A stretch of DNA of 64,000 bases from a virus (taxonomy: Duplodnaviria; Caudoviricetes). Of the stretch, positions 1 through 64,000 are shown piece after piece (within the stretch, counting starts at the first letter, position 1; the number at the start of each line of letters is the position of its first letter). The stretch is from the IMG/VR virus record IMGVR_UViG_3300042935_000900, positions 310 to 64,309 of that record; one strand, 5' to 3'. The translations under genes and the position numbers were made by a program. Under the pieces are notes generated by a model. It worked only from the letters and a program-made list of their open reading frames with translations. It made no database searches and was not told the DNA's origin.

Positions 1-683
1 CTTTAGGACCACAAGGACCTCAAGGTGCAACTGGACCAACAGGTGCTCAAGGAACTGTTGGTACATTAGGTGCTCAAGGAACCGCAGGTGCAACTGGTGC
101 TCAAGGTCTTACAGGCCCTGTCGCTGGAGCTGCAAACCAAGTGGTTTATAAAGACTCAGGAAATACCGTGACAGGAAGTAACAATCTTACATTTGACGGT
201 ACCAGATTAGACACTAGAGAGCTTATAACAGGTATCGGTAATTTTACAATAGCCCCGGATGCGGGTAATTATCCAGGATATGGAACTGCTGTTATTAAAG
301 CTGGTCAACCGATAATGATACAAGATGGTGACATGCAAACACCTATGCCAATGATGTGGGATTTAGGACCGGGTAATGGTATAGGTTATCAAATATCTTC
401 TATTAGATTTAAAGAAAATGTCCAAGACGTTGTTTTAAATTTAGAGGACTTTTTATCTAGAACAGCTAAGACTTATACAACTAAAGGATCTAAAAGACCA
501 GATATTGGTTTTATTGCCGAAGAATGGGTTAACTTTGATGAGAGATTAATTGCAAGAGATGGTGATGGTTTAATCATGACATTACATTATGATAAAATGA
601 CACCTTATTTGTACGAAGCTGTTAAAGCATTACGCAATGAGATTACAGAATTAAAAGCAGAAATTGCTTTATTAAAACAATAA
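1..683 (+). CDS. 5'-truncated collagen-like tail fibre protein with C-terminal peptidase S74 intramolecular chaperone
   Basis: Frame is open from nt 3 with Gly-X-Y repeats ([17 protein letters not shown]...) continuing into the 141..683 ORF. C-terminal SSIRFKENV, DIGFIAEE and LHYDKMTPYLYEAVKAL plus coiled coil are S74 motifs. Confidence 0.85.
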   Translation, partial: LGPQGPQGATGPTGAQGTVGTLGAQGTAGATGAQGLTGPVAGAANQVVYKDSGNTVTGSNNLTFDGTRLDTRELITGIGNFTIAPDAGNYPGYGTAVIKAGQPIMIQDGDMQTPMPMMWDLGPGNGIGYQISSIRFKENVQDVVLNLEDFLSRTAKTYTTKGSKRPDIGFIAEEWVNFDERLIARDGDGLIMTLHYDKMTPYLYEAVKALRNEITELKAEIALLKQ

Positions 684-702
684 GAAAATATATTTAAATA
701 AA

Positions 703-1167
703 ATGGCAATAACTAGAATAAGTCTTCCAGATTCTTCAACATTAGATGCATCGTTAAAATTTGCAAGTACTGATTTAACGACGATAACTAATAAAATTCT
801 CAAGTCTGCAAGATCTGGAGTTAATAAACCAGTTAGCTATGCAGCTGATGAAGAATACACCAACCTTTATAAAGTTGGACCTGTTCTTAGAGATACAGTT
901 GATGGTGTTAAGAAATTAGAAGTTCAAGTACAAGCCCTAAGAAATTTCTTAGAAGGACAATTAGGAAGAGATGCATCAACATCAGATTTAACTCCAACTG
1001 TAAGATTTGCAAAATCAGATGGCACTAAAATAACTGTGTTTTTATTTAATGAATCGACTGGAGTAGTTATAGGTACTATAGATACTATTAATATAAAAAC
1101 ATTTAATATAGGCACCAACTATAAAATTGTTCAAAACGGAACAGACCTAGAATTTAGATACTCATAA
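703..1167 (+). CDS. hypothetical protein, probably fibre-associated
   Basis: 154 aa ORF tiling the fibre cluster; no recognised motif. Confidence 0.6.
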   Translation: MAITRISLPDSSTLDASLKFASTDLTTITNKILKSARSGVNKPVSYAADEEYTNLYKVGPVLRDTVDGVKKLEVQVQALRNFLEGQLGRDASTSDLTPTVRFAKSDGTKITVFLFNESTGVVIGTIDTINIKTFNIGTNYKIVQNGTDLEFRYS

Positions 1168-1168
1168 T

Positions 1169-2644
1169 ATGTCAACAAAAGCAATATACACTGAAGCTAA
1201 TAATACTTTTCATTTACCTGAAGGTACATTTGATGAAACGACATCATTGGCTACTGGTGTCAAGGCCATTCTTAAATCAACTGGCGATATGCAAAGTTTG
1301 GCTTTCAATGAAACTTATGATTCATTAGATGCAATAGGATGGCACATTAACGATCAAGGTTATAGATGGTGGAGTGATCCAAATAATCAAGCCTTTGGTA
1401 CTGAATATGGCGGAGGTAATTCAAACTGGGGTATTTACAAACAATCTAATATTTACACAACTGCTAGAAGACATGCTGGAAAGAATGGTTCTTATGGTGT
1501 ACATATTTTTAGATACCCTAATATAAGTTCAGATTCAACATGGGGAGGTTTATCATTATATCCACCTGCGGCATCTAAATTAAGAGGACATACTTATAGA
1601 TTTTCTTTTGATTACCGAGGTTATACAAATGGAAACGATGTTGGTGTTTATCAAAACACTACAGTAGGTTGGGGAGATCTAGGAATTGGATTACCAACTC
1701 CTTGGTGGTATGGTATAGGAGCATTTGATACAGACTGGGATTGGAGAAGATACGAATACGAATATACAATACAAGATGCTTATTTAGATTGGATTCCTGG
1801 ATCAAATTTAACACCATGGAATGCATCTACACAATATAGCGATTGGTATTATGGAGTTCCATATAATGGATATGTTTATAGACATTTAGGTGGATGGCCA
1901 GCTCCAACGATAGGCGTTACTCCTGATTTAGAATTAGGTACAAAATATTATGATAGATTTCCAATGACTGCTGGTTATTTTGATCTTTATAATAATCTTA
2001 AAATAGGATTTAGTTACGAAGCTCAAGGTAATAGAGGCACACACGTTTATATTGATAATATTCAATTAACAGATATTACAACTAATAAGTCTTTTAAATT
2101 AACTCCGAATGGTTGGGAATCTGATAATATGTCAGAAACTACGATGAAGATTGTAGCCAAAGGAACTGCATATCCAGGTATAGACATTGGAAATGGATCA
2201 GATCAATTTGCTGTTGAAGGTCCTAGTTCGCTTTATGTTAATGATACTTTAATTTATAGCGGAGATTCTGGTAGAGGATTAAGATTAACCATTTTTAATG
2301 GAACTAATGCAACACCTGTTTTTGATAGATCTTATGATACTTATGGTGATGATGCTGCAAGAAATCAATTAGCAACTATGTTGGCAACAATTACAAGTGC
2401 ACAAGTATGGGTTCTAACATCTTTTGATGCTATTAATCCAAATGCTATACTAGACAATCAAATGAAAACTATGAAATCAAGACTTTTAGTTAATAATGGT
2501 TCTATTCACTCAGTATACACGGGTGGTGGAGTAAGACATCCTTATGCTGCAGTCGGAAGAGGACAAAGAATTATAAAAGAAGATGGTTCTAATCAATTAG
2601 ATACTGTATACAAAAGAAAAGGAGTAATTGATATTAGAATATGA
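1169..2644 (+). CDS. tail-fibre associated protein with carbohydrate-binding-like region and C-terminal ILEI/GG domain (T4 gp35-like)
   Basis: C-terminal GRGLRLTIFNG, FDRSYDTYGDD, VLTSFDA and RHPYAAVG fit the ILEI/GG domain. Aromatic-rich middle region ending in VYIDNIQL is CBM-like. Confidence 0.6.
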   Translation: MSTKAIYTEANNTFHLPEGTFDETTSLATGVKAILKSTGDMQSLAFNETYDSLDAIGWHINDQGYRWWSDPNNQAFGTEYGGGNSNWGIYKQSNIYTTARRHAGKNGSYGVHIFRYPNISSDSTWGGLSLYPPAASKLRGHTYRFSFDYRGYTNGNDVGVYQNTTVGWGDLGIGLPTPWWYGIGAFDTDWDWRRYEYEYTIQDAYLDWIPGSNLTPWNASTQYSDWYYGVPYNGYVYRHLGGWPAPTIGVTPDLELGTKYYDRFPMTAGYFDLYNNLKIGFSYEAQGNRGTHVYIDNIQLTDITTNKSFKLTPNGWESDNMSETTMKIVAKGTAYPGIDIGNGSDQFAVEGPSSLYVNDTLIYSGDSGRGLRLTIFNGTNATPVFDRSYDTYGDDAARNQLATMLATITSAQVWVLTSFDAINPNAILDNQMKTMKSRLLVNNGSIHSVYTGGGVRHPYAAVGRGQRIIKEDGSNQLDTVYKRKGVIDIRI

Positions 2645-2805
2645 CACAATTAGAACACATAACTACAGAATTAAATTTTATTAATTGGACAATAGGACAG
2701 GCTTCTACAGAAGAATCACGTCAATTACTAGAAGATAAATATAAAACAAAGATTCAACAAATTCTTAATGAAATTGAATTGTTAAAACAGAATAATAATA
2801 AATAA
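2641..2805 (+). CDS. small hypothetical protein (54 aa, absent from ORF track)
   Basis: ATG 2641 overlaps the upstream stop (ATGA) and TAA 2803-2805 overlaps the next ATG; [13 protein letters not shown]...LLKQNNNK. Confidence 0.65.
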
Positions 2806-5390
2806 TGGCTACACTTAAGATAGGTACTACAATTGGTGGAAATGAAGTTTTACATATAGGTAACTTTGTTCCTGGCAATTACCCTCAATTTATTGGTGCT
2901 CAAGGTGCAACAGGACCTCAAGGTGCTACTGGACCTCAGGGTGCTACTGGACCAACAGGTGCTCAAGGAACGATAGGTAATACTGGACCACAAGGTGCAA
3001 CAGGACCTCAGGGTGGAACTGGTGCAACAGGCGCTCAAGGTGCTTTAGGACCACAAGGACCACAAGGAAATATTGGAAATACTGGACCACAAGGTGCTCA
3101 AGGAACAATAGGTAATACTGGACCACAAGGTGGAACTGGTGCAACAGGTGCTCAAGGTGCTAGAGGTGCTCAAGGTGATCGTGGGGCAACAGGTGCTCAA
3201 GGTTCTGCTGGAACTAATGGAACTAACGGTGCTCAAGGTGCTTTAGGACCTCAAGGTGGAACTGGTGCAACTGGTGCTCAAGGTGCTTTAGGACCTCAAG
3301 GTGGAACTGGACCAACAGGTGCTCAAGGTGCTTTAGGACCTCAAGGCGGAACTGGACCAACAGGTGCTCAAGGTGCCCGTGGTGCTCAAGGTGATCGCGG
3401 GGCAACAGGTGCTCAAGGTGCTGCTGGAAGTAATGGTGCTCAAGGTGCTTTAGGACCTCAAGGTGGTGGCGGTGCTACAGGTGCTCAAGGAGCTTTAGGA
3501 CCACAAGGACCTCAAGGAAATATTGGAAATACAGGACCTCAAGGTGGCGGTGGTGCTACAGGTGCTCAAGGTGACCGCGGGGCAACAGGTGCTCAAGGAG
3601 CTTTAGGACCTCAAGGACCTCAAGGAAATATTGGAAATACAGGACCTCAAGGTGGCGGTGGTGCTACAGGTGCTCAAGGAGCAAAAGGTGATGTTGGACC
3701 TCAAGGTGGAACTGGATTACAAGGTGGAACTGGACCTCAGGGTGGCGGTGGTGCTACAGGTGCTCAGGGTGCAATTGGACCAGTTGATTACTCAACAATA
3801 TCTGCGCCATGGGCATTAACTGGTGGAGGGTCTGTAACATGGTCTGGCAATGTATTAACTGTAAATGCTCGTATAATTGCCATACCTTTAAATAAATCGC
3901 TTGCTAGTAATGGATATTTTGATATAGGACCTTTTAATACAAGCATCCCATCGTGGAATACTCTATTCTATGTACCGCCTTCTGGTACAGATAATACATA
4001 TAAGCCTGCTAGTTTAGTATTAAAGGCATATACTGATAATCAGATAATTGCTGCAAATTGGATTCCAATCGCAACACATAATGGAGACGATTCTAGTTTA
4101 AGATACATTCCAGGATTTACATCTATACCGCCTGATGGAACTTATACTTCTTCGGGTGCTTCTAGATCATGGGCTGTTGGACCTCAAGGTTCTAAGGGCT
4201 CAACCGGAGATAAAGGTGCTGTTGGACCTCAAGGTGGAACTGGATTACAAGGTGGAACTGGACCTCAAGGTGCAACTGGACCTCAAGGTGGAACTGGATT
4301 ACAAGGACCTCAAGGAATAAAAGGTGATGTTGGACCACAAGGTGGAACTGGATTACAAGGTGGAACTGGACCTCAAGGTTTACAAGGTGGAGCAGGAACA
4401 GCTGGTACTAAAGGTGCAACTGGAGATAAAGGTGCAACTGGAAATACAGGTGGAACTGGACCAACAGGTATTGGAGTTGCTTCAGCTTCTGTTGCTGCTG
4501 GTAAATTAACAATATCACTTACTAACGATACTATTCCTATTAATGCTGTTAACGTAACTGGACCGACTGGATCACCAGGAACTAATGGAACTAATGGAAC
4601 TAACGGAACTCCAGGAGATAAAGGTGCAACCGGTGCTCCTGGATCAAATGGAACTCCCGGATCAAATGGAACTCCCGGATCAAATGGAACTCCCGGATCA
4701 AATGGAACTAATGGTTCAGCAGGAACTTCATTTACTTGGAGAGGAACTTATGTTAATGCTACTACATATAATCCAAGGGATACAGTTTACTATTTAGGAA
4801 GTACATACGTTTGTATACAACAAACTTTACAAAATCAAAATCCAACATATACTGAATTTTGGCAATTATCGTCTGCTAAAGGTGATGCTGGATCTACTGG
4901 TGCTCCTGGATCAAATGGTTCTAATGGAACTCCAGGTTCAAATGGAACTCCAGGTTCTAATGGAACGCCAGGTGCTAAAGGAGATACTGGTGCTGGCGGA
5001 ACTCCAGGTTCAAATGGAACTCCCGGAACAAACGGAGCTAAAGGTGAACCAGGAACTAATGGAACTAATGGAACTCCAGGTGGAACTGGACCTACTGGAC
5101 CTGCTGGACCTCAAGGTTTACAAGGAGCTACTGGACCTGCTGGAACTAATGGATCTCCAGGATATGGTTATACTGGACCTACAGGCCCTCCAGGCCCTCC
5201 AGGAAGTGGCGGCGGCGGAACTGGTACACCAGGTTGGACAATCGTATCACAAGAAGAAATTATGGATTATCCTGGACCTCCTATGATGCTTTACACAATT
5301 AATACTGGTGTGGTTGACACACAACAACCAGCGTTACCTGAAGGAGGCCCGTATATAATGCTTCGTCTTTATGGATCAACGGCTCGCTAA
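2805..5390 (+). CDS. collagen triple-helix repeat fibre protein
   Basis: Four Gly-X-Y blocks (about 2895-3785, 4179-4475, 4560-4730, 4881-5205) separated by globular inserts, including a CBM-like FTWRGTY...Y...[12 protein letters not shown] module. Confidence 0.9.
4641..4709 (+). repeat. 18-nt tandem repeat GGATCAAATGGAACTCCC, about 3.8 copies, encoding GSNGTP
   Basis: Identical copies read directly in the sequence. Confidence 0.9.
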
Positions 5391-5416
5391 ATCAATTATA
5401 AAAATAAATTAAAATA

Positions 5417-5665
5417 ATGGCAACGACTACAATTAATATTAATCAAGTAACAATACTTGGTAAAACTGCAACTAAATTAGTTATAGCTCCAATTTTTTAT
5501 ACCCTAAATTCAACTGGTGTAAGTATTGGTTATGAATTAAGAAACAGTGATGACGCGTTTATTGTTTCAGGTAGAACTGTAATTTCAGATATTTCTACTT
5601 GGGGTACAGATGATTCTGTTCTTATTGGTGCAATCTTAACGGCTTTGTCTTTGACAAAAGCTTAA
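5417..5665 (+). CDS. small hypothetical protein, probably fibre-associated
   Basis: 82 aa ORF after the collagen gene, with A-rich leader. Confidence 0.6.
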   Translation: MATTTININQVTILGKTATKLVIAPIFYTLNSTGVSIGYELRNSDDAFIVSGRTVISDISTWGTDDSVLIGAILTALSLTKA

Positions 5666-5667
5666 TT

Positions 5668-5697
5668 GAAACTTCGTTCTGGAAATTCGTATAAATA
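5668..5697 (+). promoter_or_regulatory. overlapping GAAAC-N16-GTATAA promoter and TATAAATA (T4 late-type) box
   Basis: GAAAC 5668-5672, GTATAA 5689-5694, TATAAATA 5690-5697, upstream of the oxygenase/GT operon. Confidence 0.6.
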
Positions 5698-5712
5698 GAC
5701 AAAGACATTTAT

Positions 5713-6300
5713 ATGAATTTCCAGCAACAAACTAATGATTCGCAAAACTTTTATTGGTATAAACAAGGTTTTACCAAAGAAGAATTAGACAAAATTTACA
5801 ATGATGTAGCTCAGTTACCATTTGAAAAAGCTACAATCTTAGGTGAAGACAATACTGAAGCTATTAAAGCTATTAGAAGTTCTTCAATCAAATGGATTCC
5901 CAAAGATCAAAATTGGCAATGGCTTTATGATAAGCTAATGAATATGGCACTAGAAGCTAATAATTCTTTATGGCATTTTGATCTAATCTCAGTTGATGAG
6001 AAAATACAATACACAGAATATTATGATAATGCCGATGGTCATTATACTTGGCATCAAGATATTGGTGGTGGAAGTGCTAGCAGACGTAAAGTTTCTATTA
6101 CAGTTCAATTATCAGATCCTGAAGAATACCAAGGTGGTGATTTAGAAATGTGGCAAGGTGGAGAATCTGTTGTCAAATCTGCAAGAGGCGCAGGAGTTGT
6201 TTTTATTTTTCCAAGTTACATGATGCACAGAGTTACTAAAGTAACCAAAGGAACTCGTCGTTCTTTTGTATTATGGGTCGGTGGTCAACATTATCGTTAA
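5713..6300 (+). CDS. 2OG-Fe(II) oxygenase (PKHD/prolyl 4-hydroxylase-like)
   Basis: YTWHQD (HxD), RKVSITVQL, EYQGGDL, FPSYMMHRV and RRSFVLW carry the Fe and 2OG ligands. Confidence 0.9.
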   Translation: MNFQQQTNDSQNFYWYKQGFTKEELDKIYNDVAQLPFEKATILGEDNTEAIKAIRSSSIKWIPKDQNWQWLYDKLMNMALEANNSLWHFDLISVDEKIQYTEYYDNADGHYTWHQDIGGGSASRRKVSITVQLSDPEEYQGGDLEMWQGGESVVKSARGAGVVFIFPSYMMHRVTKVTKGTRRSFVLWVGGQHYR

Positions 6301-7322
6301 TGCGAATATTAATTTACGTAGGATACCAATCACAGCCATTTAATGGCTCGACAATTTCATCACTAGGTTTAGGTGGAACTGAGCAAGCTTGTACATATTT
6401 AGCAAATGAATTAGCTAAACTTGGACACGATGTCCAAGTAAGTGGCCAAGTTATCAAAGAAACCCACAAGAACGTTGTATGGAATGATGAGATTTCAAAT
6501 ACTCATTTTGATGTGGTTATTGCTGCAAGTTACATACACTATATTCCAGAACTAGCTGAAAGAAATGTTACTTATACCAAGTCATATTTCTGGGTTCACA
6601 ATGAGGATTTCTTTCCTTGGTGGAAAGGTGAAGCTTTACCAGAAAACGGTGCTTTATTCTTAGCAGATGCCAGATTAACTGGAATTATTTGTTTAACTGA
6701 ATGGCACGCAAATCAATTTAAAGAAGCCTATAATATTATTAAGCCTATTTATATCATAGGCAATGGCATTGATTCATCTACATTTCCAGCAGCTAAGAAA
6801 AACCACAATCATTTCATTTATTCATCAGCAGCTGAAAGAGGTTTGGAATCTCTTTTGAAATGTTGGCCAGCAATCAAATCATTTTGGCCTAATGCAATCC
6901 TAAAAGTATTTTCACCAGCTTATGCAAGTAGCAAAGACATCGTTAGACGATATGGAAAAGCTGGCGTGCAATTTTATGGCACGGTCGATCAAACAACTTT
7001 ACATAAGCACATGGAAGAGAGTCAATTTTGGCTGCATCCAACTGAGTATAAAGAAACTTACTGTATTACTGCATTAGAGATGCAGATGTGTGGTGTGGTA
7101 CCTATTACATCAAACCTTGCGGCATTAAATGAAACAGTTGGTGAGCGAGGCTTTTTAGTTTCGCATGAAACAAATGGCTTAGTGCCATATATAAACATTA
7201 TATCTAATCTTATGCATTCGAAAGAATTGGTAAAGACATATTCTGACAAAGGTCGAGCATGGGCAAAATGCCAAACATGGAGAATGAGAGCATTAGAATG
7301 GAACAAATTATTACAGTCATGA
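6300..7322 (+). CDS. GT-B glycosyltransferase, GT4/Glycos_transf_1-like
   Basis: GLGGTEQ, IIGNGID, YSSAAERGL and ETYCITALE (EX7E). Start placed at ATG 6300 (TAATG coupling) rather than 6273. Confidence 0.88.
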   Translation: MRILIYVGYQSQPFNGSTISSLGLGGTEQACTYLANELAKLGHDVQVSGQVIKETHKNVVWNDEISNTHFDVVIAASYIHYIPELAERNVTYTKSYFWVHNEDFFPWWKGEALPENGALFLADARLTGIICLTEWHANQFKEAYNIIKPIYIIGNGIDSSTFPAAKKNHNHFIYSSAAERGLESLLKCWPAIKSFWPNAILKVFSPAYASSKDIVRRYGKAGVQFYGTVDQTTLHKHMEESQFWLHPTEYKETYCITALEMQMCGVVPITSNLAALNETVGERGFLVSHETNGLVPYINIISNLMHSKELVKTYSDKGRAWAKCQTWRMRALEWNKLLQS

Positions 7323-8617
7323 AAATAGATCAAGTTTACATAATTAATCTAAAATCTTCTAGATCTGATATAGAAACTAGAATTAATCAATTGGGTTTAC
7401 CAGAAAATACGCCATTCTTTATAATGAATGCTATAGATGGTATGACAGCCGAATCACAATTTGGGCCACATAAACTTTATCCACACTGGAAGATTGAATC
7501 AGACAATAAGTGGTGGAATAGAGACCTAACTCCCGGAGAAATTGGGTGTTCTTTAAGTCACATAGCCGTATGGAAAGATGCTTTATTAAAAGACTTTAAA
7601 AATATTTTAGTTTTAGAAGAAGACTTTTTATCAAATGGATCTTTGGCTTTAAAGGATTTAAAGTTACCGACAAAATATGATTTGCTTTATTTGGGTAGAA
7701 ACAAAGTTGATGAATCAATAGCAGAAGACGAGGTTCTAGATATTTTCTATATGCCTTCTTATAGTTATAATTCACATGCTTATGTGTTAAACAAATCCGG
7801 TATTAAAAAACTAGCTGCTTGTAATTTACAGGATAATATTATCCCAGTTGATGAGTTTTTATCTACAACATTTTGTTTGCATCCAAGACAAGACCTTAGA
7901 CACTTATTTGGAGATCCTAAAATATATGCTTTGACATTAAAAAATCAGGCCATTGGTCAAATACCTCTTAATATTCGCCCATCAACAATCGAAGTTAATA
8001 AACCTAAATATGATATTTTGGATGCTTCTGATTGGAATCTTTGGAAATCTAAGTACATCGATAAGGTTATGGCAAGAGGTGAATATGATCTGTTAGTAGA
8101 TGAGATTGGACCTCAGTATAGCAATATCTTTGAGTTTCCGCTATTTACGCAATTGTTCTGCGATGAATTGATTGCGATGGCTGAAGCTGAAAATAAATGG
8201 ACTGAAGGTCGACATGAGTTTTATCCAACGAACGATGTTCTTTTAAATGAATTAGGCTTAGGTGATATTTACAAAAGAGTTATCAGAGAAATTGTAACTC
8301 CATTAGCAACCCATATTTGGAAATTAGAAGGAGCATGGTTAGCAAATCCAACTGATGAAACATTTATGATTAAGTATTCAATGGACAAACAAGGTCACCT
8401 TTCATTACATCACGATCATAGTTACTTTACATGTGGCGTTAGATTAAATGATGAGTTTGAAGGAGGTGGAACTTATTTCCCAAAATATGGTGTTTGTGTA
8501 ACTCCTAGAAGAAATGGCAATGCCTTCTTACACCCTGGAGCAATAACACATAAACATGGTGCAAGACCAATTCACGCGGGTATTCGTTATATTATAGTTT
8601 CATTTATTAGACCGTAA
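7319..8617 (+). CDS. fusion of GT25 (procollagen galactosyltransferase COLGALT-like) and PLOD-type lysyl hydroxylase domain
   Basis: N-half: VYIINL, AIDG, LTPGEIGCSLSH, LVLEED, YDLLYLGR, HAYV, IIPVDEFL. C-half: FPLFT..FCDELI, PTND, FMIKY, HHDHS, FEGGG..F, LHPG.ITH.H, RYIIVSF. Start at ATG 7319 (ATGA coupling). Confidence 0.88.
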   Translation: MKIDQVYIINLKSSRSDIETRINQLGLPENTPFFIMNAIDGMTAESQFGPHKLYPHWKIESDNKWWNRDLTPGEIGCSLSHIAVWKDALLKDFKNILVLEEDFLSNGSLALKDLKLPTKYDLLYLGRNKVDESIAEDEVLDIFYMPSYSYNSHAYVLNKSGIKKLAACNLQDNIIPVDEFLSTTFCLHPRQDLRHLFGDPKIYALTLKNQAIGQIPLNIRPSTIEVNKPKYDILDASDWNLWKSKYIDKVMARGEYDLLVDEIGPQYSNIFEFPLFTQLFCDELIAMAEAENKWTEGRHEFYPTNDVLLNELGLGDIYKRVIREIVTPLATHIWKLEGAWLANPTDETFMIKYSMDKQGHLSLHHDHSYFTCGVRLNDEFEGGGTYFPKYGVCVTPRRNGNAFLHPGAITHKHGARPIHAGIRYIIVSFIRP

Positions 8618-8619
8618 GT

Positions 8620-9045
8620 ATGGAATTTCAAGAAGATTTAAAAGGCAACAGAATTAGCCCAGTTTTAAACAATGGCGTAAAGAATTTTATCATTGATATA
8701 GATGGAACTATATGTGATGATATTCCAAACGAAGAATCATGGAGAATGGTCACTGCGCTTGAATTGCCCGGTGCAAAAGACTCTATCAACAGATGGTACG
8801 ACAATGGCCACATCATTACGTTTTTTACAGCAAGAACAGAAGAGCACAGACAAGTAACTGAAACTTGGTTAAAACAACATGGCTTTGATTATCATGCTTT
8901 GATCATGAATAAACCAAGAGGTGGTAATTATATTGTCATAGACAATCACATGTTTGTGGCAAGTCATTATCAAGGTGATTGGGATCAAGTTAAGACAGAA
9001 GTAAACAGTGCTCATTCAGAGCCATACGAGTTTAAATTTCATTGA
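8620..9045 (+). CDS. HAD-superfamily phosphatase
   Basis: DIDGT motif I, FFTAR motif II, KPRGG and IDN. Confidence 0.8.
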   Translation: MEFQEDLKGNRISPVLNNGVKNFIIDIDGTICDDIPNEESWRMVTALELPGAKDSINRWYDNGHIITFFTARTEEHRQVTETWLKQHGFDYHALIMNKPRGGNYIVIDNHMFVASHYQGDWDQVKTEVNSAHSEPYEFKFH

Positions 9046-9051
9046 TAAATA
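9044..9051 (+). promoter_or_regulatory. late-type promoter GATAAATA, 4 nt before ATG
   Basis: GATAAATA-gatt-ATG(9056). Confidence 0.55.
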
Positions 9052-9055
9052 GATT

Positions 9056-9298
9056 ATGAACGATATTGACATGAAGTGTTTTATGATTAGTGTATTCATC
9101 CACCACATGGATGTTGATATGCTATTTGATTTTCTTCATGAGAGGGTGAAATCTCCACCACCTTATTGGCACAGCGAAACAAGTTGTCCGCCATCAGTTT
9201 CTGGAGGATATGTTATGGTCACTTTAAATTACAGCCAATTTGATTTGTTGAGAGGTCAAAGAAGTTGGGATTTTGGCGAGTTTGACAAAAACAATTAA
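9056..9298 (+). CDS. hypothetical protein
   Basis: 80 aa ORF directly after a promoter motif. Confidence 0.6.
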   Translation: MNDIDMKCFMISVFIHHMDVDMLFDFLHERVKSPPPYWHSETSCPPSVSGGYVMVTLNYSQFDLLRGQRSWDFGEFDKNN

Positions 9299-9311
9299 AT
9301 TAAATTAAATT

Positions 9312-9419
9312 ATGGAAAAAGAAAGAAGCAAATACCTTTTAAACGTAGAAGGTAAAAAATTCAGAGCAAACACAATGCTAGAATTGATTTTCAAGGTTCT
9401 AAGAAAAAAACATTCTTAA
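9312..9419 (+). CDS. small basic hypothetical protein (35 aa, absent from ORF track)
   Basis: MEKERSKYLLNVEGKKFRANTMLELIFKVLRKKHS, preceded by TTAAA repeats. Confidence 0.45.
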   Translation: MEKERSKYLLNVEGKKFRANTMLELIFKVLRKKHS

Positions 9420-9421
9420 AT

Positions 9422-9447
9422 AAACCTTTTCGATCCTCTGTGTATAA
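9422..9447 (+). promoter_or_regulatory. AAAC-N16-GTATAA promoter
   Basis: Recurring bipartite motif, upstream of the exonuclease. Confidence 0.6.
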
Positions 9448-9468
9448 TACACAAGATCTGATAAAAAC

Positions 9469-9498
9469 AAAGCCAAGGTCTTAGATCTTGGCTTTTTT
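9469..9498 (+). terminator. intrinsic terminator-like hairpin
   Basis: AAAGCCAAGGTC-tta-GATCTTGGCTTT followed by a T run. Confidence 0.65.
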
Positions 9499-9525
9499 AT
9501 TGGACCCAACTTAAAAATTTAAAGT

Positions 9526-10269
9526 ATGTACGGTTTACAGGAATTAAAGCAAATGGTATTTGTGGACATAGAGACCACTACCCAAAAAGAAACACTACAG
9601 GATCTTATTGATGAGAATCCTAATCTATTAGAGTATTGGCAGTATAAGTCAATGCAATGTAGAGAACAAAATCAAACTGAACTTAAAGACGTTAAAGATG
9701 ACCATGAGATGTATCCTCGAATGGCAGGTCTTTATCCCGAATGGGGTCGAGTGGTTTGTATCTCTATTGGTCAGATCAAATTTGATGAGCAAGGAAATGC
9801 CAGTTCATTTGGTAAGAAAAGCTTTTATGGTGAAGATGAGAAAACTATCGTAGAAGAATTTATGACAACAGCATCTAAGATCTTTGTTAACTATCCTAAG
9901 ATGCAGTGGGTTGGTCATAACGTAAAGGGTTTTGATTTGCCATTCTTAATTAAACGAGCTGTTATTCATGGCGTAAAGATACCACCTCAATTTTGGTTAC
10001 AAAAACAAAAGCCATGGGAAAACTGCTTATTAGATACTTACGAGATCTGGAAGTTTGGAGGTTATAATTCAGCCAAATTAGGTTTGTTAACTGAGTTGCT
10101 TAATATTCCATCACCAAAAGATCTAATGGCAGGCCCAGAAGTTAATCGTTATTTCTGGCAAGGTAGAATTGAAGAGATTAAGTCATATTGCGAAAAGGAC
10201 ATCGAGGCATCAGCCAATTTGATGCTAAGATTAAGTGGAATGGACCTAATCGATGAGGCCCCTTTCTAA
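9526..10269 (+). CDS. DnaQ-like 3'-5' exonuclease (PolB exo2-like)
   Basis: FVDIET, GHNVKGFDLPF, LLDT and YCEKD DEDDy motifs. Confidence 0.85.
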   Translation: MYGLQELKQMVFVDIETTTQKETLQDLIDENPNLLEYWQYKSMQCREQNQTELKDVKDDHEMYPRMAGLYPEWGRVVCISIGQIKFDEQGNASSFGKKSFYGEDEKTIVEEFMTTASKIFVNYPKMQWVGHNVKGFDLPFLIKRAVIHGVKIPPQFWLQKQKPWENCLLDTYEIWKFGGYNSAKLGLLTELLNIPSPKDLMAGPEVNRYFWQGRIEEIKSYCEKDIEASANLMLRLSGMDLIDEAPF

Positions 10270-10270
10270 T

Positions 10271-10340
10271 TGTTCGTAACTTTTTTAAAATAATTCAGCC
10301 CAAATTTTTTAGTTTGGGCTTTTTTGTGTATATTTGTATA
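10271..10340 (+). promoter_or_regulatory. early-type cassette: TGTTCGTAACTTT box, AGCCCA/TGGGCT hairpin, TATATTTG element
   Basis: TATATTTG 10329-10336 fits the Bacteroidota -7 consensus TAnnTTTG; similar cassette at 15848-15923. Confidence 0.6.
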
Positions 10341-10367
10341 GTTAATCAATCAAATAAAAGAAAAAAT

Positions 10368-10568
10368 ATGGAATCTAAAGTAAGCATGATTATTCAGAGT
10401 CACTTGAGCGATGCAGCTCTTGAAATGTCCTTCAATCCAGATCAAGCAGAGTTGAGGATCAACTTTGTTAAGTTCTTAGTTCACACATATCCTGACACTA
10501 ATGTGAGAATCAATCCGCATCCAATCTACAAGGAATGGTATGCAGATCGATTTGGCATAGAGTCCTAA
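10368..10568 (+). CDS. hypothetical protein
   Basis: Start moved to ATG 10368 (MESKVSM), downstream of the promoter and A-rich leader. Confidence 0.6.
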   Translation: MESKVSMIIQSHLSDAALEMSFNPDQAELRINFVKFLVHTYPDTNVRINPHPIYKEWYADRFGIES

Positions 10569-10678
10569 TCACCAGGAGCTGCCCAGTAATTTAGTTAGAT
10601 ATAACTATATGTTTACTAACCAAATGAAACAAAAGTCGCTGGGCAGCTTAAAAATAATTGAAAATAAATTTTACCATG

Positions 10679-10708
10679 TCAAAAATAATTAGTATATTTA
10701 CATTATAA
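10679..10708 (+). promoter_or_regulatory. early-type promoter TCAA-N10-TATATTTACATTATAA
   Basis: Same spacing as copies at 15179, 17373, 17647 and 18058. Confidence 0.65.
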
Positions 10709-10720
10709 AACAAACAAAAT

Positions 10721-11017
10721 ATGAGTTATAACGAATTTGAAAACGAGGACTTCTTTGAAGACGAACAGGACGAGATTGTCCAACTAAAAAAACAGTCACA
10801 AATGTTAGAACAAGCTGACGCTGAAAAAGCAAGACAAGTAGAAGAAAACTATCAATTGATAAGCCGTAATGGTGTTGATTGGACAGTTTTACCTAAAAAC
10901 GAATCAGATCGATTAATTTCTACCATTAACATAATGATTGAATGGTATATAGAGAACGGAGAGCAATATGAAAAATGCTCTAAGCTTAATACAATTATTA
11001 AGCAACTACAAAATTAA
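10721..11017 (+). CDS. hypothetical acidic protein with C-terminal EQYEKC (UVR-like) motif
   Basis: 98 aa; motif shared with 12622 and 13145. Confidence 0.65.
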   Translation: MSYNEFENEDFFEDEQDEIVQLKKQSQMLEQADAEKARQVEENYQLISRNGVDWTVLPKNESDRLISTINIMIEWYIENGEQYEKCSKLNTIIKQLQN

Positions 11018-11038
11018 GCGTATCATCACTTATTTAAC

Positions 11039-11063
11039 TAAGCCCTTTTGCGAGGGCTTTTTT
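11039..11063 (+). terminator. intrinsic terminator
   Basis: AAGCCCT...AGGGCTT followed by a T run. Confidence 0.75.
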
Positions 11064-11066
11064 AGT

Positions 11067-11074
11067 GATATATA
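11067..11074 (+). promoter_or_regulatory. late-type promoter GATATATA, 4 nt before ATG
   Basis: GATATATA-gtgt-ATG(11079). Confidence 0.65.
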
Positions 11075-11078
11075 GTGT

Positions 11079-11660
11079 ATGAAATATCTAAAATCACTAA
11101 ATGAATCTGGTATGATATTTTACCCAGGTTCTAAAATTGCAAAAGTACAGGGATATGTCGATGGCAAAAAAGCTAAATTAGACTATATCAATGTAAAACC
11201 ATCTCAAAGAAAAGAAGGCGTAGGTCGTGCTGAAGTTGAAAAATTTGAAGCATGGGCAAAAAGTGTAGGTGCTGAATATGTGGAGATTGATGTTTTTAAA
11301 ACTTCACAAGAATTCTGGAAGAAAATGGGTTATGAGATCGATAAAGATTTTCCTGTCATTGGTGGATACAAACAAGATTACAAAGATGGTCACAAAGTTT
11401 TAGAGGATTGGGCCTCTGAGAATCCAGAACTTGATAGGATCAGATATTTCAAAGGATCTGTTGATGATATGCACACTTGGATGAAGAAGAAATTAAAGGA
11501 ACAAGGCATGGAACCTGAAACAAATCCTTATCGTGATGTAGAAATGGTTAACGGACCACAACAAGGTCAAAAAGACAAATCATTACCTTACCAGGATTTT
11601 CAAAACGGGGAATCTGACTTAGTAAAGAATAGACACAATGGAAAAACAACAAACAATTGA
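11079..11660 (+). CDS. GNAT-family acetyltransferase with leader MKYLKSLNE
   Basis: YINVKPSQRKEGVG (acetyl-CoA motif A) and FWKKMGY. Confidence 0.7.
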   Translation: MKYLKSLNESGMIFYPGSKIAKVQGYVDGKKAKLDYINVKPSQRKEGVGRAEVEKFEAWAKSVGAEYVEIDVFKTSQEFWKKMGYEIDKDFPVIGGYKQDYKDGHKVLEDWASENPELDRIRYFKGSVDDMHTWMKKKLKEQGMEPETNPYRDVEMVNGPQQGQKDKSLPYQDFQNGESDLVKNRHNGKTTNN

Positions 11661-11826
11661 GCTAATTAAAGTTTTAACTAGAATCGCTATTGCACTAGAA
11701 AAAACTGAACCTATTGACAAGAAAAAGATTGCTGATGAGAAAAAAATCATGGATCTTGAAGAAAAGCTTAAACGATTACAAATCGCTCAACTAATTAAAG
11801 AACACAGGACTGACCCAACTATCTAA
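11638..11826 (+). CDS. small coiled-coil hypothetical protein
   Basis: 62 aa ORF tiling between neighbours. Confidence 0.55.
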
Positions 11827-11828
11827 GC

Positions 11829-12635
11829 ATGACTTATTATGATGTATTAGGTGTTAGTGAAGCTGCTACTCAAGATGACATTAAAAAGGCTTATAGAAAA
11901 TTAGCCATTCAACATCATCCTGATAAAACTGGCGGAGAAGATACTAAGTTTAAAGAAATTGCTCAAGCTTATGAAACATTAGGCAACGAGCAAAGTCGAC
12001 AAGCTTACGATCACAAACGTCGAGATCCATTCTCTGATCCAAACTTTTTTAATAACATGAACAATGGCGATAATCTTGCCGATATGTTCAATCAAATGTT
12101 TGGTGGTGGCCGAAGAAATCCAAACTCCAAAGGACCTGATGTTAGAGTTCAATTAATGTTAACATTTGAAGAGAGTTTCTTTGGGTGCAGTAAGATCTTA
12201 GATCTAGGTGCAGGTGAATTTACAGTTAATATACCAAGAGGAGTTGTTACTAATACAAATTTAAAGGTCCATGGCCAAGGCCAAAATAATCCTTATAATC
12301 ATAATGCTAGTCGTGGAGATGCAATCATTGTTATTCATGTACAACAAAACGACAAGTTCGTAGTAAATGGAATAGATATATGGATTGACATTAATATAAA
12401 TTGGTGGGATATTCAATTAGGATGTGATGCAATAATTGAACACCCTGAAGGTAAAATGAATATTAAGATTCCCGAAGGAACAAAACCCGGCAAAATATTA
12501 AGAGTTAAAGATAAGGGTATGCATGTTGCGAATGGAATGATAGGTGCTTTAATGTGTAAAATCAACGCGATATATCCTGAACTAAATCAAGAACAATACG
12601 AATTAATAAAAAAGATAAAAGATGTTGCTATTTAA
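11829..12635 (+). CDS. dnaJ: DnaJ-class co-chaperone without zinc finger (CbpA-like)
   Basis: [23 protein letters not shown] region and C-terminal [15 protein letters not shown]. Confidence 0.9.
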
Positions 12636-12873
12636 TATCGAAGACGAAAACAATTCTCATAAAGATTTGCGTAGCTTTGTTGAAGCCAAGGTACTTGACA
12701 TGATGTATATTGGTATTGTAAGCGGTAATGGCATTAAGCCTGATGCAAATCCAAATGATATTATGCAAAGTATTGATTTGCTAATCAAAAAATTTGAATC
12801 TCAAGAAGCTTATGAGAAATGTAATGAGCTTAAAAAAGTAAAACAAAAATACGAAGAACATGCTACATATTAA
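12622..12873 (+). CDS. hypothetical protein with EAYEKC (UVR-like) motif
   Basis: 83 aa; shared motif. Confidence 0.6.
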
Positions 12874-13051
12874 AGTAGAAAATAATAACATAGAAAAAGC
12901 TCTTAAGGAATACAAACGAAAGGTTTTTAAAGTTAAGCAAATTCAAGATCTGAGAGAAAGACAAGAATTCGTTAAACCATCTGTTAAAAATAGATCTAAA
13001 GTTATTAAGGCCAAATACATTCAAAAGTTAAGAGATCAAGAAGAATTTTAA
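12860..13051 (+). CDS. rpsU: phage-encoded ribosomal protein bS21
   Basis: NIEKALKEYKRK, LRERQEFVKPSV and KAKYIQ (Bacteroidota-type C-terminus). Confidence 0.9.
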   Translation: MLHIKVENNNIEKALKEYKRKVFKVKQIQDLRERQEFVKPSVKNRSKVIKAKYIQKLRDQEEF

Positions 13052-13058
13052 AAAAGTG

Positions 13059-13082
13059 AAAACCGCATAAAGCGGTTTTTTT
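13059..13082 (+). terminator. intrinsic terminator after bS21
   Basis: AAAACCGC-ataaa-GCGGTTTT followed by a T run. Confidence 0.75.
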
Positions 13083-13144
13083 ATTTTCCATAAAATGCAA
13101 CACCCGGTAACTAGTCAGCAATATATACACCATAATAGTACACG

Positions 13145-13438
13145 ATGAAACTATATTTAAAAACAGGAAGAACGAAGGTGGAAAACTTTACTCCAAAAGA
13201 TGACAGAGACGCAATGCTGCGTGCATCTTATTACATTATTACGAAAAACTTTACAAAGACAATCAATCGTTTTGTTGTATTTCAAGACGGTAAACAAATA
13301 GTGCAAATCCCGCACGGAATCGGCCAACGCAGCCGCTATATCGACATGCTTATTAAATATTTCGAAGACTTAGAAGAATACGAAAAATGTTCTAAACTAG
13401 CAAAACTTCGAGCTGAAGTAATTGAGTTCGGAGATTAA
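13145..13438 (+). CDS. hypothetical protein with EEYEKC (UVR-like) motif
   Basis: 97 aa; shared motif; AATATATA at 13120-13127 upstream. Confidence 0.65.
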   Translation: MKLYLKTGRTKVENFTPKDDRDAMLRASYYIITKNFTKTINRFVVFQDGKQIVQIPHGIGQRSRYIDMLIKYFEDLEEYEKCSKLAKLRAEVIEFGD

Positions 13439-13456
13439 AATTAAACAAACAAATAT

Positions 13457-14161
13457 ATGAACGGAAACCAGAAGAAAAGCCCTAGGGCTGCAAGATCACA
13501 AGAACAAGCAAATGAATCAATGAAAACCGTCTCACTTAGACAAAACCAAAAGAAGTATTTAGATACTATTTTAGAAAATGATATAACGTTCTGTTATGGT
13601 CCAGCTGGAACCTCAAAAACTTTTACGGCATGTTACGCTGCATTAGAATTATTAAAGAAAAAAGAAATTAAAAGAATTATATTATGTAAGCCTATTCAAG
13701 AGGCTGGTGAAAAATTAGGTTTTTTACCAGGAACTGTTGATGAAAAGGTTGAACCATACTTAAAATCATATAGATCTAGTTTTGAGAAGATTGTTGGCTT
13801 CTCTGCATCTTATAATATGTTTGGTAGTAAATTAATAGAATTTCAACCATTAGCATATATGAGAGGCGATACATTTGATGATGCCTTAATGATTCTAGAC
13901 GAAGCTCAAAATGCAGACTTTAAACAATTAATGCTTTTTGTAACTCGTATGGGTCAAAACTCAAAAGTAATTGTTGCAGGTGATGTTAGTCAATACGATA
14001 TTGCCAAAAACAAAGTAGCTTTACCAGCATTTATGAAATTAATGACTGGAGTTAAAGGTGTTGGTACTCACGTCTTCGGAGAGACTGACATTGTTAGAGC
14101 TAAAATCCTTCAGGAAATCGTACACAGATACGAAAAATGGAAGGACGAGAACGAGAAATGA
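13457..14161 (+). CDS. phoH: PhoH-family ATPase
   Basis: GPAGTSKT, EAGEKLGFLPG, PLAYMRG, ILDEAQN, TRMG and GDVSQ. Confidence 0.95.
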   Translation: MNGNQKKSPRAARSQEQANESMKTVSLRQNQKKYLDTILENDITFCYGPAGTSKTFTACYAALELLKKKEIKRIILCKPIQEAGEKLGFLPGTVDEKVEPYLKSYRSSFEKIVGFSASYNMFGSKLIEFQPLAYMRGDTFDDALMILDEAQNADFKQLMLFVTRMGQNSKVIVAGDVSQYDIAKNKVALPAFMKLMTGVKGVGTHVFGETDIVRAKILQEIVHRYEKWKDENEK

Positions 14162-14186
14162 AACTAGGGTGTTTGTTTGTGTATAA
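14160..14186 (+). promoter_or_regulatory. GAAAC-N16-GTATAA promoter, 5 nt before ATG
   Basis: Recurring motif; ATG at 14192. Confidence 0.65.
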
Positions 14187-14191
14187 GATAC

Positions 14192-14812
14192 ATGACACAG
14201 ATACTATTAAAAGGATTTTATAATGACAACGGCGTCGAAGTCGGTGTTGACGAGGCTGGACGGGGAGCTTTAGCTGGACCTGTAACTGTTGCGGCATGTA
14301 TTATGCCCCATGGTTTTCAGCATCCTTTGATAAAAGACTCAAAGATTTTATCAGAAGGAAATCGAGCTAAAGCTCGTCAAATAGTCCTAGATAATGCTAT
14401 AGCATGGTCTGTTGTACATATTCCTGTAGAAAAGATCGAAGAGATTAATATCTTAAATGCAACTATGTTAGGTATGCAGCAATCTCTACAAGAAACTCAC
14501 AAGAAAGTTAGCTTTGATTTTATCTTAATTGATGGAGATCAATTTCACGGATTTCATGGAATTCCATTTGTGACTGTCGTTGGTGGTGATAACAAATACA
14601 CTTCAATTGCAGCAGCATCTATTCTAGCTAAAACTTTTAGAGATGATTGGATGAAAGAACATGCCGAAGGAAACGAAGCTTATGGATGGGGATCAAACAA
14701 GGGTTATGGTACAAAACAACACAGAGATGCTATTGAACAAATAGGTCCTTCAGAACACCACAGACCAAGTTTTATCAGTCACATGTTGACTAAAACGGCT
14801 TCATTATTTTGA
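14192..14812 (+). CDS. rnhB: ribonuclease HII
   Basis: GVDEAGRGALAGPV, DSK, DG, SIAAASILAK and NKGYGT; start moved to ATG 14192. Confidence 0.95.
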   Translation: MTQILLKGFYNDNGVEVGVDEAGRGALAGPVTVAACIMPHGFQHPLIKDSKILSEGNRAKARQIVLDNAIAWSVVHIPVEKIEEINILNATMLGMQQSLQETHKKVSFDFILIDGDQFHGFHGIPFVTVVGGDNKYTSIAAASILAKTFRDDWMKEHAEGNEAYGWGSNKGYGTKQHRDAIEQIGPSEHHRPSFISHMLTKTASLF

Positions 14813-15153
14813 GAAATCTAATCACAGGTATTTTATTATTCTTTTTTGGTCAGTCACTTGTTTGGCTTCAGACTAATGGGCAATTTGTATGGCCTGTGAT
14901 TAAAAAGAATCCATGGTTAGTTTCTATTCTTGGAGGCACAATCATATCTTTTACATTTATTAATGCCACCAAATATCTTTTTGAATACTATGATGGTCAA
15001 CTTTGGCCAGGAAGATTCATAGGATTTGCAACAGGTATCTTAGCCTTTTCAATTCTTACATACTTTATTATGAATGAAGGTATGAATGCTAAGACTATGG
15101 TTTCATTAAGCTTATCAGTTGCTTTAATACTAGTCCAATTATTTTGGAAATAA
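14809..15153 (+). CDS. small membrane protein, about 4 TM helices
   Basis: Hydrophobic segments throughout; TTG start overlapping the upstream stop. Confidence 0.65.
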   Translation: MRNLITGILLFFFGQSLVWLQTNGQFVWPVIKKNPWLVSILGGTIISFTFINATKYLFEYYDGQLWPGRFIGFATGILAFSILTYFIMNEGMNAKTMVSLSLSVALILVQLFWK

Positions 15154-15154
15154 T

Positions 15155-15208
15155 TGTTCGCAACTTTATTTTTTAGTATCAAATAAATCACTTATATTTA
15201 CATTATAA
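15155..15208 (+). promoter_or_regulatory. early-type cassette: TGTTCGCAACTTT box plus TCAA-N10-TATATTTACATTATAA
   Basis: Recurring intergenic motif. Confidence 0.7.
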
Positions 15209-15218
15209 TAAAAACAAC

Positions 15219-15443
15219 ATGAATAACACGACACAATTTTTAGGATTATTTTTCGGTAGTATTGCTTTAGTAGCCTTAGCTGCCGTTATTTTAGCATGGC
15301 CTACTCAATTACTATGGAATGGATGTTTAGTTCCAGCAGTTGACGGAATACATGAAATCGGTTTCTGGCAAGCTTTAGGAATTAACTTCTTATTTAGCAT
15401 GCTTTTTAAATCAACAACAAAAGCAACTTCTAATAAATCATAA
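15219..15443 (+). CDS. small membrane protein
   Basis: Two hydrophobic segments; LWN and IGFWQA. Confidence 0.65.
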   Translation: MNNTTQFLGLFFGSIALVALAAVILAWPTQLLWNGCLVPAVDGIHEIGFWQALGINFLFSMLFKSTTKATSNKS

Positions 15444-15445
15444 TT

Positions 15446-15847
15446 ATGAGAATCTATTTAGACGATGTTAGAACACCAATTGATCCAGATTGGATCATAG
15501 TTAGATCTTATGACGAATTTGTTGAGAAGATTACAAATATCGGTCTAGATAAGATTGACTTGATTTCGTTGGATCATGACTTAGGTGACACTGCAATGGC
15601 AGAATGGCACAAAAACGTTTATCACAACTATGAATTAAACTACGATAACATTACTGAGAAGACAGGAATGGATTGTACAAAATGGTTGGTTGAACAATGG
15701 ATGGATGGATCTCCAGTTTGTAAAGTAGTAATTCACTCTGCAAATGCTATTGGTAGCGCCAATATGATGGGTTATATTAATAACTACAGACACATTAATC
15801 GCTTACCACAAGATTGCATCAGGGTGCAAATTGAGCACACTGTGTAA
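15446..15847 (+). CDS. cyclic-phosphate-processing receiver-like domain protein
   Basis: IYLDDVR, ISLDHDLG, TGMDC and HSAN motifs. Confidence 0.75.
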   Translation: MRIYLDDVRTPIDPDWIIVRSYDEFVEKITNIGLDKIDLISLDHDLGDTAMAEWHKNVYHNYELNYDNITEKTGMDCTKWLVEQWMDGSPVCKVVIHSANAIGSANMMGYINNYRHINRLPQDCIRVQIEHTV

Positions 15848-15923
15848 AAAGTTACGAACATTTCGAAAATAAATCAGCCCATATTTTTTAATGTGGGCTT
15901 TTTTATGTATATTTACAGTATAA
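15848..15923 (+). promoter_or_regulatory. early-type cassette with inverted box (AAAGTTACGAACA), AGCCCA/TGGGCT hairpin and TATATTTACAGTATAA
   Basis: Parallels the 10271-10340 cassette. Confidence 0.65.
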
Positions 15924-15934
15924 TTAAAAACAAC

Positions 15935-16387
15935 ATGAAAAAGATACTTTACATTGACTTAGACGGGGTGATGGTTGACTTGGAAAGTCACGCTATTAAA
16001 CGTCACGGACCAGATGCTGTTAAACATCTTGGCAGATTAACTAGCGTAGACAAAGAGTTGTTTGAGGATCCTGAGCCGATGCCAGGAGCTATTGAGGCTT
16101 TCACAGAGCTGTCAAGTTTATTCGATGTATATTTCCTTAGCACAGCACCTTGGTCTAACCCCAGTGCTCTAGCTTCTAAAAGACGTTGGGTACAAAAGCA
16201 TTTAGGTAAACTAGCTCATAAACGTTTAATCATGACTCACCGAAAAGATCTTTGTATGGGTGAATTCTTGGTCGATGACAGACCTAACAATGGTGCTGCC
16301 GAATTTAAAGGCCAATGGATCCAATTTGGTCAATCTGGTTTTGAATCATGGGTTGAAGTTAAAAACTATTTGATCGAGCAAGCTTGA
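15935..16387 (+). CDS. 5'(3')-deoxyribonucleotidase (NT5C, HAD family)
   Basis: YIDLDGVMVD, PMPGAIEA, LSTAPW, KRRWV and LVDDR; start moved to ATG 15935. Confidence 0.85.
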   Translation: MKKILYIDLDGVMVDLESHAIKRHGPDAVKHLGRLTSVDKELFEDPEPMPGAIEAFTELSSLFDVYFLSTAPWSNPSALASKRRWVQKHLGKLAHKRLIMTHRKDLCMGEFLVDDRPNNGAAEFKGQWIQFGQSGFESWVEVKNYLIEQA

Positions 16388-16393
16388 TATATA
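16386..16393 (+). promoter_or_regulatory. late-type promoter GATATATA, 4 nt before ATG
   Basis: GATATATA-gtcc-ATG(16398). Confidence 0.65.
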
Positions 16394-16397
16394 GTCC

Positions 16398-17351
16398 ATG
16401 AGACTTTTAAGCTTAAATGAATTTCTTTTAGAGAAAGCAAACAGTAATGCTAACGATCTGTATAAGGCGTATTTAGCAATTGATCCAAAGAGTGGTCACA
16501 GATGGTGGAGTTACAAAGATTTCGCTGGAGATAACTTCTTTATTCAAATTACACTTGATAACTATAAGGACATGGACATCAATCCTGATTTTCCAGTTCT
16601 TAACTACAACACCAAGGTGACTCAAACTCTTTTAGATAAGAAACTTATTAAGATTGAAAACGTTTATAATGTGCCTGAGTTTATTAAAATGTCAGGATCT
16701 AAGACAGAATTTCATAAAATAGTTGAAGGTGATGAAAATATCCCTAAAACTGCTTATAATAAAGAAGATGCCCTAAAAGAGATTGGATTTCCAATGATTG
16801 CCAAACCAGCAAGTGGACACTCAGGCCTCGGTATTCAAGTTTTCAAAAGCCAAGAGGATTTTGACAAGGCAGATCTAAGCAAACTTGATGTATTCTCTGA
16901 GTACATTGACAAGAAGAGCGAGCATCGTATTATTAATTTTGCAGGTGCGCCAATGTATTGGATGGAACGTATTCCAATGAACGATAAAGCCAAATCAGGC
17001 GAGGGCAAAGGTGAAGAGCAAATGATGTTTAAATACATTTTGCATGATGCTGCCAAATTACCAAAGAATTATCAAGATCTTATGACAAAATATTGTAAGA
17101 TGTTTGATAAATTACCATATATCACATTTGATGTAATGGAATCTAAAGACGGTAAGTTGTACATCATTGAATCTAATTCTCAACCTGGCGTTCCTTTTGA
17201 TAGCACAGTTCAGTTATACAGAAACTTATTTAAAGACTTCTATAAGAAACCCGTTGATAGCCAAACAGATGCCAAATTAAAAGAATTTTCTGACTTTATG
17301 TGTAAGAAAACCTTAGAGTTGGATCCAACTCGCTTTGAAATTAAGAAATAA
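16398..17351 (+). CDS. ATP-grasp ligase (RimK-like) with leader MRLLSLNEFLLE
   Basis: IPKT, GFPMIAKP..G.SG.G, EYID..EHR and FDVM...LYIIESNSQPG. Confidence 0.8.
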   Translation: MRLLSLNEFLLEKANSNANDLYKAYLAIDPKSGHRWWSYKDFAGDNFFIQITLDNYKDMDINPDFPVLNYNTKVTQTLLDKKLIKIENVYNVPEFIKMSGSKTEFHKIVEGDENIPKTAYNKEDALKEIGFPMIAKPASGHSGLGIQVFKSQEDFDKADLSKLDVFSEYIDKKSEHRIINFAGAPMYWMERIPMNDKAKSGEGKGEEQMMFKYILHDAAKLPKNYQDLMTKYCKMFDKLPYITFDVMESKDGKLYIIESNSQPGVPFDSTVQLYRNLFKDFYKKPVDSQTDAKLKEFSDFMCKKTLELDPTRFEIKK

Positions 17352-17372
17352 TTTCAAATAAATTTTTTATTG

Positions 17373-17402
17373 TCAATTATTTTGTGTATATTTACTGTAT
17401 AA
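17373..17402 (+). promoter_or_regulatory. early-type promoter TCAA-N10-TATATTTACTGTATAA
   Basis: Recurring motif. Confidence 0.65.
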
Positions 17403-17414
17403 AATAATTGATAT

Positions 17415-17621
17415 ATGAAGATCTTATCCCTTTACCTTTTGATTGGCACTCTATTTAGTGCATTTACAGACTATGCTCATTCTAAGGCCAAACACAATTG
17501 GCCCACAGTAGAAGAATGGAAAGCCCACCATTTAAATAACTTTGATCGATTTTGGTTAATCGCTATATGGCCTATTGGTATAGTCGTAATCATCGTTAAC
17601 CTTTTTTCATCAAAGGACTAA
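17415..17621 (+). CDS. small membrane protein
   Basis: Two hydrophobic segments; IWPI. Confidence 0.6.
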   Translation: MKILSLYLLIGTLFSAFTDYAHSKAKHNWPTVEEWKAHHLNNFDRFWLIAIWPIGIVVIIVNLFSSKD

Positions 17622-17677
17622 ATGTTCGCAACTTTATTTTACCAGATCAAATTTATTTAGTATATTTACAGTATAAT
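17622..17677 (+). repeat. 56-nt direct repeat copy 1 (promoter cassette)
   Basis: ATGTTCGCAACTTTATTTTACCAGATCAAATTTATTTAGTATATTTACAGTATAAT; one mismatch to the copy at 18033. Confidence 0.9.
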
Positions 17678-17692
17678 AAAAAGATAAAGAAC

Positions 17693-18031
17693 ATGAAACA
17701 ACAAGTATTTACAAAAGCAAGACAACGATTCGGAACAATTTATCCAGCAATAGCAACTGATTATGCTGTAGAGATCGTTAAAAACAAATCTATTGCAGTT
17801 TATAAGAATGACGTATTAGCAAACTCATTTAATTTAGGTGACACAGCTGAATACGATTCATATAATTTACGATATACTGGTAACATTGTAGCTATTAGCG
17901 ACAAACGTATTGTTATCGAATCTTATGGTCGTCGTTATTCATTAGACATTAATACATTCTGTTGGAGAAACCACGATTTTAATGCAGTTAAAGTTGCTGA
18001 GCAAAACCACAGAGAGTCTATGTACATCTAA
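17693..18031 (+). CDS. hypothetical protein flanked by direct repeats
   Basis: 112 aa; GDTAEYDSYNL and FCWRN. Confidence 0.7.
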   Translation: MKQQVFTKARQRFGTIYPAIATDYAVEIVKNKSIAVYKNDVLANSFNLGDTAEYDSYNLRYTGNIVAISDKRIVIESYGRRYSLDINTFCWRNHDFNAVKVAEQNHRESMYI

Positions 18032-18032
18032 A

Positions 18033-18088
18033 ATGTTCGCAACTTTATTTTACCAGATCAAATTTATTTAGTATATTTACATTATAAT
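18033..18088 (+). repeat. 56-nt direct repeat copy 2 (promoter cassette)
   Basis: Near-identical to 17622-17677. Confidence 0.9.
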
Positions 18089-18102
18089 TAAAAACAAACA
18101 AT

Positions 18103-18513
18103 ATGAAAATCGAATCAATCAAATGTAATGGTCTCACTGGAGGCTACGGAAATGCAACACTTAATGTGCAATCAACAATTCAAACTGCTGTTGCTATTTT
18201 TCGAATGAGACACGAAAACATCTTTGAAATGATGCCAGCTGGTGATTATCATCCAGGTACCAGATTTAGTTCTGACGAAAATGTAACTAATAGAATTTGC
18301 TCAGCTCTTTATGAAGCTGCAATTCAAGAAGTGACTGGTAAACATTGGCCAGCACATAATGCAAATGACGAACAATTTGTTCAAATAGTAATGATAATCG
18401 AAAACTTTATCGAAAATATTAGTGGCACCGATATGGATGCTCTTATCTTAGAAGGTATGCGTGACTGTGCAAGTTCAGATCATTGGTATGTTTTCGAAAA
18501 ACAGTGGGTATAA
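18103..18513 (+). CDS. hypothetical protein
   Basis: 136 aa ORF after the promoter cassette. Confidence 0.7.
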   Translation: MKIESIKCNGLTGGYGNATLNVQSTIQTAVAIFRMRHENIFEMMPAGDYHPGTRFSSDENVTNRICSALYEAAIQEVTGKHWPAHNANDEQFVQIVMIIENFIENISGTDMDALILEGMRDCASSDHWYVFEKQWV

Positions 18514-18524
18514 TTAACATATAA
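18499..18524 (+). promoter_or_regulatory. AAAC-N16-ATATAA promoter, 5 nt before ATG
   Basis: Variant of the recurring motif; ATG at 18530. Confidence 0.5.
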
Positions 18525-18529
18525 CTATT

Positions 18530-19459
18530 ATGGCAATAAATCTAGGATATTGCTGCATCAATATGACTTTACAAAAAGAACGTAAAGTCACTATTGGTCG
18601 TGGCATGATTAAAAAAACATTTACAGAACGAGGAATCAAATACGCAAGCGAACTAGCTTTGGCAAATGTCAAAGATATGGTCGAAATTATCAAGTGGAAT
18701 CATGCTAATGGCTTTACGCTTTATCGCATGAGCTCTGATATGTTTCCATGGTGTAGCGAATACCAACTTAAAGATTTACCTGATTATGACAAGATCTGTA
18801 ACGTTCTTAAAGGTGCAGGTACATTAACGAAACAATACGGTCAACGATTGACTTTTCACCCTGGTCCATTCTCGGTTTTGGCTTCTGCTAACCCAGATGT
18901 GGTTGCAAAAACAATCATAGATCTAAATACCCATGGCGAAATTATGGATCTTATTGGCTTACCTCGTACTCCGTATGCTGCCATTAATATTCACGTTAAT
19001 ACTACTGCACCAAACAAAGAAGATGCGATGGCAAGATTCTGTGCTAATTTTGCATTACTTGATGATTCAGCTAAGTCTCGTCTAGTTGTAGAAAATGATG
19101 ACAAAGAATCACAGTACACTGTTGAAGATCTTTACGAACATGTATATTCTGTTATTGGTACTCCAATCACATTTGATTACCATCATCATTGGTGCCATCC
19201 TGGTATTTTATCTCAGCAAGAAGCTTTACGTTTGGCTTCTATGAGTTGGCCTAAAACTGTCAAACAACTTGTTCACTTTTCTTCTTGTAAAACCATTCAT
19301 GAAGATGCTACACAAACTAATAAGCGTGCACATGCCGATTACATTTACGATCATATCAACGACTATGGTTTGGATCTCGATGTAGAAATAGAAGCCAAAG
19401 CCAAAGAATTGGCTGTTAGTCGATACAAGAATGAAACAGTCTTTGAATTTCAGGTATAA
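18530..19459 (+). CDS. uvsE: UV damage endonuclease UvsE/UVDE
   Basis: LGYCCIN, YRMSSDMFP, RLTFHPG, INIH, LVVENDD, FDYHHH, HADY and EAKAKE. Confidence 0.93.
   Translation: MAINLGYCCINMTLQKERKVTIGRGMIKKTFTERGIKYASELALANVKDMVEIIKWNHANGFTLYRMSSDMFPWCSEYQLKDLPDYDKICNVLKGAGTLTKQYGQRLTFHPGPFSVLASANPDVVAKTIIDLNTHGEIMDLIGLPRTPYAAINIHVNTTAPNKEDAMARFCANFALLDDSAKSRLVVENDDKESQYTVEDLYEHVYSVIGTPITFDYHHHWCHPGILSQQEALRLASMSWPKTVKQLVHFSSCKTIHEDATQTNKRAHADYIYDHINDYGLDLDVEIEAKAKELAVSRYKNETVFEFQV
19433..19459 (+). promoter_or_regulatory. GAAAC-N16-GTATAA promoter in the uvsE 3' end
   Basis: Recurring motif, upstream of 19483. Confidence 0.6.
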
Positions 19460-19482
19460 CATCAAATATTAAATTTATATTC

Positions 19483-19707
19483 ATGAAAAAATTCTTTAAA
19501 TCGTGGAGCAAATTGGCTCCTACCGTTATTGCACTGTTTATGGCGCTTTCAGCAGGTGCTGGGCACTTTATCACAGGTACCATTTCATTGTTTGAATTTT
19601 GGACTTTATTAGGTCTAAGTCAAATTATTTCATTATTAACTACGTTTTCTGATGCTATCGAAGAAGCTGAAGAAACCAAAACAGAAAACACTCAAATCAA
19701 TTCATAA
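19483..19707 (+). CDS. small membrane protein
   Basis: Two hydrophobic segments and an acidic tail. Confidence 0.6.
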   Translation: MKKFFKSWSKLAPTVIALFMALSAGAGHFITGTISLFEFWTLLGLSQIISLLTTFSDAIEEAEETKTENTQINS

Positions 19708-19949
19708 TGGCTGCAGAAAATTTAAAACTAAGAGCACTTAAATCCAGATACAATGCTCAAAAAGACAATGCATTTGCAACCTTAGAAGTTTATTTAACTA
19801 ATTCTATTGGAATTGGTGAACATCCGCAAATCATGGATGAAATCGATAAACTAATACGATCTATTGCTGATGCCGACGGTTGCTTAGAAGTAATAAGCAA
19901 ATACATCGAAATAGATACACCTACTGAAAATCAGGAACCACAAGCTTAA
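19707..19949 (+). CDS. hypothetical phage protein
   Basis: 80 aa; YL.N..GIGEHP motif recalled from T4-like phage hypothetical proteins. Confidence 0.7.
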   Translation: MAAENLKLRALKSRYNAQKDNAFATLEVYLTNSIGIGEHPQIMDEIDKLIRSIADADGCLEVISKYIEIDTPTENQEPQA

Positions 19950-19956
19950 ACTTATT

Positions 19957-19984
19957 AAGGAGGACTATAGTCCTCCTTTTTTTT
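19957..19984 (+). terminator. intrinsic terminator (perfect palindrome)
   Basis: AAGGAGGACTATAGTCCTCCTT followed by a T run. Confidence 0.85.
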
Positions 19985-19992
19985 GATATATA
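19985..19992 (+). promoter_or_regulatory. late-type promoter GATATATA
   Basis: Immediately after the terminator, heading the leader-bearing ORF array. Confidence 0.65.
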
Positions 19993-20047
19993 GTAAAATA
20001 TAGCTTGAAAAAGTTTACAAAAAGTATGGACGGTGATAGTATAACCC

Positions 20048-20323
20048 ATGAAAAGGGCACACAAAATAGTAAGAGAAAATCTGGCCTCGATATTCTTGGT
20101 GGTAGCGACGTTCCTGAACCCCTTAGGTTTCGACGTGGCTTTTTATTCTGTGATGAAAATGACAGGATCCTATTGGATTACAACTGGAATATTCTACCTT
20201 GGATCGGCTTGCTTCTTTGGTTTGTATTTTTGGCTACGTAAAAGGGATAGAAATAAAACTACCCAAAAGGAAATAAAATTAAATGATGCTGATGAATGGG
20301 ACAATTGGCATAATCATCACTGA
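20048..20323 (+). CDS. small membrane protein
   Basis: ATG start and two TM-like segments; preferred over the overlapping TTG ORF 20005. Confidence 0.6.
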   Translation: MKRAHKIVRENLASIFLVVATFLNPLGFDVAFYSVMKMTGSYWITTGIFYLGSACFFGLYFWLRKRDRNKTTQKEIKLNDADEWDNWHNHH

Positions 20324-20331
20324 ATAGCAAT

Positions 20332-20886
20332 ATGAAATATATTAAATTATTCGAAGAGTTCATAAATGAATTTGAAATTCCATCTAATAAATGGATTGAA
20401 ATGGATTTAAAGAAAATCGACAAAGACGGAATGCAAGAGATTTGGGATATGTACACTAAAACGTATCTTGATGCAGGAATGGATCTTTCAGCTGATGATT
20501 GGCAAGAAATGCAATCAAAATACAAAGCAACTGCCTTAAAAGATGTCGATTCAGATCATACAGCAGATGCCTTTATTATTTACAAACCTACGAAATGGGG
20601 AAATAAGATTGCTTTATTGGGAACTAATGGCAAGAAAGAAGCCAAATCTGATGTTGTTAAAAAGTTATTACAATTAGTTAGCACTAAAGGTTGGTTTATT
20701 GAAGCAAGCCTTAAGATGGAAGAAATTCTGTCTAAGTCAGGTGCTCCGGTTATTAAAGACGAAGAAATGATTAGAGATGTTGTTGGAGCAGATAAACAAC
20801 CAGAATTTACCGGAGACGGATATTATACCAGATTCCTTTCAAAAGCTGGCAAAAGAATTACAAAAAGAATCTACGGTAAAATATGA
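20332..20886 (+). CDS. putative internal head protein, leader MKYIKLFEEFINE
   Basis: Shared N-terminal leader. Confidence 0.65.
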   Translation: MKYIKLFEEFINEFEIPSNKWIEMDLKKIDKDGMQEIWDMYTKTYLDAGMDLSADDWQEMQSKYKATALKDVDSDHTADAFIIYKPTKWGNKIALLGTNGKKEAKSDVVKKLLQLVSTKGWFIEASLKMEEILSKSGAPVIKDEEMIRDVVGADKQPEFTGDGYYTRFLSKAGKRITKRIYGKI

Positions 20887-21158
20887 AACACATTAAAATA
20901 TTTGAAAACTTCGTATTAGAATCTGGATACTCGGAAAAGATAAAAGCTCTTGGTCAAAAAGCTGTTGATTTGGCTAATAAAAAAGCTCAATTAACTATTA
21001 AGGTTAGAGAATTAACGGCTGATGCAGAGAAACCCAAAGATGTTGTTAAAGCTGAAATTGGTCGATTGCAATTGCAAATCATAGAAATGGATCGTCAAAA
21101 GTTACAATTAAGTAAACGTCTTGCTGATTTAAATCAAAAGCTTAAGAATTTAGCGTGA
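20883..21158 (+). CDS. putative internal head protein, coiled coil, leader MKHIKIFENFVLE
   Basis: Shared N-terminal leader. Confidence 0.65.
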   Translation: MKHIKIFENFVLESGYSEKIKALGQKAVDLANKKAQLTIKVRELTADAEKPKDVVKAEIGRLQLQIIEMDRQKLQLSKRLADLNQKLKNLA

Positions 21159-21559
21159 AACATATAAAACTATTTGAAGACTTTGTTGGCGAATCAAAAT
21201 TTGATTCAGCTTATGAGCGAATTGATAGTTTGCCTAAAGGTGCAATATTTGATGATGCCAAACGAATAGGTGGTATTTTTGATATTTCTAAACATTCTTG
21301 GAGTGATGTTGTTAATGCATTTGAAAAGAATCAAAAGAATGCAAAGGTTAAATCGATAAATATAAAAGACATTCAAATAACTCAGCCTAATATTCAGAGT
21401 AATAAAGTAAAGGCAATGATTGAGAAATTTGATAAATTGCCTATGATTAATGTTGTTGAATTCTCTGATGGATTAGTAATATATGACGGTCATCATCGCT
21501 TATTAACAGCATGGGCCCTTGGCGAAACCAAAATAAAATTTAATTTGGTAAAGATATGA
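21155..21559 (+). CDS. ParB/Srx-like domain protein, leader MKHIKLFEDFVGE
   Basis: TQP and IYDGHHRL..A motifs; shared leader; GTG start. Confidence 0.7.
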   Translation: MKHIKLFEDFVGESKFDSAYERIDSLPKGAIFDDAKRIGGIFDISKHSWSDVVNAFEKNQKNAKVKSINIKDIQITQPNIQSNKVKAMIEKFDKLPMINVVEFSDGLVIYDGHHRLLTAWALGETKIKFNLVKI

Positions 21560-22104
21560 AACATTTAAAAGCATTTGAAGCTTTTGTTAAAGAAGCAAAG
21601 AAACCAGGTCCAAAACCTTATATGACTGGTCTAAGTGATGAAAAAGAAGAGAAGAAAAAAGAGCAGATGAAAAAACAAGCTGAAATGGACGATGATGATC
21701 CTAATGCTTATAAAGATATGCCAGGTGACAAAGAGGCTAGAGAAAAAGGTAAGGTAAAAACTTCGAAGCACACCAAAAAATATCACGAATTATACGGAGA
21801 ATCTGTTGATGAGGCTGAAGAAAAACAATCGACTGATAAGGGTCCAATAGACGATGATGCAATCGAAACTGGTTTAAAGAAAAAGGCTGAAGATTCTGGA
21901 GTTCCAATAGGAATTATTAGAGCTGTCATGAGAAGAGGTATAGCTGCATGGAAAACTGGACACAGACCTGGAACAACTTCTCAACAATGGGGTTACGCAA
22001 GAGTAAATGCTTTTTTAACAAAGGGTGATGGAACTTGGGGTGGATCTGATAAAGATCTAGCTAAAGAAGTTAGAGACGGTGGTCACGATAAAGATATGAA
22101 GTAA
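21556..22104 (+). CDS. DUF5824-like protein, leader MKHLKAFEAFVKE
   Basis: SGVPIGII..V.RRG.AAWKTGHRPG...QQWGYARVNAF. Confidence 0.65.
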   Translation: MKHLKAFEAFVKEAKKPGPKPYMTGLSDEKEEKKKEQMKKQAEMDDDDPNAYKDMPGDKEAREKGKVKTSKHTKKYHELYGESVDEAEEKQSTDKGPIDDDAIETGLKKKAEDSGVPIGIIRAVMRRGIAAWKTGHRPGTTSQQWGYARVNAFLTKGDGTWGGSDKDLAKEVRDGGHDKDMK

Positions 22105-22105
22105 T

Positions 22106-22519
22106 ATGAAACACTTAAAGCTATACGAAGATTTTATTAATGAAAGAATCAAGGCTTCTGAAGCATACGATACAATGAATGGGGTACAGACTGTGATTGA
22201 TAATAAGAGAGATCTTGTTTTTATTTCAACAATGGATAATCCAATTTATAGGCCAAATAACGAAAGTGAATTGGCTGCAATGCATTATGGTTTAGAAAAT
22301 GGTCTTAAAGCGATTGAGGTTAAAGGTAAAACTGATGGTAGAGCTTGGGTGTTGTACAAGAAAAATAAAAAGGCTGCACAAAAGCTAGCAGATTATGCTG
22401 AAAGTAAAGATGGTTATTTAAGTGATAGCACACCAGAAGAGGCAAAATATGTTGGAGATCTATTAGGTTACGATAATGCCGATATTCAATCATTTATAAA
22501 AAGAGTCTATAAGAAATGA
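22106..22519 (+). CDS. putative internal head protein, leader MKHLKLYEDFINE
   Basis: Shared N-terminal leader. Confidence 0.65.
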   Translation: MKHLKLYEDFINERIKASEAYDTMNGVQTVIDNKRDLVFISTMDNPIYRPNNESELAAMHYGLENGLKAIEVKGKTDGRAWVLYKKNKKAAQKLADYAESKDGYLSDSTPEEAKYVGDLLGYDNADIQSFIKRVYKK

Positions 22520-23025
22520 AACACGTTAAATTATTTGAAGAATTTATACTCGAAGAAGTAAAAGACGGAGTTGTTACATGTGATAGTTGCAATTGGCATT
22601 GGGATTTATCTGATGGCTATGATGGTGGTGAAAGAAATCCATATCTTTGTCATAAATGCGGACATAATAATAAACCATCTATAAATGAATCTGAAGAGAC
22701 TTACAACGATTATCCAGCAGCAGCAACTAAAAATGCTCAAATGGCAATTGATTGGAAAGAAAAATATGGCAGAGATGAAGTTGAAGCTGGTACACCAGTT
22801 GGTTGGGCTAGAGCAAATCAACTAGCAAATAAAGAAAATATTTCAGTAGATACTATTAATAGAATGTCTGCGTTTAATAGACACAGAAAGAATTCAAAAA
22901 TAGATCCAGAATTTAAAGATACTCCATGGAAAGATAAGGGCTATGTCGCTTGGCTTATTTGGGGTGGAGATGAAGGCGTTGAGTGGGCGATGAAAAAAGC
23001 CGATGAATTGCGTTCAAAAGAATAA
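22516..23025 (+). CDS. putative internal head protein with Zn ribbon, leader MKHVKLFEEFILE
   Basis: CDSC and CHKC; C-terminal GTPVGWARANQLA...AWLIWGG domain. Confidence 0.65.
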   Translation: MKHVKLFEEFILEEVKDGVVTCDSCNWHWDLSDGYDGGERNPYLCHKCGHNNKPSINESEETYNDYPAAATKNAQMAIDWKEKYGRDEVEAGTPVGWARANQLANKENISVDTINRMSAFNRHRKNSKIDPEFKDTPWKDKGYVAWLIWGGDEGVEWAMKKADELRSKE

Positions 23026-23028
23026 ACG

Positions 23029-23036
23029 GATATATA
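23029..23036 (+). promoter_or_regulatory. late-type promoter GATATATA
   Basis: Intergenic, upstream of 23069. Confidence 0.65.
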
Positions 23037-23068
23037 AACCCTAAAAGCTAAAATTAAAATTATATAAA

Positions 23069-23710
23069 ATGGCAAAAATTCAATCTTATGAAGAATTCGT
23101 TGAAGCTTTAGAGCAAGACGAACTTAAGAAAACATCCACTGCACTTGCAGAAGAAGAGGATGAGGACGATGAAGAAAAAGACGGTGAAGAAACTGATAAA
23201 GAAGGTGACTCTGAAGAATCAGATGATGACACAGATAAAGAACTTGCAGATCTAGAAAAAGAAACTGAAGAAGAACCTGCTGAAGAGCCAGAAGAAACTG
23301 AAGAAGAACCTGCTGAAGAGCCAGAAGAAACTGAAGAAGAACCTGCTGAAGAGCCAGAAGAAACTGAAGAAGAACCTGCTGAAGAGCCTGTAACTGTTGT
23401 TGATGACATCAAAGATGACGAAGATCCAACAGTAGAATCAATTTCTAAAAACCTTTACGAGAAAGTAAAGAAAGAAGCTACTGCATGGAACGAAGATATG
23501 CATGATGAGCACACTATCGAATCTTATCTTAAAGAAAATTGCGCAATGCATGCTGGAATGATGGCAAATGCACTTAAAGAACTTAAAGGCGCTAAAGACG
23601 ACTACACTGTAGAAATGTACGAAGCAGCTTGTGAGACTTTAAAAGAGTCTTTTACTAAGAAAATTGATGAGATGAAAGAGGCTTACGCAGCTGAAGGTCC
23701 AACAATGTAA
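23069..23710 (+). CDS. highly acidic protein, leader MAKIQSYEEFVE (possible prohead core or internal protein)
   Basis: E/D-rich with an internal tandem repeat. Confidence 0.65.
   Translation: MAKIQSYEEFVEALEQDELKKTSTALAEEEDEDDEEKDGEETDKEGDSEESDDDTDKELADLEKETEEEPAEEPEETEEEPAEEPEETEEEPAEEPEETEEEPAEEPVTVVDDIKDDEDPTVESISKNLYEKVKKEATAWNEDMHDEHTIESYLKENCAMHAGMMANALKELKGAKDDYTVEMYEAACETLKESFTKKIDEMKEAYAAEGPTM
23261..23389 (+). repeat. 33-nt tandem repeat, about 3.9 copies, encoding ETEEEPAEEPE
   Basis: GAAACTGAAGAAGAACCTGCTGAAGAGCCAGAA in identical copies. Confidence 0.92.
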
Positions 23711-23723
23711 TAAACTTACTAAT

Positions 23724-23749
23724 AAACTTTATTGAAAGTCGTTGTATAA
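23724..23749 (+). promoter_or_regulatory. AAAC-N16-GTATAA promoter
   Basis: Recurring motif, upstream of dCMP deaminase. Confidence 0.6.
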
Positions 23750-23766
23750 CCTACAACGACTTTTTT
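23735..23766 (+). terminator. intrinsic terminator overlapping the promoter
   Basis: AAAGTCGTTGTA-taacc-TACAACGACTTT followed by a T run. Confidence 0.8.
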
Positions 23767-23769
23767 ATT

Positions 23770-24288
23770 ATGCCAAGAATTCCTATAGAAATAACTTATA
23801 TGCAAGTTGCTTACCAATTTGCCAAGTTAAGTTACGCAGAGAGACGTAAAGTTGGCTGCGTAATTGTAAAAGACAAACAAATTATATCATTCGGATACAA
23901 TGGTATGCCTCATGGCTTTGATAATCAATGTGAAGAGCTTATTACAGACACTAAATATTATGAAAACCCAGATCATGCATTTGATCTAGAAGATCAAGGT
24001 TACAAATGTGAAAATGGTTGCTGTAACAAAGACACATTAACAACTAAACGAGAAGTTTTGCATGCTGAATCCAATGCAATTTTAAAGGTAGCTAAGTCTA
24101 CTATGAATTGTGAGGGAGCTGAATTGTATACAACTACTTGTCCATGCTTTGATTGTGCAAAACTAATCATACAGGCTGGAATTTCAAAAGTATATTACTG
24201 TGAAGACTATAGGGATATGAGTGGAGTAGATTTAATTGAAAGAGCGGGAATAGAAATTGAACAAGTAATTAGTTGGAATGCAGAATAA
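23770..24288 (+). CDS. dCMP deaminase
   Basis: KVGCVIV, GYNG.P, HAESNAI and PCFDC. Confidence 0.93.
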   Translation: MPRIPIEITYMQVAYQFAKLSYAERRKVGCVIVKDKQIISFGYNGMPHGFDNQCEELITDTKYYENPDHAFDLEDQGYKCENGCCNKDTLTTKREVLHAESNAILKVAKSTMNCEGAELYTTTCPCFDCAKLIIQAGISKVYYCEDYRDMSGVDLIERAGIEIEQVISWNAE

Positions 24289-26008
24289 TATAAAGAATCA
24301 AATAGACGAAATATTAGAAAAAGGCCTTTTAGGTCATGGTTTCCAATTTCGAACAGGACAAAGAGAAACGGTTGAAGCCATTTGTAATGCCTACTACGAG
24401 GATCCAGAAGGAACTGTCGTTATAGATGCACCAACAGGAACTGGAAAGTCAATTATTGCAATGGCATCGAGTATGGTCTTAACGCAATTAGGTCATCGAG
24501 GTTATCTAATTGCCAGTGATATTAGCTTACAAGACCAATATGAAAGTGACTTTTACAAATTAGGAATCAATTGGCCTTCAGTCAAAGGCGTTGATAATTA
24601 CACATGTGAAGTCAATGGATTACCATTTAGCATTGGTGATTGTAAAATTAAGGGCCTAGGTTACGAAGCTGCTAGCAAATTAGAATGTTATGGCAATTGT
24701 GAATACTTACAAAGAAGATCCAGAGCTATTAATCACTCAGTCGCCTTACTTAATTATAGCTTTTGGTTGATCCAGCGTAATTACGTCGAAGCCAAAATGG
24801 CACAAGATGGTCGTCCAGTTCCTTTTGAACAAAGAGACTTTGTCTTTTTTGATGAGGCCCACAAAGTTGATGAGGTGGTTCAAAACCACTTTAGCCCAAG
24901 AGTAGATCAATTTGTGGTAGGTAAGATTCATTCCTTAAACCTATTCATTAATAGACACAATATCAAAGCTCCCAGATACACAAAGAACCAAATCGACGTA
25001 TTAGTACATGATTTAATGACTGAAACTGACAGAGAGCTCCTATTCGAGACAATGGTCCAATTTGATAGTATGTTAAGATCTTATACAAAGGTCAGAGAAG
25101 CTGCTAATAAGTTAGCGAAAGCTCGTTTTGGTAATGGGGCTGTTCCTAAAGATTGGCAAACCGCTTTTACGACCTTTGACAGAATCAAAGACATGCACTG
25201 CAAATTTGAGGACTATATTGCTCTTATTGAAGAGGTAGGAAAACCAGCGATGGTTATCAACCAAAAACAAGACGAAACTCAATTTATGTGTGTTGAAGAG
25301 CAAGCAATGATTCGTAAGTACTTACATGCCAAGGCAAATTTTAAAGTCTTTATGAGTGCCACTATCGGGGATCCTGCTACTTATATGAGAATCATGGGAA
25401 TTACAAATGCCAAGTTTATTAGACTTGGTAATGACTTCAATTATGAAAAATCTCCCGTTGTTTTTATCAATAAGTACAGACTTTCAATGAAAGAAAAGGA
25501 AAAAAGCTTTGCGCCTGTTCTTGAGATGCTTGATAAAATCTTGGCAAAACACAAAGGTCAAAGAGGTATCATTCACTCTGGATCCTATGAATTTAGTAAA
25601 AGAATTCTAGAACAAAGTAGTGAATCAATGAGACTTATTAATTATGCTGATAGCAAACAAAAGGCTATTGCCTTAAATGAGTTTAAAAATTCCAAAGATA
25701 AAATTTTAATCGGTCCTTCAATTCTAGAGGGATTAGATCTTAAAGACGATGTTAGTCGTTTTCAAATATTCTTTAAAGTACCATATCCGTCACTAGGCGA
25801 TCCATTAATCAAAGCTAAAATGAACCACATGCCAGATTGGTATGATTGGAAAACTGCCATCTCTTTTTTACAGGGTGTTGGTAGATCAGTTAGAACAAAA
25901 GATGATTGGGCTGTCACTTATGTTCTGGATGCGTGCTTCCAAAGTTTAATAAATAAGAAGGATTACATTCCTGCAGATATTAAGAAACGTATAAAAACCA
26001 TAAGATAA
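24278..26008 (+). CDS. DinG/Rad3-like SF2 helicase
   Basis: Q motif FRTGQ, APTGTGKS, Cys cluster, DEAH, MSAT, EGLD, KVPYP and QGVGRSVR. Confidence 0.88.
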   Translation: MQNNIKNQIDEILEKGLLGHGFQFRTGQRETVEAICNAYYEDPEGTVVIDAPTGTGKSIIAMASSMVLTQLGHRGYLIASDISLQDQYESDFYKLGINWPSVKGVDNYTCEVNGLPFSIGDCKIKGLGYEAASKLECYGNCEYLQRRSRAINHSVALLNYSFWLIQRNYVEAKMAQDGRPVPFEQRDFVFFDEAHKVDEVVQNHFSPRVDQFVVGKIHSLNLFINRHNIKAPRYTKNQIDVLVHDLMTETDRELLFETMVQFDSMLRSYTKVREAANKLAKARFGNGAVPKDWQTAFTTFDRIKDMHCKFEDYIALIEEVGKPAMVINQKQDETQFMCVEEQAMIRKYLHAKANFKVFMSATIGDPATYMRIMGITNAKFIRLGNDFNYEKSPVVFINKYRLSMKEKEKSFAPVLEMLDKILAKHKGQRGIIHSGSYEFSKRILEQSSESMRLINYADSKQKAIALNEFKNSKDKILIGPSILEGLDLKDDVSRFQIFFKVPYPSLGDPLIKAKMNHMPDWYDWKTAISFLQGVGRSVRTKDDWAVTYVLDACFQSLINKKDYIPADIKKRIKTIR

Positions 26009-26187
26009 TGAGCTTTAACAAGAGATATTTACCGGAAGTTGATAAATTAAAAGAACTATTAGTTGAAATGGGCGAGAGTCAATTTCTAAAGATTTATCTC
26101 TTCAATCCTGATGCAAGAATAGGTAGCAAAGAATCCATTGATTTCATCGATAAAGTTTATGAAAATCATAAAATGCGTGAAAATTAA
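26008..26187 (+). CDS. small hypothetical protein (59 aa, absent from ORF track)
   Basis: TAATG coupling; MSFNKRYLPEVDKLKELL...HKMREN. Confidence 0.65.
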   Translation: MSFNKRYLPEVDKLKELLVEMGESQFLKIYLFNPDARIGSKESIDFIDKVYENHKMREN

Positions 26188-26211
26188 ACAATGTATACTA
26201 AACGTGTATAA
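26186..26211 (+). promoter_or_regulatory. AAAC-N16-GTATAA promoter
   Basis: Recurring motif, upstream of ATG 26240. Confidence 0.6.
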
Positions 26212-26239
26212 CATACTAAATATATTCAAGAAGAAACTT

Positions 26240-26818
26240 ATGTCTAAACAAAAACAAAAAACTGAACAAACAGAACAGTCATTAATCAATCCAGGTGATT
26301 GGCTAATGTGGGTTAAATCTGATAGAGTTGGTGATAAATTGGAGGTTGAAGATATTGACGATCAATGGATTAATTTTACAGACGGAACTCGTTGTAATTT
26401 AAGTTTAGCATCTGAGTATCTAGCTTCTACTACTCCAGATACAACTAGATTGTATCGAGGAAATACATTTATTGGCTCAAACGATCATGCCAAAATTAAT
26501 GAGGCTATTACTGGTCAAATTGATCCAAGTATTACAGTTACTGCTAAACAACCAAAAGAAGAAGCTAAAGAAATTGCAGATCCTTTGGTGTCTATGTTAA
26601 AAACTCTTAGCAAAAAGAATTCTGCTAATTTCCCCTTGGAAATTTCAGTTAATATTCCATCAGAAGCTATGTTTGCTGTGATGACCGCTGAAGTTGAAGA
26701 AGAAGATCTTAAAGAAGCTATTGCAAAAATGATACTCTCCCAAATTAGTATAGATAGAGTACAAGAAGAAATTAAATCAAACGTTAACACTTTCATAAAC
26801 AAATATTATGCCAAATAG
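26240..26818 (+). CDS. hypothetical protein
   Basis: Start moved to ATG 26240 (MSKQKQK). Confidence 0.7.
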   Translation: MSKQKQKTEQTEQSLINPGDWLMWVKSDRVGDKLEVEDIDDQWINFTDGTRCNLSLASEYLASTTPDTTRLYRGNTFIGSNDHAKINEAITGQIDPSITVTAKQPKEEAKEIADPLVSMLKTLSKKNSANFPLEISVNIPSEAMFAVMTAEVEEEDLKEAIAKMILSQISIDRVQEEIKSNVNTFINKYYAK

Positions 26819-27179
26819 AAAAGAACGCCGTTGGGCTTTTAAACAAAGAGGATTTCTTAAAATCAAAAACATGTACAGTCGTTTTAATCCAACTGCAGTA
26901 CAATGGTATGCAGCTAGACAAGACGAAGGTCGTAAAATTCACGCAGCTAATGTTGAAGCCGTAGAAAAAGCAAATTATGAATTCTTACTTCAAAGAGAAA
27001 CTCTTGTAAAAGAAAACTTAGTTGCTACTGGTTATAACGAAGCTGAAACAGAATTAATGTTAGAAGCTTGGAGAATCGCAGTAACTACAACTAAAGAAGA
27101 TTACAGACAAAACAAAAAAGAGGCTAGAGACTTAACAAGACAAGCACAAGAATCTTTTAAATCAAGACAAACAGCTTAA
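26808..27179 (+). CDS. hypothetical protein
   Basis: 123 aa with NRKERR N-terminus. Confidence 0.7.
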   Translation: MPNRKERRWAFKQRGFLKIKNMYSRFNPTAVQWYAARQDEGRKIHAANVEAVEKANYEFLLQRETLVKENLVATGYNEAETELMLEAWRIAVTTTKEDYRQNKKEARDLTRQAQESFKSRQTA

Positions 27180-27182
27180 TTT

Positions 27183-27503
27183 ATGATGTACGTTACACTA
27201 GAACCGGTTGATAACGGTGTGATGAAAATCATTGAAGATGATAACATCAACGCAGCCGGTGAAAAATACGAAGCTAAAATAGCATACGACTTGGAAAATG
27301 GCGGTCTCGAAAGAACCGCCCAATTTTTTAACGATCTAGTCCTAGATTTGGGAATAGATGTGGGATCTGATGAAGATCGTAATAAATTAGAAATAAAAAT
27401 AAGCTGGGGAGCTAATTATAAGCCTAAGCAAGAAGAGCTAAAAGTTAAAGTAGCTCAACTTGAAAAGCAATTAGCACACTATAAAGCGATGCAAACTAAG
27501 TAA
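27183..27503 (+). CDS. hypothetical protein
   Basis: 106 aa ORF in operon. Confidence 0.7.
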   Translation: MMYVTLEPVDNGVMKIIEDDNINAAGEKYEAKIAYDLENGGLERTAQFFNDLVLDLGIDVGSDEDRNKLEIKISWGANYKPKQEELKVKVAQLEKQLAHYKAMQTK

Positions 27504-27910
27504 TGCCTTTAAAAATTGATTATGTATGGTGTAATTCAAAGAGTGATTTCGTGTGGTATACAAAGTCCTTTGAATATCCTGTCGTTGTAAACTACATCGA
27601 TATTATAGTCAATTTAATAAAGTCAGATATTATGAATGCTGAGCCTCCTTCAGCTGTTGTTAATCTTTATATTCGAAAAAAGATTACAAAAATCATGGAA
27701 GATTCTAAATTACAAGAATCTCCTAAATTTGCATATTTCATGAAAGACTTAGAAGAAGACATTGTTGAAGGTGTCTTCTCTCTGGTTTTGGAATTAGCAC
27801 AATTTACAGAAATAGAACACTCCAATAATTTAATAATAGTTAATCATGATGGCTCAATAGATAAAAATCTATTAGCTCGTTTTGATTCAGTTAAATTTGT
27901 AAACAAATGA
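27503..27910 (+). CDS. hypothetical protein
   Basis: 135 aa, translationally coupled. Confidence 0.7.
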   Translation: MPLKIDYVWCNSKSDFVWYTKSFEYPVVVNYIDIIVNLIKSDIMNAEPPSAVVNLYIRKKITKIMEDSKLQESPKFAYFMKDLEEDIVEGVFSLVLELAQFTEIEHSNNLIIVNHDGSIDKNLLARFDSVKFVNK

Positions 27911-28497
27911 TAAAACACAAATTGTTCTCCAGAGGAGAATATGTATATGCTTTATTGTCAGATGCTCAGAATCCAGAATACATGTTCGTGGTCAAAGGTC
28001 TTGTTTACGATACCAAATATGATGACATTAGTCCATTATACCAATTAAAAATCATCGAATTCTTTGATGATATAGATTTCCTTAAACGCTTCTTTTTTCA
28101 ATCTAGTTTTAAGAAAGATTTAAATGCTAGTAAGTACACCCGCATCAATCTTAAAAGAGAACTTTACAAAACTCGTGAAGATCTTCTACAAGCTGTCGGT
28201 GGTCCAAATTGGAAAAGCTATCTGGTGGTAGTAGATTCAATCTATTGTACAAGCACACAACATGCGATCTTTGAGCTGCTTAGGAAGCTCCAGGACTTCA
28301 TGATTGAGAAACGCTTAAAGGAAATATACGAGCTGTCCAATCGCTTTACATACAAAAATGGACAATACTACTTTCAAACTCGTGGTCTTTATGAAATAGC
28401 CCTTAAGAATTTTTTAGGTGACAGATTACCAAAAGACAAAGACTATTTTGACAAATTACTCTATAGACCCAAGAGCATTGAGCTCGACAAAATATGA
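27907..28497 (+). CDS. hypothetical protein
   Basis: 196 aa, translationally coupled. Confidence 0.7.
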   Translation: MIKHKLFSRGEYVYALLSDAQNPEYMFVVKGLVYDTKYDDISPLYQLKIIEFFDDIDFLKRFFFQSSFKKDLNASKYTRINLKRELYKTREDLLQAVGGPNWKSYLVVVDSIYCTSTQHAIFELLRKLQDFMIEKRLKEIYELSNRFTYKNGQYYFQTRGLYEIALKNFLGDRLPKDKDYFDKLLYRPKSIELDKI

Positions 28498-28514
28498 TAA
28501 CATAATATCTCCAA

Positions 28515-28522
28515 GATATATA
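28515..28522 (+). promoter_or_regulatory. late-type promoter GATATATA
   Basis: Heads the structural module. Confidence 0.7.
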
Positions 28523-28552
28523 ACCCAAACCGATAAAAATATTTTATTCTAA

Positions 28553-30370
28553 ATGGGCGGATTCGTTATCGATACCAATGCAACTTCAGCTTTTGATCCA
28601 ACAACAGGAGATTCATCACCTTTAGCTGGTGCTAAAAATGCACTAAGTGGAGGAGGTTATGCTTCAGTAGCTGGTTTGACTAATAATGCAAATGCAATTA
28701 CTCAAATGGCCGGTTCAAATGACACTATTGTTAAAACACAACAATGGGCTCAAAATGCATATAGTAAGATGGATGAACCCACTGGCTATAAATTAGAAGC
28801 TGGAGCAAACACTGAAACAAAAATCGACAAAGACGCTCCTTATTCTGTAATCAATAAATGGTCTTTAGTATCTTATAAAGGTAAACCCCTAGATTCTAAA
28901 CCCACTGGTGATAAAGCTATTTGGGGTGCTGGTAAAGAATTATATACAACATCATTATACACAGCTGCATCAGAAGAATTAAATCCGACAGCTGCCGTAA
29001 TTATTAGAAAATGCAGAGAAAATACTGCACAAGGTTATCAATATACTTCTGGAGATTTTGCATATTGTACTTATTATGGTAAAATACCTAATAATTATAT
29101 GTTGACTTTAAGAAGATTTCCTACACCAACCGAAGATGATATTATTAATGCAACTGCACTAGATGATAAAGGTAATGTTCTTAAAAAAGAACAAGCTGAT
29201 GTTGCGAGAGCAATTACATGGATGAGTGAAGTAACTGAAAATAAGTTATCTGAAATTTTAAAATTTAATGTTGGATTTAATTGGGACGATCTAGACTCAG
29301 AAGTTCAAACTATTACACCGAATGAACCCAATAGAGGCGCAGTTGGTAGTTTTATTAATAGTTCTCCATTCCTTTCTAATGTTGAAAATACCATGAAAGG
29401 AATTAATCCTGGACAAGCTGCAAATACTGAGGCACATGGTTCTGGTTGGGATCCTTTGGTAGAAACATATCCAAATAAAGCATTAGGACCATATAACATT
29501 ATTAAAAATGTTAGGGTTAGAAAAGAAGGTTTAACATTTGAACAAGAAATTAAACTTGTATTTCATTATGACTTAAGATCTATTGGAAAAGTTGATCCAA
29601 AAATAGCGATGTTAGACATAATGGCCAATATGCTAGTTCTAACATATAATAATGCACCATTCTGGGGAGGAGCTACAAGATATACGTCAAGCGGTACAGT
29701 TAAACAACCATTTCCAGGAATGGATAAATTATATAGCGGTGATATATCTGGATTTTTCTCTGGATTAATGGGCGGTTTAAAGAATGCAGCCTCAGGTTTA
29801 ATGAGTGGAAATCCAATGGAAGCACTTAAAAAATTAGGTGGAAACCTATTAGGTGGATCTTTAATGAACTTATTTGGTAAACCAAGTGGTACACAAGCGG
29901 CGAGAGCATTCTTAACGGGTGATTCTACTGGAGCGTGGCATTTAACTGTTGGAAATCCATTAAATCCTATTGCGGTAATTGGTAATTTAACATGTACAAG
30001 TTCTGATTTTGAATTTGAAGGTCCATTAGGTTATGAAGATTTTCCAAGTAAGTTAAAGGTTACAGTGACTCTTAAGCCTGGTAGATATAGAGATAAGGGT
30101 GATATTGAGTCTATGTTCAATGCAGGTAGAGGTAGAATTTATTTAACACCCAAAGGTGATAAAAATACAGATCAAGAAACTGTGGTTGACATATACGGCA
30201 AAAAGTATGCTCAAAAAGGAGATAATAAATCTAAAGGACGTGGAGCATCTGGAGCCAGAGGTGGTTCTGCAACAGGTGGAGGTACTTATGATGATGAAGT
30301 TACAATCACTGATGATAGCAATAAAAGTACTGATTTTTACAAAAAAATGAAAGATTTCGCTAACGGATAA
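28553..30370 (+). CDS. putative baseplate or tail-tube initiator structural protein
   Basis: 605 aa at the start of the baseplate cluster; tube-like C-terminus WHLTVGNP...FPSKLKVTVTLK. Function inferred from context. Confidence 0.5.
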   Translation: MGGFVIDTNATSAFDPTTGDSSPLAGAKNALSGGGYASVAGLTNNANAITQMAGSNDTIVKTQQWAQNAYSKMDEPTGYKLEAGANTETKIDKDAPYSVINKWSLVSYKGKPLDSKPTGDKAIWGAGKELYTTSLYTAASEELNPTAAVIIRKCRENTAQGYQYTSGDFAYCTYYGKIPNNYMLTLRRFPTPTEDDIINATALDDKGNVLKKEQADVARAITWMSEVTENKLSEILKFNVGFNWDDLDSEVQTITPNEPNRGAVGSFINSSPFLSNVENTMKGINPGQAANTEAHGSGWDPLVETYPNKALGPYNIIKNVRVRKEGLTFEQEIKLVFHYDLRSIGKVDPKIAMLDIMANMLVLTYNNAPFWGGATRYTSSGTVKQPFPGMDKLYSGDISGFFSGLMGGLKNAASGLMSGNPMEALKKLGGNLLGGSLMNLFGKPSGTQAARAFLTGDSTGAWHLTVGNPLNPIAVIGNLTCTSSDFEFEGPLGYEDFPSKLKVTVTLKPGRYRDKGDIESMFNAGRGRIYLTPKGDKNTDQETVVDIYGKKYAQKGDNKSKGRGASGARGGSATGGGTYDDEVTITDDSNKSTDFYKKMKDFANG

Positions 30371-30948
30371 TGGATACACAGGTAATATCAACTAAAAGAA
30401 TCTTAAACGACAAGGTCGTTATGACAGAACCTACAATGATATTCGTTAAGAATATTAGAGTAACGAAATACCATTTGGTATCTGATGATGACGCGATGCG
30501 AGTTGACAAGATTTCTAAACAATATTATGGTAATGTTAATCACATTGACCGTATTTTAAAATGGAATGGTATTTCTAATCCATTTTTAATTGCACCTGGA
30601 ATGATTTTAGAAATTCCAGATCTTTCAGGTCAAACCCTAAAATGGATGAAACCCGATGCAAAAGAAAATCCAATTAGACAACAATTCTTAGATGCTAAAA
30701 GAATGAATAAGCAAGATAAAACCAGAGCTGCATTCTTGAAAAAAAGATCAGCTAGCAAACCCAATGGTAGTAAAGAAAATTTACCACCAAATATTATAAA
30801 ATCAGGTGAAACTGATGTTGTAATTAAGGGTGATGTTATATCTTTACAAGCATCTGACATGAATACTGGAATAAACGTTGTTGGTGATTCACTAATTGTT
30901 AATGAGACCTCTTTAGCAACAAACGTTAACAATAATCTTGGTAATTAA
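30370..30948 (+). CDS. LysM/gp53-like baseplate wedge protein
   Basis: RVDKISKQYYG...ILKWNGISNPF...G.ILEIP. Confidence 0.7.
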   Translation: MDTQVISTKRILNDKVVMTEPTMIFVKNIRVTKYHLVSDDDAMRVDKISKQYYGNVNHIDRILKWNGISNPFLIAPGMILEIPDLSGQTLKWMKPDAKENPIRQQFLDAKRMNKQDKTRAAFLKKRSASKPNGSKENLPPNIIKSGETDVVIKGDVISLQASDMNTGINVVGDSLIVNETSLATNVNNNLGN

Positions 30949-32480
30949 TGTCAGTATCAAGTAATATATTAACAATAACCGAACCTAAATTAGTTCTTGA
31001 TGAAGTTCAAATTAAGAACATGGCAGAAGATGTTGCGGCTGGTCCTTCGCAGGTTCCAAGCAAGCGTGTCGGTGATCTTATACCGATGATTATTGTAAAT
31101 GGATACACATTAAATGATGAAGATTTGCTTAATTTTGAATTAGAATTAACAGGTGATATTCCTAGATTATATCTGGTATTTCAAGATACTAGAAATATTT
31201 TTATGATTGATAGTTATCCGAGAGACGGTGCACTTATTAATGTTAGAATAGCTTCTAAGAGTCCAACCACTTATAAATCTGTTAGAATGGATTTTGATAT
31301 TCTCGATGTTTTTGCAGATCCTGTTTTTGGCGATATGGATACACCTATTTATAGAATTACTGGAATCTGTAGTATTCCAGGTTTGTTTAGTGAAGATTGC
31401 AAAAGTTATGGCGAAGGTACAAGTTTAGATCATTTGGAGAAAATAGCAACTGATTTAAAAATTGGATTAGCAAGTAATATTACTACGCCAAAGGATTCTA
31501 TGAAAAGAATTCTTCCATATTCTAGTAGAATAGATTTTATTAAAGATACTGTCGATTCTTCATATATTAGCGAGGAATCATTTCAAACATTTCATATTGA
31601 TCAATTTTACTATTTAAATTTTGTTGATGTTAATGCTCAATTTAATATTAAGGCTGATTTCGAAGATGCGTTTATGACTTTCTTACAAGATACTTCAGTT
31701 GATATAAAAAAATCTGAAAATGACAAGACGTTAAGTAAGTTAATGCTAACAAATAATTTAAATCTTAAGGGTATGTCTAATCATATTGAAACATATACTG
31801 TTTTAAATAATTCTGCTAGAATCGTAACGCGACAAGGTTATTCTCGAGGCGTTCAATATTATGACGAGGGAGACCAAGAAAAGAAATTAAGAGAGTTTAA
31901 AATTGAAGCGATGACTACTAAAGATTTAAAGCCTATTGAAAGTCCTCTAAAGGGAAGATATGGTTCTGGTGGTAAAGCTGTATATGAGTTAGAACGTAAA
32001 CATAAGTTTTTGGGTCGTCAATTTTATAGTGATAATGCAAAAGCAAAGAATAACCATTTAAATTATAATTATAGCGTAGTTCAGAATATAATTAACATGG
32101 CGGAACTTGAAAAGATGCAATTGGTTATTGAACTAGGTACTAATGATAATGCTTTTTATAGATTTCAAAAGGTTCCAGTAGTTATATACGAACACAGTGC
32201 TCAGAAGAAAAGTATTGTGGATCTAAAAGACGAAAGATTAAAAGAGGTTGGAATGCAAGAAACTCATTTTGATGGTGCAAAACAAGATCCTCAACAAAAT
32301 CCTAATGAAGCTGGAGAAAATGCTAACACAGCTAAAATAAATGATTTGTTAAGTGGAAACTATTTAGTTGGTTCAATCGTTTATAAATATACTAAAGAGG
32401 GTGGTATGAAACAGAGATTACATTTACTTAGAAGAGAATGGCCTGTATCATTAAACCAATTACCATCTAAAAAGAAATAA
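30948..32480 (+). CDS. putative baseplate hub protein
   Basis: 510 aa between gp53-like and gp5-like genes; C-terminal LSGNYLV...L.RRE. Confidence 0.5.
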   Translation: MSVSSNILTITEPKLVLDEVQIKNMAEDVAAGPSQVPSKRVGDLIPMIIVNGYTLNDEDLLNFELELTGDIPRLYLVFQDTRNIFMIDSYPRDGALINVRIASKSPTTYKSVRMDFDILDVFADPVFGDMDTPIYRITGICSIPGLFSEDCKSYGEGTSLDHLEKIATDLKIGLASNITTPKDSMKRILPYSSRIDFIKDTVDSSYISEESFQTFHIDQFYYLNFVDVNAQFNIKADFEDAFMTFLQDTSVDIKKSENDKTLSKLMLTNNLNLKGMSNHIETYTVLNNSARIVTRQGYSRGVQYYDEGDQEKKLREFKIEAMTTKDLKPIESPLKGRYGSGGKAVYELERKHKFLGRQFYSDNAKAKNNHLNYNYSVVQNIINMAELEKMQLVIELGTNDNAFYRFQKVPVVIYEHSAQKKSIVDLKDERLKEVGMQETHFDGAKQDPQQNPNEAGENANTAKINDLLSGNYLVGSIVYKYTKEGGMKQRLHLLRREWPVSLNQLPSKKK

Positions 32481-32486
32481 TGAAAA

Positions 32487-33584
32487 ATGAATAACAAATA
32501 TATTAATGACTTTAGAAAAGGTCAAAAAAGAAATAAGTATATTCAAGATCCTACTTATTTAACTTTCTTCTTTCAATTTGTATACGATGATGGTAATATG
32601 TCGCCATTATTAGCTGACGCGCTGTCAGACAATCCAGCTGTTGGTACTGCTGCTTACTATCTTAAGAATTATATCAAAGATGAGGGACGTGCTAATTCGT
32701 TAAAAGAATTTGCTAAAACTCTAAGATTAATTAATAGTCAAATGCCATGGTTTTGGCAAACATTAACAGGTGCTGAAAACTTTCTTAATTATAATGTCAA
32801 TGAACCATATAGAGGTGGAGATGAGGCCAAATTAACGATAGGTTGTTTAGAAAGTTTAAACTTGATGGTTTCTGGTATGATGGATTTATACAGAGATGCT
32901 ATGTGGGATGAAGAAAGATGGTGTTGGGTAGTTCCTGATAATCTTAGAAAGTTTACAATGATTGTTTATGTTTCTGAAATTAGAAAGATTCAAACTACTT
33001 CGGCTAACGGATCTATTTCAAGTTTTTTACAAACAGCATTTGGTGTAAATAAGAAAAATGATGCAGTGACTGGTGATAATTTACCATTCTTTGCGTTTAG
33101 AGTTGGTTTAGCTGAATTTGCTTTAACATCTGGAAAAGATATTTTTGCTGAATTGAGCGCGTCCAAAGCAGAATCTCCGTTGCCTAATATTGAAATATCG
33201 TATGAAAGAATTCATACGTATGATGCTAAATATTTAAATGGTATTATGGATAAACAGATTGGCTTAGAAGATAAAAAAGCTGGTAATGGATTTCCTGGAC
33301 CATTAGGTGATATTGTAGATCAAGCAACTGATGCTATATCTGGAATTGGTGATGATCTTTCTGGATTTGTTGATAGTGCTGTCGCAAGAGGTGCTAATCA
33401 AGTACAAAATATGGTGAATGGTTTAACTGCCAATGTATTTATGGGTAATGTGTATAGTGATACACGTACCTTTAGAGATGCGCTTAGACAAGGTTCTATT
33501 AATTCAATAGCTAATGTTGTTGGTGATATAGCTCAAACACCTGCAAAACCTAAAAACAATTTAGGTAACGCATACGGATTATAA
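32487..33584 (+). CDS. putative tail or baseplate structural protein
   Basis: 365 aa; function from context only. Confidence 0.45.
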   Translation: MNNKYINDFRKGQKRNKYIQDPTYLTFFFQFVYDDGNMSPLLADALSDNPAVGTAAYYLKNYIKDEGRANSLKEFAKTLRLINSQMPWFWQTLTGAENFLNYNVNEPYRGGDEAKLTIGCLESLNLMVSGMMDLYRDAMWDEERWCWVVPDNLRKFTMIVYVSEIRKIQTTSANGSISSFLQTAFGVNKKNDAVTGDNLPFFAFRVGLAEFALTSGKDIFAELSASKAESPLPNIEISYERIHTYDAKYLNGIMDKQIGLEDKKAGNGFPGPLGDIVDQATDAISGIGDDLSGFVDSAVARGANQVQNMVNGLTANVFMGNVYSDTRTFRDALRQGSINSIANVVGDIAQTPAKPKNNLGNAYGL

Positions 33585-33591
33585 TAAATTT

Positions 33592-33599
33592 GATACATA
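33592..33599 (+). promoter_or_regulatory. late-type promoter GATACATA, 4 nt before ATG
   Basis: GATACATA-gtat-ATG(33604). Confidence 0.6.
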
Positions 33600-33603
33600 G
33601 TAT

Positions 33604-34293
33604 ATGGAAACCATTAGAGAATTAGGATCTGATGACCTAAGAACAACTCATTGGTTAGGTGAAGTCGTAGACAACAAAGACCCTGAGTTTCTAGGCAGAT
33701 GTAAAGTGAAAATTTACGGCAAGTTTGATTTATTAGCTGCTGCTGACATGCCTTGGGCCTTTCCTATGAATCGAACTAATCCAGGACAACATGTTGTGCC
33801 AAGAATCGGAGATATAGTGGCTGCTAGATTTGATAATGGTAATATTTATATGCCAGAATATTGGGTCCATGCAGATCAGAATAAAAATCTAAAGGATGAT
33901 ATTCTAAAATCTGCTTCTGAACCACATAACGTAGTATCATTAGTTTATGATGCTGAAAGAAATATTAGAATTTATTGGTCAAAAGAGGATGGTCTTGTAA
34001 TTACAACAGGAAAAGCCAAAGACAAAGATCCTATGATAAAATTTGATAAGGATGGTGATATTCTTATCAATGCCAAAAATATTTATATGGCTACAAGTCC
34101 AACAGATAAAGCAGAACCTGGTGTAAATGGTGAAACTCTTTTTCAAACTCTTAACAAGTTTATGAAAGAATTTAATAAACATACACATCCAACCCCAGCT
34201 GGACCAAGCAGTCCTCCTCTTCCTACTAGTGTAATTGCTATAGAAGGAGAATTAGCTAAACTCGATAAGATTAAACATGGGACTAAAAAGTAA
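33604..34293 (+). CDS. baseplate spike gp5/gpV-like (OB fold)
   Basis: WLGEVVDNKDP..LGRCKV, PWA, VP.IGD.V and C-terminal HTH metal-binding tip (KHTHPT). Confidence 0.85.
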   Translation: METIRELGSDDLRTTHWLGEVVDNKDPEFLGRCKVKIYGKFDLLAAADMPWAFPMNRTNPGQHVVPRIGDIVAARFDNGNIYMPEYWVHADQNKNLKDDILKSASEPHNVVSLVYDAERNIRIYWSKEDGLVITTGKAKDKDPMIKFDKDGDILINAKNIYMATSPTDKAEPGVNGETLFQTLNKFMKEFNKHTHPTPAGPSSPPLPTSVIAIEGELAKLDKIKHGTKK

Positions 34294-34296
34294 TCG

Positions 34297-34304
34297 GATA
34301 TATA
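34297..34304 (+). promoter_or_regulatory. late-type promoter GATATATA
   Basis: Intergenic, upstream of the bS1 gene. Confidence 0.65.
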
Positions 34305-34329
34305 ACTCATCACTTCTAAATAAAAATAA

Positions 34330-35637
34330 ATGACACAAAAAAATCAAGACAATTCTAAGACACCAAAAATTAGAATTGGCGAAAAAAACAAAATCGAGGC
34401 AATCAGTCTAGAAAGCCTTGTAACAATCACACCATCTGAGAAAAAAGTTGTAGACCTAGATGCTCACAACAAAGACGAAGCATGGTATCTTCCTAACGGT
34501 GAATTTAATTGGGACGCTTTCGAAAACGAAGCAAAACCAAAAAGAACCATAAATCCCCACATTAAATTAAAAAATCCAACTGACAAAGTATTTTCTCATG
34601 CGTCTTATGCGCAAGATTTATACAATATGATGATTGGTTCAGCTAGTGTTTTTGATAACAAGTTTATTCTTGAAGTTGGTAAAGTTTACGAAGGTAAGGT
34701 TTATGGAATTTCAAGCAATTGGATGAGTATCGATGTTGATTATAGAGAATTAGTCTATGTTAATATTGAAAAAGAAGTTGCAAATGATTTAAAAACAGGG
34801 GATAAAACTTCGGTTAAAATCGTTAGAAACAGAAGTAAAGGTGAAGACTTTGTTGTAGGTTCAATTGAACAAGGTGTACAACATGCTATCTTTGAAGAGT
34901 TAATGAGTAATATTGACAACAATATCGCTTATGCCGGTCTAGTTAAACAAATGATCCCCGAAGGTGGTTATATTGTAACTATTAATGGTATCGATTGCTT
35001 TATGCCAGGATCTTTAGCCGGTATGAATAAATTACATGACTTTAGTTCTATAATTGGAACTGATATGTATGTAGTTCCTATTTCATTCTCAGCTGAAAGA
35101 GGCACAGTAGTTGTTTCACACAGAGCTTACTTAAAAGCAATGGTTCCTTCGATCCTCGAAGATCTTAGAAATGCAAAAGATGAAGTTATTACAGGTTTTG
35201 TTACTGGTAGTGCTAAATTCGGTGTATTCTGTGAATTCAATGGTTGTTTAACTGGTATGATCCACATCAATGACTTGGATGAAGTACATGCTGCTAAGTT
35301 AAGAAAACATGAAATTAATCCAGGAGATGCTATTGAGTTTAAAGTAAAAGAAATCATTTCTGATACTAAGATTACATTGACTCAGTTGATCCACAACGAT
35401 CCATGGAATGGTATCACAGAAAGATACAAGATTCCTGCAAGAGTAACTGGTATTGTTAAGTCTATTAAAGATTACGGTATGTTTGTTGCAATCGAAGAAG
35501 GTGTTATTGGTTTATTACACGTAAGTGAATTGCCAGAGGGTGCTATCAAAGATTATGCAAAGAATCAAGAAGTGCAAGTAGAAATCTCAAGAATTGAAGA
35601 AATTACCAAAAAAGTATTCTTAAAACTTATTTCTTAA
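34330..35637 (+). CDS. rpsA: phage-encoded ribosomal protein bS1-like (about four S1 domains)
   Basis: EFNWD, GKVYEGKV, GGYIV.I.GI..FMPGS, VVVSHR, FGVF..GMIHI and DYGMFV.IEEGV.GLLHVSE. Confidence 0.82.
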   Translation: MTQKNQDNSKTPKIRIGEKNKIEAISLESLVTITPSEKKVVDLDAHNKDEAWYLPNGEFNWDAFENEAKPKRTINPHIKLKNPTDKVFSHASYAQDLYNMMIGSASVFDNKFILEVGKVYEGKVYGISSNWMSIDVDYRELVYVNIEKEVANDLKTGDKTSVKIVRNRSKGEDFVVGSIEQGVQHAIFEELMSNIDNNIAYAGLVKQMIPEGGYIVTINGIDCFMPGSLAGMNKLHDFSSIIGTDMYVVPISFSAERGTVVVSHRAYLKAMVPSILEDLRNAKDEVITGFVTGSAKFGVFCEFNGCLTGMIHINDLDEVHAAKLRKHEINPGDAIEFKVKEIISDTKITLTQLIHNDPWNGITERYKIPARVTGIVKSIKDYGMFVAIEEGVIGLLHVSELPEGAIKDYAKNQEVQVEISRIEEITKKVFLKLIS

Positions 35638-35656
35638 TAGATGTTTAAAAGGGGGT

Positions 35657-35664
35657 GATATATA
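35657..35664 (+). promoter_or_regulatory. late-type promoter GATATATA
   Basis: Intergenic, upstream of the amidoligase. Confidence 0.65.
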
Positions 35665-35693
35665 CTTGAAAGATAGTATTATAATCTCTAAAT

Positions 35694-36995
35694 ATGTTAA
35701 ACATCCATAACAAAGACATTCTCTTTAAAGCCTTAATCGGCTTCGAGTTCGAATTCTTTTCAAATTACGACCTAGACGAGGCAGTTAAACAACTTAAGTC
35801 TCTTCTGGGTCGTGATATTTATGTAGGTACCAAAGCACATAGTGAATTTCAGCCTACAGATAAAAAGTTTAAAGTTGAACCTGATATGTCAGGTGGTAAG
35901 AACATGCTTGAATTAGTGACTGGTGCTTTACCGTATCAAGATGCTAGAATGGTTCTTATTAAAGTGCTTACTTATATAAAAGAACACGGTTATACAACTG
36001 ACAGATCAGCTATTCATATTAACTGTTCGTTTGATATTAAGCAAACTGGTGATCCTTATAGAATCAAGAAAATGAACGTTTTAAAGTTTATTCTTGACTT
36101 TAATGAGCCACAAGTTTATAAATTCTTCCCAAATAGAGAAAATTCGGTATATGCTAAGTCCATTAAATGGATCTTACCAAGAGCTGAAAACTTCTACTTT
36201 GATGGAAACACCATTTCACAGATGAATTTTGAGTATCCAATGTCTAAATATTATGGCATTAACTTTTCTAAAGCAGAAAAGGGCTATTTAGAATTTCGTT
36301 ATTTGGGTGGTAAAGATTATCAAGACAGAACCACAGATCTTTTGCATTTAACAGATGTGTTCCTATTGCAAATGTGGAACGCTACTGAAAATCCTGGATT
36401 TACGCCTAATAATAAACTTGAATTAAAAAGAATTCTTGAGTTAAATAAAAACGTAATCGAAGGTCGTAAAGACTGGAGAAAGTTATTTACGGCTGATAGT
36501 AATATTAAGTTAACTATTGACATGGATGACAGTGATGTTATTGTTGATATGTATTGGCCACAAATCAGAGATCGAGTAATTAAATTATTTACTCATGGTG
36601 GAATCGAAGGTGGTAGAATCAATTATGACACAGATGCTGGTAAAATTCAAATTAAAGATGCATTTATGAAAATGTGTTTTGAGCTTGAAGTTTATGAGTT
36701 TGTGGATTGTAAAATTAGAGGATCTATTCTTAGCAGTGATTTTTACAACTGCGAAATAGAAGGATCTGATATTAAATTTTGTGCTTTGTTTCAAGGTACT
36801 AATGTAAAAGAAAGTAAGCTTCAATCTTGTTATGTTTCTCAAAGTGTATTTGCTGAAAACTGCTATGTCTTTGGCATAGACGGTTATTTCGAAGGTCAAA
36901 TGCAAGGTGGAATATTTAGAGAAGGAAGATATACACATAAAGCTGATTTCATTGATGTTGAAATCGTACAAAGCAAAAAAATAGAAATGCAATAA
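35694..36995 (+). CDS. putative amidoligase (COOH-NH2 ligase type 2) with beta-helix-like tail
   Basis: IGFEFEF, VEPD, ELVT, AIHIN, KYYGIN and LEFR. Confidence 0.7.
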   Translation: MLNIHNKDILFKALIGFEFEFFSNYDLDEAVKQLKSLLGRDIYVGTKAHSEFQPTDKKFKVEPDMSGGKNMLELVTGALPYQDARMVLIKVLTYIKEHGYTTDRSAIHINCSFDIKQTGDPYRIKKMNVLKFILDFNEPQVYKFFPNRENSVYAKSIKWILPRAENFYFDGNTISQMNFEYPMSKYYGINFSKAEKGYLEFRYLGGKDYQDRTTDLLHLTDVFLLQMWNATENPGFTPNNKLELKRILELNKNVIEGRKDWRKLFTADSNIKLTIDMDDSDVIVDMYWPQIRDRVIKLFTHGGIEGGRINYDTDAGKIQIKDAFMKMCFELEVYEFVDCKIRGSILSSDFYNCEIEGSDIKFCALFQGTNVKESKLQSCYVSQSVFAENCYVFGIDGYFEGQMQGGIFREGRYTHKADFIDVEIVQSKKIEMQ

Positions 36996-36996
36996 A

Positions 36997-37830
36997 ATGA
37001 CTGATATTACAGCTCAAGATTTAGAAGACATGGGTCTCCCTAGGGAATATGATCCCAATTGTTTAAACAATTTTATGATTGAATTAGCGGATGATATTAC
37101 CGGAGCATGTATGATTCCAATGAATCTGCCTAAAAAAGAAATTTATAATATTATTCAAAGAGCTAAGAAATGGTTCTATAAGAATTATGAGTACTCTGTG
37201 CAAGAGAATTTCTTAGTTATTCCTGAAGAGTATTTTGTAACACCAACATACTTAAGTACTAGATCTTTAACTCTTCCTGGAGCGGCATTAGATGGCTCAG
37301 GAGCTGTCTTTGCAGTATACGGTGTTTATCCTGTAGGTTCTTATTATGGTGCTGGTACAGACGTTCGTTTTACTAAAGGTGACTTTAACATCGACCGTTT
37401 ATTATTTGGTGGTATGTTAGGTCAAGGTACTTATGATATTAAATCAGCTGAAAACTTACAGTATTATGTAGTTCAGCAAAGTTATTATGATATGGCTCGT
37501 CAGATTATTAACAATACAATTTCGTTTAACTATAGTAATTTGACTAGAAACTTAAAAATTATGGGTGAAACTCCAAAGAGTCACTTGATTTTAGAGGTTT
37601 ACCAAACTATTCCAGATTGTGCATTATTTGAAGATGAAATCTTCTTTAGATATTGTTCAGCAAAAATTAAAGTTTCATTAGGTGCTAAATTGAGTATTTT
37701 TGATTACAATTTACCAGGTGAAGTTAAACTTAATGCTGATGTTATCAAATCTATGGGTGAAGATGAATTAGAAAAAATTATAGAAGAAATCAAAGGCGAC
37801 GAAGGTGTTGACTGGATGATGCATTCTTAA
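36997..37830 (+). CDS. putative neck protein (T4 gp13-like)
   Basis: Size, N-terminal IP.NL...EI..II.RA..WFY and C-terminal LPG.V.LN...I...G..EL. Confidence 0.55.
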   Translation: MTDITAQDLEDMGLPREYDPNCLNNFMIELADDITGACMIPMNLPKKEIYNIIQRAKKWFYKNYEYSVQENFLVIPEEYFVTPTYLSTRSLTLPGAALDGSGAVFAVYGVYPVGSYYGAGTDVRFTKGDFNIDRLLFGGMLGQGTYDIKSAENLQYYVVQQSYYDMARQIINNTISFNYSNLTRNLKIMGETPKSHLILEVYQTIPDCALFEDEIFFRYCSAKIKVSLGAKLSIFDYNLPGEVKLNADVIKSMGEDELEKIIEEIKGDEGVDWMMHS

Positions 37831-37851
37831 TGAAATATATAGTAACATAGT

Positions 37852-38208
37852 ATGGAACTTTACATAAGAACATTAGATGATCCGAATTTTGATCCAAAGA
37901 AGTTGCAATCTCAAACAGAAATTGCACAACTTCTTACGCAGATCGAAACGATTCTTTTTACAACAAAAGGAGATGTTCTTGGTGATCCAAACTTTGGTGC
38001 TAACTTAGAAGATTTATTGTTTGAGTTTAACTTAAATGAAGAAACGATTCAGGCTTCTATAGAAAGACAATTGGCTACTTATTGCCCATTGGCTCAAAAA
38101 TATAACACGGAAGTGGTTGCAAAATTCTGGAAAGAAGGCGATGTTGTAATTGCAACAGTTGACGTTGTTATAAATAATCAATATGCTGTTAGGGCTGTAA
38201 TAAATTAA
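37852..38208 (+). CDS. baseplate wedge gp25-like protein
   Basis: ILFTTKGDVLGDPNFGANLEDLLFE; AATATATA at 37834-37841 upstream. Confidence 0.85.
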   Translation: MELYIRTLDDPNFDPKKLQSQTEIAQLLTQIETILFTTKGDVLGDPNFGANLEDLLFEFNLNEETIQASIERQLATYCPLAQKYNTEVVAKFWKEGDVVIATVDVVINNQYAVRAVIN

Positions 38209-38215
38209 ACAAGAG

Positions 38216-40045
38216 ATGGCAGATTTTAAAATTTTAAACAAAGCTAGAATACAATCTTCTCAGATTTTTGAAGATACAAGAACTTATATTTCTAGAGCTT
38301 ACAAAAGAACCGGTGAATTTTTCACTGCTGCGTCGCCGTACGCTCAAATCCTATTAGTTCTTTCAGAACTTGGTCAACTTATAATGTTCTATATTGAAGA
38401 TGCTTTAGTTGAACAAAATATTTATACTGCGCAACAAACTGAAAGTATTTATGGTTTAGCAAGATTAGCAGGTCACGATCCAACTAGAGGTTTTAGTGCA
38501 ACTGGACAAATTAAATTTAGATGGAAACCAGGTGTTACCAGTGATATTGCTGGTGATGCATTGACTATTCCAGCTAATGCTGAAATTTCTTTTCCTGCAA
38601 ATGGTTTAGTTTATTTAGTTAGAACAAATGGAGATCAATTTAGACTTGATAAGAATTTCTCTGGCTATATTAATGCCCCAATTATACAAGGTAAATTAGA
38701 AAGCCAAACATTAACTGCTACAGGTGAGAGATTACAATCATTTAATGTTAAAGTGTCTGGTGCAACTGGACATGACACAGTTAGAATTACCGTTAACAGC
38801 GAACTTTGGACTTCTTATAACTCATTATATGAAATGAACTCTGATTCTAAAGGATACCTTATTAAAACAGGTATTATGGGAGGATTAGATCTTTATTTTG
38901 GAAATGGAAACTTTGGTATGATTCCACCTGCTGGTGCAATTATCGGTGTTGAATACATCAAACACGATGGTACTTTAGGTAACTTGGGTGATGCCAAAGA
39001 TATTACATTTAAATGGATTACAGAAGGAACTGACTCAGTTGGAAATCCGTATGACTTGAATCAAGTTCTTGATTTTGAAGTTGTTTCTGCACCTAAAATG
39101 GGTGGAGATCCAGAATCTACTGAATTCACTAAATTAATCGCGCCGTTAGCTTCTAAATCATTTGTATTAGCTACACCAGAAAACTATGAACACTTCTTAT
39201 CAAGATACAACTCATTCTCTTATATAGATGCATATAACACAACAGACGATGGATATTTGGATGATGATAACGTAATTTACTTATTTATGTTACCAGATGC
39301 TAAAAGAAAATTAACAGGCACCCAAGATTATTTTGCATTGCCTGTTGAAGAATTTACTTTTACTGCAACTGAACAAGCTGCTATTCAAAAAACTATTGAA
39401 GACTCAGGTCAACAAATGGTAGTTACAGATATTGAGTTTGTTACGCCTACCATTAAAAAATACAGAATGGATATTTATGTTAGATATTTTGAAGGCTTTG
39501 ATAAGAATCAAATCTTTAAAGAGGTTAGATCTAAGATGAGTGAGTATCTATTGAATATAACAAGAAGAGACAAATTACCAAAATCTGATATTATTGCTTT
39601 ATTAGAAGCAGTAGAAGGTATTGATGCGGTCAATGTACAGTTTGTTTCAGCACTCGAAGAAGAGGCTAGAAGATTGGGTTACTATTATGTTAAAACAATA
39701 AAAGTTACTCCTTCGACTCCTTTATTAAAAGATATAGGCAATGGTAAACAAAGATATTTCTTCTTTGAAAAATCAGAAACTATTCAAAAAGTTAACTTAA
39801 TTGCAGGACAACCTAACCCCGTTGGATTTGATAAATACATTGGACTAGACAAATATGGTGATATTATCTTACAAAAACAAGATCTTGCTTTATTTAGAGG
39901 TGGTTGGTATGACAGAGATAATGCGGTAGTAAAAGATAGCCCAGCATTAAATCAGATGGCAAGTTTATCAGTTTATTTTGATGAACCACCAGTACAAAGA
40001 ACGGTATTTACACAGTTACAAGCTGCAACTAGAAAAATGCTTTAA
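38216..40045 (+). CDS. baseplate wedge gp6/baseplate J-like protein
   Basis: TAQ..SIYGLA...G, LYFGNGNFG.IP, GG.PES and T.ENYE. Confidence 0.8.
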   Translation: MADFKILNKARIQSSQIFEDTRTYISRAYKRTGEFFTAASPYAQILLVLSELGQLIMFYIEDALVEQNIYTAQQTESIYGLARLAGHDPTRGFSATGQIKFRWKPGVTSDIAGDALTIPANAEISFPANGLVYLVRTNGDQFRLDKNFSGYINAPIIQGKLESQTLTATGERLQSFNVKVSGATGHDTVRITVNSELWTSYNSLYEMNSDSKGYLIKTGIMGGLDLYFGNGNFGMIPPAGAIIGVEYIKHDGTLGNLGDAKDITFKWITEGTDSVGNPYDLNQVLDFEVVSAPKMGGDPESTEFTKLIAPLASKSFVLATPENYEHFLSRYNSFSYIDAYNTTDDGYLDDDNVIYLFMLPDAKRKLTGTQDYFALPVEEFTFTATEQAAIQKTIEDSGQQMVVTDIEFVTPTIKKYRMDIYVRYFEGFDKNQIFKEVRSKMSEYLLNITRRDKLPKSDIIALLEAVEGIDAVNVQFVSALEEEARRLGYYYVKTIKVTPSTPLLKDIGNGKQRYFFFEKSETIQKVNLIAGQPNPVGFDKYIGLDKYGDIILQKQDLALFRGGWYDRDNAVVKDSPALNQMASLSVYFDEPPVQRTVFTQLQAATRKML

Positions 40046-40060
40046 ATATAAACTTAACAG

Positions 40061-40333
40061 ATGGCAAAGACAATTTATGACGGTTTATATAGATATAAGT
40101 TAACAAAACTTTATACAACAGCAAAGCGTTCTAAAGACGATAGAAAAAATACAGGTTATGATTACAAAGATAAAATCATGAAAAGATCTGTATCTCCACA
40201 TATTTATAGAAATGAAGTTATGGCTGATTTTCTAGATTTTATAAATGATTTTGTTTATGAAAAAATTAAAGCTGTTAGAAGACTTAAATTGTTTAAGTCC
40301 TTTACTGTTGACAAAGACTACGATATAGAATAA
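40061..40333 (+). CDS. small hypothetical protein in the baseplate region
   Basis: 90 aa ORF in operon. Confidence 0.6.
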   Translation: MAKTIYDGLYRYKLTKLYTTAKRSKDDRKNTGYDYKDKIMKRSVSPHIYRNEVMADFLDFINDFVYEKIKAVRRLKLFKSFTVDKDYDIE

Positions 40334-43104
40334 TGAATTTACAAGATCACTCAAGATATTTATTTTTCAACGGTACTAAAGGTATATTGAATTTTGATTA
40401 CAACTCGACAGATAATATCTGGACGGGTAGTATTCATTTAAATGAGGTTTCAACTGGACTTTTTGAAACTGTTTCTTTGGCGATCGTAGAAGAGGTAAAG
40501 GACGTTGATGGAAATATTCATTACGTTAAACCTATTGCTGGAAATGGCGAAACAGCCACTATTACTGCAAGATTAGTTACCAACAATTATACGAGTGATG
40601 ACATATTCTTATTTGAAACCGTTTTAGGTGAAAATAATGATTTGGAAGTTAGTAAACTAATCAAAAAAGATCTTGCGATTGATGCATCAACAATAGCAAC
40701 TCATACAAATCCTTCTTACAAAATTGTCCCTTTACTTTCAAACATCCACGAAGAGGCTATTATTTTTAATTTAGCACTTCAGTCTGAAACTGAAGGTTCT
40801 CACCTTAGATGGTTAGAATTGGTTATGTCAACTGGACAAGTTATTGCTTATATTAAATTATATGGTGAAACAGTTGCAGAAGATGAGCGTTTAGGTGTTC
40901 TTTTAGATAACCTAGGAATGAGTATTCCTGAGGGTGATATGAGTCTTTTTAAAGATCACGACATCGACGAAGTTGGTACAGATTGGATCTTGCTAAATGC
41001 CAAGAGAAAAGAAATGCTTTTAGAGGGTCACAATATTAAGCCATACGTTGGTACATATAAAGCCTTAATTAATGCTGTTAAATTCTATGGCTATAATAAT
41101 CTAACAATTAAAGAATATTGGTTAGACATTAATAATAAGTCTCAGAATTTTGGTAAATTGCGTGCTGTTCCAGTAACAGATGTTGATAGTCCAGGATATA
41201 GCGTTAACGGTTCAACTGGAATTAATAAGCCAAGTGGAACTGCCAAAAAGACTTCACGTTTTTCTTTAACATATAGAATTAATACACCGACTGGTATAGA
41301 TGATGAGTGGGATACACCACAAGTAGAAGAAGTTTATGACTATTCTCCTGAAGAAGTTTTAGTTAAACTTTATGCTCTTAAGAATAAATTACAAAGAAGC
41401 TATTTGCCATTATATGCTAAAATAGTTGATATTACTGGTGAGGCTGATATATTTGGTGTTAAAAATACAAATGTTAGTGCTAATGCAAATCCAATTGGAT
41501 TTATTGATGGTGGTATAGATCTTAAATATACAGTCTTTCCTGAAGGACCTATCTTTATTGAGAATTTAGAAAAAGTTAGTGATGCGTTTACTGATGATTA
41601 CAATGACTTTGTTAATTTACCAAAGGTAGTTAATAATATAACATATACCAAACAAAGTATGATGGATGATATTAGAACTTTCTATACATCTTATTATAGC
41701 TTATCACTAGAAGACAACGAAATGACACCGTTTGATAATGATGGGCCAATTACGGGTGCACCATTAATTTTAAAATTTGACGGTTATCAAGATCTTTGGA
41801 AAGAAATGGATCAAAATCTTTCATGGAATGATTTTGAACAAGCTACGTTTAATCAATGGAATAATTATTGGTCAAGAAACACTTATGAAATCGAATGGAC
41901 TATTACTGGACCAAATGGTTATAATAGAGTATTAAGAGGTCCTATAGGATATTGGAGTGAAACAAACTCTGGAACACCAAGTGGTACGACTGCTGTGTGG
42001 AATCCTGAATTTTGTGAATTGCCAATTGCTTTGCCTTTTGCTGGAAATTATAATGTGACTTTAAAGGTTTATGATCTTTACAATTATGTGTCACAATTAA
42101 GAGAATATGACAAAATAACTGCTGTTAACAAAGCTGTTAATATTTATGGTCTTTATAAGTACAGAGAAGAAACTTATATTTGGAATGAATACGATGATAT
42201 GTGGAAATCTGCAAGTGCATCATGGAACTTACCCGTAAATAATCAGGTTATGATCCAAGACATCCCAGCTTCGGCATATTTGACATTAGACAGATATAAC
42301 TACTCTTATAATAACGACAACCCAGATTTGTCTACAATCACTCGTTATAAAGATTTAGATGCAGAATTTGGTTGGTCAGAAACGACTGGTCCTTATTTCT
42401 GGAATAATCTTGGAGATGCTAATTGGAATCATTCATCTAATTTATGGTGGGAAGCCACTGAAATTGGACCAGATCAAACAGCTTCTTTTAAAATTAGCGA
42501 TATTGAAAATGGTAGCGAGTTAACTGTTTATCATAGATCTCCTGAAACCTCACAAATAGTTTTTGGTTCTTATGTTATTACTAGTCCAACACCAACTAAC
42601 GTAGCTGGATGGCAAGCAATAGCTGATGAATTAAATGCAGTGACTAACCCGATTATTAAGAAATTTGCTTTTAATCCTGTTTTTGAAGATACTAATAACG
42701 ACGGAACAAATGATGTATGTTTATACATATTGGCTGTTGGAAAAGAATACAGTGCGCATAATGATTTTGAAGAAGCAACGTTAACTTTTGGTGAAATTCA
42801 TAGCGGGCAACATTATTTAAGCAGAAATCCAACATGGAATGACACAGTTTTCTTTGAGGGACATGCTGTAGTTAATAAATTAACACATGTGACATTTGCA
42901 TTAGACAAAACTATGATGCCTGGAAAAACTAAACCAACATGGGTACTTAAAAATGAGTCTCAAAATTCTCCTGATATATACTATGATAATATGTGGTTTA
43001 CCTACTTGTTTAAGAACGCTGGAACTTATTCGTTAAGTCTAGAATTAGAGGATACAAATGGGAATATCAATAAAGTCAAGAAAAACATAATTACAGTAAA
43101 ATAA
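40333..43104 (+). CDS. large baseplate wedge or structural protein (gp7-like, PKD-like Ig domains)
   Basis: YVGTYKALINAVKFYGY...EYW; G.YNVTL.V.D and GTYSLSL..D repeats. Confidence 0.55.
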   Translation: MNLQDHSRYLFFNGTKGILNFDYNSTDNIWTGSIHLNEVSTGLFETVSLAIVEEVKDVDGNIHYVKPIAGNGETATITARLVTNNYTSDDIFLFETVLGENNDLEVSKLIKKDLAIDASTIATHTNPSYKIVPLLSNIHEEAIIFNLALQSETEGSHLRWLELVMSTGQVIAYIKLYGETVAEDERLGVLLDNLGMSIPEGDMSLFKDHDIDEVGTDWILLNAKRKEMLLEGHNIKPYVGTYKALINAVKFYGYNNLTIKEYWLDINNKSQNFGKLRAVPVTDVDSPGYSVNGSTGINKPSGTAKKTSRFSLTYRINTPTGIDDEWDTPQVEEVYDYSPEEVLVKLYALKNKLQRSYLPLYAKIVDITGEADIFGVKNTNVSANANPIGFIDGGIDLKYTVFPEGPIFIENLEKVSDAFTDDYNDFVNLPKVVNNITYTKQSMMDDIRTFYTSYYSLSLEDNEMTPFDNDGPITGAPLILKFDGYQDLWKEMDQNLSWNDFEQATFNQWNNYWSRNTYEIEWTITGPNGYNRVLRGPIGYWSETNSGTPSGTTAVWNPEFCELPIALPFAGNYNVTLKVYDLYNYVSQLREYDKITAVNKAVNIYGLYKYREETYIWNEYDDMWKSASASWNLPVNNQVMIQDIPASAYLTLDRYNYSYNNDNPDLSTITRYKDLDAEFGWSETTGPYFWNNLGDANWNHSSNLWWEATEIGPDQTASFKISDIENGSELTVYHRSPETSQIVFGSYVITSPTPTNVAGWQAIADELNAVTNPIIKKFAFNPVFEDTNNDGTNDVCLYILAVGKEYSAHNDFEEATLTFGEIHSGQHYLSRNPTWNDTVFFEGHAVVNKLTHVTFALDKTMMPGKTKPTWVLKNESQNSPDIYYDNMWFTYLFKNAGTYSLSLELEDTNGNINKVKKNIITVK
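42973..42980 (+). promoter_or_regulatory. late-type promoter GATATATA near a gene end
   Basis: About 135 nt upstream of 43115. Confidence 0.45.
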
Positions 43105-43114
43105 AATATAAAAA

Positions 43115-43678
43115 ATGGCAAACATTCAACAAATTCTAGGTACGGACAGCATTTCTGCTTCAAGAACAGTTATCAATGACAACTTTAGTGCAATCAACGC
43201 TGAGTTAGGTGATATTCTAAATTACTTAGACACAAATAGTCTTACATTAAGCTCAATGAGTTTGGTCGAGTCAGATCAAATCACAGTACCTGGTGCAGCA
43301 GATTTATCACTAAGTGGTAATACTTTTTCTGTAGCTTCTGAATTTACATCTTCTTTAGATATGGCTGCGGCGGTTTACAAATCAGCTTATGCGTCAGTAT
43401 CTACTTTTCCAGCTACATTAACAAATGTTCACGGAACTATTATCTTAGATGCTTCTATGACTGCAACATCTAATTTAGCAAACGGAGCATCTGATGGTCA
43501 TGAAATCACAGTACTGGCTAGAGCAGCGTATCCTGATGCTCTTAACGCATCAAATATTTTGGGATTCACTACTGAAAATGTAGATTTTACAGGAAATGGT
43601 TCAACGATTACATTGAGATGGTCTCAAACACTTTCAAAATGGATTGTAATTAGCTCTTACGCTACTACAATTTCATAA
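43115..43678 (+). CDS. virion structural protein
   Basis: D.IS.SR..INDNF fibre-anchor-like N-terminus, similar to that of 54052. Confidence 0.6.
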   Translation: MANIQQILGTDSISASRTVINDNFSAINAELGDILNYLDTNSLTLSSMSLVESDQITVPGAADLSLSGNTFSVASEFTSSLDMAAAVYKSAYASVSTFPATLTNVHGTIILDASMTATSNLANGASDGHEITVLARAAYPDALNASNILGFTTENVDFTGNGSTITLRWSQTLSKWIVISSYATTIS

Positions 43679-43702
43679 TAAAATTTAGAGTAAAGTAATA
43701 AT

Positions 43703-45616
43703 ATGTCAACACCTTTAATTAGAAGACCGCAAACACAAGGTTCAACAGTATATGCATTTGCATCTGCTGCGAAAGATTTAACAAGAACCCATAACAATCC
43801 TGATTTGAAATTTGAATTTTCAAGATTTGCATTGTTAAATTTACCTGAAGATACTTCAGTTAATGGATATAATTCTATGAACTTTGGATTGTTAGAAACT
43901 ATCAGTGGTCCTAATTATTCGGCGTCTGATCCAAATATAGATTTTGCTACTACTCTACAAAACTATGCCCTAAACTTAGAGCAACATATTCTACAAGATA
44001 ATGATTTTGATCCGGATTTATTTGAATCTGATGCAGAAAAAATCTTCTTTAAATGGCTAGATTCAATTGATGCTATTAGATTTAAACCATCTGACAATTC
44101 AGAATCTGCAATTGGCTTATCAAGATTTACAGAAAACTTTGATAGTATTACAAGCGGAGCAGCTTATGATAGAGTAGTTAAATATGTTGGTACTATTGAT
44201 GCAACAAACGATGTAATGTACAAAGGTAATGCGTACCAAGAAATTTACATTAATGTTCCTACATCACACGGTTCAACTCCAACTATTCTTTTTAAAAGCT
44301 CTGGAGATTTAGCTTATAATACTACAGCGACTGAATATAATGTTGCGGCTGAACCTCAAATTTTAGGAAGAGGCAATTCTACACATCCAGATCCATTAAT
44401 TTCATTAGATACTATTTGTGATAGTACTGTAGGTGTTGGTAAATACAACATTAATCCAAATACGAGTCCTATTTATGGAATTGATTGGACTCCAAGTTCT
44501 TATTCTAGTATTATTAATGATTCGACTTTACAGAGTATTTCTGATTTTAATCAAAGAGGTACAGATTTTAAATTCAATGCCATTTTAATTTACTATGACG
44601 TATATAGTCTATCAACTCCTAGTAATAGAGCGACAAACTTATACGGTGTTATTATCTTAGATAGTTTCACTGATGGTATAATTCCAGCTCAACAAAAATA
44701 CAAGCCAAATAGTGTAAGTGGTCTAAACGGTAATGCATATTCTTACAAATTAAACATGAGATATAATTCATCTCTTGATAATGTAGGATCTGATGTTACA
44801 GTTAATGACTTTACAACTTTCACAATGGATATTTTCTACGATAGTGTATCTTCTTTAGATAATGCTACTAAGACTTTAATTTCTGCAAATGACAGAATCA
44901 CAGAAGCTTTAGCTAAATATGATGCTTTAGAATCTTTTGTTTTAAGTCAAGATCAAATGTCCCTTTTTATTACAGAACTACGAGATTTACAAGAACAGTT
45001 CGTGGCGGCAAATGCTAATTTTAGCAATAGTACTGCTATTCTTGATTTGATTGCAGAAACTAACTCAAGAATTAATCAAATAATCAGTGGTACAATTCCT
45101 ACGAGTGTACAATATAATACCGATGTTGTTAAAAACGGAAAAGGTATTTTAGTAGACAGAGTTAATGGTAAGATTTATGTTAATAACAACGTGAATGGTT
45201 ATAGCATGCCTCAACCTTATAATTATGACATTAATACTTTGGTTAAAACAACGCAAATTACTGATTCTACTCAATATGATCCAAATAACGCTACAAGTAC
45301 TGGTATTTGGGCTAAATTAGATAACTTTGAAAACATGGTTAGGGTTTCTGTTAACTCAAACCCTGCCGTAAATGAGGTTTATATATACATTGATGATACT
45401 GCTGTAACATGGAAAAAAGGTCAAACATTAAAGTTAGTCTTTAATAATAATATAGATCTTAATGGAAATGCAATGGTTTTAGATTTGAACTTGACTGCAA
45501 ATATTGTAATTCCAGCAGCTTCATTTATATCAACAAAACCATACATTGAAATTATTTGTATCAATCCAAGTGCTACAAGTATTAATCAAAAATTTAAATA
45601 CGATATTTTAAGATAA
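43703..45616 (+). CDS. virion structural protein
   Basis: 637 aa; function from context only. Confidence 0.6.
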   Translation: MSTPLIRRPQTQGSTVYAFASAAKDLTRTHNNPDLKFEFSRFALLNLPEDTSVNGYNSMNFGLLETISGPNYSASDPNIDFATTLQNYALNLEQHILQDNDFDPDLFESDAEKIFFKWLDSIDAIRFKPSDNSESAIGLSRFTENFDSITSGAAYDRVVKYVGTIDATNDVMYKGNAYQEIYINVPTSHGSTPTILFKSSGDLAYNTTATEYNVAAEPQILGRGNSTHPDPLISLDTICDSTVGVGKYNINPNTSPIYGIDWTPSSYSSIINDSTLQSISDFNQRGTDFKFNAILIYYDVYSLSTPSNRATNLYGVIILDSFTDGIIPAQQKYKPNSVSGLNGNAYSYKLNMRYNSSLDNVGSDVTVNDFTTFTMDIFYDSVSSLDNATKTLISANDRITEALAKYDALESFVLSQDQMSLFITELRDLQEQFVAANANFSNSTAILDLIAETNSRINQIISGTIPTSVQYNTDVVKNGKGILVDRVNGKIYVNNNVNGYSMPQPYNYDINTLVKTTQITDSTQYDPNNATSTGIWAKLDNFENMVRVSVNSNPAVNEVYIYIDDTAVTWKKGQTLKLVFNNNIDLNGNAMVLDLNLTANIVIPAASFISTKPYIEIICINPSATSINQKFKYDILR

Positions 45617-48600
45617 TGAATGTTAAAAACTCTCTAAGCGGCCTAGTTCAACAATTTTTACAGATGAACCAAAATGCAATCGAAACTTTCGAGCGCATAA
45701 ATGAAGCTATTACTTCTGACAGTAAGACTGTTAAAATAGATCTTTTAAAAGAAAATAATGCCATCACTACGGTGGAAATTCCTTCTTTTGGCTATATTAC
45801 AAGAGAATTAAAAAGAATTGATGATACTGTAAAATCGTTAAGTGCATTAGGTGACGGTGCGGCTAGTATTAAATTAGCTGACGGTACTTATAGAACTTTG
45901 ATTAAAAGTAAAATTAAAACAGCTGCTCAACCAGTTACAAGTTTAAATTTACCAACACAGTTTGAAACTCAAAGCAATCTTTTCTTTGAAAGCTTTTTGT
46001 CACCATTATTAAAAATCAAATTTGATGTCTCAGGACAAATAACCGAAGATACCGAAAGAGTATTGGTTAAAAAGTATTTGATTTCTTCTAGTGAAACTGC
46101 TCTTAATTTCTTTAACACATACAAAAATTCTGAAGCAATCAATCATGGTTTATTCTTAGATGCTTTGACTTCTAGCAATATTCCTTATGAATTAGATGAA
46201 GAAGTATTACAAATGCCATATAGAGATCTTTCTTATTATGGTGATTTTTCTGTTAGTTCAGTTAGCAATGTACAAAAACCAGTTGAAGTTAATGGAGTTA
46301 CTGAAACTAAAACTATTAAGCTTTATACCTTAAATAAATTAACTTACTCTGATTCTGCTAAAACTTTGCAAGAAACAGAAACTCTTAAAATTGGCGATGA
46401 ATTAATTGTTAATAGTGGAAATGACACAACAAAGTATGCAATCGTTAATATTTTTCCTGGTACTTCACAAGTTGAATTAAGATTAGTAGAAGGATATGAA
46501 GGCGTTAAAATAGGTACTGGACAATTAAAAATTCATAAAGCTGCTAGTCTTCCTGTTGAAATTGATGTTAATATCGGTTTTGATCAAAGACTATTAATCT
46601 TTATCAAACCAATTGATCCAGATTCAAATATAGTTGCTGAAAAATGGTCACCGGGTATTGCACTTGAGACTAATGAATTAAAAATGACTGCAACTGATGG
46701 AAACATTATGACTTTAGCTGATTATTATCAAGCTGAGGTTGCAGATTTTGGTCAATTTATTAAAGCATTACAAAACGATAGAATTCCAGCTTCAATTGAG
46801 GCTGTAACTCCTGCTGCACCCGATTTGATCTCAACTAACTTTAAAGTTGTACAGATCAATACTCACTTAACTAATAATGATACGTTCACTGCTGTGCAAC
46901 AGATGTCAGCTGACAAAGTTAACGTAGTTGATAAAATCAAAAAGTTAGATGATACTATTATGGCTAAAAAAGCCACATTAGCTACAACTAAGTTTAAGTC
47001 AGATACTGAAAAATCCAAATTTGTCAATGAAATCGGATCGTTATCTGATCAAAGATTGAGTGAAACTAAATTATATTCATCTTTAGTTACTCAAATTGCA
47101 ACAACATCTCAAGATGCTTCAATTAAGAAAATTCAACCTAAGTATAGAGTTAGAGGTTTTTGGTCAATTCCAGAAGCGGCTTCTACTGCTGGTGTAAAAC
47201 CACAAGAAATCGTTAGATTTATTGTACAATATAGATATTTGTCGACAAATGGTAAAACGTCTAATATAGATCAAATTCCATTTCAGGACAAAGACAATAC
47301 TAAAACTGCGGCGTTCTCGAATTGGAATGAAGTTTTAGGACCTGTTAGAAAAAGAAGTAAGGATGCTAGTGGCAAATTCTATTGGGTTTATGACTCAGAA
47401 GAAGGTGCTGACACAGTAAACTTTAACTCTTTAGATATTGCTATTCAACCAGGAGAACAAGTACAATTTAGAATTAAATCACAATCTGAAGCAGGTTGGC
47501 CATCAAATCCAGCTGAATCAGATTACTCTGAAATTATTACTGTTAATTTCCCAGAAGGTCAAATCTCTACGTTAGATGCAATTACGATTGTTGAAAACAA
47601 TGAAAAAGAAATTGCTAAAGTTGAAATTTCAAATGAATTAGAATCACGCGGAGTTTATAAGCACGTATCAGATAGTTTTACTGCAAATGAAAAATTCTTT
47701 GCTCACCAAGCTGCTACTATTGCATCAGGATTCTTGACGCCAGAACAAAAACCAGTGAGTCTTTTTGATAAGTTATCTGAAATGACTACACAAGTTCTTA
47801 CTTTACAAGAAACTCTAGCCGGTATTAAGGGTGAATTGGCTGTTGAATTAGTAGATGAAACTGGAAATGTAACGAGAATTAGACCTAACACAGTTAATAA
47901 GATTTTTGCTGGATATTACACTGATCAAATTAAAGGATTACAAGTTCAAAAAGGTGTTGTTATCACTAAGAACTTTAAATTATTATTAAAGAACACTAGA
48001 GCTACTACATTAGAGTTAGTTGCTAGAATTACTGGAACTAGAACTTTACCAGTTTGGCATTCTTCTGCTTCAGGTTTATTTGGTACAAATCCAACTGCAA
48101 CCTCAATTGATTCTAGAGTTTTAAATGATACTTATTATACAACTGAAGGAAAATATGATAGAGTTCCTATTCAGTATCAAAATTTGGATGCAAATACACT
48201 TTTATTAACAAATAATGGTATTAAATATTTTCAAAATATTCCATATCAATCTGCACAATTAAGAGGTCAATATATCTACGGAAGATATTATAATGTTTCT
48301 GGAGAAGAGCCTCTTTATTTAGAAACAGAAGTTGGAGGTACTGTTGCTATTACTACATTAGCCACCGCTGAATTTCAATCACCAGCAACTGCAATCACAC
48401 CAACAAATGCTGGTACTGATTTTATTTGGTCTGGAGCGTGGAGTGCAATAGCATCTGGTGCTAGAACATTGCTTACTGTATCTCAATCGCCTACTACAAA
48501 TATTACTAATGCTTTATATGACGCTGGTTTATACATACACGTAGATCATCCAGTTGTACAAGATGGTAAAACAAGCACAGCATATACACTTGCAACTGTT

Positions 48601-49149
48601 CGTAATTACGTCTCTAATACTAAGACCGCTACACTTAAAGCTGACGAAGCTAATGGGAAAAAACAAACACCATATTTATGGTTATCTGCTAGTACTAGGG
48701 CGGTAAAAACCAGTTTCGGAATTTATGACCAATATGTATTGGGTGGTAAATCATGTGGTTCTTACTTATTCTTAAATCCAATTAACAAAGACAGTTTAAT
48801 TGTTGACGGAGATAATAAGTTCGGTAGAAAGAGAATTGCTGGTGGAACATCTGGTAATGCTATTTCTATAGATATTACATTCCAATATAGAATGACCGAT
48901 TATTATGGTCAAGGAACAACCGGAATAGGTAGAGTTGGTGGTATTATTACTTCTACTCTGACTAACTTAACTTATGCTAAACAAATTGGTATCGATATTT
49001 TTGATGCAGATGACGAGCAATTTTCATTTGACTTAGAAGTATTTGCTAAATATAAAGCAGAGGGTAAGAGCATTCAATCAACAGCTACTAGTCAATCTAC
49101 ATTTATTTTTAACAACAATAATTACAACGCAGCTATAACATCTGAATAA
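45616..49149 (+). CDS. large virion structural protein
   Basis: 1177 aa with FN3-like and coiled-coil segments; context. Confidence 0.6.
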   Translation: MNVKNSLSGLVQQFLQMNQNAIETFERINEAITSDSKTVKIDLLKENNAITTVEIPSFGYITRELKRIDDTVKSLSALGDGAASIKLADGTYRTLIKSKIKTAAQPVTSLNLPTQFETQSNLFFESFLSPLLKIKFDVSGQITEDTERVLVKKYLISSSETALNFFNTYKNSEAINHGLFLDALTSSNIPYELDEEVLQMPYRDLSYYGDFSVSSVSNVQKPVEVNGVTETKTIKLYTLNKLTYSDSAKTLQETETLKIGDELIVNSGNDTTKYAIVNIFPGTSQVELRLVEGYEGVKIGTGQLKIHKAASLPVEIDVNIGFDQRLLIFIKPIDPDSNIVAEKWSPGIALETNELKMTATDGNIMTLADYYQAEVADFGQFIKALQNDRIPASIEAVTPAAPDLISTNFKVVQINTHLTNNDTFTAVQQMSADKVNVVDKIKKLDDTIMAKKATLATTKFKSDTEKSKFVNEIGSLSDQRLSETKLYSSLVTQIATTSQDASIKKIQPKYRVRGFWSIPEAASTAGVKPQEIVRFIVQYRYLSTNGKTSNIDQIPFQDKDNTKTAAFSNWNEVLGPVRKRSKDASGKFYWVYDSEEGADTVNFNSLDIAIQPGEQVQFRIKSQSEAGWPSNPAESDYSEIITVNFPEGQISTLDAITIVENNEKEIAKVEISNELESRGVYKHVSDSFTANEKFFAHQAATIASGFLTPEQKPVSLFDKLSEMTTQVLTLQETLAGIKGELAVELVDETGNVTRIRPNTVNKIFAGYYTDQIKGLQVQKGVVITKNFKLLLKNTRATTLELVARITGTRTLPVWHSSASGLFGTNPTATSIDSRVLNDTYYTTEGKYDRVPIQYQNLDANTLLLTNNGIKYFQNIPYQSAQLRGQYIYGRYYNVSGEEPLYLETEVGGTVAITTLATAEFQSPATAITPTNAGTDFIWSGAWSAIASGARTLLTVSQSPTTNITNALYDAGLYIHVDHPVVQDGKTSTAYTLATVRNYVSNTKTATLKADEANGKKQTPYLWLSASTRAVKTSFGIYDQYVLGGKSCGSYLFLNPINKDSLIVDGDNKFGRKRIAGGTSGNAISIDITFQYRMTDYYGQGTTGIGRVGGIITSTLTNLTYAKQIGIDIFDADDEQFSFDLEVFAKYKAEGKSIQSTATSQSTFIFNNNNYNAAITSE

Positions 49150-49172
49150 TATTTACAGTCTCTGTTAAACAA

Positions 49173-49180
49173 GATATATA
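49173..49180 (+). promoter_or_regulatory. late-type promoter GATATATA
   Basis: Intergenic, upstream of 49209. Confidence 0.7.
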
Positions 49181-49208
49181 GCAGAGATAGTAAAATAATA
49201 TATTCAGA

Positions 49209-52200
49209 ATGTCTACAACGTTAAATTATAAATTTGATCTTTCAACTGATTTGGAAGATAAATCATTTGCATTACTTAGAACCAATCCAAGGCTTTCTGG
49301 TAATAACAAGATTGTCGTGACAAATGGTGGAGAGATTTACCTAGAGACTATTGATGCAAATACACAACTTGCTAGCTCTAGATATAAAAAGCATAGGTTA
49401 TCAAAAGATGGAGATTATTCTTTTGACCTTGCAGCCTTTTATAATAACAACGCAACTCCTTATGATTTAATTTATGACGTTAAAAGAGAAGTTCCAAACG
49501 ATCTTACAGCCTTTAATGATTATGAATTTCAATATGAAGACACATACAGATACGGAGCTGGCATAAGCTATTCTAAATTATACGACGAAACATTTAAGAT
49601 CTTTGTACCATTCTGGTTAGAAAAGAAAGTTCCTACTAAATTTGTTATTTACAGACTTAATGGCGTTACAAATGACGGAGCTACAACTTCTGAAAAAGTA
49701 GTTAATATGCTTAAAAATGCAGACATTGTCAAAGTCTTTGATATGTCAAATGATTCAGAATTGGGTGCTTATTTAAGAAAACATGCTAATAATGAAAACT
49801 TTCCCAACTCTGCTATCGTAGCAAACTTTAATAAAAATGAGAACTTCTTATATAGAGGTATTGATTTAAAGAATGGTGGTTTTATAACTAAGCCTGAATA
49901 TATTTTTGATGATATAGTTGGATATGATAATGCAATTATTAATGTAAATGAATATATTACAGATGGCTTAAAAAGAAATGCTATCATTTCTGCTAATCTT
50001 ATTAATTTAGAATTTCAATTTAATGATCCTAGCGTGGATCCCTATGAAATCAATCGTTATTTTGGTTTATTCGTTGATGAAATCGAAGAAGGTAAATTGA
50101 ATGTTAAAAATCTAGTTCATAATAACTTAACTGCTACTCAATACGAAAATTACTATGATTTAAGTGCATTTTCATTTCTAGATAGTACTAACTTTGCTTT
50201 ACCAAGATATGAAGATTTTGATGATGCTACATTAGGTTATGTGACTTCAAAGAAAGGTTATCATAACATAAAGAATGGAAATAGATGGGAAGTTGGAAAA
50301 ATTCCATTAGGTGGTTTAAGCGGTGTTACATTTGCTGATTTTGATGGTTTTGAAAAACAAGACTTTACATTAAGAGCAGATGAATTTAAAGGGCCAGATT
50401 TTGATAGAATTAGATTTGCCATTAATAGCGACTCAGTTCCCACAAACGGTGATAAGCTAGCCCTTACTAGATTACAAAAACAGGTTTGGAAGTTTAACTT
50501 TACAACTTTAAGCTTAACAGAAAGTGTAACTATTACTATATCAGATGGTATTACAACTGATTCGTTATCATTTAATACTGGACTTTCTATGTCAGCTGCT
50601 CTTACTAATTTTAAGATACAATGGGATTTACAAAGCGGTACATTATTTAATAATTATGAGGTTGTTATCGAAGGTGATACTTTAATCGCTAATGAAACTA
50701 TAAATACTCTAATAGTTAATGACTTATCATATTCTGCCACTGTCAGTAAAATGAAGATAAAAGCTGGAGCAGATCATATTGATCTTAACAAATATATTAT
50801 TTCTGCGGATTCTTCGTTAACGAAAGGAACAACAAATGGCAATTACTTTTCGTGTTTAGGTAGTTTAGAAGATGTAGCTTATGCTATTGAATCATGTTTA
50901 AAACAGTTCAGTAATGAATTTAAAGTCTCTAGAGACAAATCGATTATTACAGTAACAAGTAACATATCAAGATTCCGATACCCTAACCTGGCGCTCCTAA
51001 GCTTCTCAGCTAATGTCATGACACTAGATCTATATGATGGTTACATAGATACTAATAATTATTTAAACACATCAATTTCTGGAACCGTTGTACATGGTTT
51101 AACTGGAGGTCACGCTGCTAATAAAGCATTTTTAATCAATTTGGAAGATTTCGAGTCTGGTAAAATTATTGTCGGAGACTATATAGGTTTACAATCATTA
51201 AATGAGTATGCTATTGTATTAGACATTGTAAAATACAATGATTCTTATGCTAAAGTTATAGTTGATTGTAAAAAACCATTAGCTATTAGAAAATCAGCTA
51301 ATGTTTATAAAAAGTATTATCCAACTATTGGTAAATTCTCAGCATATTCTATTAAAGATTTTGACTTTGATTTTTACAGCACTACTTACTCTGATCCTTA
51401 TGAATTAAAATTAGAAAGTATTAATTACATGGATCCTAATGCTCTTTTAGTACCGCAAGATTCTAGTAAGATATTTAATTATGGTCTACCCGAAGTCCCT
51501 AAGATTATTTTTGAAGGTACTTTTAATAATGATTTTTATTATAATTCTAATCCATTAGATTTCTTTGGATTTTTATTACCGTCGCTTGAAGCTGAAGATT
51601 CTTCTATTATTAATACTATTGATCCTTTAACAGAATACGATAGACTTCAAGAAAACTATAATTCTAGTTTGTTTTCAAAATCAAGAGTAGTACCTTATAT
51701 TAATAAGTTCTCATTAAAAGATGCTGTAAATGTTAGAGAAACACCATACTCATTAAACGTATCAGAGGCTTTTGGTAAAACAAATTTTGCAGCTGATATT
51801 GAAGTTGAAGGTCGCATAGCACAAAATATGACTCATGAATGGTTTTATATAGATAAGTTTCCTATTTATGGTGGTCCGACTAATGCAGAGAATACGCTTA
51901 ACGAAATATATCCGGAAGAAGTCTTTAGCTATTTAAACTTTGACGCACAACAAATTAATCAAACATTAAGTTTATCAGATTTTAATGATGTAACTACAAA
52001 TGTTTTTGATAAGTTTATGGTCTATGATGGATATGCATATAATGTTAGTAATACTGATCCAGTTGGTTTAAGATATTACGATGCACATCCAACACCTAAA
52101 TACTCTTTATTTAAAGATGGATCAAATGAAACTTTTGCTAAAACTAATTTTAGAGGACTACAATTTACAATTAAAGAGCGTAAAGAGTCTAATGAAATTA

Positions 52201-54050
52201 TACCTACAGAATTTAATGTTTCAAATAAATATAATTCTTACAAGTTTGCAGCAACACTTTTATCTACTGTATCACAAAGCGAACAACAAGATATGTTTGT
52301 TAAAGTTATAGTTAATGAAAAATTTAAAACAGTATCGTTATTATTAAATTTGCATTTACAAGAAAAATTAATAACATATATAAACAGAAGAGTTCTTTAC
52401 GAACTAAGAGGTAGATATGCTGATTCAACTGTCGGAGTTTCTGATAATACCATATTGACTGGCTATTTAGATCTTTTAAATATAACAGGAACTGGGCCAT
52501 CTGGAACTGGGCCATATATACTAAAGGGTATTGGTACTCAATTTACTACACAAATCACATTAAATAACAAAAGTATTTATGAAAAAGTACGTGTGATTTT
52601 ACCAGCGGGTTCATCCACATCTAATATGTGTTTATCTATTACGTCAGTTATAGATGATAATACATTATTACTTAGTGAGTTACCAACAGAATTTGTTGGA
52701 ATTTCTTGTACTAGTTCTATTGCAGATCTATCTAATCTAACATTTAATCAAATTATTAGTGCAGATTATAGTTATTTAAACGGTGGTCAAAATGCACACG
52801 GAGAAGTCTTATCTAAATTATCAGCAAAATATATTCATGAATTATTAGAAACAAACAATACTAACGACGTTGAATATATTACTATAAAAGAAGACGGCAC
52901 ATTAGCATACAATCAATTTATATTAAATATTGATGATGGTGTAGATGTTTACAAACCTACGGTTTTGACAGTGTCTGAGAATACTAAAATTCCTTCTTCA
53001 TTTAGAAAAAGTACTAGTGCTGTTGGTTACAATCTAGCAAATAGATCAAATCCTTATATTACACATCTTAAGAGATTAAATGGATCTTACAATCCAACAT
53101 TTGCAGATGTTATAGATTTTTATAATCCTTACAATAAATATAAAGTATTTTTAAATGAGGATGTAAGTAATATAAGCGCGCATGTTGCAAGAGAAATGAT
53201 TTTTAATCAAAAACTTTTTAGAAGTGGTATAACTTTTATGACTAATAGAAAAGACTATGGTGTTATAAAGAATTTGTTTTATCACAAAGTTAACGAGATT
53301 AATCAATCTACTATTACTAAATTATCTCCAACAACAGCTCTTAAGCCAGTTTATCCGTTGATAAACGAGGTCGTAATAGACAAGAAAGACGTTAATGTAT
53401 TTACAAGCAACTTTGAAAATGGATATTATACAAGATCTTTAGCAAACGGTGGATCACAATTAGTTCCTGGAACAAAATCACCTGCTTCTAAAAAATCATT
53501 TATGTCTTCAACAGCAATGCAACCACAAAGAAATTTATATCTAACAAAATTTAGTACTGTTAATGTTGCTTCTTTAAAAGATCTAAATACAATAAGAGAT
53601 CTTGATTCTCAATATGATGAATCATCAACTCAAACTATTGTTTTTGAAACTAAAGATCAAGTCTTTATTGATTTTTATAATCAAAATGTTATTGTAGATG
53701 AATTGTTAGAAGCTGGATTATTATCAACTATTAAAAAGTATGTTAGTCCATCTGAAAGTTTTGGAGATTTAACAACAATACAAGATGATGCAAGACAATA
53801 TGCTCTTAAGAATTTGAATCCTCTTTATAAGATCGAATCTTTACAGTTGTTTGTTAAGCAAATCAATAATGTAGCTTCTAGTATTGCGAGTAAGAATTCT
53901 CCGGAAGAAGTTTTAGCTTCTGATTATACAGAAGATGGTAATTTTACCTATCAATTACACGCTAACAAGCCTTTTAATTTGAGGCTAATATATAACAAAA
54001 GAGTGGGATATACTTATAGTATATTGCCTATAATAAAAATAAGCATATAA
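49209..54050 (+). CDS. very large virion structural protein
   Basis: 1613 aa; function from context only. Confidence 0.6.
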   Translation: MSTTLNYKFDLSTDLEDKSFALLRTNPRLSGNNKIVVTNGGEIYLETIDANTQLASSRYKKHRLSKDGDYSFDLAAFYNNNATPYDLIYDVKREVPNDLTAFNDYEFQYEDTYRYGAGISYSKLYDETFKIFVPFWLEKKVPTKFVIYRLNGVTNDGATTSEKVVNMLKNADIVKVFDMSNDSELGAYLRKHANNENFPNSAIVANFNKNENFLYRGIDLKNGGFITKPEYIFDDIVGYDNAIINVNEYITDGLKRNAIISANLINLEFQFNDPSVDPYEINRYFGLFVDEIEEGKLNVKNLVHNNLTATQYENYYDLSAFSFLDSTNFALPRYEDFDDATLGYVTSKKGYHNIKNGNRWEVGKIPLGGLSGVTFADFDGFEKQDFTLRADEFKGPDFDRIRFAINSDSVPTNGDKLALTRLQKQVWKFNFTTLSLTESVTITISDGITTDSLSFNTGLSMSAALTNFKIQWDLQSGTLFNNYEVVIEGDTLIANETINTLIVNDLSYSATVSKMKIKAGADHIDLNKYIISADSSLTKGTTNGNYFSCLGSLEDVAYAIESCLKQFSNEFKVSRDKSIITVTSNISRFRYPNLALLSFSANVMTLDLYDGYIDTNNYLNTSISGTVVHGLTGGHAANKAFLINLEDFESGKIIVGDYIGLQSLNEYAIVLDIVKYNDSYAKVIVDCKKPLAIRKSANVYKKYYPTIGKFSAYSIKDFDFDFYSTTYSDPYELKLESINYMDPNALLVPQDSSKIFNYGLPEVPKIIFEGTFNNDFYYNSNPLDFFGFLLPSLEAEDSSIINTIDPLTEYDRLQENYNSSLFSKSRVVPYINKFSLKDAVNVRETPYSLNVSEAFGKTNFAADIEVEGRIAQNMTHEWFYIDKFPIYGGPTNAENTLNEIYPEEVFSYLNFDAQQINQTLSLSDFNDVTTNVFDKFMVYDGYAYNVSNTDPVGLRYYDAHPTPKYSLFKDGSNETFAKTNFRGLQFTIKERKESNEIIPTEFNVSNKYNSYKFAATLLSTVSQSEQQDMFVKVIVNEKFKTVSLLLNLHLQEKLITYINRRVLYELRGRYADSTVGVSDNTILTGYLDLLNITGTGPSGTGPYILKGIGTQFTTQITLNNKSIYEKVRVILPAGSSTSNMCLSITSVIDDNTLLLSELPTEFVGISCTSSIADLSNLTFNQIISADYSYLNGGQNAHGEVLSKLSAKYIHELLETNNTNDVEYITIKEDGTLAYNQFILNIDDGVDVYKPTVLTVSENTKIPSSFRKSTSAVGYNLANRSNPYITHLKRLNGSYNPTFADVIDFYNPYNKYKVFLNEDVSNISAHVAREMIFNQKLFRSGITFMTNRKDYGVIKNLFYHKVNEINQSTITKLSPTTALKPVYPLINEVVIDKKDVNVFTSNFENGYYTRSLANGGSQLVPGTKSPASKKSFMSSTAMQPQRNLYLTKFSTVNVASLKDLNTIRDLDSQYDESSTQTIVFETKDQVFIDFYNQNVIVDELLEAGLLSTIKKYVSPSESFGDLTTIQDDARQYALKNLNPLYKIESLQLFVKQINNVASSIASKNSPEEVLASDYTEDGNFTYQLHANKPFNLRLIYNKRVGYTYSILPIIKISI

Positions 54051-54051
54051 G

Positions 54052-55659
54052 ATGTCAATTAACATCAAAGAAATTTTTCAGTCAGATAATCTATCTACTT
54101 CACAAGATAAGATTAACTATAATTTTGACCAGATCTTAGCAAACGGTGGTGGATCACAAGGTTTAAAAGGAGATAAGGGCTCAACTGGTGCAATAGGCAG
54201 CATTGGACCCAAAGGTAGTAAAGGTGAAGTAGGTGGAACAGGTGCTAAAGGTAGTACAGGTGCTGATGGATATTGGACTCTAGAAAGTTATACTAGCGGT
54301 ATTCCACTTGATGATCAACATACTCTTTTACCAAAAATTGAGCCAGTATCTGGTGCCAAGGGTTATAAACCAACTAATTTGGTATTAGGTGTTGATGATG
54401 CTTTATATACGTTAGATGCTATTGATAAAAATGCTCTAGTTAGTTTAGTGAGCGGAAAAGGTAGTGCTGATTGGGATGATTTAATTAGAATAAGAATAAG
54501 AAATAATGATGGCACATTTAATGCTACATCTGCTGTAGTTAGATTAATTCCTGGTACAGGAGGTGCTAAATTAAAAATAGCAACTATTGACGGAAATAAC
54601 AGTTTTGAACTTGCCTCTAATAGAATAGACTTAGTAGGTAATGATACATCATTAATAGATGGAAATGGTTTAACAAAACTTAGAATAACTAATTCCTTTA
54701 ATGAAGCGGCTGGTACATGGAATTTCTTAACTGGTAGTTCAATTAATATTGCCGCAAACGGCACTGCTATAACTCTTAAAAATGATGGCAACTCTAGTTT
54801 ATTAGGTAATAATATTTTTGGAGCTACTGGCAAAACTAATCAAATTACTGGTACAACTAATACAATTACTGGTACAAATATAGTTACCGGAGCTGAGTTT
54901 AGAATTAACCCAACTGGTGCTTCACCGGCTCTTAATAAAGTATTAGTTGCGCAAGATACTAATGGTAAAGCTCTTTGGAAAAACCCAACAGAAGTAATGG
55001 GAATGTACCCAATTGGAACTATTGTATTTGTCAATCCTGCTGATATTATAGATACTTATTTTAGTATTACTAATTATTTATATCCTTCGCTTTTAGAAAA
55101 TGCATCAGACTCTTATCAATTTTTTGGAAGAGGAAAATCGGGCACTAGATGGGGAGGTTGGTATCTTTTGTTTGGACAAACTAACGCATGGTATAACGTT
55201 TCTACATTAATTAGTTATGTGCCAACAAATATTCCAGGAAGTTTATTAATGGGAGCATCAGCTCCTGATAATACAGACCTGCCTGGTGATACTTATACAC
55301 TCGATGGAGATTTTAAATCTTCTATGGGTACTCAAGGTTATAATCCACCAGTTGGATATGGTACTTCTTATCAACCTACTCTTAGAGGAGATTATACAGG
55401 CGTGGGTTCTCAAGGAGTTATAGGAACAGGAACGTTAACTAATGTAGGCGATTTATTAACTCAATTTGGTTCAAGTGCTAGTGTTTACGATGTATTAGAC
55501 GGTGCTGAAATCATTGACGGTGCGGGAAGCAGTTCTGTCAATGGTTATAGTATTCATCCTCATCCCAATTTTCATCCGTTACCGATGGCCGTTTATTTAG
55601 GCAGAACTGATTTAATATATGATTATAGTGCAGGTAGTTCTGAAGAAAATGATGTATAA
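54052..55659 (+). CDS. tail fibre-like protein with a short Lys-rich collagen segment
   Basis: KINYNF N-terminus; 13 Gly-X-Y triplets at 54151-54270; YPIGTIV collar-like motif. Confidence 0.65.
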   Translation: MSINIKEIFQSDNLSTSQDKINYNFDQILANGGGSQGLKGDKGSTGAIGSIGPKGSKGEVGGTGAKGSTGADGYWTLESYTSGIPLDDQHTLLPKIEPVSGAKGYKPTNLVLGVDDALYTLDAIDKNALVSLVSGKGSADWDDLIRIRIRNNDGTFNATSAVVRLIPGTGGAKLKIATIDGNNSFELASNRIDLVGNDTSLIDGNGLTKLRITNSFNEAAGTWNFLTGSSINIAANGTAITLKNDGNSSLLGNNIFGATGKTNQITGTTNTITGTNIVTGAEFRINPTGASPALNKVLVAQDTNGKALWKNPTEVMGMYPIGTIVFVNPADIIDTYFSITNYLYPSLLENASDSYQFFGRGKSGTRWGGWYLLFGQTNAWYNVSTLISYVPTNIPGSLLMGASAPDNTDLPGDTYTLDGDFKSSMGTQGYNPPVGYGTSYQPTLRGDYTGVGSQGVIGTGTLTNVGDLLTQFGSSASVYDVLDGAEIIDGAGSSSVNGYSIHPHPNFHPLPMAVYLGRTDLIYDYSAGSSEENDV

Positions 55660-55673
55660 GATTAATTTAAAAG

Positions 55674-56471
55674 ATGTTTAAGAAAATAGAAATAAAACCC
55701 ATTCATTTTGTAGCAGTAATCTTAGTCTTGATTATTCTAATGATGGGACAGTGCTCGAGAATTTCAGGCTTAAAGGCTGAAAGAACGGCTCTTGAAACAA
55801 AAATCACTAGAGTTGAGAATAACATCTTAGCTTCAAATGATTCTGTGACTTTCTATAAAAATAAACAGGACTATTATATTTCTCAGATCAGTGGATTTGA
55901 AAAGACAAAACAAGAATTGTTAGATGACAAGGATCAAGCTTATCAAAAGTATGTTGGTGTTTTGGATCTTAACAAAAAACTTAAAGGAGTTAATAACTTA
56001 TTACAAACTCAAATTACCGTAAAGGATTCTATTATCAATTCAATGATGATAGTCACTAATAATTATGATGGTACTTCTACTATTACATTAGCAGACGACA
56101 AAGATTTTGGTGATAACAACTGGAGAAGATTTAAAGGCAGTGTTGTAGTAAAAAGACAAGCAGATGCTTTAACATCCCTAAGTTCTAATTTCTTATACGA
56201 ACAAAATATTATGCTATACAGTAGTTTAGAAACTATTGATGGCAGAAAGAAAATCAAAATAGCCACAAAATATCCTGGCATCAATTTTAATACTATTGAA
56301 AATATCAGCGTCATCGAGGACGAGTTAAATAAGGTATCTGAAAATAAGAAGATGAAATTTGGTGTTAGTATGGGAGTTATGTATGGAGCAGCTATTATCG
56401 GCAATCAAGTTTACTTGGCACCGATGGTTGGTTTTGGCTTTACAATAACACCTAAATGGTTACAATTTTAA
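55674..56471 (+). CDS. membrane-anchored coiled-coil protein (possible spanin)
   Basis: N-terminal TM ending in GQC, coiled coil and hydrophobic C-terminus. Confidence 0.45.
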   Translation: MFKKIEIKPIHFVAVILVLIILMMGQCSRISGLKAERTALETKITRVENNILASNDSVTFYKNKQDYYISQISGFEKTKQELLDDKDQAYQKYVGVLDLNKKLKGVNNLLQTQITVKDSIINSMMIVTNNYDGTSTITLADDKDFGDNNWRRFKGSVVVKRQADALTSLSSNFLYEQNIMLYSSLETIDGRKKIKIATKYPGINFNTIENISVIEDELNKVSENKKMKFGVSMGVMYGAAIIGNQVYLAPMVGFGFTITPKWLQF

Positions 56472-56485
56472 AATAGAATAAAAAA

Positions 56486-58585
56486 ATGGCAAAAGCATCA
56501 AGATTTTTTAAGATCGACGACGACATATTGATGGAGGTAATTTACCACGATCAGTCAAATCCATCTGCGTACGCAATTGAAACAGATAACAATGGTAGTG
56601 AAATGTATTTTATCGGTACAGATGGTGTTACCGGTGGTCAAAAATTATTGGTTCATGAATTAGGTTCATCGGTTGTAAACTTCGAGGTGACAGAAGATCA
56701 AGCTAATAAATTTCTAGTGGTTGAAAATATTACTAATAGAAGTTTAGTACTAGCTCCAGGAAATACTTATCAATTTGATGTATCAGCTTTGACAAATCCT
56801 ACAAGTTTTGATATTACTGATACTACATTGGGTACCAAAAGCTATAGCGCAGGAATTTTTAGTTATACTCCAACAAAAACAGGAGAATACAAATATACTT
56901 ATACTGATACTGTAACTAGTACAATTACTGGTTTACCAATTCCTTTGGTTTATAACCAAGGTAAAGTTTCAGTCATGTTAAAAGCCAATCCTTTGTATGC
57001 AATACCAAATGAAGACACTGGAAATAATATTAACACTGGACCTGGACAGCCAAACAGATACCATGGTGTTGCTGTTAACGAAGAAAGAACTAAATTTGCT
57101 TTATTAGATAGCACATGGAATTACATTCAAAATAGTGGTGATTGGGTTGGAGATAGTTATGCAACTATTTTAGCTTCGCTACCATATAATAGTCTTAATA
57201 CAAATTCAGTCGTTTATGAAACTATCAGATTGCATTTAAGATCAGGTTACAATTTTGCTGGTCGTGGTTATGAAGGATTCTTATTTGAGGTTAGAGTACC
57301 AAGAATAAGTGGTATCATGAATAACTTTACTCAGATTGTTTATTTGAACTCATCAAATTATGAACTTCAAAATCCTGAGCCATTTATTTTATCAGAAACA
57401 CTTTATTCTAAGTTTATTGAAATTAAAGTGCCTTCATTAAAAGACTTAGATCCTGATTTTGCTGAGCTATTCTTTGGACTTGCAGCTTCTGGAAATGAAG
57501 TTGATCCTACTGCACAATATGACATTAGTTTTAAATTAATTGACACTTATAAAACACTAGGTGGTTTTGATTTTATCGAAACAGCAGAAGAAACTAATTT
57601 TGCTTTGGCAATCGAAGATGAGTTTATTGATATTTCAGCTAGTGTTACAGAATCAACAGAAGGAGATTATTTTGAAATGGTAGGTTTATATAATGGATCT
57701 GCTGCATCATTCAATAGTTATATTACAAATAGAATTAATACATCTTCAGACGACATAACTGTTTCTCATGATATTACTATATTTGAACAAATCGGTAATT
57801 CATTTATAAAGACGTTTCAAACTACGTTTAATCAAACTCAAGATTTTGATGAGCCTATTACATTTAGACCTATCATTAAAAATGCAGCTGGTGCAGTTTC
57901 TTTTACAATTGATTATACACTTAGAGTTTATAACGAAACCGATAATACTCAAATTGTAAAAAATTCAAGTTGGAATAGCTTAAACTCTATTAACAAATGG
58001 ACACCTACCAAATTTGGTAAGAAGTTACAAAACATAGTTCTTAAGAATTCAAATGTTGAAACTAAGGTTTACAATAAATTGCCAATGATGAATATGGCAA
58101 CAGCTACAGAAAAAGCTATGAACTTGAATCCAATTCAAAGTCAAGTAAAATATGTACAGAACTTTACTGAAAGAGTTAACGTAGTAACAAGTAATTCATC
58201 TGTTAATATTAATGCTGGAACTGCTTTAGAAACTTCAGCAACTGCATTCGTTGGAGAAGGACTTGCCGAAATTTCTATTTCACCAGTTGACACTTTCATT
58301 AAATTTAAAGTAGCAAAAGAGGTTGATGGCGATTTAGAAGCTGTAAACCTTACTAATGCTGAAACACTATATTTATTTTTTAGTGATGGTGCAGGAAAAA
58401 GAGTTAAGTTTGCCAATACACAGGAATACAAAGCAATTGATTCTTCAATGGGAGAAATCTTATTTAAAGTAGACGAAGGCAATGCTAATATTGTCAGAGG
58501 CTTTGTTAATAAACAATTTTATATCACAATACACAACGGATCTAATGAGACTATGTTGTATAGTGGAAAATTCAAGAACGCATAA
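56486..58585 (+). CDS. virion structural protein
   Basis: 699 aa; function from context only. Confidence 0.55.
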   Translation: MAKASRFFKIDDDILMEVIYHDQSNPSAYAIETDNNGSEMYFIGTDGVTGGQKLLVHELGSSVVNFEVTEDQANKFLVVENITNRSLVLAPGNTYQFDVSALTNPTSFDITDTTLGTKSYSAGIFSYTPTKTGEYKYTYTDTVTSTITGLPIPLVYNQGKVSVMLKANPLYAIPNEDTGNNINTGPGQPNRYHGVAVNEERTKFALLDSTWNYIQNSGDWVGDSYATILASLPYNSLNTNSVVYETIRLHLRSGYNFAGRGYEGFLFEVRVPRISGIMNNFTQIVYLNSSNYELQNPEPFILSETLYSKFIEIKVPSLKDLDPDFAELFFGLAASGNEVDPTAQYDISFKLIDTYKTLGGFDFIETAEETNFALAIEDEFIDISASVTESTEGDYFEMVGLYNGSAASFNSYITNRINTSSDDITVSHDITIFEQIGNSFIKTFQTTFNQTQDFDEPITFRPIIKNAAGAVSFTIDYTLRVYNETDNTQIVKNSSWNSLNSINKWTPTKFGKKLQNIVLKNSNVETKVYNKLPMMNMATATEKAMNLNPIQSQVKYVQNFTERVNVVTSNSSVNINAGTALETSATAFVGEGLAEISISPVDTFIKFKVAKEVDGDLEAVNLTNAETLYLFFSDGAGKRVKFANTQEYKAIDSSMGEILFKVDEGNANIVRGFVNKQFYITIHNGSNETMLYSGKFKNA

Positions 58586-59136
58586 TGATTTTAAATTCTA
58601 GAAATAATCTATTTGAATTTAAGTTTCCTAGGAAATTTATACCTGAAGAAGTAGCTGCCAAATATAAAAGTTATTTGAACAGAATACCAGGTTCTGTCCT
58701 TAGTGAACCTATTGATTATATTAATTATAGTATTCAAGGAATCTCAATGCCAGGAATTGCGTTTGATCCAGTTGAACAAAACTTTAATGATGGTACTACA
58801 ACATATCACAGAGGTGCTATTCCAATTCAAAATACAATTAACAGAGAGTTTTCTGTTACCATGCAACTTTTAGATGGTTTTATTAACTATTGGATCATGT
58901 TAGACACTTTGCTTTATTATTATAGTAAAGATGTTAAAGAGCCATTTATCCAAGATGTTAGTCTTAATATTCTAGACGCTGAGGGAAATATCTTAGCAAC
59001 TGCTAAGTTTGAAAAGCTAATCTTTAAAGAACTAGGTGAACTTGAATTAAATATGAGTACTAACGTTGCTCAGTTTTCTACATTCGATTGCACATTTAAT
59101 TATAATAAATTCAACCTTAAAATAGAGTTGGATTAA
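58585..59136 (+). CDS. tail tube-fold protein (gp19/gp3-like)
   Basis: IQGISMPGI, FSVTMQL.DG.INY and F.TF.C.F.Y pattern. Confidence 0.5.
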   Translation: MILNSRNNLFEFKFPRKFIPEEVAAKYKSYLNRIPGSVLSEPIDYINYSIQGISMPGIAFDPVEQNFNDGTTTYHRGAIPIQNTINREFSVTMQLLDGFINYWIMLDTLLYYYSKDVKEPFIQDVSLNILDAEGNILATAKFEKLIFKELGELELNMSTNVAQFSTFDCTFNYNKFNLKIELD

Positions 59137-59139
59137 TCT

Positions 59140-59147
59140 GATATATA
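59140..59147 (+). promoter_or_regulatory. late-type promoter GATATATA, 4 nt before ATG
   Basis: GATATATA-ctat-ATG(59152). Confidence 0.65.
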
Positions 59148-59151
59148 CTAT

Positions 59152-59517
59152 ATGAAAACATTCATTGAACACTTACAAGAAACCGTTAATCCCGATATCA
59201 AGGCTTTAAATGAAGCCCTACAGGAAGAATGGTCTCCTGAATTAGAGTCAAAGGTTGATGCTGCTATTTCAGAATGGTTAAAGCAATACACTGATGAGTC
59301 TGGTAAAATTGATTTGGAAAGATTCAACGAAGAAATTACTAATGAAGGCTTTTTAGGAAGTATCTTAGGAGGACTTACAGGATTTGCATTAGGTAAATCA
59401 ATTGGTAAAGTTATCGCTAATGTATTAGGCATACAATCTGGCGTTTTATTTGATCTTTTAACCTCAAGATTAGTTGGAGCTGCCTTAGGCTCTGCTCTTG
59501 GTTCACGCGTAATTTAA
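59152..59517 (+). CDS. putative internal head protein, leader MKTFIEHLQE, with glycine-zipper C-terminus
   Basis: T4 IP-like leader; GFLGSILGGLTGFALG and GAALGSALG. Confidence 0.6.
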   Translation: MKTFIEHLQETVNPDIKALNEALQEEWSPELESKVDAAISEWLKQYTDESGKIDLERFNEEITNEGFLGSILGGLTGFALGKSIGKVIANVLGIQSGVLFDLLTSRLVGAALGSALGSRVI

Positions 59518-60173
59518 TGAACATAGTTTCAATTGACTTCTCTATAAATTCCCCAGGAATTTGTATTTACAACACCATTGACCAGAATTACATTTTTGTT
59601 TCTTACCTAAAACCCAAAACGGGAACGAAGGCAGAACAAAAGATGCAAGACGACATGTCAATCTTAGAAGGTTGTGTGATGGTTAAACAACCAAACTTTG
59701 CAGCTCAAACTGAATTTTCAGAAGGAGAACTTGCAAAGATCTTAAAATACAAGACCATCTCAAAGGATATTATTAATATCATCTTAACTCACACCAGGTG
59801 GGAAGATCCATACTTATTTGCTTTTGAAGGCTCTTCTTACGGATCAAGTGCTGGCACAAATAACATTATTGACATGGCAGCCGCAGCAGCTATCCTAAAA
59901 TTAGAGATTATAAATACCATAGGTCCTAAAGATATTATGACTATTGCCCCTTCAACTATCAAGAAACATGCTGGTAAGGGTAATATGAAGAAAGATGAAC
60001 TATGGGGTAAATTCTTAGAAAATTGTTTGAACGATCCAAATCTTGAGTCTCATCCTATTTTTGAGTTTGTTAAAACTTTGGGAGTTTGCAAAAAAGTGCC
60101 GAAACCCCTTGATGACTTAATTGACGCTTATTTCCTGAATCACTTAGTTGGGTCTAAATTGGTCCAAACCTAA
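59517..60173 (+). CDS. RuvC-like Holliday junction resolvase
   Basis: SIDFS, FEG, APSTIKK..GKGN..K and DDLIDAY. Confidence 0.75.
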   Translation: MNIVSIDFSINSPGICIYNTIDQNYIFVSYLKPKTGTKAEQKMQDDMSILEGCVMVKQPNFAAQTEFSEGELAKILKYKTISKDIINIILTHTRWEDPYLFAFEGSSYGSSAGTNNIIDMAAAAAILKLEIINTIGPKDIMTIAPSTIKKHAGKGNMKKDELWGKFLENCLNDPNLESHPIFEFVKTLGVCKKVPKPLDDLIDAYFLNHLVGSKLVQT

Positions 60174-60296
60174 TCTACCTTCTGGCTTAAAGACTTTAAT
60201 TATATGCTAGTGCTGAAAAACTGTTTCAAAAAAAGTGAAAATAATTTAATATTTTTAAAATAGTTCTTTGGGGCCTCATTTTTTTAACAGTAGACG

Positions 60297-60304
60297 GATA
60301 TATA
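60297..60304 (+). promoter_or_regulatory. late-type promoter GATATATA
   Basis: In the long intergenic region upstream of the SSB gene. Confidence 0.55.
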
Positions 60305-60358
60305 GAAGGTGATACTTTATGTATAAGCTCCAATCCCGGGTTATCTTTCACTATTTTT

Positions 60359-60386
60359 GAAACATATCTTAGGGTACACGGTATAA
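60359..60386 (+). promoter_or_regulatory. GAAAC-N17-GTATAA promoter
   Basis: Recurring motif, upstream of the SSB gene. Confidence 0.6.
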
Positions 60387-60459
60387 GTATTGTTATCGCA
60401 CTTAAAGGCATTAACGCAATTAATAATTAAAGAACTAAACAATTTAAAGAATTAAAGAC

Positions 60460-61392
60460 ATGGCAGAATTTGACATCTTCAATCTTGGGGTCGACGCAGT
60501 TGACACCCACGCAGTACAAACAACTTCTAACTCAGAAGTGTACAAACCTACCGCAGATGACGGTAAAGACGGAACCTACAAAGCACTTATCCGCTTCGTA
60601 CCTAATCCAAAAAACCCACGTAACTCACTAGTTAAAAAGTATGTACATTGGTTGACTGACGCTTCAGGCGAAGGTAAACTAGTTGACTCACCTACTTCTA
60701 TCGGTGAAAAGTGTCCAATTGCAGATGCATTCTGGAAACTACGTAAATCAGACTCAGCTGTAGATCGTAAGATCTCTGAGAAATTAAAAAGACGTGAACA
60801 GTATTACGCTCTTATCAAAATCATTAAAGATCCACAAAATCCTGATTTCGAAGGAACATATAAGATCTTTAAATTTGGTTACAAAATCAAAGAAAAGATT
60901 GACGCAGAATTGAAACCAGACTTTGGTGAACCAACTCAAATCTTTGACCTTTTTGAAGGCAAAAACTTCGAGTTAATCATCACTCGTCAAGGTGAATTCA
61001 ATAACTACGATAAATCAAAATTCTCATCAGCCCGCTCACCAATCACAATTGATGGTAAAGCAGCAGAACGCAATGCAGAATTTATGGCTTCTATCAAAGA
61101 AGAAATCACATCAGCACCAGATTTAACAGCTTACGAATACCAAGTATGGGATGACCAAACTAGAGACTTCGTTAATGCAACATTACGTCAATATTTGACA
61201 CCAGGTGGATCAGCAATGGACGAGCTAACAAGCTCAGCTCCAAAGAAAAAAGCTGCACCAAGCAAAGCTGCTGCAACAGCAAGTGAGGATTTCGATTTAG
61301 AAATGACTACTTCTGCACCATCAGCAACTGCAACTGTTAACTCAAGTGATGCTGACGATTTAGATTCATTCTTGAACGACTTAGACATTTAA
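60460..61392 (+). CDS. single-stranded DNA-binding protein (T4 gp32-like)
   Basis: ALIRFVP, CPI, FKFG.KI..KI, FD..EG.NF, NYDKSKF and acidic tail DDLDSFLNDL. Confidence 0.9.
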   Translation: MAEFDIFNLGVDAVDTHAVQTTSNSEVYKPTADDGKDGTYKALIRFVPNPKNPRNSLVKKYVHWLTDASGEGKLVDSPTSIGEKCPIADAFWKLRKSDSAVDRKISEKLKRREQYYALIKIIKDPQNPDFEGTYKIFKFGYKIKEKIDAELKPDFGEPTQIFDLFEGKNFELIITRQGEFNNYDKSKFSSARSPITIDGKAAERNAEFMASIKEEITSAPDLTAYEYQVWDDQTRDFVNATLRQYLTPGGSAMDELTSSAPKKKAAPSKAAATASEDFDLEMTTSAPSATATVNSSDADDLDSFLNDLDI

Positions 61393-61394
61393 CA

Positions 61395-62459
61395 ATGGCT
61401 AATATCAGTGATGATTTAAAAGATAAAATCCGTCAACTGGTTAAAGAAGTCGTTGTTCAAGAACATACAAACTCACAGAAACAAATGATTAAGGAAATGC
61501 CAGGGCGATTAGCTCTGGCATGCCCTTTTTGTGGTGATTCAACTAAAGATGGCTTAAAGAAACGTGGCAATCTTTTTTGGGACACCTTGCAATATCACTG
61601 CTACAATTGTGGAGAACATAGTGATGTACATGCATTCTTAAAACATTTTGGCTTTAGACTAAGTTCATCGGAAGATTCATTGGCAGTAATTGATATTGTC
61701 AAAGAAAATCGTATGTCAGTTGCCAGAACAGAATCACTTCAACATGCTGTCCTTTTACAAGCAGCAGAATTAGCAATTCCAATTCAAGACTTTAAAAAAT
61801 TAACAGGAGCAGTAAGCATTGAGCCTGGAGATTTTGCGTGGTTTTATTTAAAAGGACGTATGTTGCATTATATGTGTGATGACTTTCTTTATCAACCCAA
61901 GAATAAAAAACTCTTGATCTTAAATCGAGTTCCTGGTAAAAATGCCATTTTAGGCTATCAAGCTCGTGGTATAGGATCTTATAAAAGCAAGTACTTGACA
62001 TTTGAATTAAGTAAAATGTATGAAGACTTTGGCTTAGAATTCCCGGAAATGATACCTGAAAACAAAGAAACCCTAAATAGGATCTCAACCCTATTTGGTA
62101 TTATGAGCATCGACTTTGGTCGCTCTTTTACTTTGTTTGAAGGACCAATTGATGCTAAGTTTATGAAGAACACTATAGGACTCGCAACTGTTGGTAGAAA
62201 TACTGATGAGTTTGATGAGATTCAAACAGTTAGATACTTCATGGACAATGACGAAGCTGGTAAAAAGAAGATGATTGAAAAGCTTAAGAAGGGCAAATCA
62301 GTGTTTTTATGGTCTAAATTTCTTTCTGATGCAAATATAGATACATATATAAAGGATCTAAATGATCTGGTAAAGTATTGTGCCGAAACAAAGAATAAAC
62401 ACTTAAATAAGATTAATGACTATTTTAGTAACTCTAGTTTCGATATGTACCATATATGA
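61395..62459 (+). CDS. DNA primase (T4 gp61-like)
   Basis: CPFCGDS...CYNC zinc finger, GYQAR, EGPIDA and MDNDEAG TOPRIM motifs, KDLND. Confidence 0.85.
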   Translation: MANISDDLKDKIRQLVKEVVVQEHTNSQKQMIKEMPGRLALACPFCGDSTKDGLKKRGNLFWDTLQYHCYNCGEHSDVHAFLKHFGFRLSSSEDSLAVIDIVKENRMSVARTESLQHAVLLQAAELAIPIQDFKKLTGAVSIEPGDFAWFYLKGRMLHYMCDDFLYQPKNKKLLILNRVPGKNAILGYQARGIGSYKSKYLTFELSKMYEDFGLEFPEMIPENKETLNRISTLFGIMSIDFGRSFTLFEGPIDAKFMKNTIGLATVGRNTDEFDEIQTVRYFMDNDEAGKKKMIEKLKKGKSVFLWSKFLSDANIDTYIKDLNDLVKYCAETKNKHLNKINDYFSNSSFDMYHI

Positions 62460-62671
62460 AAAAAACATTTGAACAAAGCATGCTCGACTCACTCGAGGAA
62501 TTTAACAATGATAAACAAAGACACAGCAAGAATTTTAGATTGCTAATAGGCTTCGATGTGCCTCAATACAATTATTCTAGTCCAACGTTTAACATACCTC
62601 AAAAGCCCAAGAACCCTAAGAAAAGAATCGCCGATAAATATACAAAGCCCGGTAAGAACTCACTTTTTTAA
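62456..62671 (+). CDS. small hypothetical protein
   Basis: 71 aa with ATGA coupling. Confidence 0.6.
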   Translation: MKKTFEQSMLDSLEEFNNDKQRHSKNFRLLIGFDVPQYNYSSPTFNIPQKPKNPKKRIADKYTKPGKNSLF

Positions 62672-62681
62672 AACAATATAG

Positions 62682-63101
62682 ATGTCAAATAAAATAATAG
62701 AGCTTGATGAAAAATTAGCTACTGAGAGAGGAAGTTGGACCGAAAAGATAACTGAATTAGCTAAAAGAATCAAGTACATAAACGGTTTAGAGGACTTAAT
62801 AGCAGAAATGTTAAGTCACCGTCAAGTCTTAGTCGATCGTTCAACTCAAATGAACATCATGATTAAGAAACAAAAATCTCGCATAGATGTTCTGTGGCGA
62901 GAGAATTTCATCAAATACTACAACTTCGACTACAAACTTACTGATAAGCAAAAAGAGCAGTTTCTTGTTGCTGACATGACAGAAGACCACCAAAAAATAG
63001 GTCTTCTAGAAGCTCAGTTAGATTTTTATAAAGAATCAGTAAAGACTCTAGATAACATGGGATTTGCTGTTCGTAATAGACTTGCTATAAAAGATCTATA
63101 A
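62682..63101 (+). CDS. uvsY: recombination mediator UvsY-like
   Basis: 139 aa helical protein; LDFYKE.VK.LDNMGF.V.N C-terminus; adjacent to UvsW. Confidence 0.65.
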   Translation: MSNKIIELDEKLATERGSWTEKITELAKRIKYINGLEDLIAEMLSHRQVLVDRSTQMNIMIKKQKSRIDVLWRENFIKYYNFDYKLTDKQKEQFLVADMTEDHQKIGLLEAQLDFYKESVKTLDNMGFAVRNRLAIKDL

Positions 63102-63127
63102 CGATAGAAAAACAACACCCAACTGGT

Positions 63128-64000
63128 GTGGAATTAACATTGACTGAAGATAGTCAATTCCTAAGAATAGATTCAGCGACTGAACTTGAATTAGAGCAAT
63201 TGAATATCACGCTTACTAGGAGAATTGAGAGCTGGAGGTTTCACCCATTAGTGAAAAAGAAGCTATGGGATGGGTATGTTTCTTATATTAAAGATAATAA
63301 GTGGATCCCTGCAGGACTTTGGAAAGAGGTTATGCAGATGTGCAAAGACTATAAGTATGAGCTAAAGTTAAATGGTGTAACTACTTTATTTGATAGAGAA
63401 ATTCAAGCTGAAGAATTTGAAGCATGGGTCAATGAATACTTTAAGGATTCTAAGATGAAACCCAGAGACTACCAGATTGATACAGCGTTTAATATTTTAA
63501 AGTTTAGAAGATGTTTAGCAGAATTAGCAACTTCTGCTGGTAAGACTCTAATCAGCTTTCTGACGATAGCGTATATGCTTGAAAAGCAAAAGGTTGAGAA
63601 GATACTATTTATTGTACCTAACGTTTCGTTGGTTGTACAAGCTACAGAAGATTTTGATGAATATAATTACAGAAATAGAACACCAATCAAGGTGCAACAA
63701 ATCTATTCTGGCCAAACTATCAAAGCCAACAGAAATGTTGTAGTTGGTACATATCAATCTCTGGTTAAAAAGCCAAAAGAATACTTTGATCAATTTGACT
63801 GTGTCATGATCGATGAAACTCACAAAGCAAAATCAGCGTCTATTAAAACCATTTTACAGAAATGTGTAAATGCCAAGTATAGATATGGATTATCAGGTAC
63901 TATTCCAAAACCAGGTACATTGGATCGTTTAACTCTTATGAGCTTCACGGGTCCAGTTATCAGTGAGGTAACTGCTAATTTTTTACAACAAGAAGGACAC
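63128..64000 (+). CDS. uvsW: UvsW-like SF2 helicase, 3'-truncated (absent from ORF track)
   Basis: GTG 63128 opens a frame to the window end: RFHP..K...WDG, PRDYQ, ATSAGKT, IVP, GTYQS, IDETH, GLSGT. Confidence 0.88.
   Translation, partial: MELTLTEDSQFLRIDSATELELEQLNITLTRRIESWRFHPLVKKKLWDGYVSYIKDNKWIPAGLWKEVMQMCKDYKYELKLNGVTTLFDREIQAEEFEAWVNEYFKDSKMKPRDYQIDTAFNILKFRRCLAELATSAGKTLISFLTIAYMLEKQKVEKILFIVPNVSLVVQATEDFDEYNYRNRTPIKVQQIYSGQTIKANRNVVVGTYQSLVKKPKEYFDQFDCVMIDETHKAKSASIKTILQKCVNAKYRYGLSGTIPKPGTLDRLTLMSFTGPVISEVTANFLQQEGH

Follow-up and report, generated by a model that had tools for sequence, protein, structure and literature searches.

A putative lysine-modifying enzyme module behind the collagen-like fibre genes of a lake-water phage

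Main finding

Directly behind its collagen-like fibre genes, the phage analysed here encodes relatives of collagen-modifying enzymes, and we consider it probable that these form a fibre-modifying module that hydroxylates and glycosylates Y-position lysines (Y-Lys) of the collagen fibres. Using Fe(II), 2-oxoglutarate and O2, the C-terminal domain of a 432-aa protein would hydroxylate the Y-Lys of G-X-K-G in fibre chains that are not yet folded. The fused N-terminal GT25 domain would place a hexose on the new hydroxyl, which could be galactose as for COLGALT1 or glucose as for mimivirus L230, and the GT4 neighbour would most likely extend this sugar. A 195-aa PiuC/PHD-like oxygenase would be part of the same module. 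Within this scheme the lysine branch is well supported as a reading of the sequences, from which we also infer substrate, sugar and step order. The initial annotation had proposed an animal-like pathway of collagen hydroxylation and glycosylation; its lysine hydroxylation and glycosylation enzymes stand, based on homology to LH3, L230 and COLGALT1, on synteny and on Y-Lys, while its proline branch and the role given to a HAD phosphatase do not. That such a pathway is uncharacterised in phages agrees with the literature searched, in which we found no report of this collagen modification in a phage.

Fibre genes and enzyme transcription unit

The window, i.e. the whole stretch of 64,000 nucleotides that was analysed, belongs to a large lake-water myovirus, probably one with a host among the Bacteroidota (Table 1). 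The product of its first fibre gene matched tail-fibre PHROGs and has a C-terminal Peptidase_S74 chaperone domain. For the part inside the window the Collagen (E 1.6e-5) and Peptidase_S74 (E 4.8e-4) matches are both just below the Pfam cut-offs, and the 329-aa frame open from the record end has collagen matches above cut-off. Homologs of the following 154-aa ORF are also located between collagen genes in two other loci (L013, L038). Residues 343-448 of the 491-aa protein matched phrog_1154, "long tail fiber protein proximal connector" (E 1.7e-9), besides a weak ILEI match under cut-off.

Table 1. Features of the window discussed in the text
Position	Strand	Feature	Basis or remark
3..683	+	5'-truncated collagen-like tail-fibre gene, 3' part	5'-open ORF, start beyond window
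703..1167	+	154-aa ORF between fibre genes	no family match
1169..2644	+	491-aa fibre-associated protein	phrog_1154 match
2641..2805	+	54-aa ORF, overlapping neighbours on both sides	no family match
2805..5390	+	861-aa collagen-like fibre protein	PF01391, E 1.4e-56
5417..5665	+	82-aa ORF, the one small ORF after the collagen gene	no family match
5669..5694	+	promoter-like motif AAAC-N16-RTATAA	19 nt 5' of oxygenase ATG
5713..6300	+	195-aa Fe(II)/2OG oxygenase, PiuC/YbiX/PHD kind	2OG-FeII_Oxy_3, E 4e-14
6300..7322	+	340-aa GT4 (GT-B) glycosyltransferase	three GT1/GT4 Pfam families
7319..8617	+	432-aa fusion, GT25 + lysyl hydroxylase (LH)	Pfam GT25 + 2OG-oxygenase half
8620..9045	+	141-aa HAD-superfamily phosphatase	Pfam, phrog_1238
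9056..9298	+	80-aa ORF (p80)	ORF call; travels with HAD and downstream exonuclease gene
9469..9495	+	terminator-like hairpin, 12 pairs, then T run	
54052..55659	+	535-aa fibre-like protein including a short, 14-triplet collagen block	collagen E 1.4e-6, below cut-off

The presumed substrate of the enzymes is the 861-aa protein, which matched tail-fibre PHROGs chiefly via its repeats and comprises 183 triplets in collagen blocks at residues 31-327, 459-557, 586-642 and 693-788. Our counts bear out the nine G-X-K-G sites (GAKG and GDKG three times each, GSKG, GIKG, GTKG) and the many Y-position prolines described initially, with 18 G-X-P-G sites, 15 of them within runs of at least six triplets. 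Inside the blocks, lysine occurs nine times at Y and never at X, and proline 15 times at Y and 37 times at X. Since arginine has the same Y bias (5 at Y, 0 at X), that of lysine is partly a general collagen property. A possible further substrate is the 535-aa fibre-like protein (Lys 5 at Y, 0 at X), which also matched tail-fibre PHROGs.

The packed operon behind the collagen gene was found as initially annotated: past one small ORF, which had no tblastn match in 80 viral loci and is not conserved among relatives, the oxygenase and GT4 genes overlap by TAATG (6298-6302), the GT4 and GT25-LH genes by ATGA (7319-7322), and 2 nt separate the latter from the HAD gene. We propose that the enzyme genes form a transcription unit of their own, separate from the fibre genes, which extends from 5713 to about 9300 and likely ends at the hairpin. 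The promoter-like motif is present in 11 copies in the window compared to 2.27 expected, a number reached in 0 of 100 shuffles, and its remaining plus-strand copies are mostly ahead of non-structural genes.

GT25-LH fusion and GT4 neighbour

Residues 2-207 of the fusion are a COLGALT1-like GT25 domain and residues from about 201 to 432 a PLOD/L230-like LH domain. The LH half aligned to the lysyl-hydroxylase domains of LH3 from human (E 1.4e-26; Fe/2OG residues, HHD...H...R, in register) and of L230 from mimivirus (E 7.3e-23). Across 18 homologs (45-83% identity), H364, H365, D366, H411, H413 and R423 never vary.

An alternative that we regard as unlikely is that the enzymes have targets other than the collagen fibres (glycans of the host envelope or LPS, other proteins from phage or host, small molecules) and that adjacency to fibre genes reflects gene order inherited in a few phage lineages. 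It draws on the Pfam name of GT25 as an LPS-biosynthesis family and on the secondary-metabolite roles proposed for cyanophage dioxygenase arrays in the accessible part of Iyer et al. (2010; PMC2938197). However, the GT25 half is far nearer to human COLGALT1 (E 7e-17 to 2e-16; LVLEED opposite LVFEDD, PVDEFL identical) than to a bacterial GT25 (0.0027), and a fusion of LH to GT25 makes sense only when both domains act in succession on a single residue, as those of L230 do according to the available text of PMC9614988.

For GT4, a search for a close solved relative returned none. An in-frame fusion joins this gene to that of GT25-LH in 20/40 dereplicated loci, 14 more have it directly upstream, and cyanophages and the roseophage CRP-6 have a PLOD-GT domain in the place expected for GT4, which makes the initially suggested addition of a second sugar by this putative transferase plausible.

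Linkage to collagen genes

Co-occurrence of the enzymes with collagen genes, a check suggested by the initial annotation, was evident among 80 viral loci (47 clusters at 90% identity): a collagen ORF on the same strand ended within 5 kb upstream in 20 of the 33 dereplicated loci with enough flank, and none started within 5 kb downstream in 42 dereplicated loci. Recurrence of this gene order in many divergent viral contigs and in cultured phages indicates that it is more than chance. Still, several observations fit targets other than collagen. Thirteen of the 33 loci lack a collagen gene in the 5 kb upstream, and the enzymes are found within a sugar-nucleotide cluster in L027 and among glycosyl- and sulfotransferase-like genes in L017. 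In a quick tree, adjacency is clade-structured, with at least three deep clades having it and two clades and scattered rows lacking it, so that the 20 linked loci represent far fewer independent events. Moreover, stand-alone LH-like proteins, 210-271 aa long and sharing 38-48% identity with the LH half, are encoded on Thiothrix/Thiolinea chromosomes among housekeeping genes, with no collagen ORF less than 10 kb away, and thus the LH domain is not exclusive to collagen contexts. Against these observations stands the collagen link in three enzyme architectures and in phages of unrelated types (a jumbo myovirus, cyanomyoviruses and a 45-kb podovirus). In addition, of ten "unlinked" contigs searched over their full length, five have giant collagen genes elsewhere on the same contig. 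Whole contigs with a GT25-LH gene had PF01391 matches in 10 of 15 cases, the other five being fragments (13-44% complete).

The linked collagens are also enriched in Y-Lys, which again argues for collagen as the target: across 28 loci linked to LH it made up a median of 13.2% of triplets, versus 2.0% in 44 control loci with collagen, taken from viral records lacking an LH match (p 4e-5 by Mann-Whitney test, uncorrected for relatedness; controls not dereplicated or habitat-matched and often fragments). Altogether, lysine is found 1170 times at Y and 18 times at X, and arginine is similarly Y-biased (339 and 27). Y-Lys amounts to only 4.9% in the window's own collagen and to at most 1% in five linked loci; in two of these five, L011 (the window's nearest relative) and L029, the only ORFs are short, with 49 and 32 triplets, and truncated where the locus ends. 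Among cultured phages, the Synechococcus cyanophages S-PRM1, S-CAM9 and S-8S55 have a GT25+PLOD_GT+LH gene after a fibre gene whose product carries 22-24 lysines at Y and none at X, and CRP-6 encodes such a protein (gp58) and a fibre (gp60) with 99 triplets and Lys 26 times at Y and 0 at X. The extra domain of these versions is the LH3-type GT domain PF25342 (E 9e-46 to 4.5e-28).

Proline branch and HAD phosphatase

Quite unlikely, in our view, is the complete animal-like pathway, with the 195-aa oxygenase as a collagen prolyl 4-hydroxylase on Y-Pro and HAD clearing the nucleotide product. The oxygenase model (AF2, pLDDT 89.2) has a prolyl-hydroxylase-like fold; Foldseek placed 3dkq and PiuC (9ghl/9qn*) on top, followed by PHD2, Dictyostelium PHD and P. 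putida P4H (E 3e-10 to 1e-8, TM 0.6-0.75), and H114, D116, H172 and R182 do not vary among 26 sequences. A homolog is found within 4 kb in 16/20 collagen-linked versus 2/10 unlinked loci (Fisher p 0.004) and, in cyanophages, next to the LH gene (S-PRM1 gp161, 33% identical). Together with the 18 G-X-P-G sites of the window collagen, this would suit a prolyl hydroxylase. By sequence, however, the closest enzymes are of the PiuC/YbiX and PHD type (E 7e-7 to 3e-6; NCBIfam PRK05467 models below cut-off), the nearest solved or curated relatives being PiuC/YbiX-type rather than collagen P4Hs. Furthermore, in linked collagens Y-Pro accounts for only 2.5% of the 8616 triplets and is not enriched over controls (0.7% in LH-linked versus 2.0% in control loci, p 0.48), and its median is lower with the oxygenase (0.5%) than without it (4.7%). 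Oxygenase homologs were also matched in 281 phage records compared to only 11 for the GT25-LH protein. These data speak against the prolyl 4-hydroxylase assignment made at first.

By position, HAD is co-transcribed with the enzyme genes, and its catalytic motifs (DIDGT, T70, K98, D108-N109) are invariant in 14 sequences; its AF2 model is poor (pLDDT 57.6). Removal of the NDP product by HAD, as had been suggested, found no support: the gene occurs in only 15/80 loci, always in the lineage that also has the p80 and exonuclease genes, and p80 (18/80 loci) is always accompanied by an exonuclease homolog. Nor are we aware of any collagen pathway in which a HAD phosphatase hydrolyses UDP.

Finally, decaying or hitch-hiking genes without present function have no specific observation in their favour and are very improbable given intact and tightly coupled frames, catalytic residues invariant across homologs of 37-83% identity, hundreds of relatives, and the persistence of the locus in lake metagenome runs (4888-9500 on single contigs with 0 differing letters in 2020 and 2024; 2 differing letters over 4680-9500 in 2023).

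Comparison with known systems

The closest known system to the proposed lysine-modifying module is L230 of Acanthamoeba polyphaga mimivirus, a bifunctional 895-aa enzyme (PDB 6ax6 for its LH domain), collagen lysyl hydroxylase as well as hydroxylysine glucosyltransferase, that hydroxylates and glucosylates mimivirus collagen. Like the phage fusion it is virus-encoded, with an N-terminal GLT25D1-like GT and a C-terminal LH domain (both points from the available text of PMC9614988), and mimivirus, as the phage, has its own collagen-like proteins with lysine often at Y. The phage protein, whose activity is predicted, is half the size, lacks the middle region of L230, is adjoined by GT4, a PiuC-like oxygenase and HAD, and is encoded directly behind the fibre genes. 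As it belongs to a tailed bacteriophage, it would work in the bacterial cytoplasm, unlike L230.

The phage halves also match metazoan LH3/PLOD3 (6fxk, 8one) and COLGALT1/GLT25D1 (9evj, 8zgc), with LV(L/F)E(E/D)D and PVDEFL shared. In animals, hydroxylase and galactosyltransferase are separate ER proteins, whereas the phage has one polypeptide and no ER, and neither a signal peptide nor a lysyl oxidase partner was seen; in place of the GT domain of LH3 it would rely on a non-homologous GT4 for the second sugar. The best sequence and fold matches of the oxygenase, the "PKHD-type" PiuC/YbiX (3dkq, 9ghl, 9qn0-4), PHD2 and P. putida PPHD, include no collagen P4H; the phage enzyme is shorter and part of a collagen-fibre module. 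The literature searched yielded no paper on the PiuC substrate.

On the prokaryote side, Bacillus anthracis BclA/P4H and further modified collagen-like proteins of bacteria are precedents for glycosylation of this protein class; according to the accessible portion of a review (PMC8968730), a bacterial P4H is active on collagen peptides, and prokaryotic collagens mostly lack hydroxylation and glycosylation. The BclA system differs from that of the phage in that neither LH nor GT25 is involved. O-glycosylation of BclA is on Thr and not via hydroxylysine.

With relatives of collagen-modifying enzymes behind its fibre genes, the phage probably sugar-coats its own fibres. Hydroxylation of collagen fibres and attachment of sugars is a chemistry so far undemonstrated for any virus of bacteria, and the modification may benefit the phage through stability, hydration, protease shielding or host recognition.

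Gene organization and transcription

The window makes up 64,000 of the 64,309 bases of its IMG/VR virus record, for which CheckV gives a completeness of about 24%, and its large ORFs lie on the + strand throughout. The genes, junctions and collagen sites that the initial annotation described for the region 2805-9045 were borne out in every detail, with the enzyme genes joined by TAATG and ATGA overlaps and then by a 2-nt gap.

Features of the window discussed in the text
Feature	Position	Strand	Remarks
Collagen-like fibre gene	3-683	+	5'-truncated; Peptidase_S74 domain
Three ORFs	703-2805	+	middle one (1169-2644) with tail-fibre connector-like domain
861-aa collagen-like protein	2805-5390	+	PF01391, E 1.4e-56
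82-aa ORF	5417-5665	+	
2OG-Fe(II) oxygenase	5713-6300	+	195 aa
GT4 glycosyltransferase	6300-7322	+	
GT25 plus oxygenase fusion (GT25-LH)	7319-8617	+	432 aa
HAD phosphatase	8620-9045	+	
80-aa ORF (p80)	9056-9298		
Hairpin	9469-9495		12 bp, with T run
DnaJ	11829-12635		full (J and C-terminal domain); among early genes
Ribosomal protein bS21 homolog	12860-13051		PF01165, E 3.9e-12
PhoH-like ATPase	13457-14161		among early genes
S1 RNA-binding domain protein	34330-35637		435 aa; PF00575, E 1.6e-19, two stretches; within baseplate/structural region

A promoter-like motif, AAAC-N16-RTATAA, is placed 19 nt upstream of the oxygenase ATG and the hairpin follows 3' of the enzyme genes, an arrangement in which the enzymes appear to form a separate transcription unit. 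Allowing a spacer of 16 or 17 nt, the window holds 11 copies of this motif instead of the 2.27 expected, a number reached by none of 100 shuffles, and the motif may represent a phage or host promoter class. Its + strand copies, located at 5669, 9422, 14161, 18499, 19434, 23724, 26186 and 60360, are mostly found immediately 5' of non-structural genes. For the late-promoter box of T4, TATAAATA, the window shows no enrichment (12 vs 10.8 expected), and its copy at 5690 was not counted for late expression. An estuary metatranscriptome run yielded contigs of a relative, mostly less than 95% alike, that cover parts of the operon (on the 82-aa ORF, the oxygenase, GT25, the LH-HAD junction and HAD-p80); these contigs do not show transcription, and no meaning is attached to the bins without cover (6613-6836, 7061-7284, 9301-9500).

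A compact L230-like enzyme

The central protein of the cluster is the fusion of a GT25-type transferase with a lysyl-hydroxylase (LH) half. Residues 201-432 match the catalytic domain of human LH3/PLOD3 (478-716, E 1.4e-26) and residues 265-430 that of the mimivirus lysyl hydroxylase L230 (6ax6, E 7.3e-23). An Fe(II) triad (HxD...H) and an Arg for 2OG binding are in place, with HHDHS/HHDSS, THKH/THYH and RYI/RYI aligned, and H364, H365, D366, H411, H413 and R423 do not vary among 18 sequences (homologs of 45-83% identity). The GT25 half scores over the cut-off for PF01755 (E 7.9e-20); its residues 2-207 align with the human COLGALT1 GT25 domain at E 7e-17, compared with only E 0.0027 for a bacterial GT25. 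In the COLGALT1 alignment, LVLEED pairs with LVFEDD and PVDEFL is identical; E100 and D102 of the acidic motif are invariant.

According to the account in PMC9614988, which cites Luther 2011 and Guo 2018 on this enzyme, L230 consists of a GLT25D1-like transferase followed by the hydroxylase, hydroxylates collagen lysines, adds glucose and requires the dimer for activity. The 432-aa protein has the same domain order, and together with the homology this identifies it, as far as sequence can tell, as a compact, bacteriophage-encoded enzyme of the L230 type. The L230 homolog transfers Glc and COLGALT1 transfers Gal; the sequence does not reveal which sugar the GT25 half uses, and Gal transfer to hydroxylysine is putative.

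Linkage to collagen genes

Proteins related to GT25-LH number 460 at E <= 1e-10 among 90% clusters; among 1.84 billion, 3435 representatives pass E <= 1e-3, 901 pass 1e-10 and at least 150 pass 1e-30. At least 332 viral contigs carry a relative; the best 80 of these at least 332 viral loci, which form 47 clusters at 90% identity, were used for the adjacency analysis, in which an ORF counted as collagen from 90 residues in G-X-Y runs upward. The co-occurrence with collagen genes across phage genomes, which the initial annotation had named as a check of its proposal, was indeed found: within these best 80 loci, the 5 kb upstream contain the end of a same-strand collagen ORF in 20/33 clusters with enough flank, vs 0/42 clusters with one starting within 5 kb downstream. 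An adjoining collagen gene is absent in 13/33 loci. When whole contigs were searched, 10 of 15 carrier contigs had PF01391 matches, the other five being 13-44% complete, and where a contig belongs to the unlinked kind, its collagen genes are 12-35 kb off. In a quick tree the linkage is clade-structured, and therefore the 20 linked clusters are not 20 independent events; the linkage recurs across distinct enzyme architectures and phage types.

The window has GT4 and GT25-LH as separate proteins; in 20/40 dereplicated loci they are united in one GT4-GT25-LH protein of 714-830 aa. A third architecture, GT25-PLOD_GT-LH, is present in the cultured cyanophages S-PRM1, S-CAM9 and S-8S55, behind a collagen-bearing fibre with 22-24 lysines at the Y position of the triplet (Y-Lys), and in the cultured 45-kb roseophage CRP-6. 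The gp60 fibre of CRP-6 has 99 triplets and 26 Lys, all at Y, with gp58 one gene later (gp60-gp58, L098:4952-8564). In this cultured podovirus the GT25+PLOD_GT+LH protein is annotated as 'hypothetical', and CRP-6 is the handiest experimental system for the question. A complete 170-kb phage (L034; G004:C1:about 102900-115700) has three giant collagen ORFs immediately 5' of its GT4-GT25-LH gene, with lengths of 1121, 1067 and 2645 aa. Outside phages, a 598-aa homolog (P0138) with GT25 and Fe2OG-dioxygenase names is located on a 4.8-Mb contig of Aureibacter tunicatorum (Bacteroidota); it was the one named among ten long relatives looked up in protein clusters.

LH-like/OGFOD2-like oxygenases that stand alone (210-271 aa, with 38-48% identity to the phage LH) occur in chromosomes of Thiothrix/Thiolinea (Thiotrichaceae), for example L108:10043-10708 in Thiothrix eikelboomii, and among the loci L101-L116. 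These genes have no collagen ORF within 10 kb and their neighbours are the housekeeping genes RecQ, GlyQS and UbiD; thus, the LH fold alone is no proof of a collagen substrate.

Lysine at the Y position of collagen triplets

In the 8616 triplets of 28 linked loci, Lys stands 1170 times at Y and 18 times at X. Arg is likewise Y-biased (339 vs 27), so position alone is not diagnostic and a control sample was drawn. A control scan based on a helicase gene gave 6 loci only, and 80 IMG/VR collagen loci found by a degenerate Gly-codon pattern were used in its place; an enzyme-profile search of 71 control records gave no LH match and two GT25-only matches. In the median, Y-Lys makes up 13.2% of the triplets across the 28 linked loci vs 2.0% across the 44 control loci passing the collagen rule, with the control neither dereplicated nor matched and the p value of 4e-5 uncorrected for relatedness.

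The 861-aa protein of the window, a predicted tail fibre, has the long uninterrupted G-X-Y runs of a phage collagen-like fibre and lies in the tail module next to genes for the S74 and connector-like domains. Its 183 triplets form four blocks with nine G-X-K-G sites (Lys nine times at Y, never at X) and 18 G-X-P-G sites; with 4.9% of triplets, its Y-Lys content is modest. In three metagenome runs (X1, X2, X17) the assemblies break up at the collagen repeats, giving numerous short contigs whose joints skip forward or back; variants of the fibre gene in repeat number may coexist in lake populations, or the joints may be assembly artefacts.

Synteny and Y-Lys enrichment argue indirectly for hydroxylation of Lys in collagen X-Lys-Gly by the LH half. 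The initial annotation had proposed a compact animal-like pathway of proline and lysine hydroxylation and glycosylation for the phage's own fibres, in which HAD may remove the nucleotide product. Its collagen-lysine branch is, by inference from homology, linkage and Y-Lys, well supported; the proline and HAD branches are not supported.

A PiuC-like oxygenase without enrichment of Y-position proline

The 195-aa oxygenase is modelled with a prolyl-hydroxylase-like fold (pLDDT 89.2), a 2OG/Fe(II) double-stranded beta-helix with HxD...H and a basic 2OG ligand, and H114, D116, H172 and R182 are invariant. Its closest relatives are PiuC/YbiX, followed by PHD-type prolyl hydroxylases; the collagen prolyl 4-hydroxylases (P4Hs) C-P4H, vCPH and BaP4H are absent from its sequence hits. 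X-Pro-Gly sites are not tied to the enzyme: proline at Y accounts for 2.5% of the 8616 linked triplets and shows no enrichment against the control (0.7% vs 2.0%, p 0.48), and its median in linked collagens is 0.5% with the oxygenase vs 4.7% without. At such a low median in oxygenase-bearing collagens, an animal-like P4H role is unsupported. Nevertheless, we assign the oxygenase to the enzyme module on the basis of its gene neighbourhood: it lies within 4 kb in 16/20 collagen-linked vs 2/10 unlinked loci, and its S-PRM1 counterpart (33% identity) adjoins the LH gene. Homologs are present in 281 phage records. Our literature search on PiuC found no paper; the role of viral P4Hs was called 'cryptic' in a survey of auxiliary metabolic genes (AMGs) (PMC9301287).

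GT4 and HAD

The GT4 protein carries Pfam GT1/GT4 domains above cut-off, namely PF13692 (38.1 bits, cut-off 27), PF13439 (33.7, cut-off 28.5) and PF00534 (33.1, cut-off 26.4). Because GT4 is fused to GT25-LH in other loci and replaced elsewhere by a PLOD-type GT domain, transfer of the second sugar is our best guess for its role. For the HAD protein, motifs I-IV (DxDxT, S/T, K, DD/DN) are present, PF24694 and PF03767 score over cut-off, and D26, D28, T30, T70, K98, D108 and N109 do not vary across 14 sequences; its AF2 model is poor (pLDDT 57.6). Solved relatives of HAD and of GT4 were not informative. HAD is present in 15/80 loci, where it accompanies the p80 and exonuclease genes that lie downstream, and nothing supports the suggested removal of nucleotide products.

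The phage, its host and habitat

Our data identify the window phage as a freshwater myovirus, probably large and probably with a host in the Bacteroidota. The window encodes a baseplate wedge protein, and a 1177-aa structural protein matches jumbo phages of Tenacibaculum, Chryseobacterium and Flavobacterium, Sphingomonas phage PAU and Lak-type records. Because of these matches, a pelagimyophage or cyanophage identity was rejected. One contig (L100), assigned to a Flavobacteriaceae MAG, has the full order of collagen, oxygenase, GT4, GT25-LH, HAD, p80 and exonuclease. No match to 5400-9100 came up when 50,697 phage records were searched with blastn. Between 82 and 96% of the sampled words of 2805-9500 were found in 23 lake-water metagenome runs; 4888-9500 was recovered on one contig with zero differences in lake runs of 2020 and 2024, and 4680-9500 with 2 letters different in a lake run of 2023.

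Implications

Collagen lysine hydroxylation and glycosylation are treated as an animal trait in PMC9614988, with mimivirus L230 as the sole viral exception named there, and PMC8968730 portrays the collagens of prokaryotes and phages as essentially free of modification. Iyer et al. 2010 (PMC2938197) proposed secondary-metabolite roles for cyanophage dioxygenase arrays, and the same article predicts that bacterial beta-hydroxylases modify collagen-like proteins. The literature searched contained no description of such a collagen-modifying system in a phage, in agreement with the initial annotation, and the words collagen, hydroxylase and glycosyltransferase are absent from the main text of the CRP-6 paper (PMC6918029). 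We regard the feature as real and, judged by homology, as a newly seen bacteriophage form of the L230/PLOD-COLGALT kind.

A much wider reading, which we consider rather unlikely, would be that aquatic tailed phages commonly build hydroxylysine-linked glycans on collagen-like fibres with a modular toolkit of LH and GT25, plus GT4 or a PLOD-type GT as the second transferase, while the PiuC-like oxygenase adds a non-animal hydroxylation. The phage/bacterial toolkit, rather than an animal invention, would then be the evolutionary source of L230 and R699 of giant viruses and of the metazoan PLOD/COLGALT enzymes.

The presence of hydroxylysine-linked sugars on phage fibres can itself be tested directly, since the cultured phages CRP-6, S-PRM1, S-CAM9 and S-8S55 carry the system. 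If present, these sugars would constitute a new kind of virion glycosylation that could influence how hosts are recognized, how stable the fibres are, and the arms races between phages and hosts in lakes and oceans. They would also provide a function for many 'GT25 LPS' and '2OG oxygenase AMG' annotations, offer compact enzymes of the bacterial cytoplasm for hydroxylated, glycosylated recombinant collagen, and have a bearing on the origin of the metazoan enzymes.

What the first reader, a model, noticed from the sequence alone, without database searches (positions are those of the whole stretch)
7319..8617. COLGALT-like plus PLOD-like two-domain enzyme in a bacteriophage
Seen: the N-domain carries GT25 motifs (INL, LT.GE.GC.LSH..W, DL.Y.GR, YSY..AYV, PVDEFL...HP) that read like the COLGALT1 GT25 domain as I recall it. 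The C-domain tracks the LH3/PLOD catalytic domain (FP....CDEL, W..GRH, PT.D, HHD.S, GGG..F, LHPG..TH.H, RYI.VSF). Known: Mimivirus L230 is a bifunctional collagen lysyl hydroxylase and glycosyltransferase. Inference: a minimal 432-aa version that makes hydroxylysine and glycosylates it. This bears on the origin of the animal and giant-virus enzymes and could be a tool for recombinant collagen.
Basis: partly seen in the sequence, partly recalled or inferred. Interest (0 to 1): 0.85.

Follow-up and report, generated by a model that had tools for sequence, protein, structure and literature searches.

The report
Phage collagen lysine hydroxylase-glycosyltransferase fusion
A marine bacteriophage encodes a compact two-domain enzyme, closely resembling the animal and giant-virus enzymes that hydroxylate and then glycosylate collagen lysines, in an operon just downstream of its own collagen-like tail-fibre gene, which suggests phages decorate their fibres the way animals decorate collagen.

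Summary
ORF 7319-8617 (+, 432 aa) has two domains. The N-terminal GT25 domain is closest by far to the catalytic domain of human COLGALT1 (phmmer 2e-16; Z 25.4 against about 16 for bacterial GT25). The C-terminal domain is closest to collagen lysyl hydroxylases (LH3 1e-26; mimivirus L230 Z 23.2 against about 14 for other 2OG oxygenases). The Fe/2OG residues, the Mn-binding E-x-D and the catalytic Asp-Glu pair are conserved. One hydroxylysine-stacking Trp is not.

This is the domain order of mimivirus L230 without its central ~340 residues, so it is a shortened L230-type enzyme, not a new domain pairing. It sits in a tightly coupled operon (2OG oxygenase, GT4, GT25-LH, HAD), downstream of an 861-aa collagen-like fibre protein with 9 Lys in the Y position and none in X. 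Relatives are common in marine phage contigs. GT4 is adjacent or fused in 33 of 36 clusters. Cultured phages S-CAM9 and CRP-6 carry GT25-GT_PLOD-LH versions beside Lys-rich collagen-like tail fibres.

Activity, sugar and substrate are inferred, not shown. I found no paper describing this in phages.

The parts
7319..8617 (+). GT25-LH fusion gene, 432 aa plus stop. Alternative in-frame starts lie upstream, the first at 7259.
   Evidence: ORF; Pfam; PDB sequence hits; model; ATGA overlap with the GT4 stop.
7319..7996 (+). GT25 glycosyltransferase domain (residues 1-226), like the COLGALT1 catalytic GT2/CGT domain. Mapped residues: E100-E101-D102 (EDD), C77, G73, G76, D178-E179 (DE motif), Y150; N151 replaces W495.
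   Evidence: Model residues 1-226 align to COLGALT1 338-574 with Z 25.4, rmsd 2.3 A, 218 aligned, 28% identity. phmmer E 9e-17. Residues were mapped by hand from the alignment. Their roles come from PMC12003778 and PMC12987934.
8003..8614 (+). Collagen lysyl hydroxylase-type 2OG/Fe(II) domain (residues 229-432). Mapped residues: H364, D366, H413 (Fe); Y353, R423 (2OG).
   Evidence: Model residues 229-431 align to L230 683-895 with Z 23.2, rmsd 2.3 A, 186 aligned, 30% identity. LH3 E 1.4e-26. Residue roles come from PMC6082870 and PMC5802723. All five residues are invariant in the 55-sequence alignment.
2805..5390 (+). 861-aa collagen-like (Gly-X-Y) protein, probably a tail fibre; candidate substrate.
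   Evidence: Pfam Collagen E 1.4e-56. PHROG tail-fibre families match it. It has 188 GXY triplets, Lys at Y 9 times and at X 0 times, Pro at X 40 and at Y 17.
5417..5665 (+). 82-aa ORF of unknown function between the fibre gene and the enzyme genes.
   Evidence: ORF. No Pfam or PHROG hit. No homologue in the 80 related loci.
5713..6300 (+). 195-aa 2OG-Fe(II) oxygenase of the PKHD/P4Hc type. It is a candidate second hydroxylase; its substrate is not established.
   Evidence: Pfam 2OG-FeII_Oxy_3 E 4e-14. Best PDB relatives are PKHD-type hydroxylases at E 7e-7. Homologues occur next to the fusion gene in 20 of 36 clusters.
6300..7322 (+). GT4-family (GT-B) glycosyltransferase. The longest ORF starts at 6273. 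The likely start is the ATG at 6300, which overlaps the upstream stop (TAATG).
   Evidence: Pfam Glyco_trans_1_4, Glyco_transf_4 and Glycos_transf_1. The start was inferred from alignment A2 and the sequence. In relatives GT4 is adjacent in 22 and fused in 11 of 36 clusters. GT4-GT25-LH fusions form 20 database clusters.
8620..9045 (+). 141-aa HAD-superfamily phosphatase-like protein, starting 2 nt after the fusion gene's stop.
   Evidence: Pfam LNS2/Acid_phosphat_B. Homologues occur in 19 of 80 related loci, mostly immediately downstream.
54052..55659 (+). 535-aa ORF with a short collagen-like run of about 14 triplets, 5 of them with Lys at Y; a possible further substrate.

Best explanation
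The gene encodes a cytoplasmic, bifunctional collagen-modifying enzyme of the mimivirus L230 type, reduced to its two catalytic ends.

Proposed mechanism (every activity below is inferred):
1. The C-terminal 2OG/Fe(II) domain hydroxylates lysines in X-Lys-Gly triplets of the phage's own collagen-like fibre protein(s) to 5-hydroxylysine. This happens before the chains fold into a triple helix.
2. The N-terminal GT25 domain, an inverting Mn-dependent GT-A enzyme, transfers a hexose from a UDP-sugar onto the new hydroxyl. Whether the sugar is Gal or Glc is unknown.
3. The translationally coupled upstream GT4 enzyme most likely extends or complements this glycan. The neighbouring PKHD-type oxygenase adds a further, unidentified hydroxylation.

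Shown here: domain identity, conserved catalytic residues, operon structure, recurrent linkage to collagen-like genes, and recurrent fusion with GT4 or GT_PLOD domains.
Inferred: all enzymatic activities, the substrate, the sugar, and the biological role (fibre stability, protease resistance or receptor binding).
For: Sequence:
- LH3 1.4e-26 and L230 7.3e-23 for residues 201-432. COLGALT1 2e-16 for residues 2-207. Other 2OG oxygenases reach only 6e-3 and bacterial GT25 2e-2.

Structure:
- Model pLDDT 88.
- COLGALT1 Z 25.4 against mimivirus R655 16.6 and bacterial GT25 at most 16.2.
- L230 Z 23.2 against the next non-LH oxygenase at 14.3. Foldseek agrees.

Catalytic residues (mapped by hand):
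- LH3 H667/D669/H719/Y656/R729 correspond to H364/D366/H413/Y353/R423.
- COLGALT1 E435/D437/C412/G408/G411, the catalytic base D522 and the Hyl-amine anchor E523 correspond to E100/D102/C77/G73/G76/D178/E179.
- All but G73 are listed as invariant across 55 homologues.

Architecture:
- The order matches L230: GLT25D1-like residues 1-194, LH 537-895.

Context:
- The operon overlaps are TAATG and ATGA, followed by a 2-nt gap.
- The collagen-like protein about 2 kb upstream has 9 Lys at Y and 0 at X.
- Across 36 non-redundant related loci, a collagen-like ORF lies in the flank of 22. Among the 18 clusters with at least 5 kb on both sides, 13 have one. GT4 is adjacent or fused in 33.
- 4 of 5 records without a collagen-like ORF in the flank have collagen-repeat genes elsewhere on the contig.
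- 43 distinct neighbouring collagen-like ORFs carry Lys at Y 1025 times and at X 18 times.
- Cultured phages S-CAM9 and CRP-6 have GT25-GT_PLOD-LH proteins beside tail fibres with 22 and 26 Y-position Lys and none at X.
- L230 makes hydroxylysine when co-expressed in E. coli (PMC9546862 passage). A bacterial cytoplasm can therefore support this chemistry.
Against: No biochemical or proteomic data exist for any phage member.

GT25 domain:
- COLGALT1 W495, which stacks on hydroxylysine and whose W495A mutant is inactive, is Asn151 here. The family consensus is also Asn.
- K470 aligns to N128.
- R351/R354 and the lid loop (Y561-E580) cannot be aligned by sequence.

LH domain:
- LH3 C691 is Thr385.
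- Only 2 of 4 ligands of the second Fe site are kept.
- The capping loop is 9 residues shorter.

Context:
- Lys generally favours the Y position in collagens (recalled, not tested), so the Y bias is not specific proof.
- Collagen-like ORFs close to the gene are not richer in Lys than distant ones (13.3% against 15.7%, p 0.42).
- 14 of 36 clusters show no collagen-like ORF in the flank held.
- One of five whole records had no collagen-repeat hit.
- The model's pTM of 0.55 means the relative placement of the two domains is not predicted.
Confidence: 0.72

Rival explanations
1. Only the hydroxylase half works on collagen-like proteins. The GT25 domain glycosylates a different acceptor, such as host LPS or surface glycans (as the database labels 'GR25 family glycosyltransferase involved in LPS biosynthesis' suggest), or Ser/Thr of phage proteins.
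For: Source annotations call relatives LPS glycosyltransferases. The pelagimyophage paper PMC7029224 (passages read) interprets glycosyltransferases in host-recognition clusters as O-chain modifiers. The Hyl-stacking Trp (W495) is lost and K470 is not kept.
Against: COLGALT1 is the closest relative by a wide margin over bacterial GT25: 64 against 20 bits and Z 25.4 against 16.2. The catalytic base D522 and the Hyl-amine anchor E523 are invariant as D178/E179. The GT25 and LH domains are covalently fused in several architectures. The deep split of the LH tree needs only 3 label changes on the GT25 tree, against a shuffled mean of 19.
Confidence: 0.1
2. The enzyme modifies non-collagen targets, for example host translation or envelope proteins as a takeover function. 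The collagen-gene linkage would then be incidental to placement in the tail-fibre or host-recognition region.
For: 14 of 36 clusters lack a collagen-like ORF in the flank held. In the largest such cluster (represented by L039) the fused gene sits between the capsid/PhoH genes and the tail-sheath genes. Several related 2OG oxygenases, such as bacterial P4H acting on EF-Tu and Tpa1/OGFOD1 (titles), act on translation proteins.
Against: The LH-type domain stands 9 Z units above those oxygenases. Collagen-like genes occur elsewhere on 4 of 5 such contigs. The same linkage recurs in at least three different gene orders and in unrelated cultured phages.
Confidence: 0.1
3. One or both domains are catalytically dead and serve as a collagen-binding chaperone or scaffold, as the inactive GT1 domain of COLGALT1 and the AC domain of LH3 do.
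For: The W495 equivalent is lost, the capping loop is shorter and the second Fe site is incomplete.
Against: All metal, 2OG and UDP-sugar ligands and the catalytic base are kept, and all but G73 are listed as invariant across 55 homologues down to 45% identity. That pattern indicates selection on catalysis.
Confidence: 0.04

Closest known systems
Acanthamoeba polyphaga mimivirus L230 (bifunctional collagen lysyl hydroxylase / hydroxylysyl glucosyltransferase, 895 aa)
   Same: It has the same N-to-C order: a GLT25D1-like GT domain followed by an LH domain. The LH domains superpose at Z 23.2, rmsd 2.3 A, 30% identity. An acidic E-D/E-D triplet sits at the equivalent place (L230 E106-D107-D108, query E100-E101-D102). 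Both viruses encode collagen-like proteins.
   Different: The phage protein is 432 aa and lacks the central ~340 residues. Metagenomic L230-type relatives carry a Pfam GT_PLOD domain in that region. The host is a bacterium, not an amoeba. The phage LH domain lies on the other side of a 99% branch from L230-type proteins. The sugar is unknown, whereas L230 uses UDP-Glc.
Human LH3/PLOD3 with GLT25D1/COLGALT1 (collagen Lys to Hyl to Gal-Hyl to Glc-Gal-Hyl)
   Same: The LH catalytic domain and the COLGALT1 catalytic GT2/CGT domain are the closest solved relatives of the two halves. The conserved features are the HxD...H triad, the 2OG Arg/Tyr, the EDD-type Mn site and the DE base/anchor.
   Different: In humans the two activities lie on separate ER-lumenal polypeptides that form a complex. 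The non-catalytic GT1 domain of COLGALT1 and the GT and AC domains of LH3 are absent here. There is no signal peptide context. W495 is Asn, C691 is Thr, and the capping loop is shorter.
GT25-GT_PLOD-LH proteins of cultured phages (Synechococcus phage S-CAM9 AOV60634.1, 613 aa; Roseobacter phage CRP-6 gp58, 589 aa), annotated 'hypothetical protein'
   Same: These phage-encoded proteins are about 28-30% identical to the query by tblastn. They sit next to collagen-like tail fibres with Lys only at Y.
   Different: They keep a PLOD-type GT domain between GT25 and LH. The window's phage instead has a separate GT-B (GT4) gene upstream.
GT4-GT25-LH triple fusions in uncultured phages (about 740-860 aa)
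   Same: Their N-terminal domain is homologous to the window's separate GT4 gene, and the remainder is homologous to the query. They lie on the same side of the LH tree.
   Different: They are one polypeptide rather than two translationally coupled genes.
Bacterial GT25 LPS/LOS beta-1,4-galactosyltransferases (PDB 8xlz, 8xc8)
   Same: They share the same Pfam family and the GT-A fold.
   Different: They are much more distant: E 0.003-0.05, Z 14.8-16.2, 19-20% identity. They are single-domain enzymes that act on glycolipids.

Membership tests
Collagen lysyl hydroxylase (PLOD/LH catalytic domain, L230 C-domain) | DSBH fold closest to LH structures rather than to other 2OG oxygenases | tested here: met
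   L230 Z 23.2 (rmsd 2.3 A, 186 aligned). The next non-LH oxygenase is 3dkq at Z 14.3, and P4Hs score 13.9 or less. By sequence, LH3 reaches E 1.4e-26 against 6e-3 for P4H.
Collagen lysyl hydroxylase (PLOD/LH catalytic domain, L230 C-domain) | Fe(II) triad HxD...H plus 2OG-binding Tyr and Arg | tested here: met
   H364/D366/H413 and Y353/R423 align with LH3 H667/D669/H719 and Y656/R729 (alignment; roles). All are invariant in alignment A1.
Collagen lysyl hydroxylase (PLOD/LH catalytic domain, L230 C-domain) | LH-specific extras: Cys691 in the 2OG pocket, second Fe site (H595, D597, D611, H613), capping loop 590-610 | tested here: not met
   C691 aligns to T385. H595 aligns to H299 and D611 to D306, but D597 falls in a gap and H613 aligns to L308. 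The loop is 9 residues shorter (alignment).
Collagen lysyl hydroxylase (PLOD/LH catalytic domain, L230 C-domain) | Tail-to-tail dimer through Leu715 inserted in an aromatic pocket | tested here: inconclusive
   L715 aligns to I409, F673 to F370, F639 to W334, but Y642 to A339 and T672 to Y369 (alignment). No dimer was modelled.
Collagen lysyl hydroxylase (PLOD/LH catalytic domain, L230 C-domain) | 5-hydroxylation of Lys in X-Lys-Gly | not testable with these tools
   This needs an enzyme assay or mass spectrometry.
GT25 / COLGALT catalytic (GT2/CGT) domain | Pfam PF01755 above the gathering score, and closest solved structure is COLGALT1 GT2 | tested here: met
   72.2 bits against a cut-off of 24. 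Z 25.4, rmsd 2.3 A, 218 aligned, 28% identity.
GT25 / COLGALT catalytic (GT2/CGT) domain | Mn-binding Glu-Asp-Asp motif and uridine-pocket Gly/Cys | tested here: met
   E100-E101-D102 align to E435-D436-D437, with a conservative Glu in the middle position. G73/G76/C77 align to G408/G411/C412.
GT25 / COLGALT catalytic (GT2/CGT) domain | 'DE' motif: catalytic base D522 and Hyl-amine anchor E523 | tested here: met
   D178-E179 align to D522-E523 and are invariant in A1.
GT25 / COLGALT catalytic (GT2/CGT) domain | 'YW' motif (Y494, W495) and K470 shaping the Hyl-Gly cleft | tested here: not met
   Y150 is kept, but W495 aligns to N151 and K470 to N128. The L230-type protein P0254 keeps the Trp.
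GT25 / COLGALT catalytic (GT2/CGT) domain | Lid loop (Y561-E580, with S569/T571) that orders on UDP binding | tested here: inconclusive
   There is no sequence alignment beyond residue 205-207. The structural alignment runs from model residue 226 to chain residue 574. Residues 215-235 have low pLDDT. Q214 is invariant and S222 nearly so. Residue-level equivalence was not obtained.
COLGALT1/2 orthologue (whole protein) | N-terminal non-catalytic GT1/NGT domain preceding the catalytic domain | tested here: not met
   The match begins at COLGALT1 residue 338 and at query residue 1-2. No GT1 domain is present.
L230-type bifunctional enzyme | GT25-like domain at the N-terminus and LH domain at the C-terminus of one chain | tested here: met
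   The L230 layout is from PMC9614988.
L230-type bifunctional enzyme | Central PLOD-GT/accessory region between the two catalytic domains | tested here: not met
   The domains are joined by about 30-50 residues. Of 10 long relatives scanned, 8 show a significant GT_PLOD match between GT25 and the LH region, one a weak sub-threshold match, and one none.
Bacterial LPS/LOS GT25 galactosyltransferases | Closest relatives are single-domain bacterial GT25 enzymes | tested here: not met
   E 0.003-0.05 and Z 14.8-16.2, against 1e-16 and Z 25.4 for COLGALT1.

The most novel reading that the evidence does not exclude
Bacteriophages carry a complete, self-contained collagen lysine modification pathway that works in a bacterial cytoplasm. 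It combines a lysyl hydroxylase, a Hyl hexosyltransferase and a second glycosyltransferase, which is either a GT-B enzyme or a PLOD-type GT, and the parts are split or fused in different lineages. The pathway would decorate collagen-like tail fibres with glycosylated hydroxylysine, a modification so far known only from animals and mimivirus. The phage GT25-LH unit would then be an old sister lineage, and possibly the source, of the GT25-LH module of giant viruses and of the metazoan PLOD and COLGALT catalytic domains.
Probability: 0.3. Interest if true: 0.85.

Novelty: new variant of a known kind. Interest (0 to 1): 0.7.

Why it matters
Hydroxylysine-linked glycosylation of collagen is treated as an animal trait, with mimivirus as the one viral exception. 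A 2022 review of prokaryotic collagen-like proteins says bacterial ones mostly lack hydroxylation and glycosylation, and describes phage collagens as only about 18 residues long (PMC8968730, passages read).

If this enzyme works as inferred:
- Many marine phages, including cultured Synechococcus and Roseobacter phages, modify long collagen-like tail fibres in this way.
- Glycosyltransferases in phage host-recognition regions would need reinterpreting. They are currently read as LPS modifiers (PMC7029224).
- It would give a 432-aa, bacterium-compatible enzyme for making hydroxylated and glycosylated recombinant collagen. Mimiviral enzymes have been proposed as tools for producing recombinant collagen (PMC9546862).
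- It would add a well-populated outgroup for tracing where the metazoan PLOD and COLGALT catalytic domains came from.

Tried and rejected
1. Megablast of 5400-9100 against the phage collection found no match.

2. I tested whether collagen-like ORFs close to the enzyme gene are richer in Y-position Lys than distant ones. They are not: 13.3% against 15.7%, Mann-Whitney p 0.42.

3. One homologue cluster (P0111) is recorded on a 104-Mb 'contig', which hinted at a eukaryotic copy. The cluster look-up gave no names or accessions, so I dropped the lead.

4. Complex prediction of GT4 (alignment A2) with GT25-LH (A1) gave score 0.00 and the verdict 'no answer'. This is no evidence either way.

5. The ESM Atlas search by features, run on the C-domain, returned only short phage and bacterial 2OG oxygenase clusters at 0.93-0.94. 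One was auto-named lysyl hydroxylase. It is a lead only.

6. The neighbouring 195-aa oxygenase cannot be called a collagen prolyl 4-hydroxylase. Its best solved relatives are PKHD-type hydroxylases. Pro sits mainly at X, not Y, in the neighbouring collagen-like ORFs (1297 against 131).

7. I did not root the LH tree. No metazoan COLGALT or bacterial GT25 sequences were on hand for a GT25 tree with outgroups, so no claim of origin is made.

8. Literature searches for phage lysyl hydroxylase, hydroxylysine or GT25 with collagen found no paper describing this (passages checked). Subscription journals are not covered.

9. I did not ask for supplementary files; they are closed. Supplementary Figs 6-7 of PMC12003778 (COLGALT alignments) and Supplementary Fig. 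1 of PMC5802723 (L230 compared with other LHs) could bear on residue conservation and on whether phage homologues were noticed.


Full report
**The object**

On the + strand an open frame ends at 8617. The ATG at 7319 gives 432 aa, and alternative in-frame starts lie upstream, the first at 7259 (452 aa). The 7319 ATG overlaps the stop codon of the upstream gene (ATGA). It coincides with the start of the Pfam GT25 model and of the COLGALT1 match. The start is not settled. The 100%-identical database cluster representative is 449 aa, and listed homologues of 81-90% identity are 431-451 aa.

The window is an IMG/VR virus record of 64,309 bases with an estimated completeness of 24%. That suggests a large phage genome. 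It encodes a baseplate-wedge homologue, tail-fibre-like proteins and a helicase. Its GC content is about 28-42%.

**Domain identity**

Pfam places GT25 (PF01755) on residues 5-180, at E 6.9e-20 and 72 bits against a cut-off of 24. A sub-threshold OGFOD2-like match covers residues 265-335.

Against all PDB chain sequences:

| Query region | Match | E-value |
|---|---|---|
| 201-432 | human LH3 | 1.4e-26 |
| 265-430 | mimivirus L230 LH domain | 7.3e-23 |
| 2-207 | COLGALT1 | 2e-16 |
| N-domain, short stretch (63-106) | bacterial GT25 | 0.02-0.05 |
| C-domain (318-431) | prolyl 4-hydroxylases | 0.006 |

The N-domain searched alone gives 9e-17 for COLGALT1 against 0.003 for bacterial GT25.

An AlphaFold2 model built on 55 homologues has mean pLDDT 88 and pTM 0.55. 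The domains are therefore well predicted, but their mutual orientation is not. Foldseek ranks LH3, COLGALT1 and L230 first. VIA-align gives the following:

| Model residues | Match | Z | rmsd | Aligned | Identity |
|---|---|---|---|---|---|
| 1-226 | COLGALT1 338-574 | 25.4 | 2.3 A | 218 | 28% |
| 229-431 | L230 683-895 | 23.2 | 2.3 A | 186 | 30% |

The next classes are far lower. For the N-domain they are mimivirus R655 at Z 16.6 and bacterial GT25 at 14.8-16.2. For the C-domain they are other 2OG oxygenases at 14.3 or less.

**Catalytic residues**

I counted positions by hand in the alignments. Residue roles come from passages or sections read in PMC6082870, PMC5802723, PMC12003778 section 12 and PMC12987934.

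| Reference residue | Role | Query residue | Status |
|---|---|---|---|
| LH3 H667, D669, H719 | Fe triad | H364, D366, H413 | kept |
| LH3 Y656, R729 | 2OG binding | Y353, R423 | kept |
| COLGALT1 E435, D436, D437 | Mn / ribose (EDD) | E100, E101, D102 | kept; middle residue conservative |
| COLGALT1 G408, G411, C412 | uridine pocket | G73, G76, C77 | kept |
| COLGALT1 D522 | catalytic base | D178 | kept |
| COLGALT1 E523 | Hyl-amine anchor | E179 | kept |
| COLGALT1 W495 | stacks on Hyl (YW motif) | N151 | not kept |
| COLGALT1 K470 | Hyl-Gly cleft | N128 | not kept |
| LH3 C691 | 2OG pocket | T385 | not kept |
| LH3 H595, D597, D611, H613 | second Fe site | H299, gap, D306, L308 | 2 of 4 kept |

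Among the kept residues, all but G73 (and the conservative E101) are listed as invariant in the 55-sequence alignment, which reaches down to 45% identity. The capping loop is 9 residues shorter than in LH3. The COLGALT1 lid loop cannot be aligned by sequence. The structural match does extend to COLGALT1 residue 574. The corresponding low-confidence stretch of the model also contains family-conserved Q214 and S222.

**Relation to L230**

The review PMC9614988 (passages) describes L230 as follows:
- an N-terminal domain (residues 1-194) 27.7% identical to human GLT25D1, with an E106-D107-D108 motif;
- a C-terminal LH domain (residues 537-895);
- both activities shown experimentally, with glucose rather than galactose as the sugar transferred.

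The phage protein therefore has the L230 domain order without the middle. Pfam scans of 10 long metagenomic relatives found GT25 at the N-terminus in all 10. A GT_PLOD domain (PF25342) was significant in 8, weak in one and absent in one. 2OG-oxygenase or OGFOD2-like matches appeared at the C-terminus in 9. The phage N-domain is 30% identical to the GT25 domain of one of these proteins, which keeps the YW Trp.

**Operon and candidate substrate**

The gene order is as follows:
- 2805-5390: an 861-aa protein with a Pfam Collagen match at E 1.4e-56 and PHROG tail-fibre matches;
- 5417-5665: an 82-aa ORF of unknown function;
- 5713-6300: a 2OG-Fe(II) oxygenase whose best solved relatives are PKHD-type hydroxylases;
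- 6300-7322: a GT4/GT-B glycosyltransferase; the likely start at 6300 overlaps the upstream stop as TAATG;
- 7319-8617: the GT25-LH gene;
- 8620-9045: a HAD-like phosphatase.

The collagen-like protein has 188 Gly-X-Y triplets. Nine of its 15 lysines lie in these runs, and all nine are at the Y position, the position LH enzymes hydroxylate. Pro is at X 40 times and at Y 17 times. A second ORF (54052-55659) has a short run with 5 Lys at Y.

**Relatives and their neighbourhoods**

The word-indexed protein search found 465 clusters with E <= 1e-5 among 2981 candidates. The 120 listed all cover at least 95% of the query and are 423-466 aa long. In IMG/VR, 235 of 253 pattern matches encode a relative, and the best 80 loci were kept.

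Grouping those 80 loci at >= 90% identity gives 36 clusters:
- a collagen-like ORF (>= 20 triplets) lies in the flank held in 22 of the 36;
- among the 18 clusters with >= 5 kb on both sides, 13 have one;
- a homologue of the window's GT4 is a separate neighbouring gene in 22 and part of the same open frame in 11, so 33 of 36 in all;
- a homologue of the PKHD-type oxygenase is present in 20.

For five records without a collagen-like ORF in the flank, the whole contig was searched with PF01391. Four have hits elsewhere and one has none. The same family also rings in 4 of 14 control bacterial genomes.

The 43 distinct neighbouring collagen-like ORFs have Lys at Y 1025 times and at X 18 times. 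Pro is at X 1297 times and at Y 131 times. A published table gives Thr as the commonest Y residue of bacterial collagen-like proteins (PMC8968730). That Lys prefers Y in collagens in general is my recollection and was not tested, so the bias is supportive rather than decisive. Collagen-like ORFs near the gene are no richer in Lys than distant ones.

**Fusions**

A search restricted to longer proteins found 20 clusters of 776-858 aa. Most carry GT-B family domains (PF00534, PF13439, PF13692) together with GT25 and OGFOD2-like domains. L039 shows one such 760-aa protein in a T4-like structural region.

An exhaustive HMMER search with residues 201-432 found 2361 cluster representatives at E <= 1e-3, 621 at <= 1e-10 and 77 at <= 1e-30. 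I classed the best 150 plus the window protein with four home-made profiles:

| Architecture | Count |
|---|---|
| LH only (includes fragments and unknown N-termini) | 75 |
| GT25-LH | 24 |
| GT4-GT25-LH | 21 (plus 2 with a split GT4 hit) |
| GT25-GT_PLOD-LH | 19 (plus 2 variants) |
| GT_PLOD-LH | 5 |
| GT4-LH | 2 |
| LH-LH | 1 |

Cultured phages carry the GT25-GT_PLOD-LH form:
- S-CAM9 has a 613-aa 'hypothetical protein' downstream of a tail-fibre gene with 59 triplets, Lys at Y 22 times and at X 0 times.
- CRP-6 gp58 (589 aa) lies two genes after the tail fibre gp60, which has 99 triplets, Lys at Y 26 times and at X 0 times.

A second glycosyltransferase is therefore almost always attached or adjacent. 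It is GT-B in some lineages and PLOD-type GT-A in others. This is the main argument for a second glycosylation step, and it remains an inference.

**Trees**

A FastTree of 144 LH domains splits 56 against 88 rows at 99% local support.

For a second tree I dropped the 69 rows classed LH-only, unknown N-terminus or LH-LH. I added 11 named metazoan PLODs. An IQ-TREE quick run (86 rows, LG+G4, SH-aLRT only) gives a 99% branch separating two sets:
- one side: 11 metazoan PLODs, 19 GT25-GT_PLOD-LH, 6 long GT25-LH and 1 GT_PLOD-LH;
- other side: 23 GT4-GT25-LH, 18 short GT25-LH including the window, 2 GT4-LH, 4 GT_PLOD-LH and 2 GT25-GT_PLOD-LH.

The metazoan PLODs form one side of a 99% branch.

On a GT25-domain tree of 66 of these proteins, the LH-side label needs 3 changes against a shuffled mean of 19. 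None of 500 shuffles was as low. The two domains have therefore largely travelled together, with the usual caution that relatives share labels. The trees are unrooted, so they do not show who gave what to whom.

**Prior knowledge**

BFVD lists an 'uncultured Caudovirales phage' protein auto-named procollagen-lysine 5-dioxygenase, so databases have brushed against this. My searches found no paper that describes lysyl hydroxylase or hydroxylysine glycosylation in bacteriophages. The pelagimyophage study reads such glycosyltransferases as LPS modifiers.

**Verdict**

It is a shortened, phage-borne variant of the L230-type enzyme, embedded in a recurrent collagen-fibre modification cassette. Activity, substrate, sugar and biological role remain to be shown.

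Noticed in passing
window 34330-35637 (+): A 435-aa protein carries S1 RNA-binding domains (Pfam S1, E 1.6e-19). Its best phage relatives by tblastn are uncultured 'huge' phages of 462-735 kb and Lak phages. This is a phage-encoded ribosomal protein S1-like gene.
   Followed up: partly
window 11829-12635 (+): A 268-aa DnaJ-like co-chaperone with a J domain and a DnaJ C-terminal domain is encoded by the phage.
   Followed up: no
window 3-683 (+), cut at the window start: The C-terminal part of another fibre-like protein has a Lys-free collagen run of 13 triplets. It also has a weak sub-threshold match to Peptidase_S74 (chaperone of endosialidase; 21.3 bits, cut-off 22).
   Followed up: partly
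L011 7880-9182 and 4725-6581 (IMG/VR locus, relative at 45% identity): In this lineage the GT25-LH gene is preceded by two sulfotransferase-family genes and a GT2 gene. A collagen-repeat protein and a methyltransferase follow it. This hints at further modification chemistry such as sulfation on phage fibres.
   Followed up: no
window 9526-10269 (+) and related loci: A PolB-exonuclease-like 3'-5' exonuclease (DNA_pol_B_exo2) lies downstream of the cassette. Its homologue is found in 22 of 80 related loci at a similar distance, which marks a conserved genome backbone.
   Followed up: no
P0203, P0190, P0219 (metagenomic proteins, 673-983 aa): These proteins have a PLOD-like order (GT_PLOD at the N-terminus, LH at the C-terminus, no GT25). 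Their LH domains group on the phage side of the tree, not with metazoan PLODs.
   Followed up: partly
43 collagen-like ORFs in L003-L082: Pro is overwhelmingly at the X position (1297 against 131 at Y). This is the reverse of what classical Y-position prolyl 4-hydroxylation would need. The role of the co-occurring PKHD-type oxygenase is therefore unexplained.
   Followed up: partly
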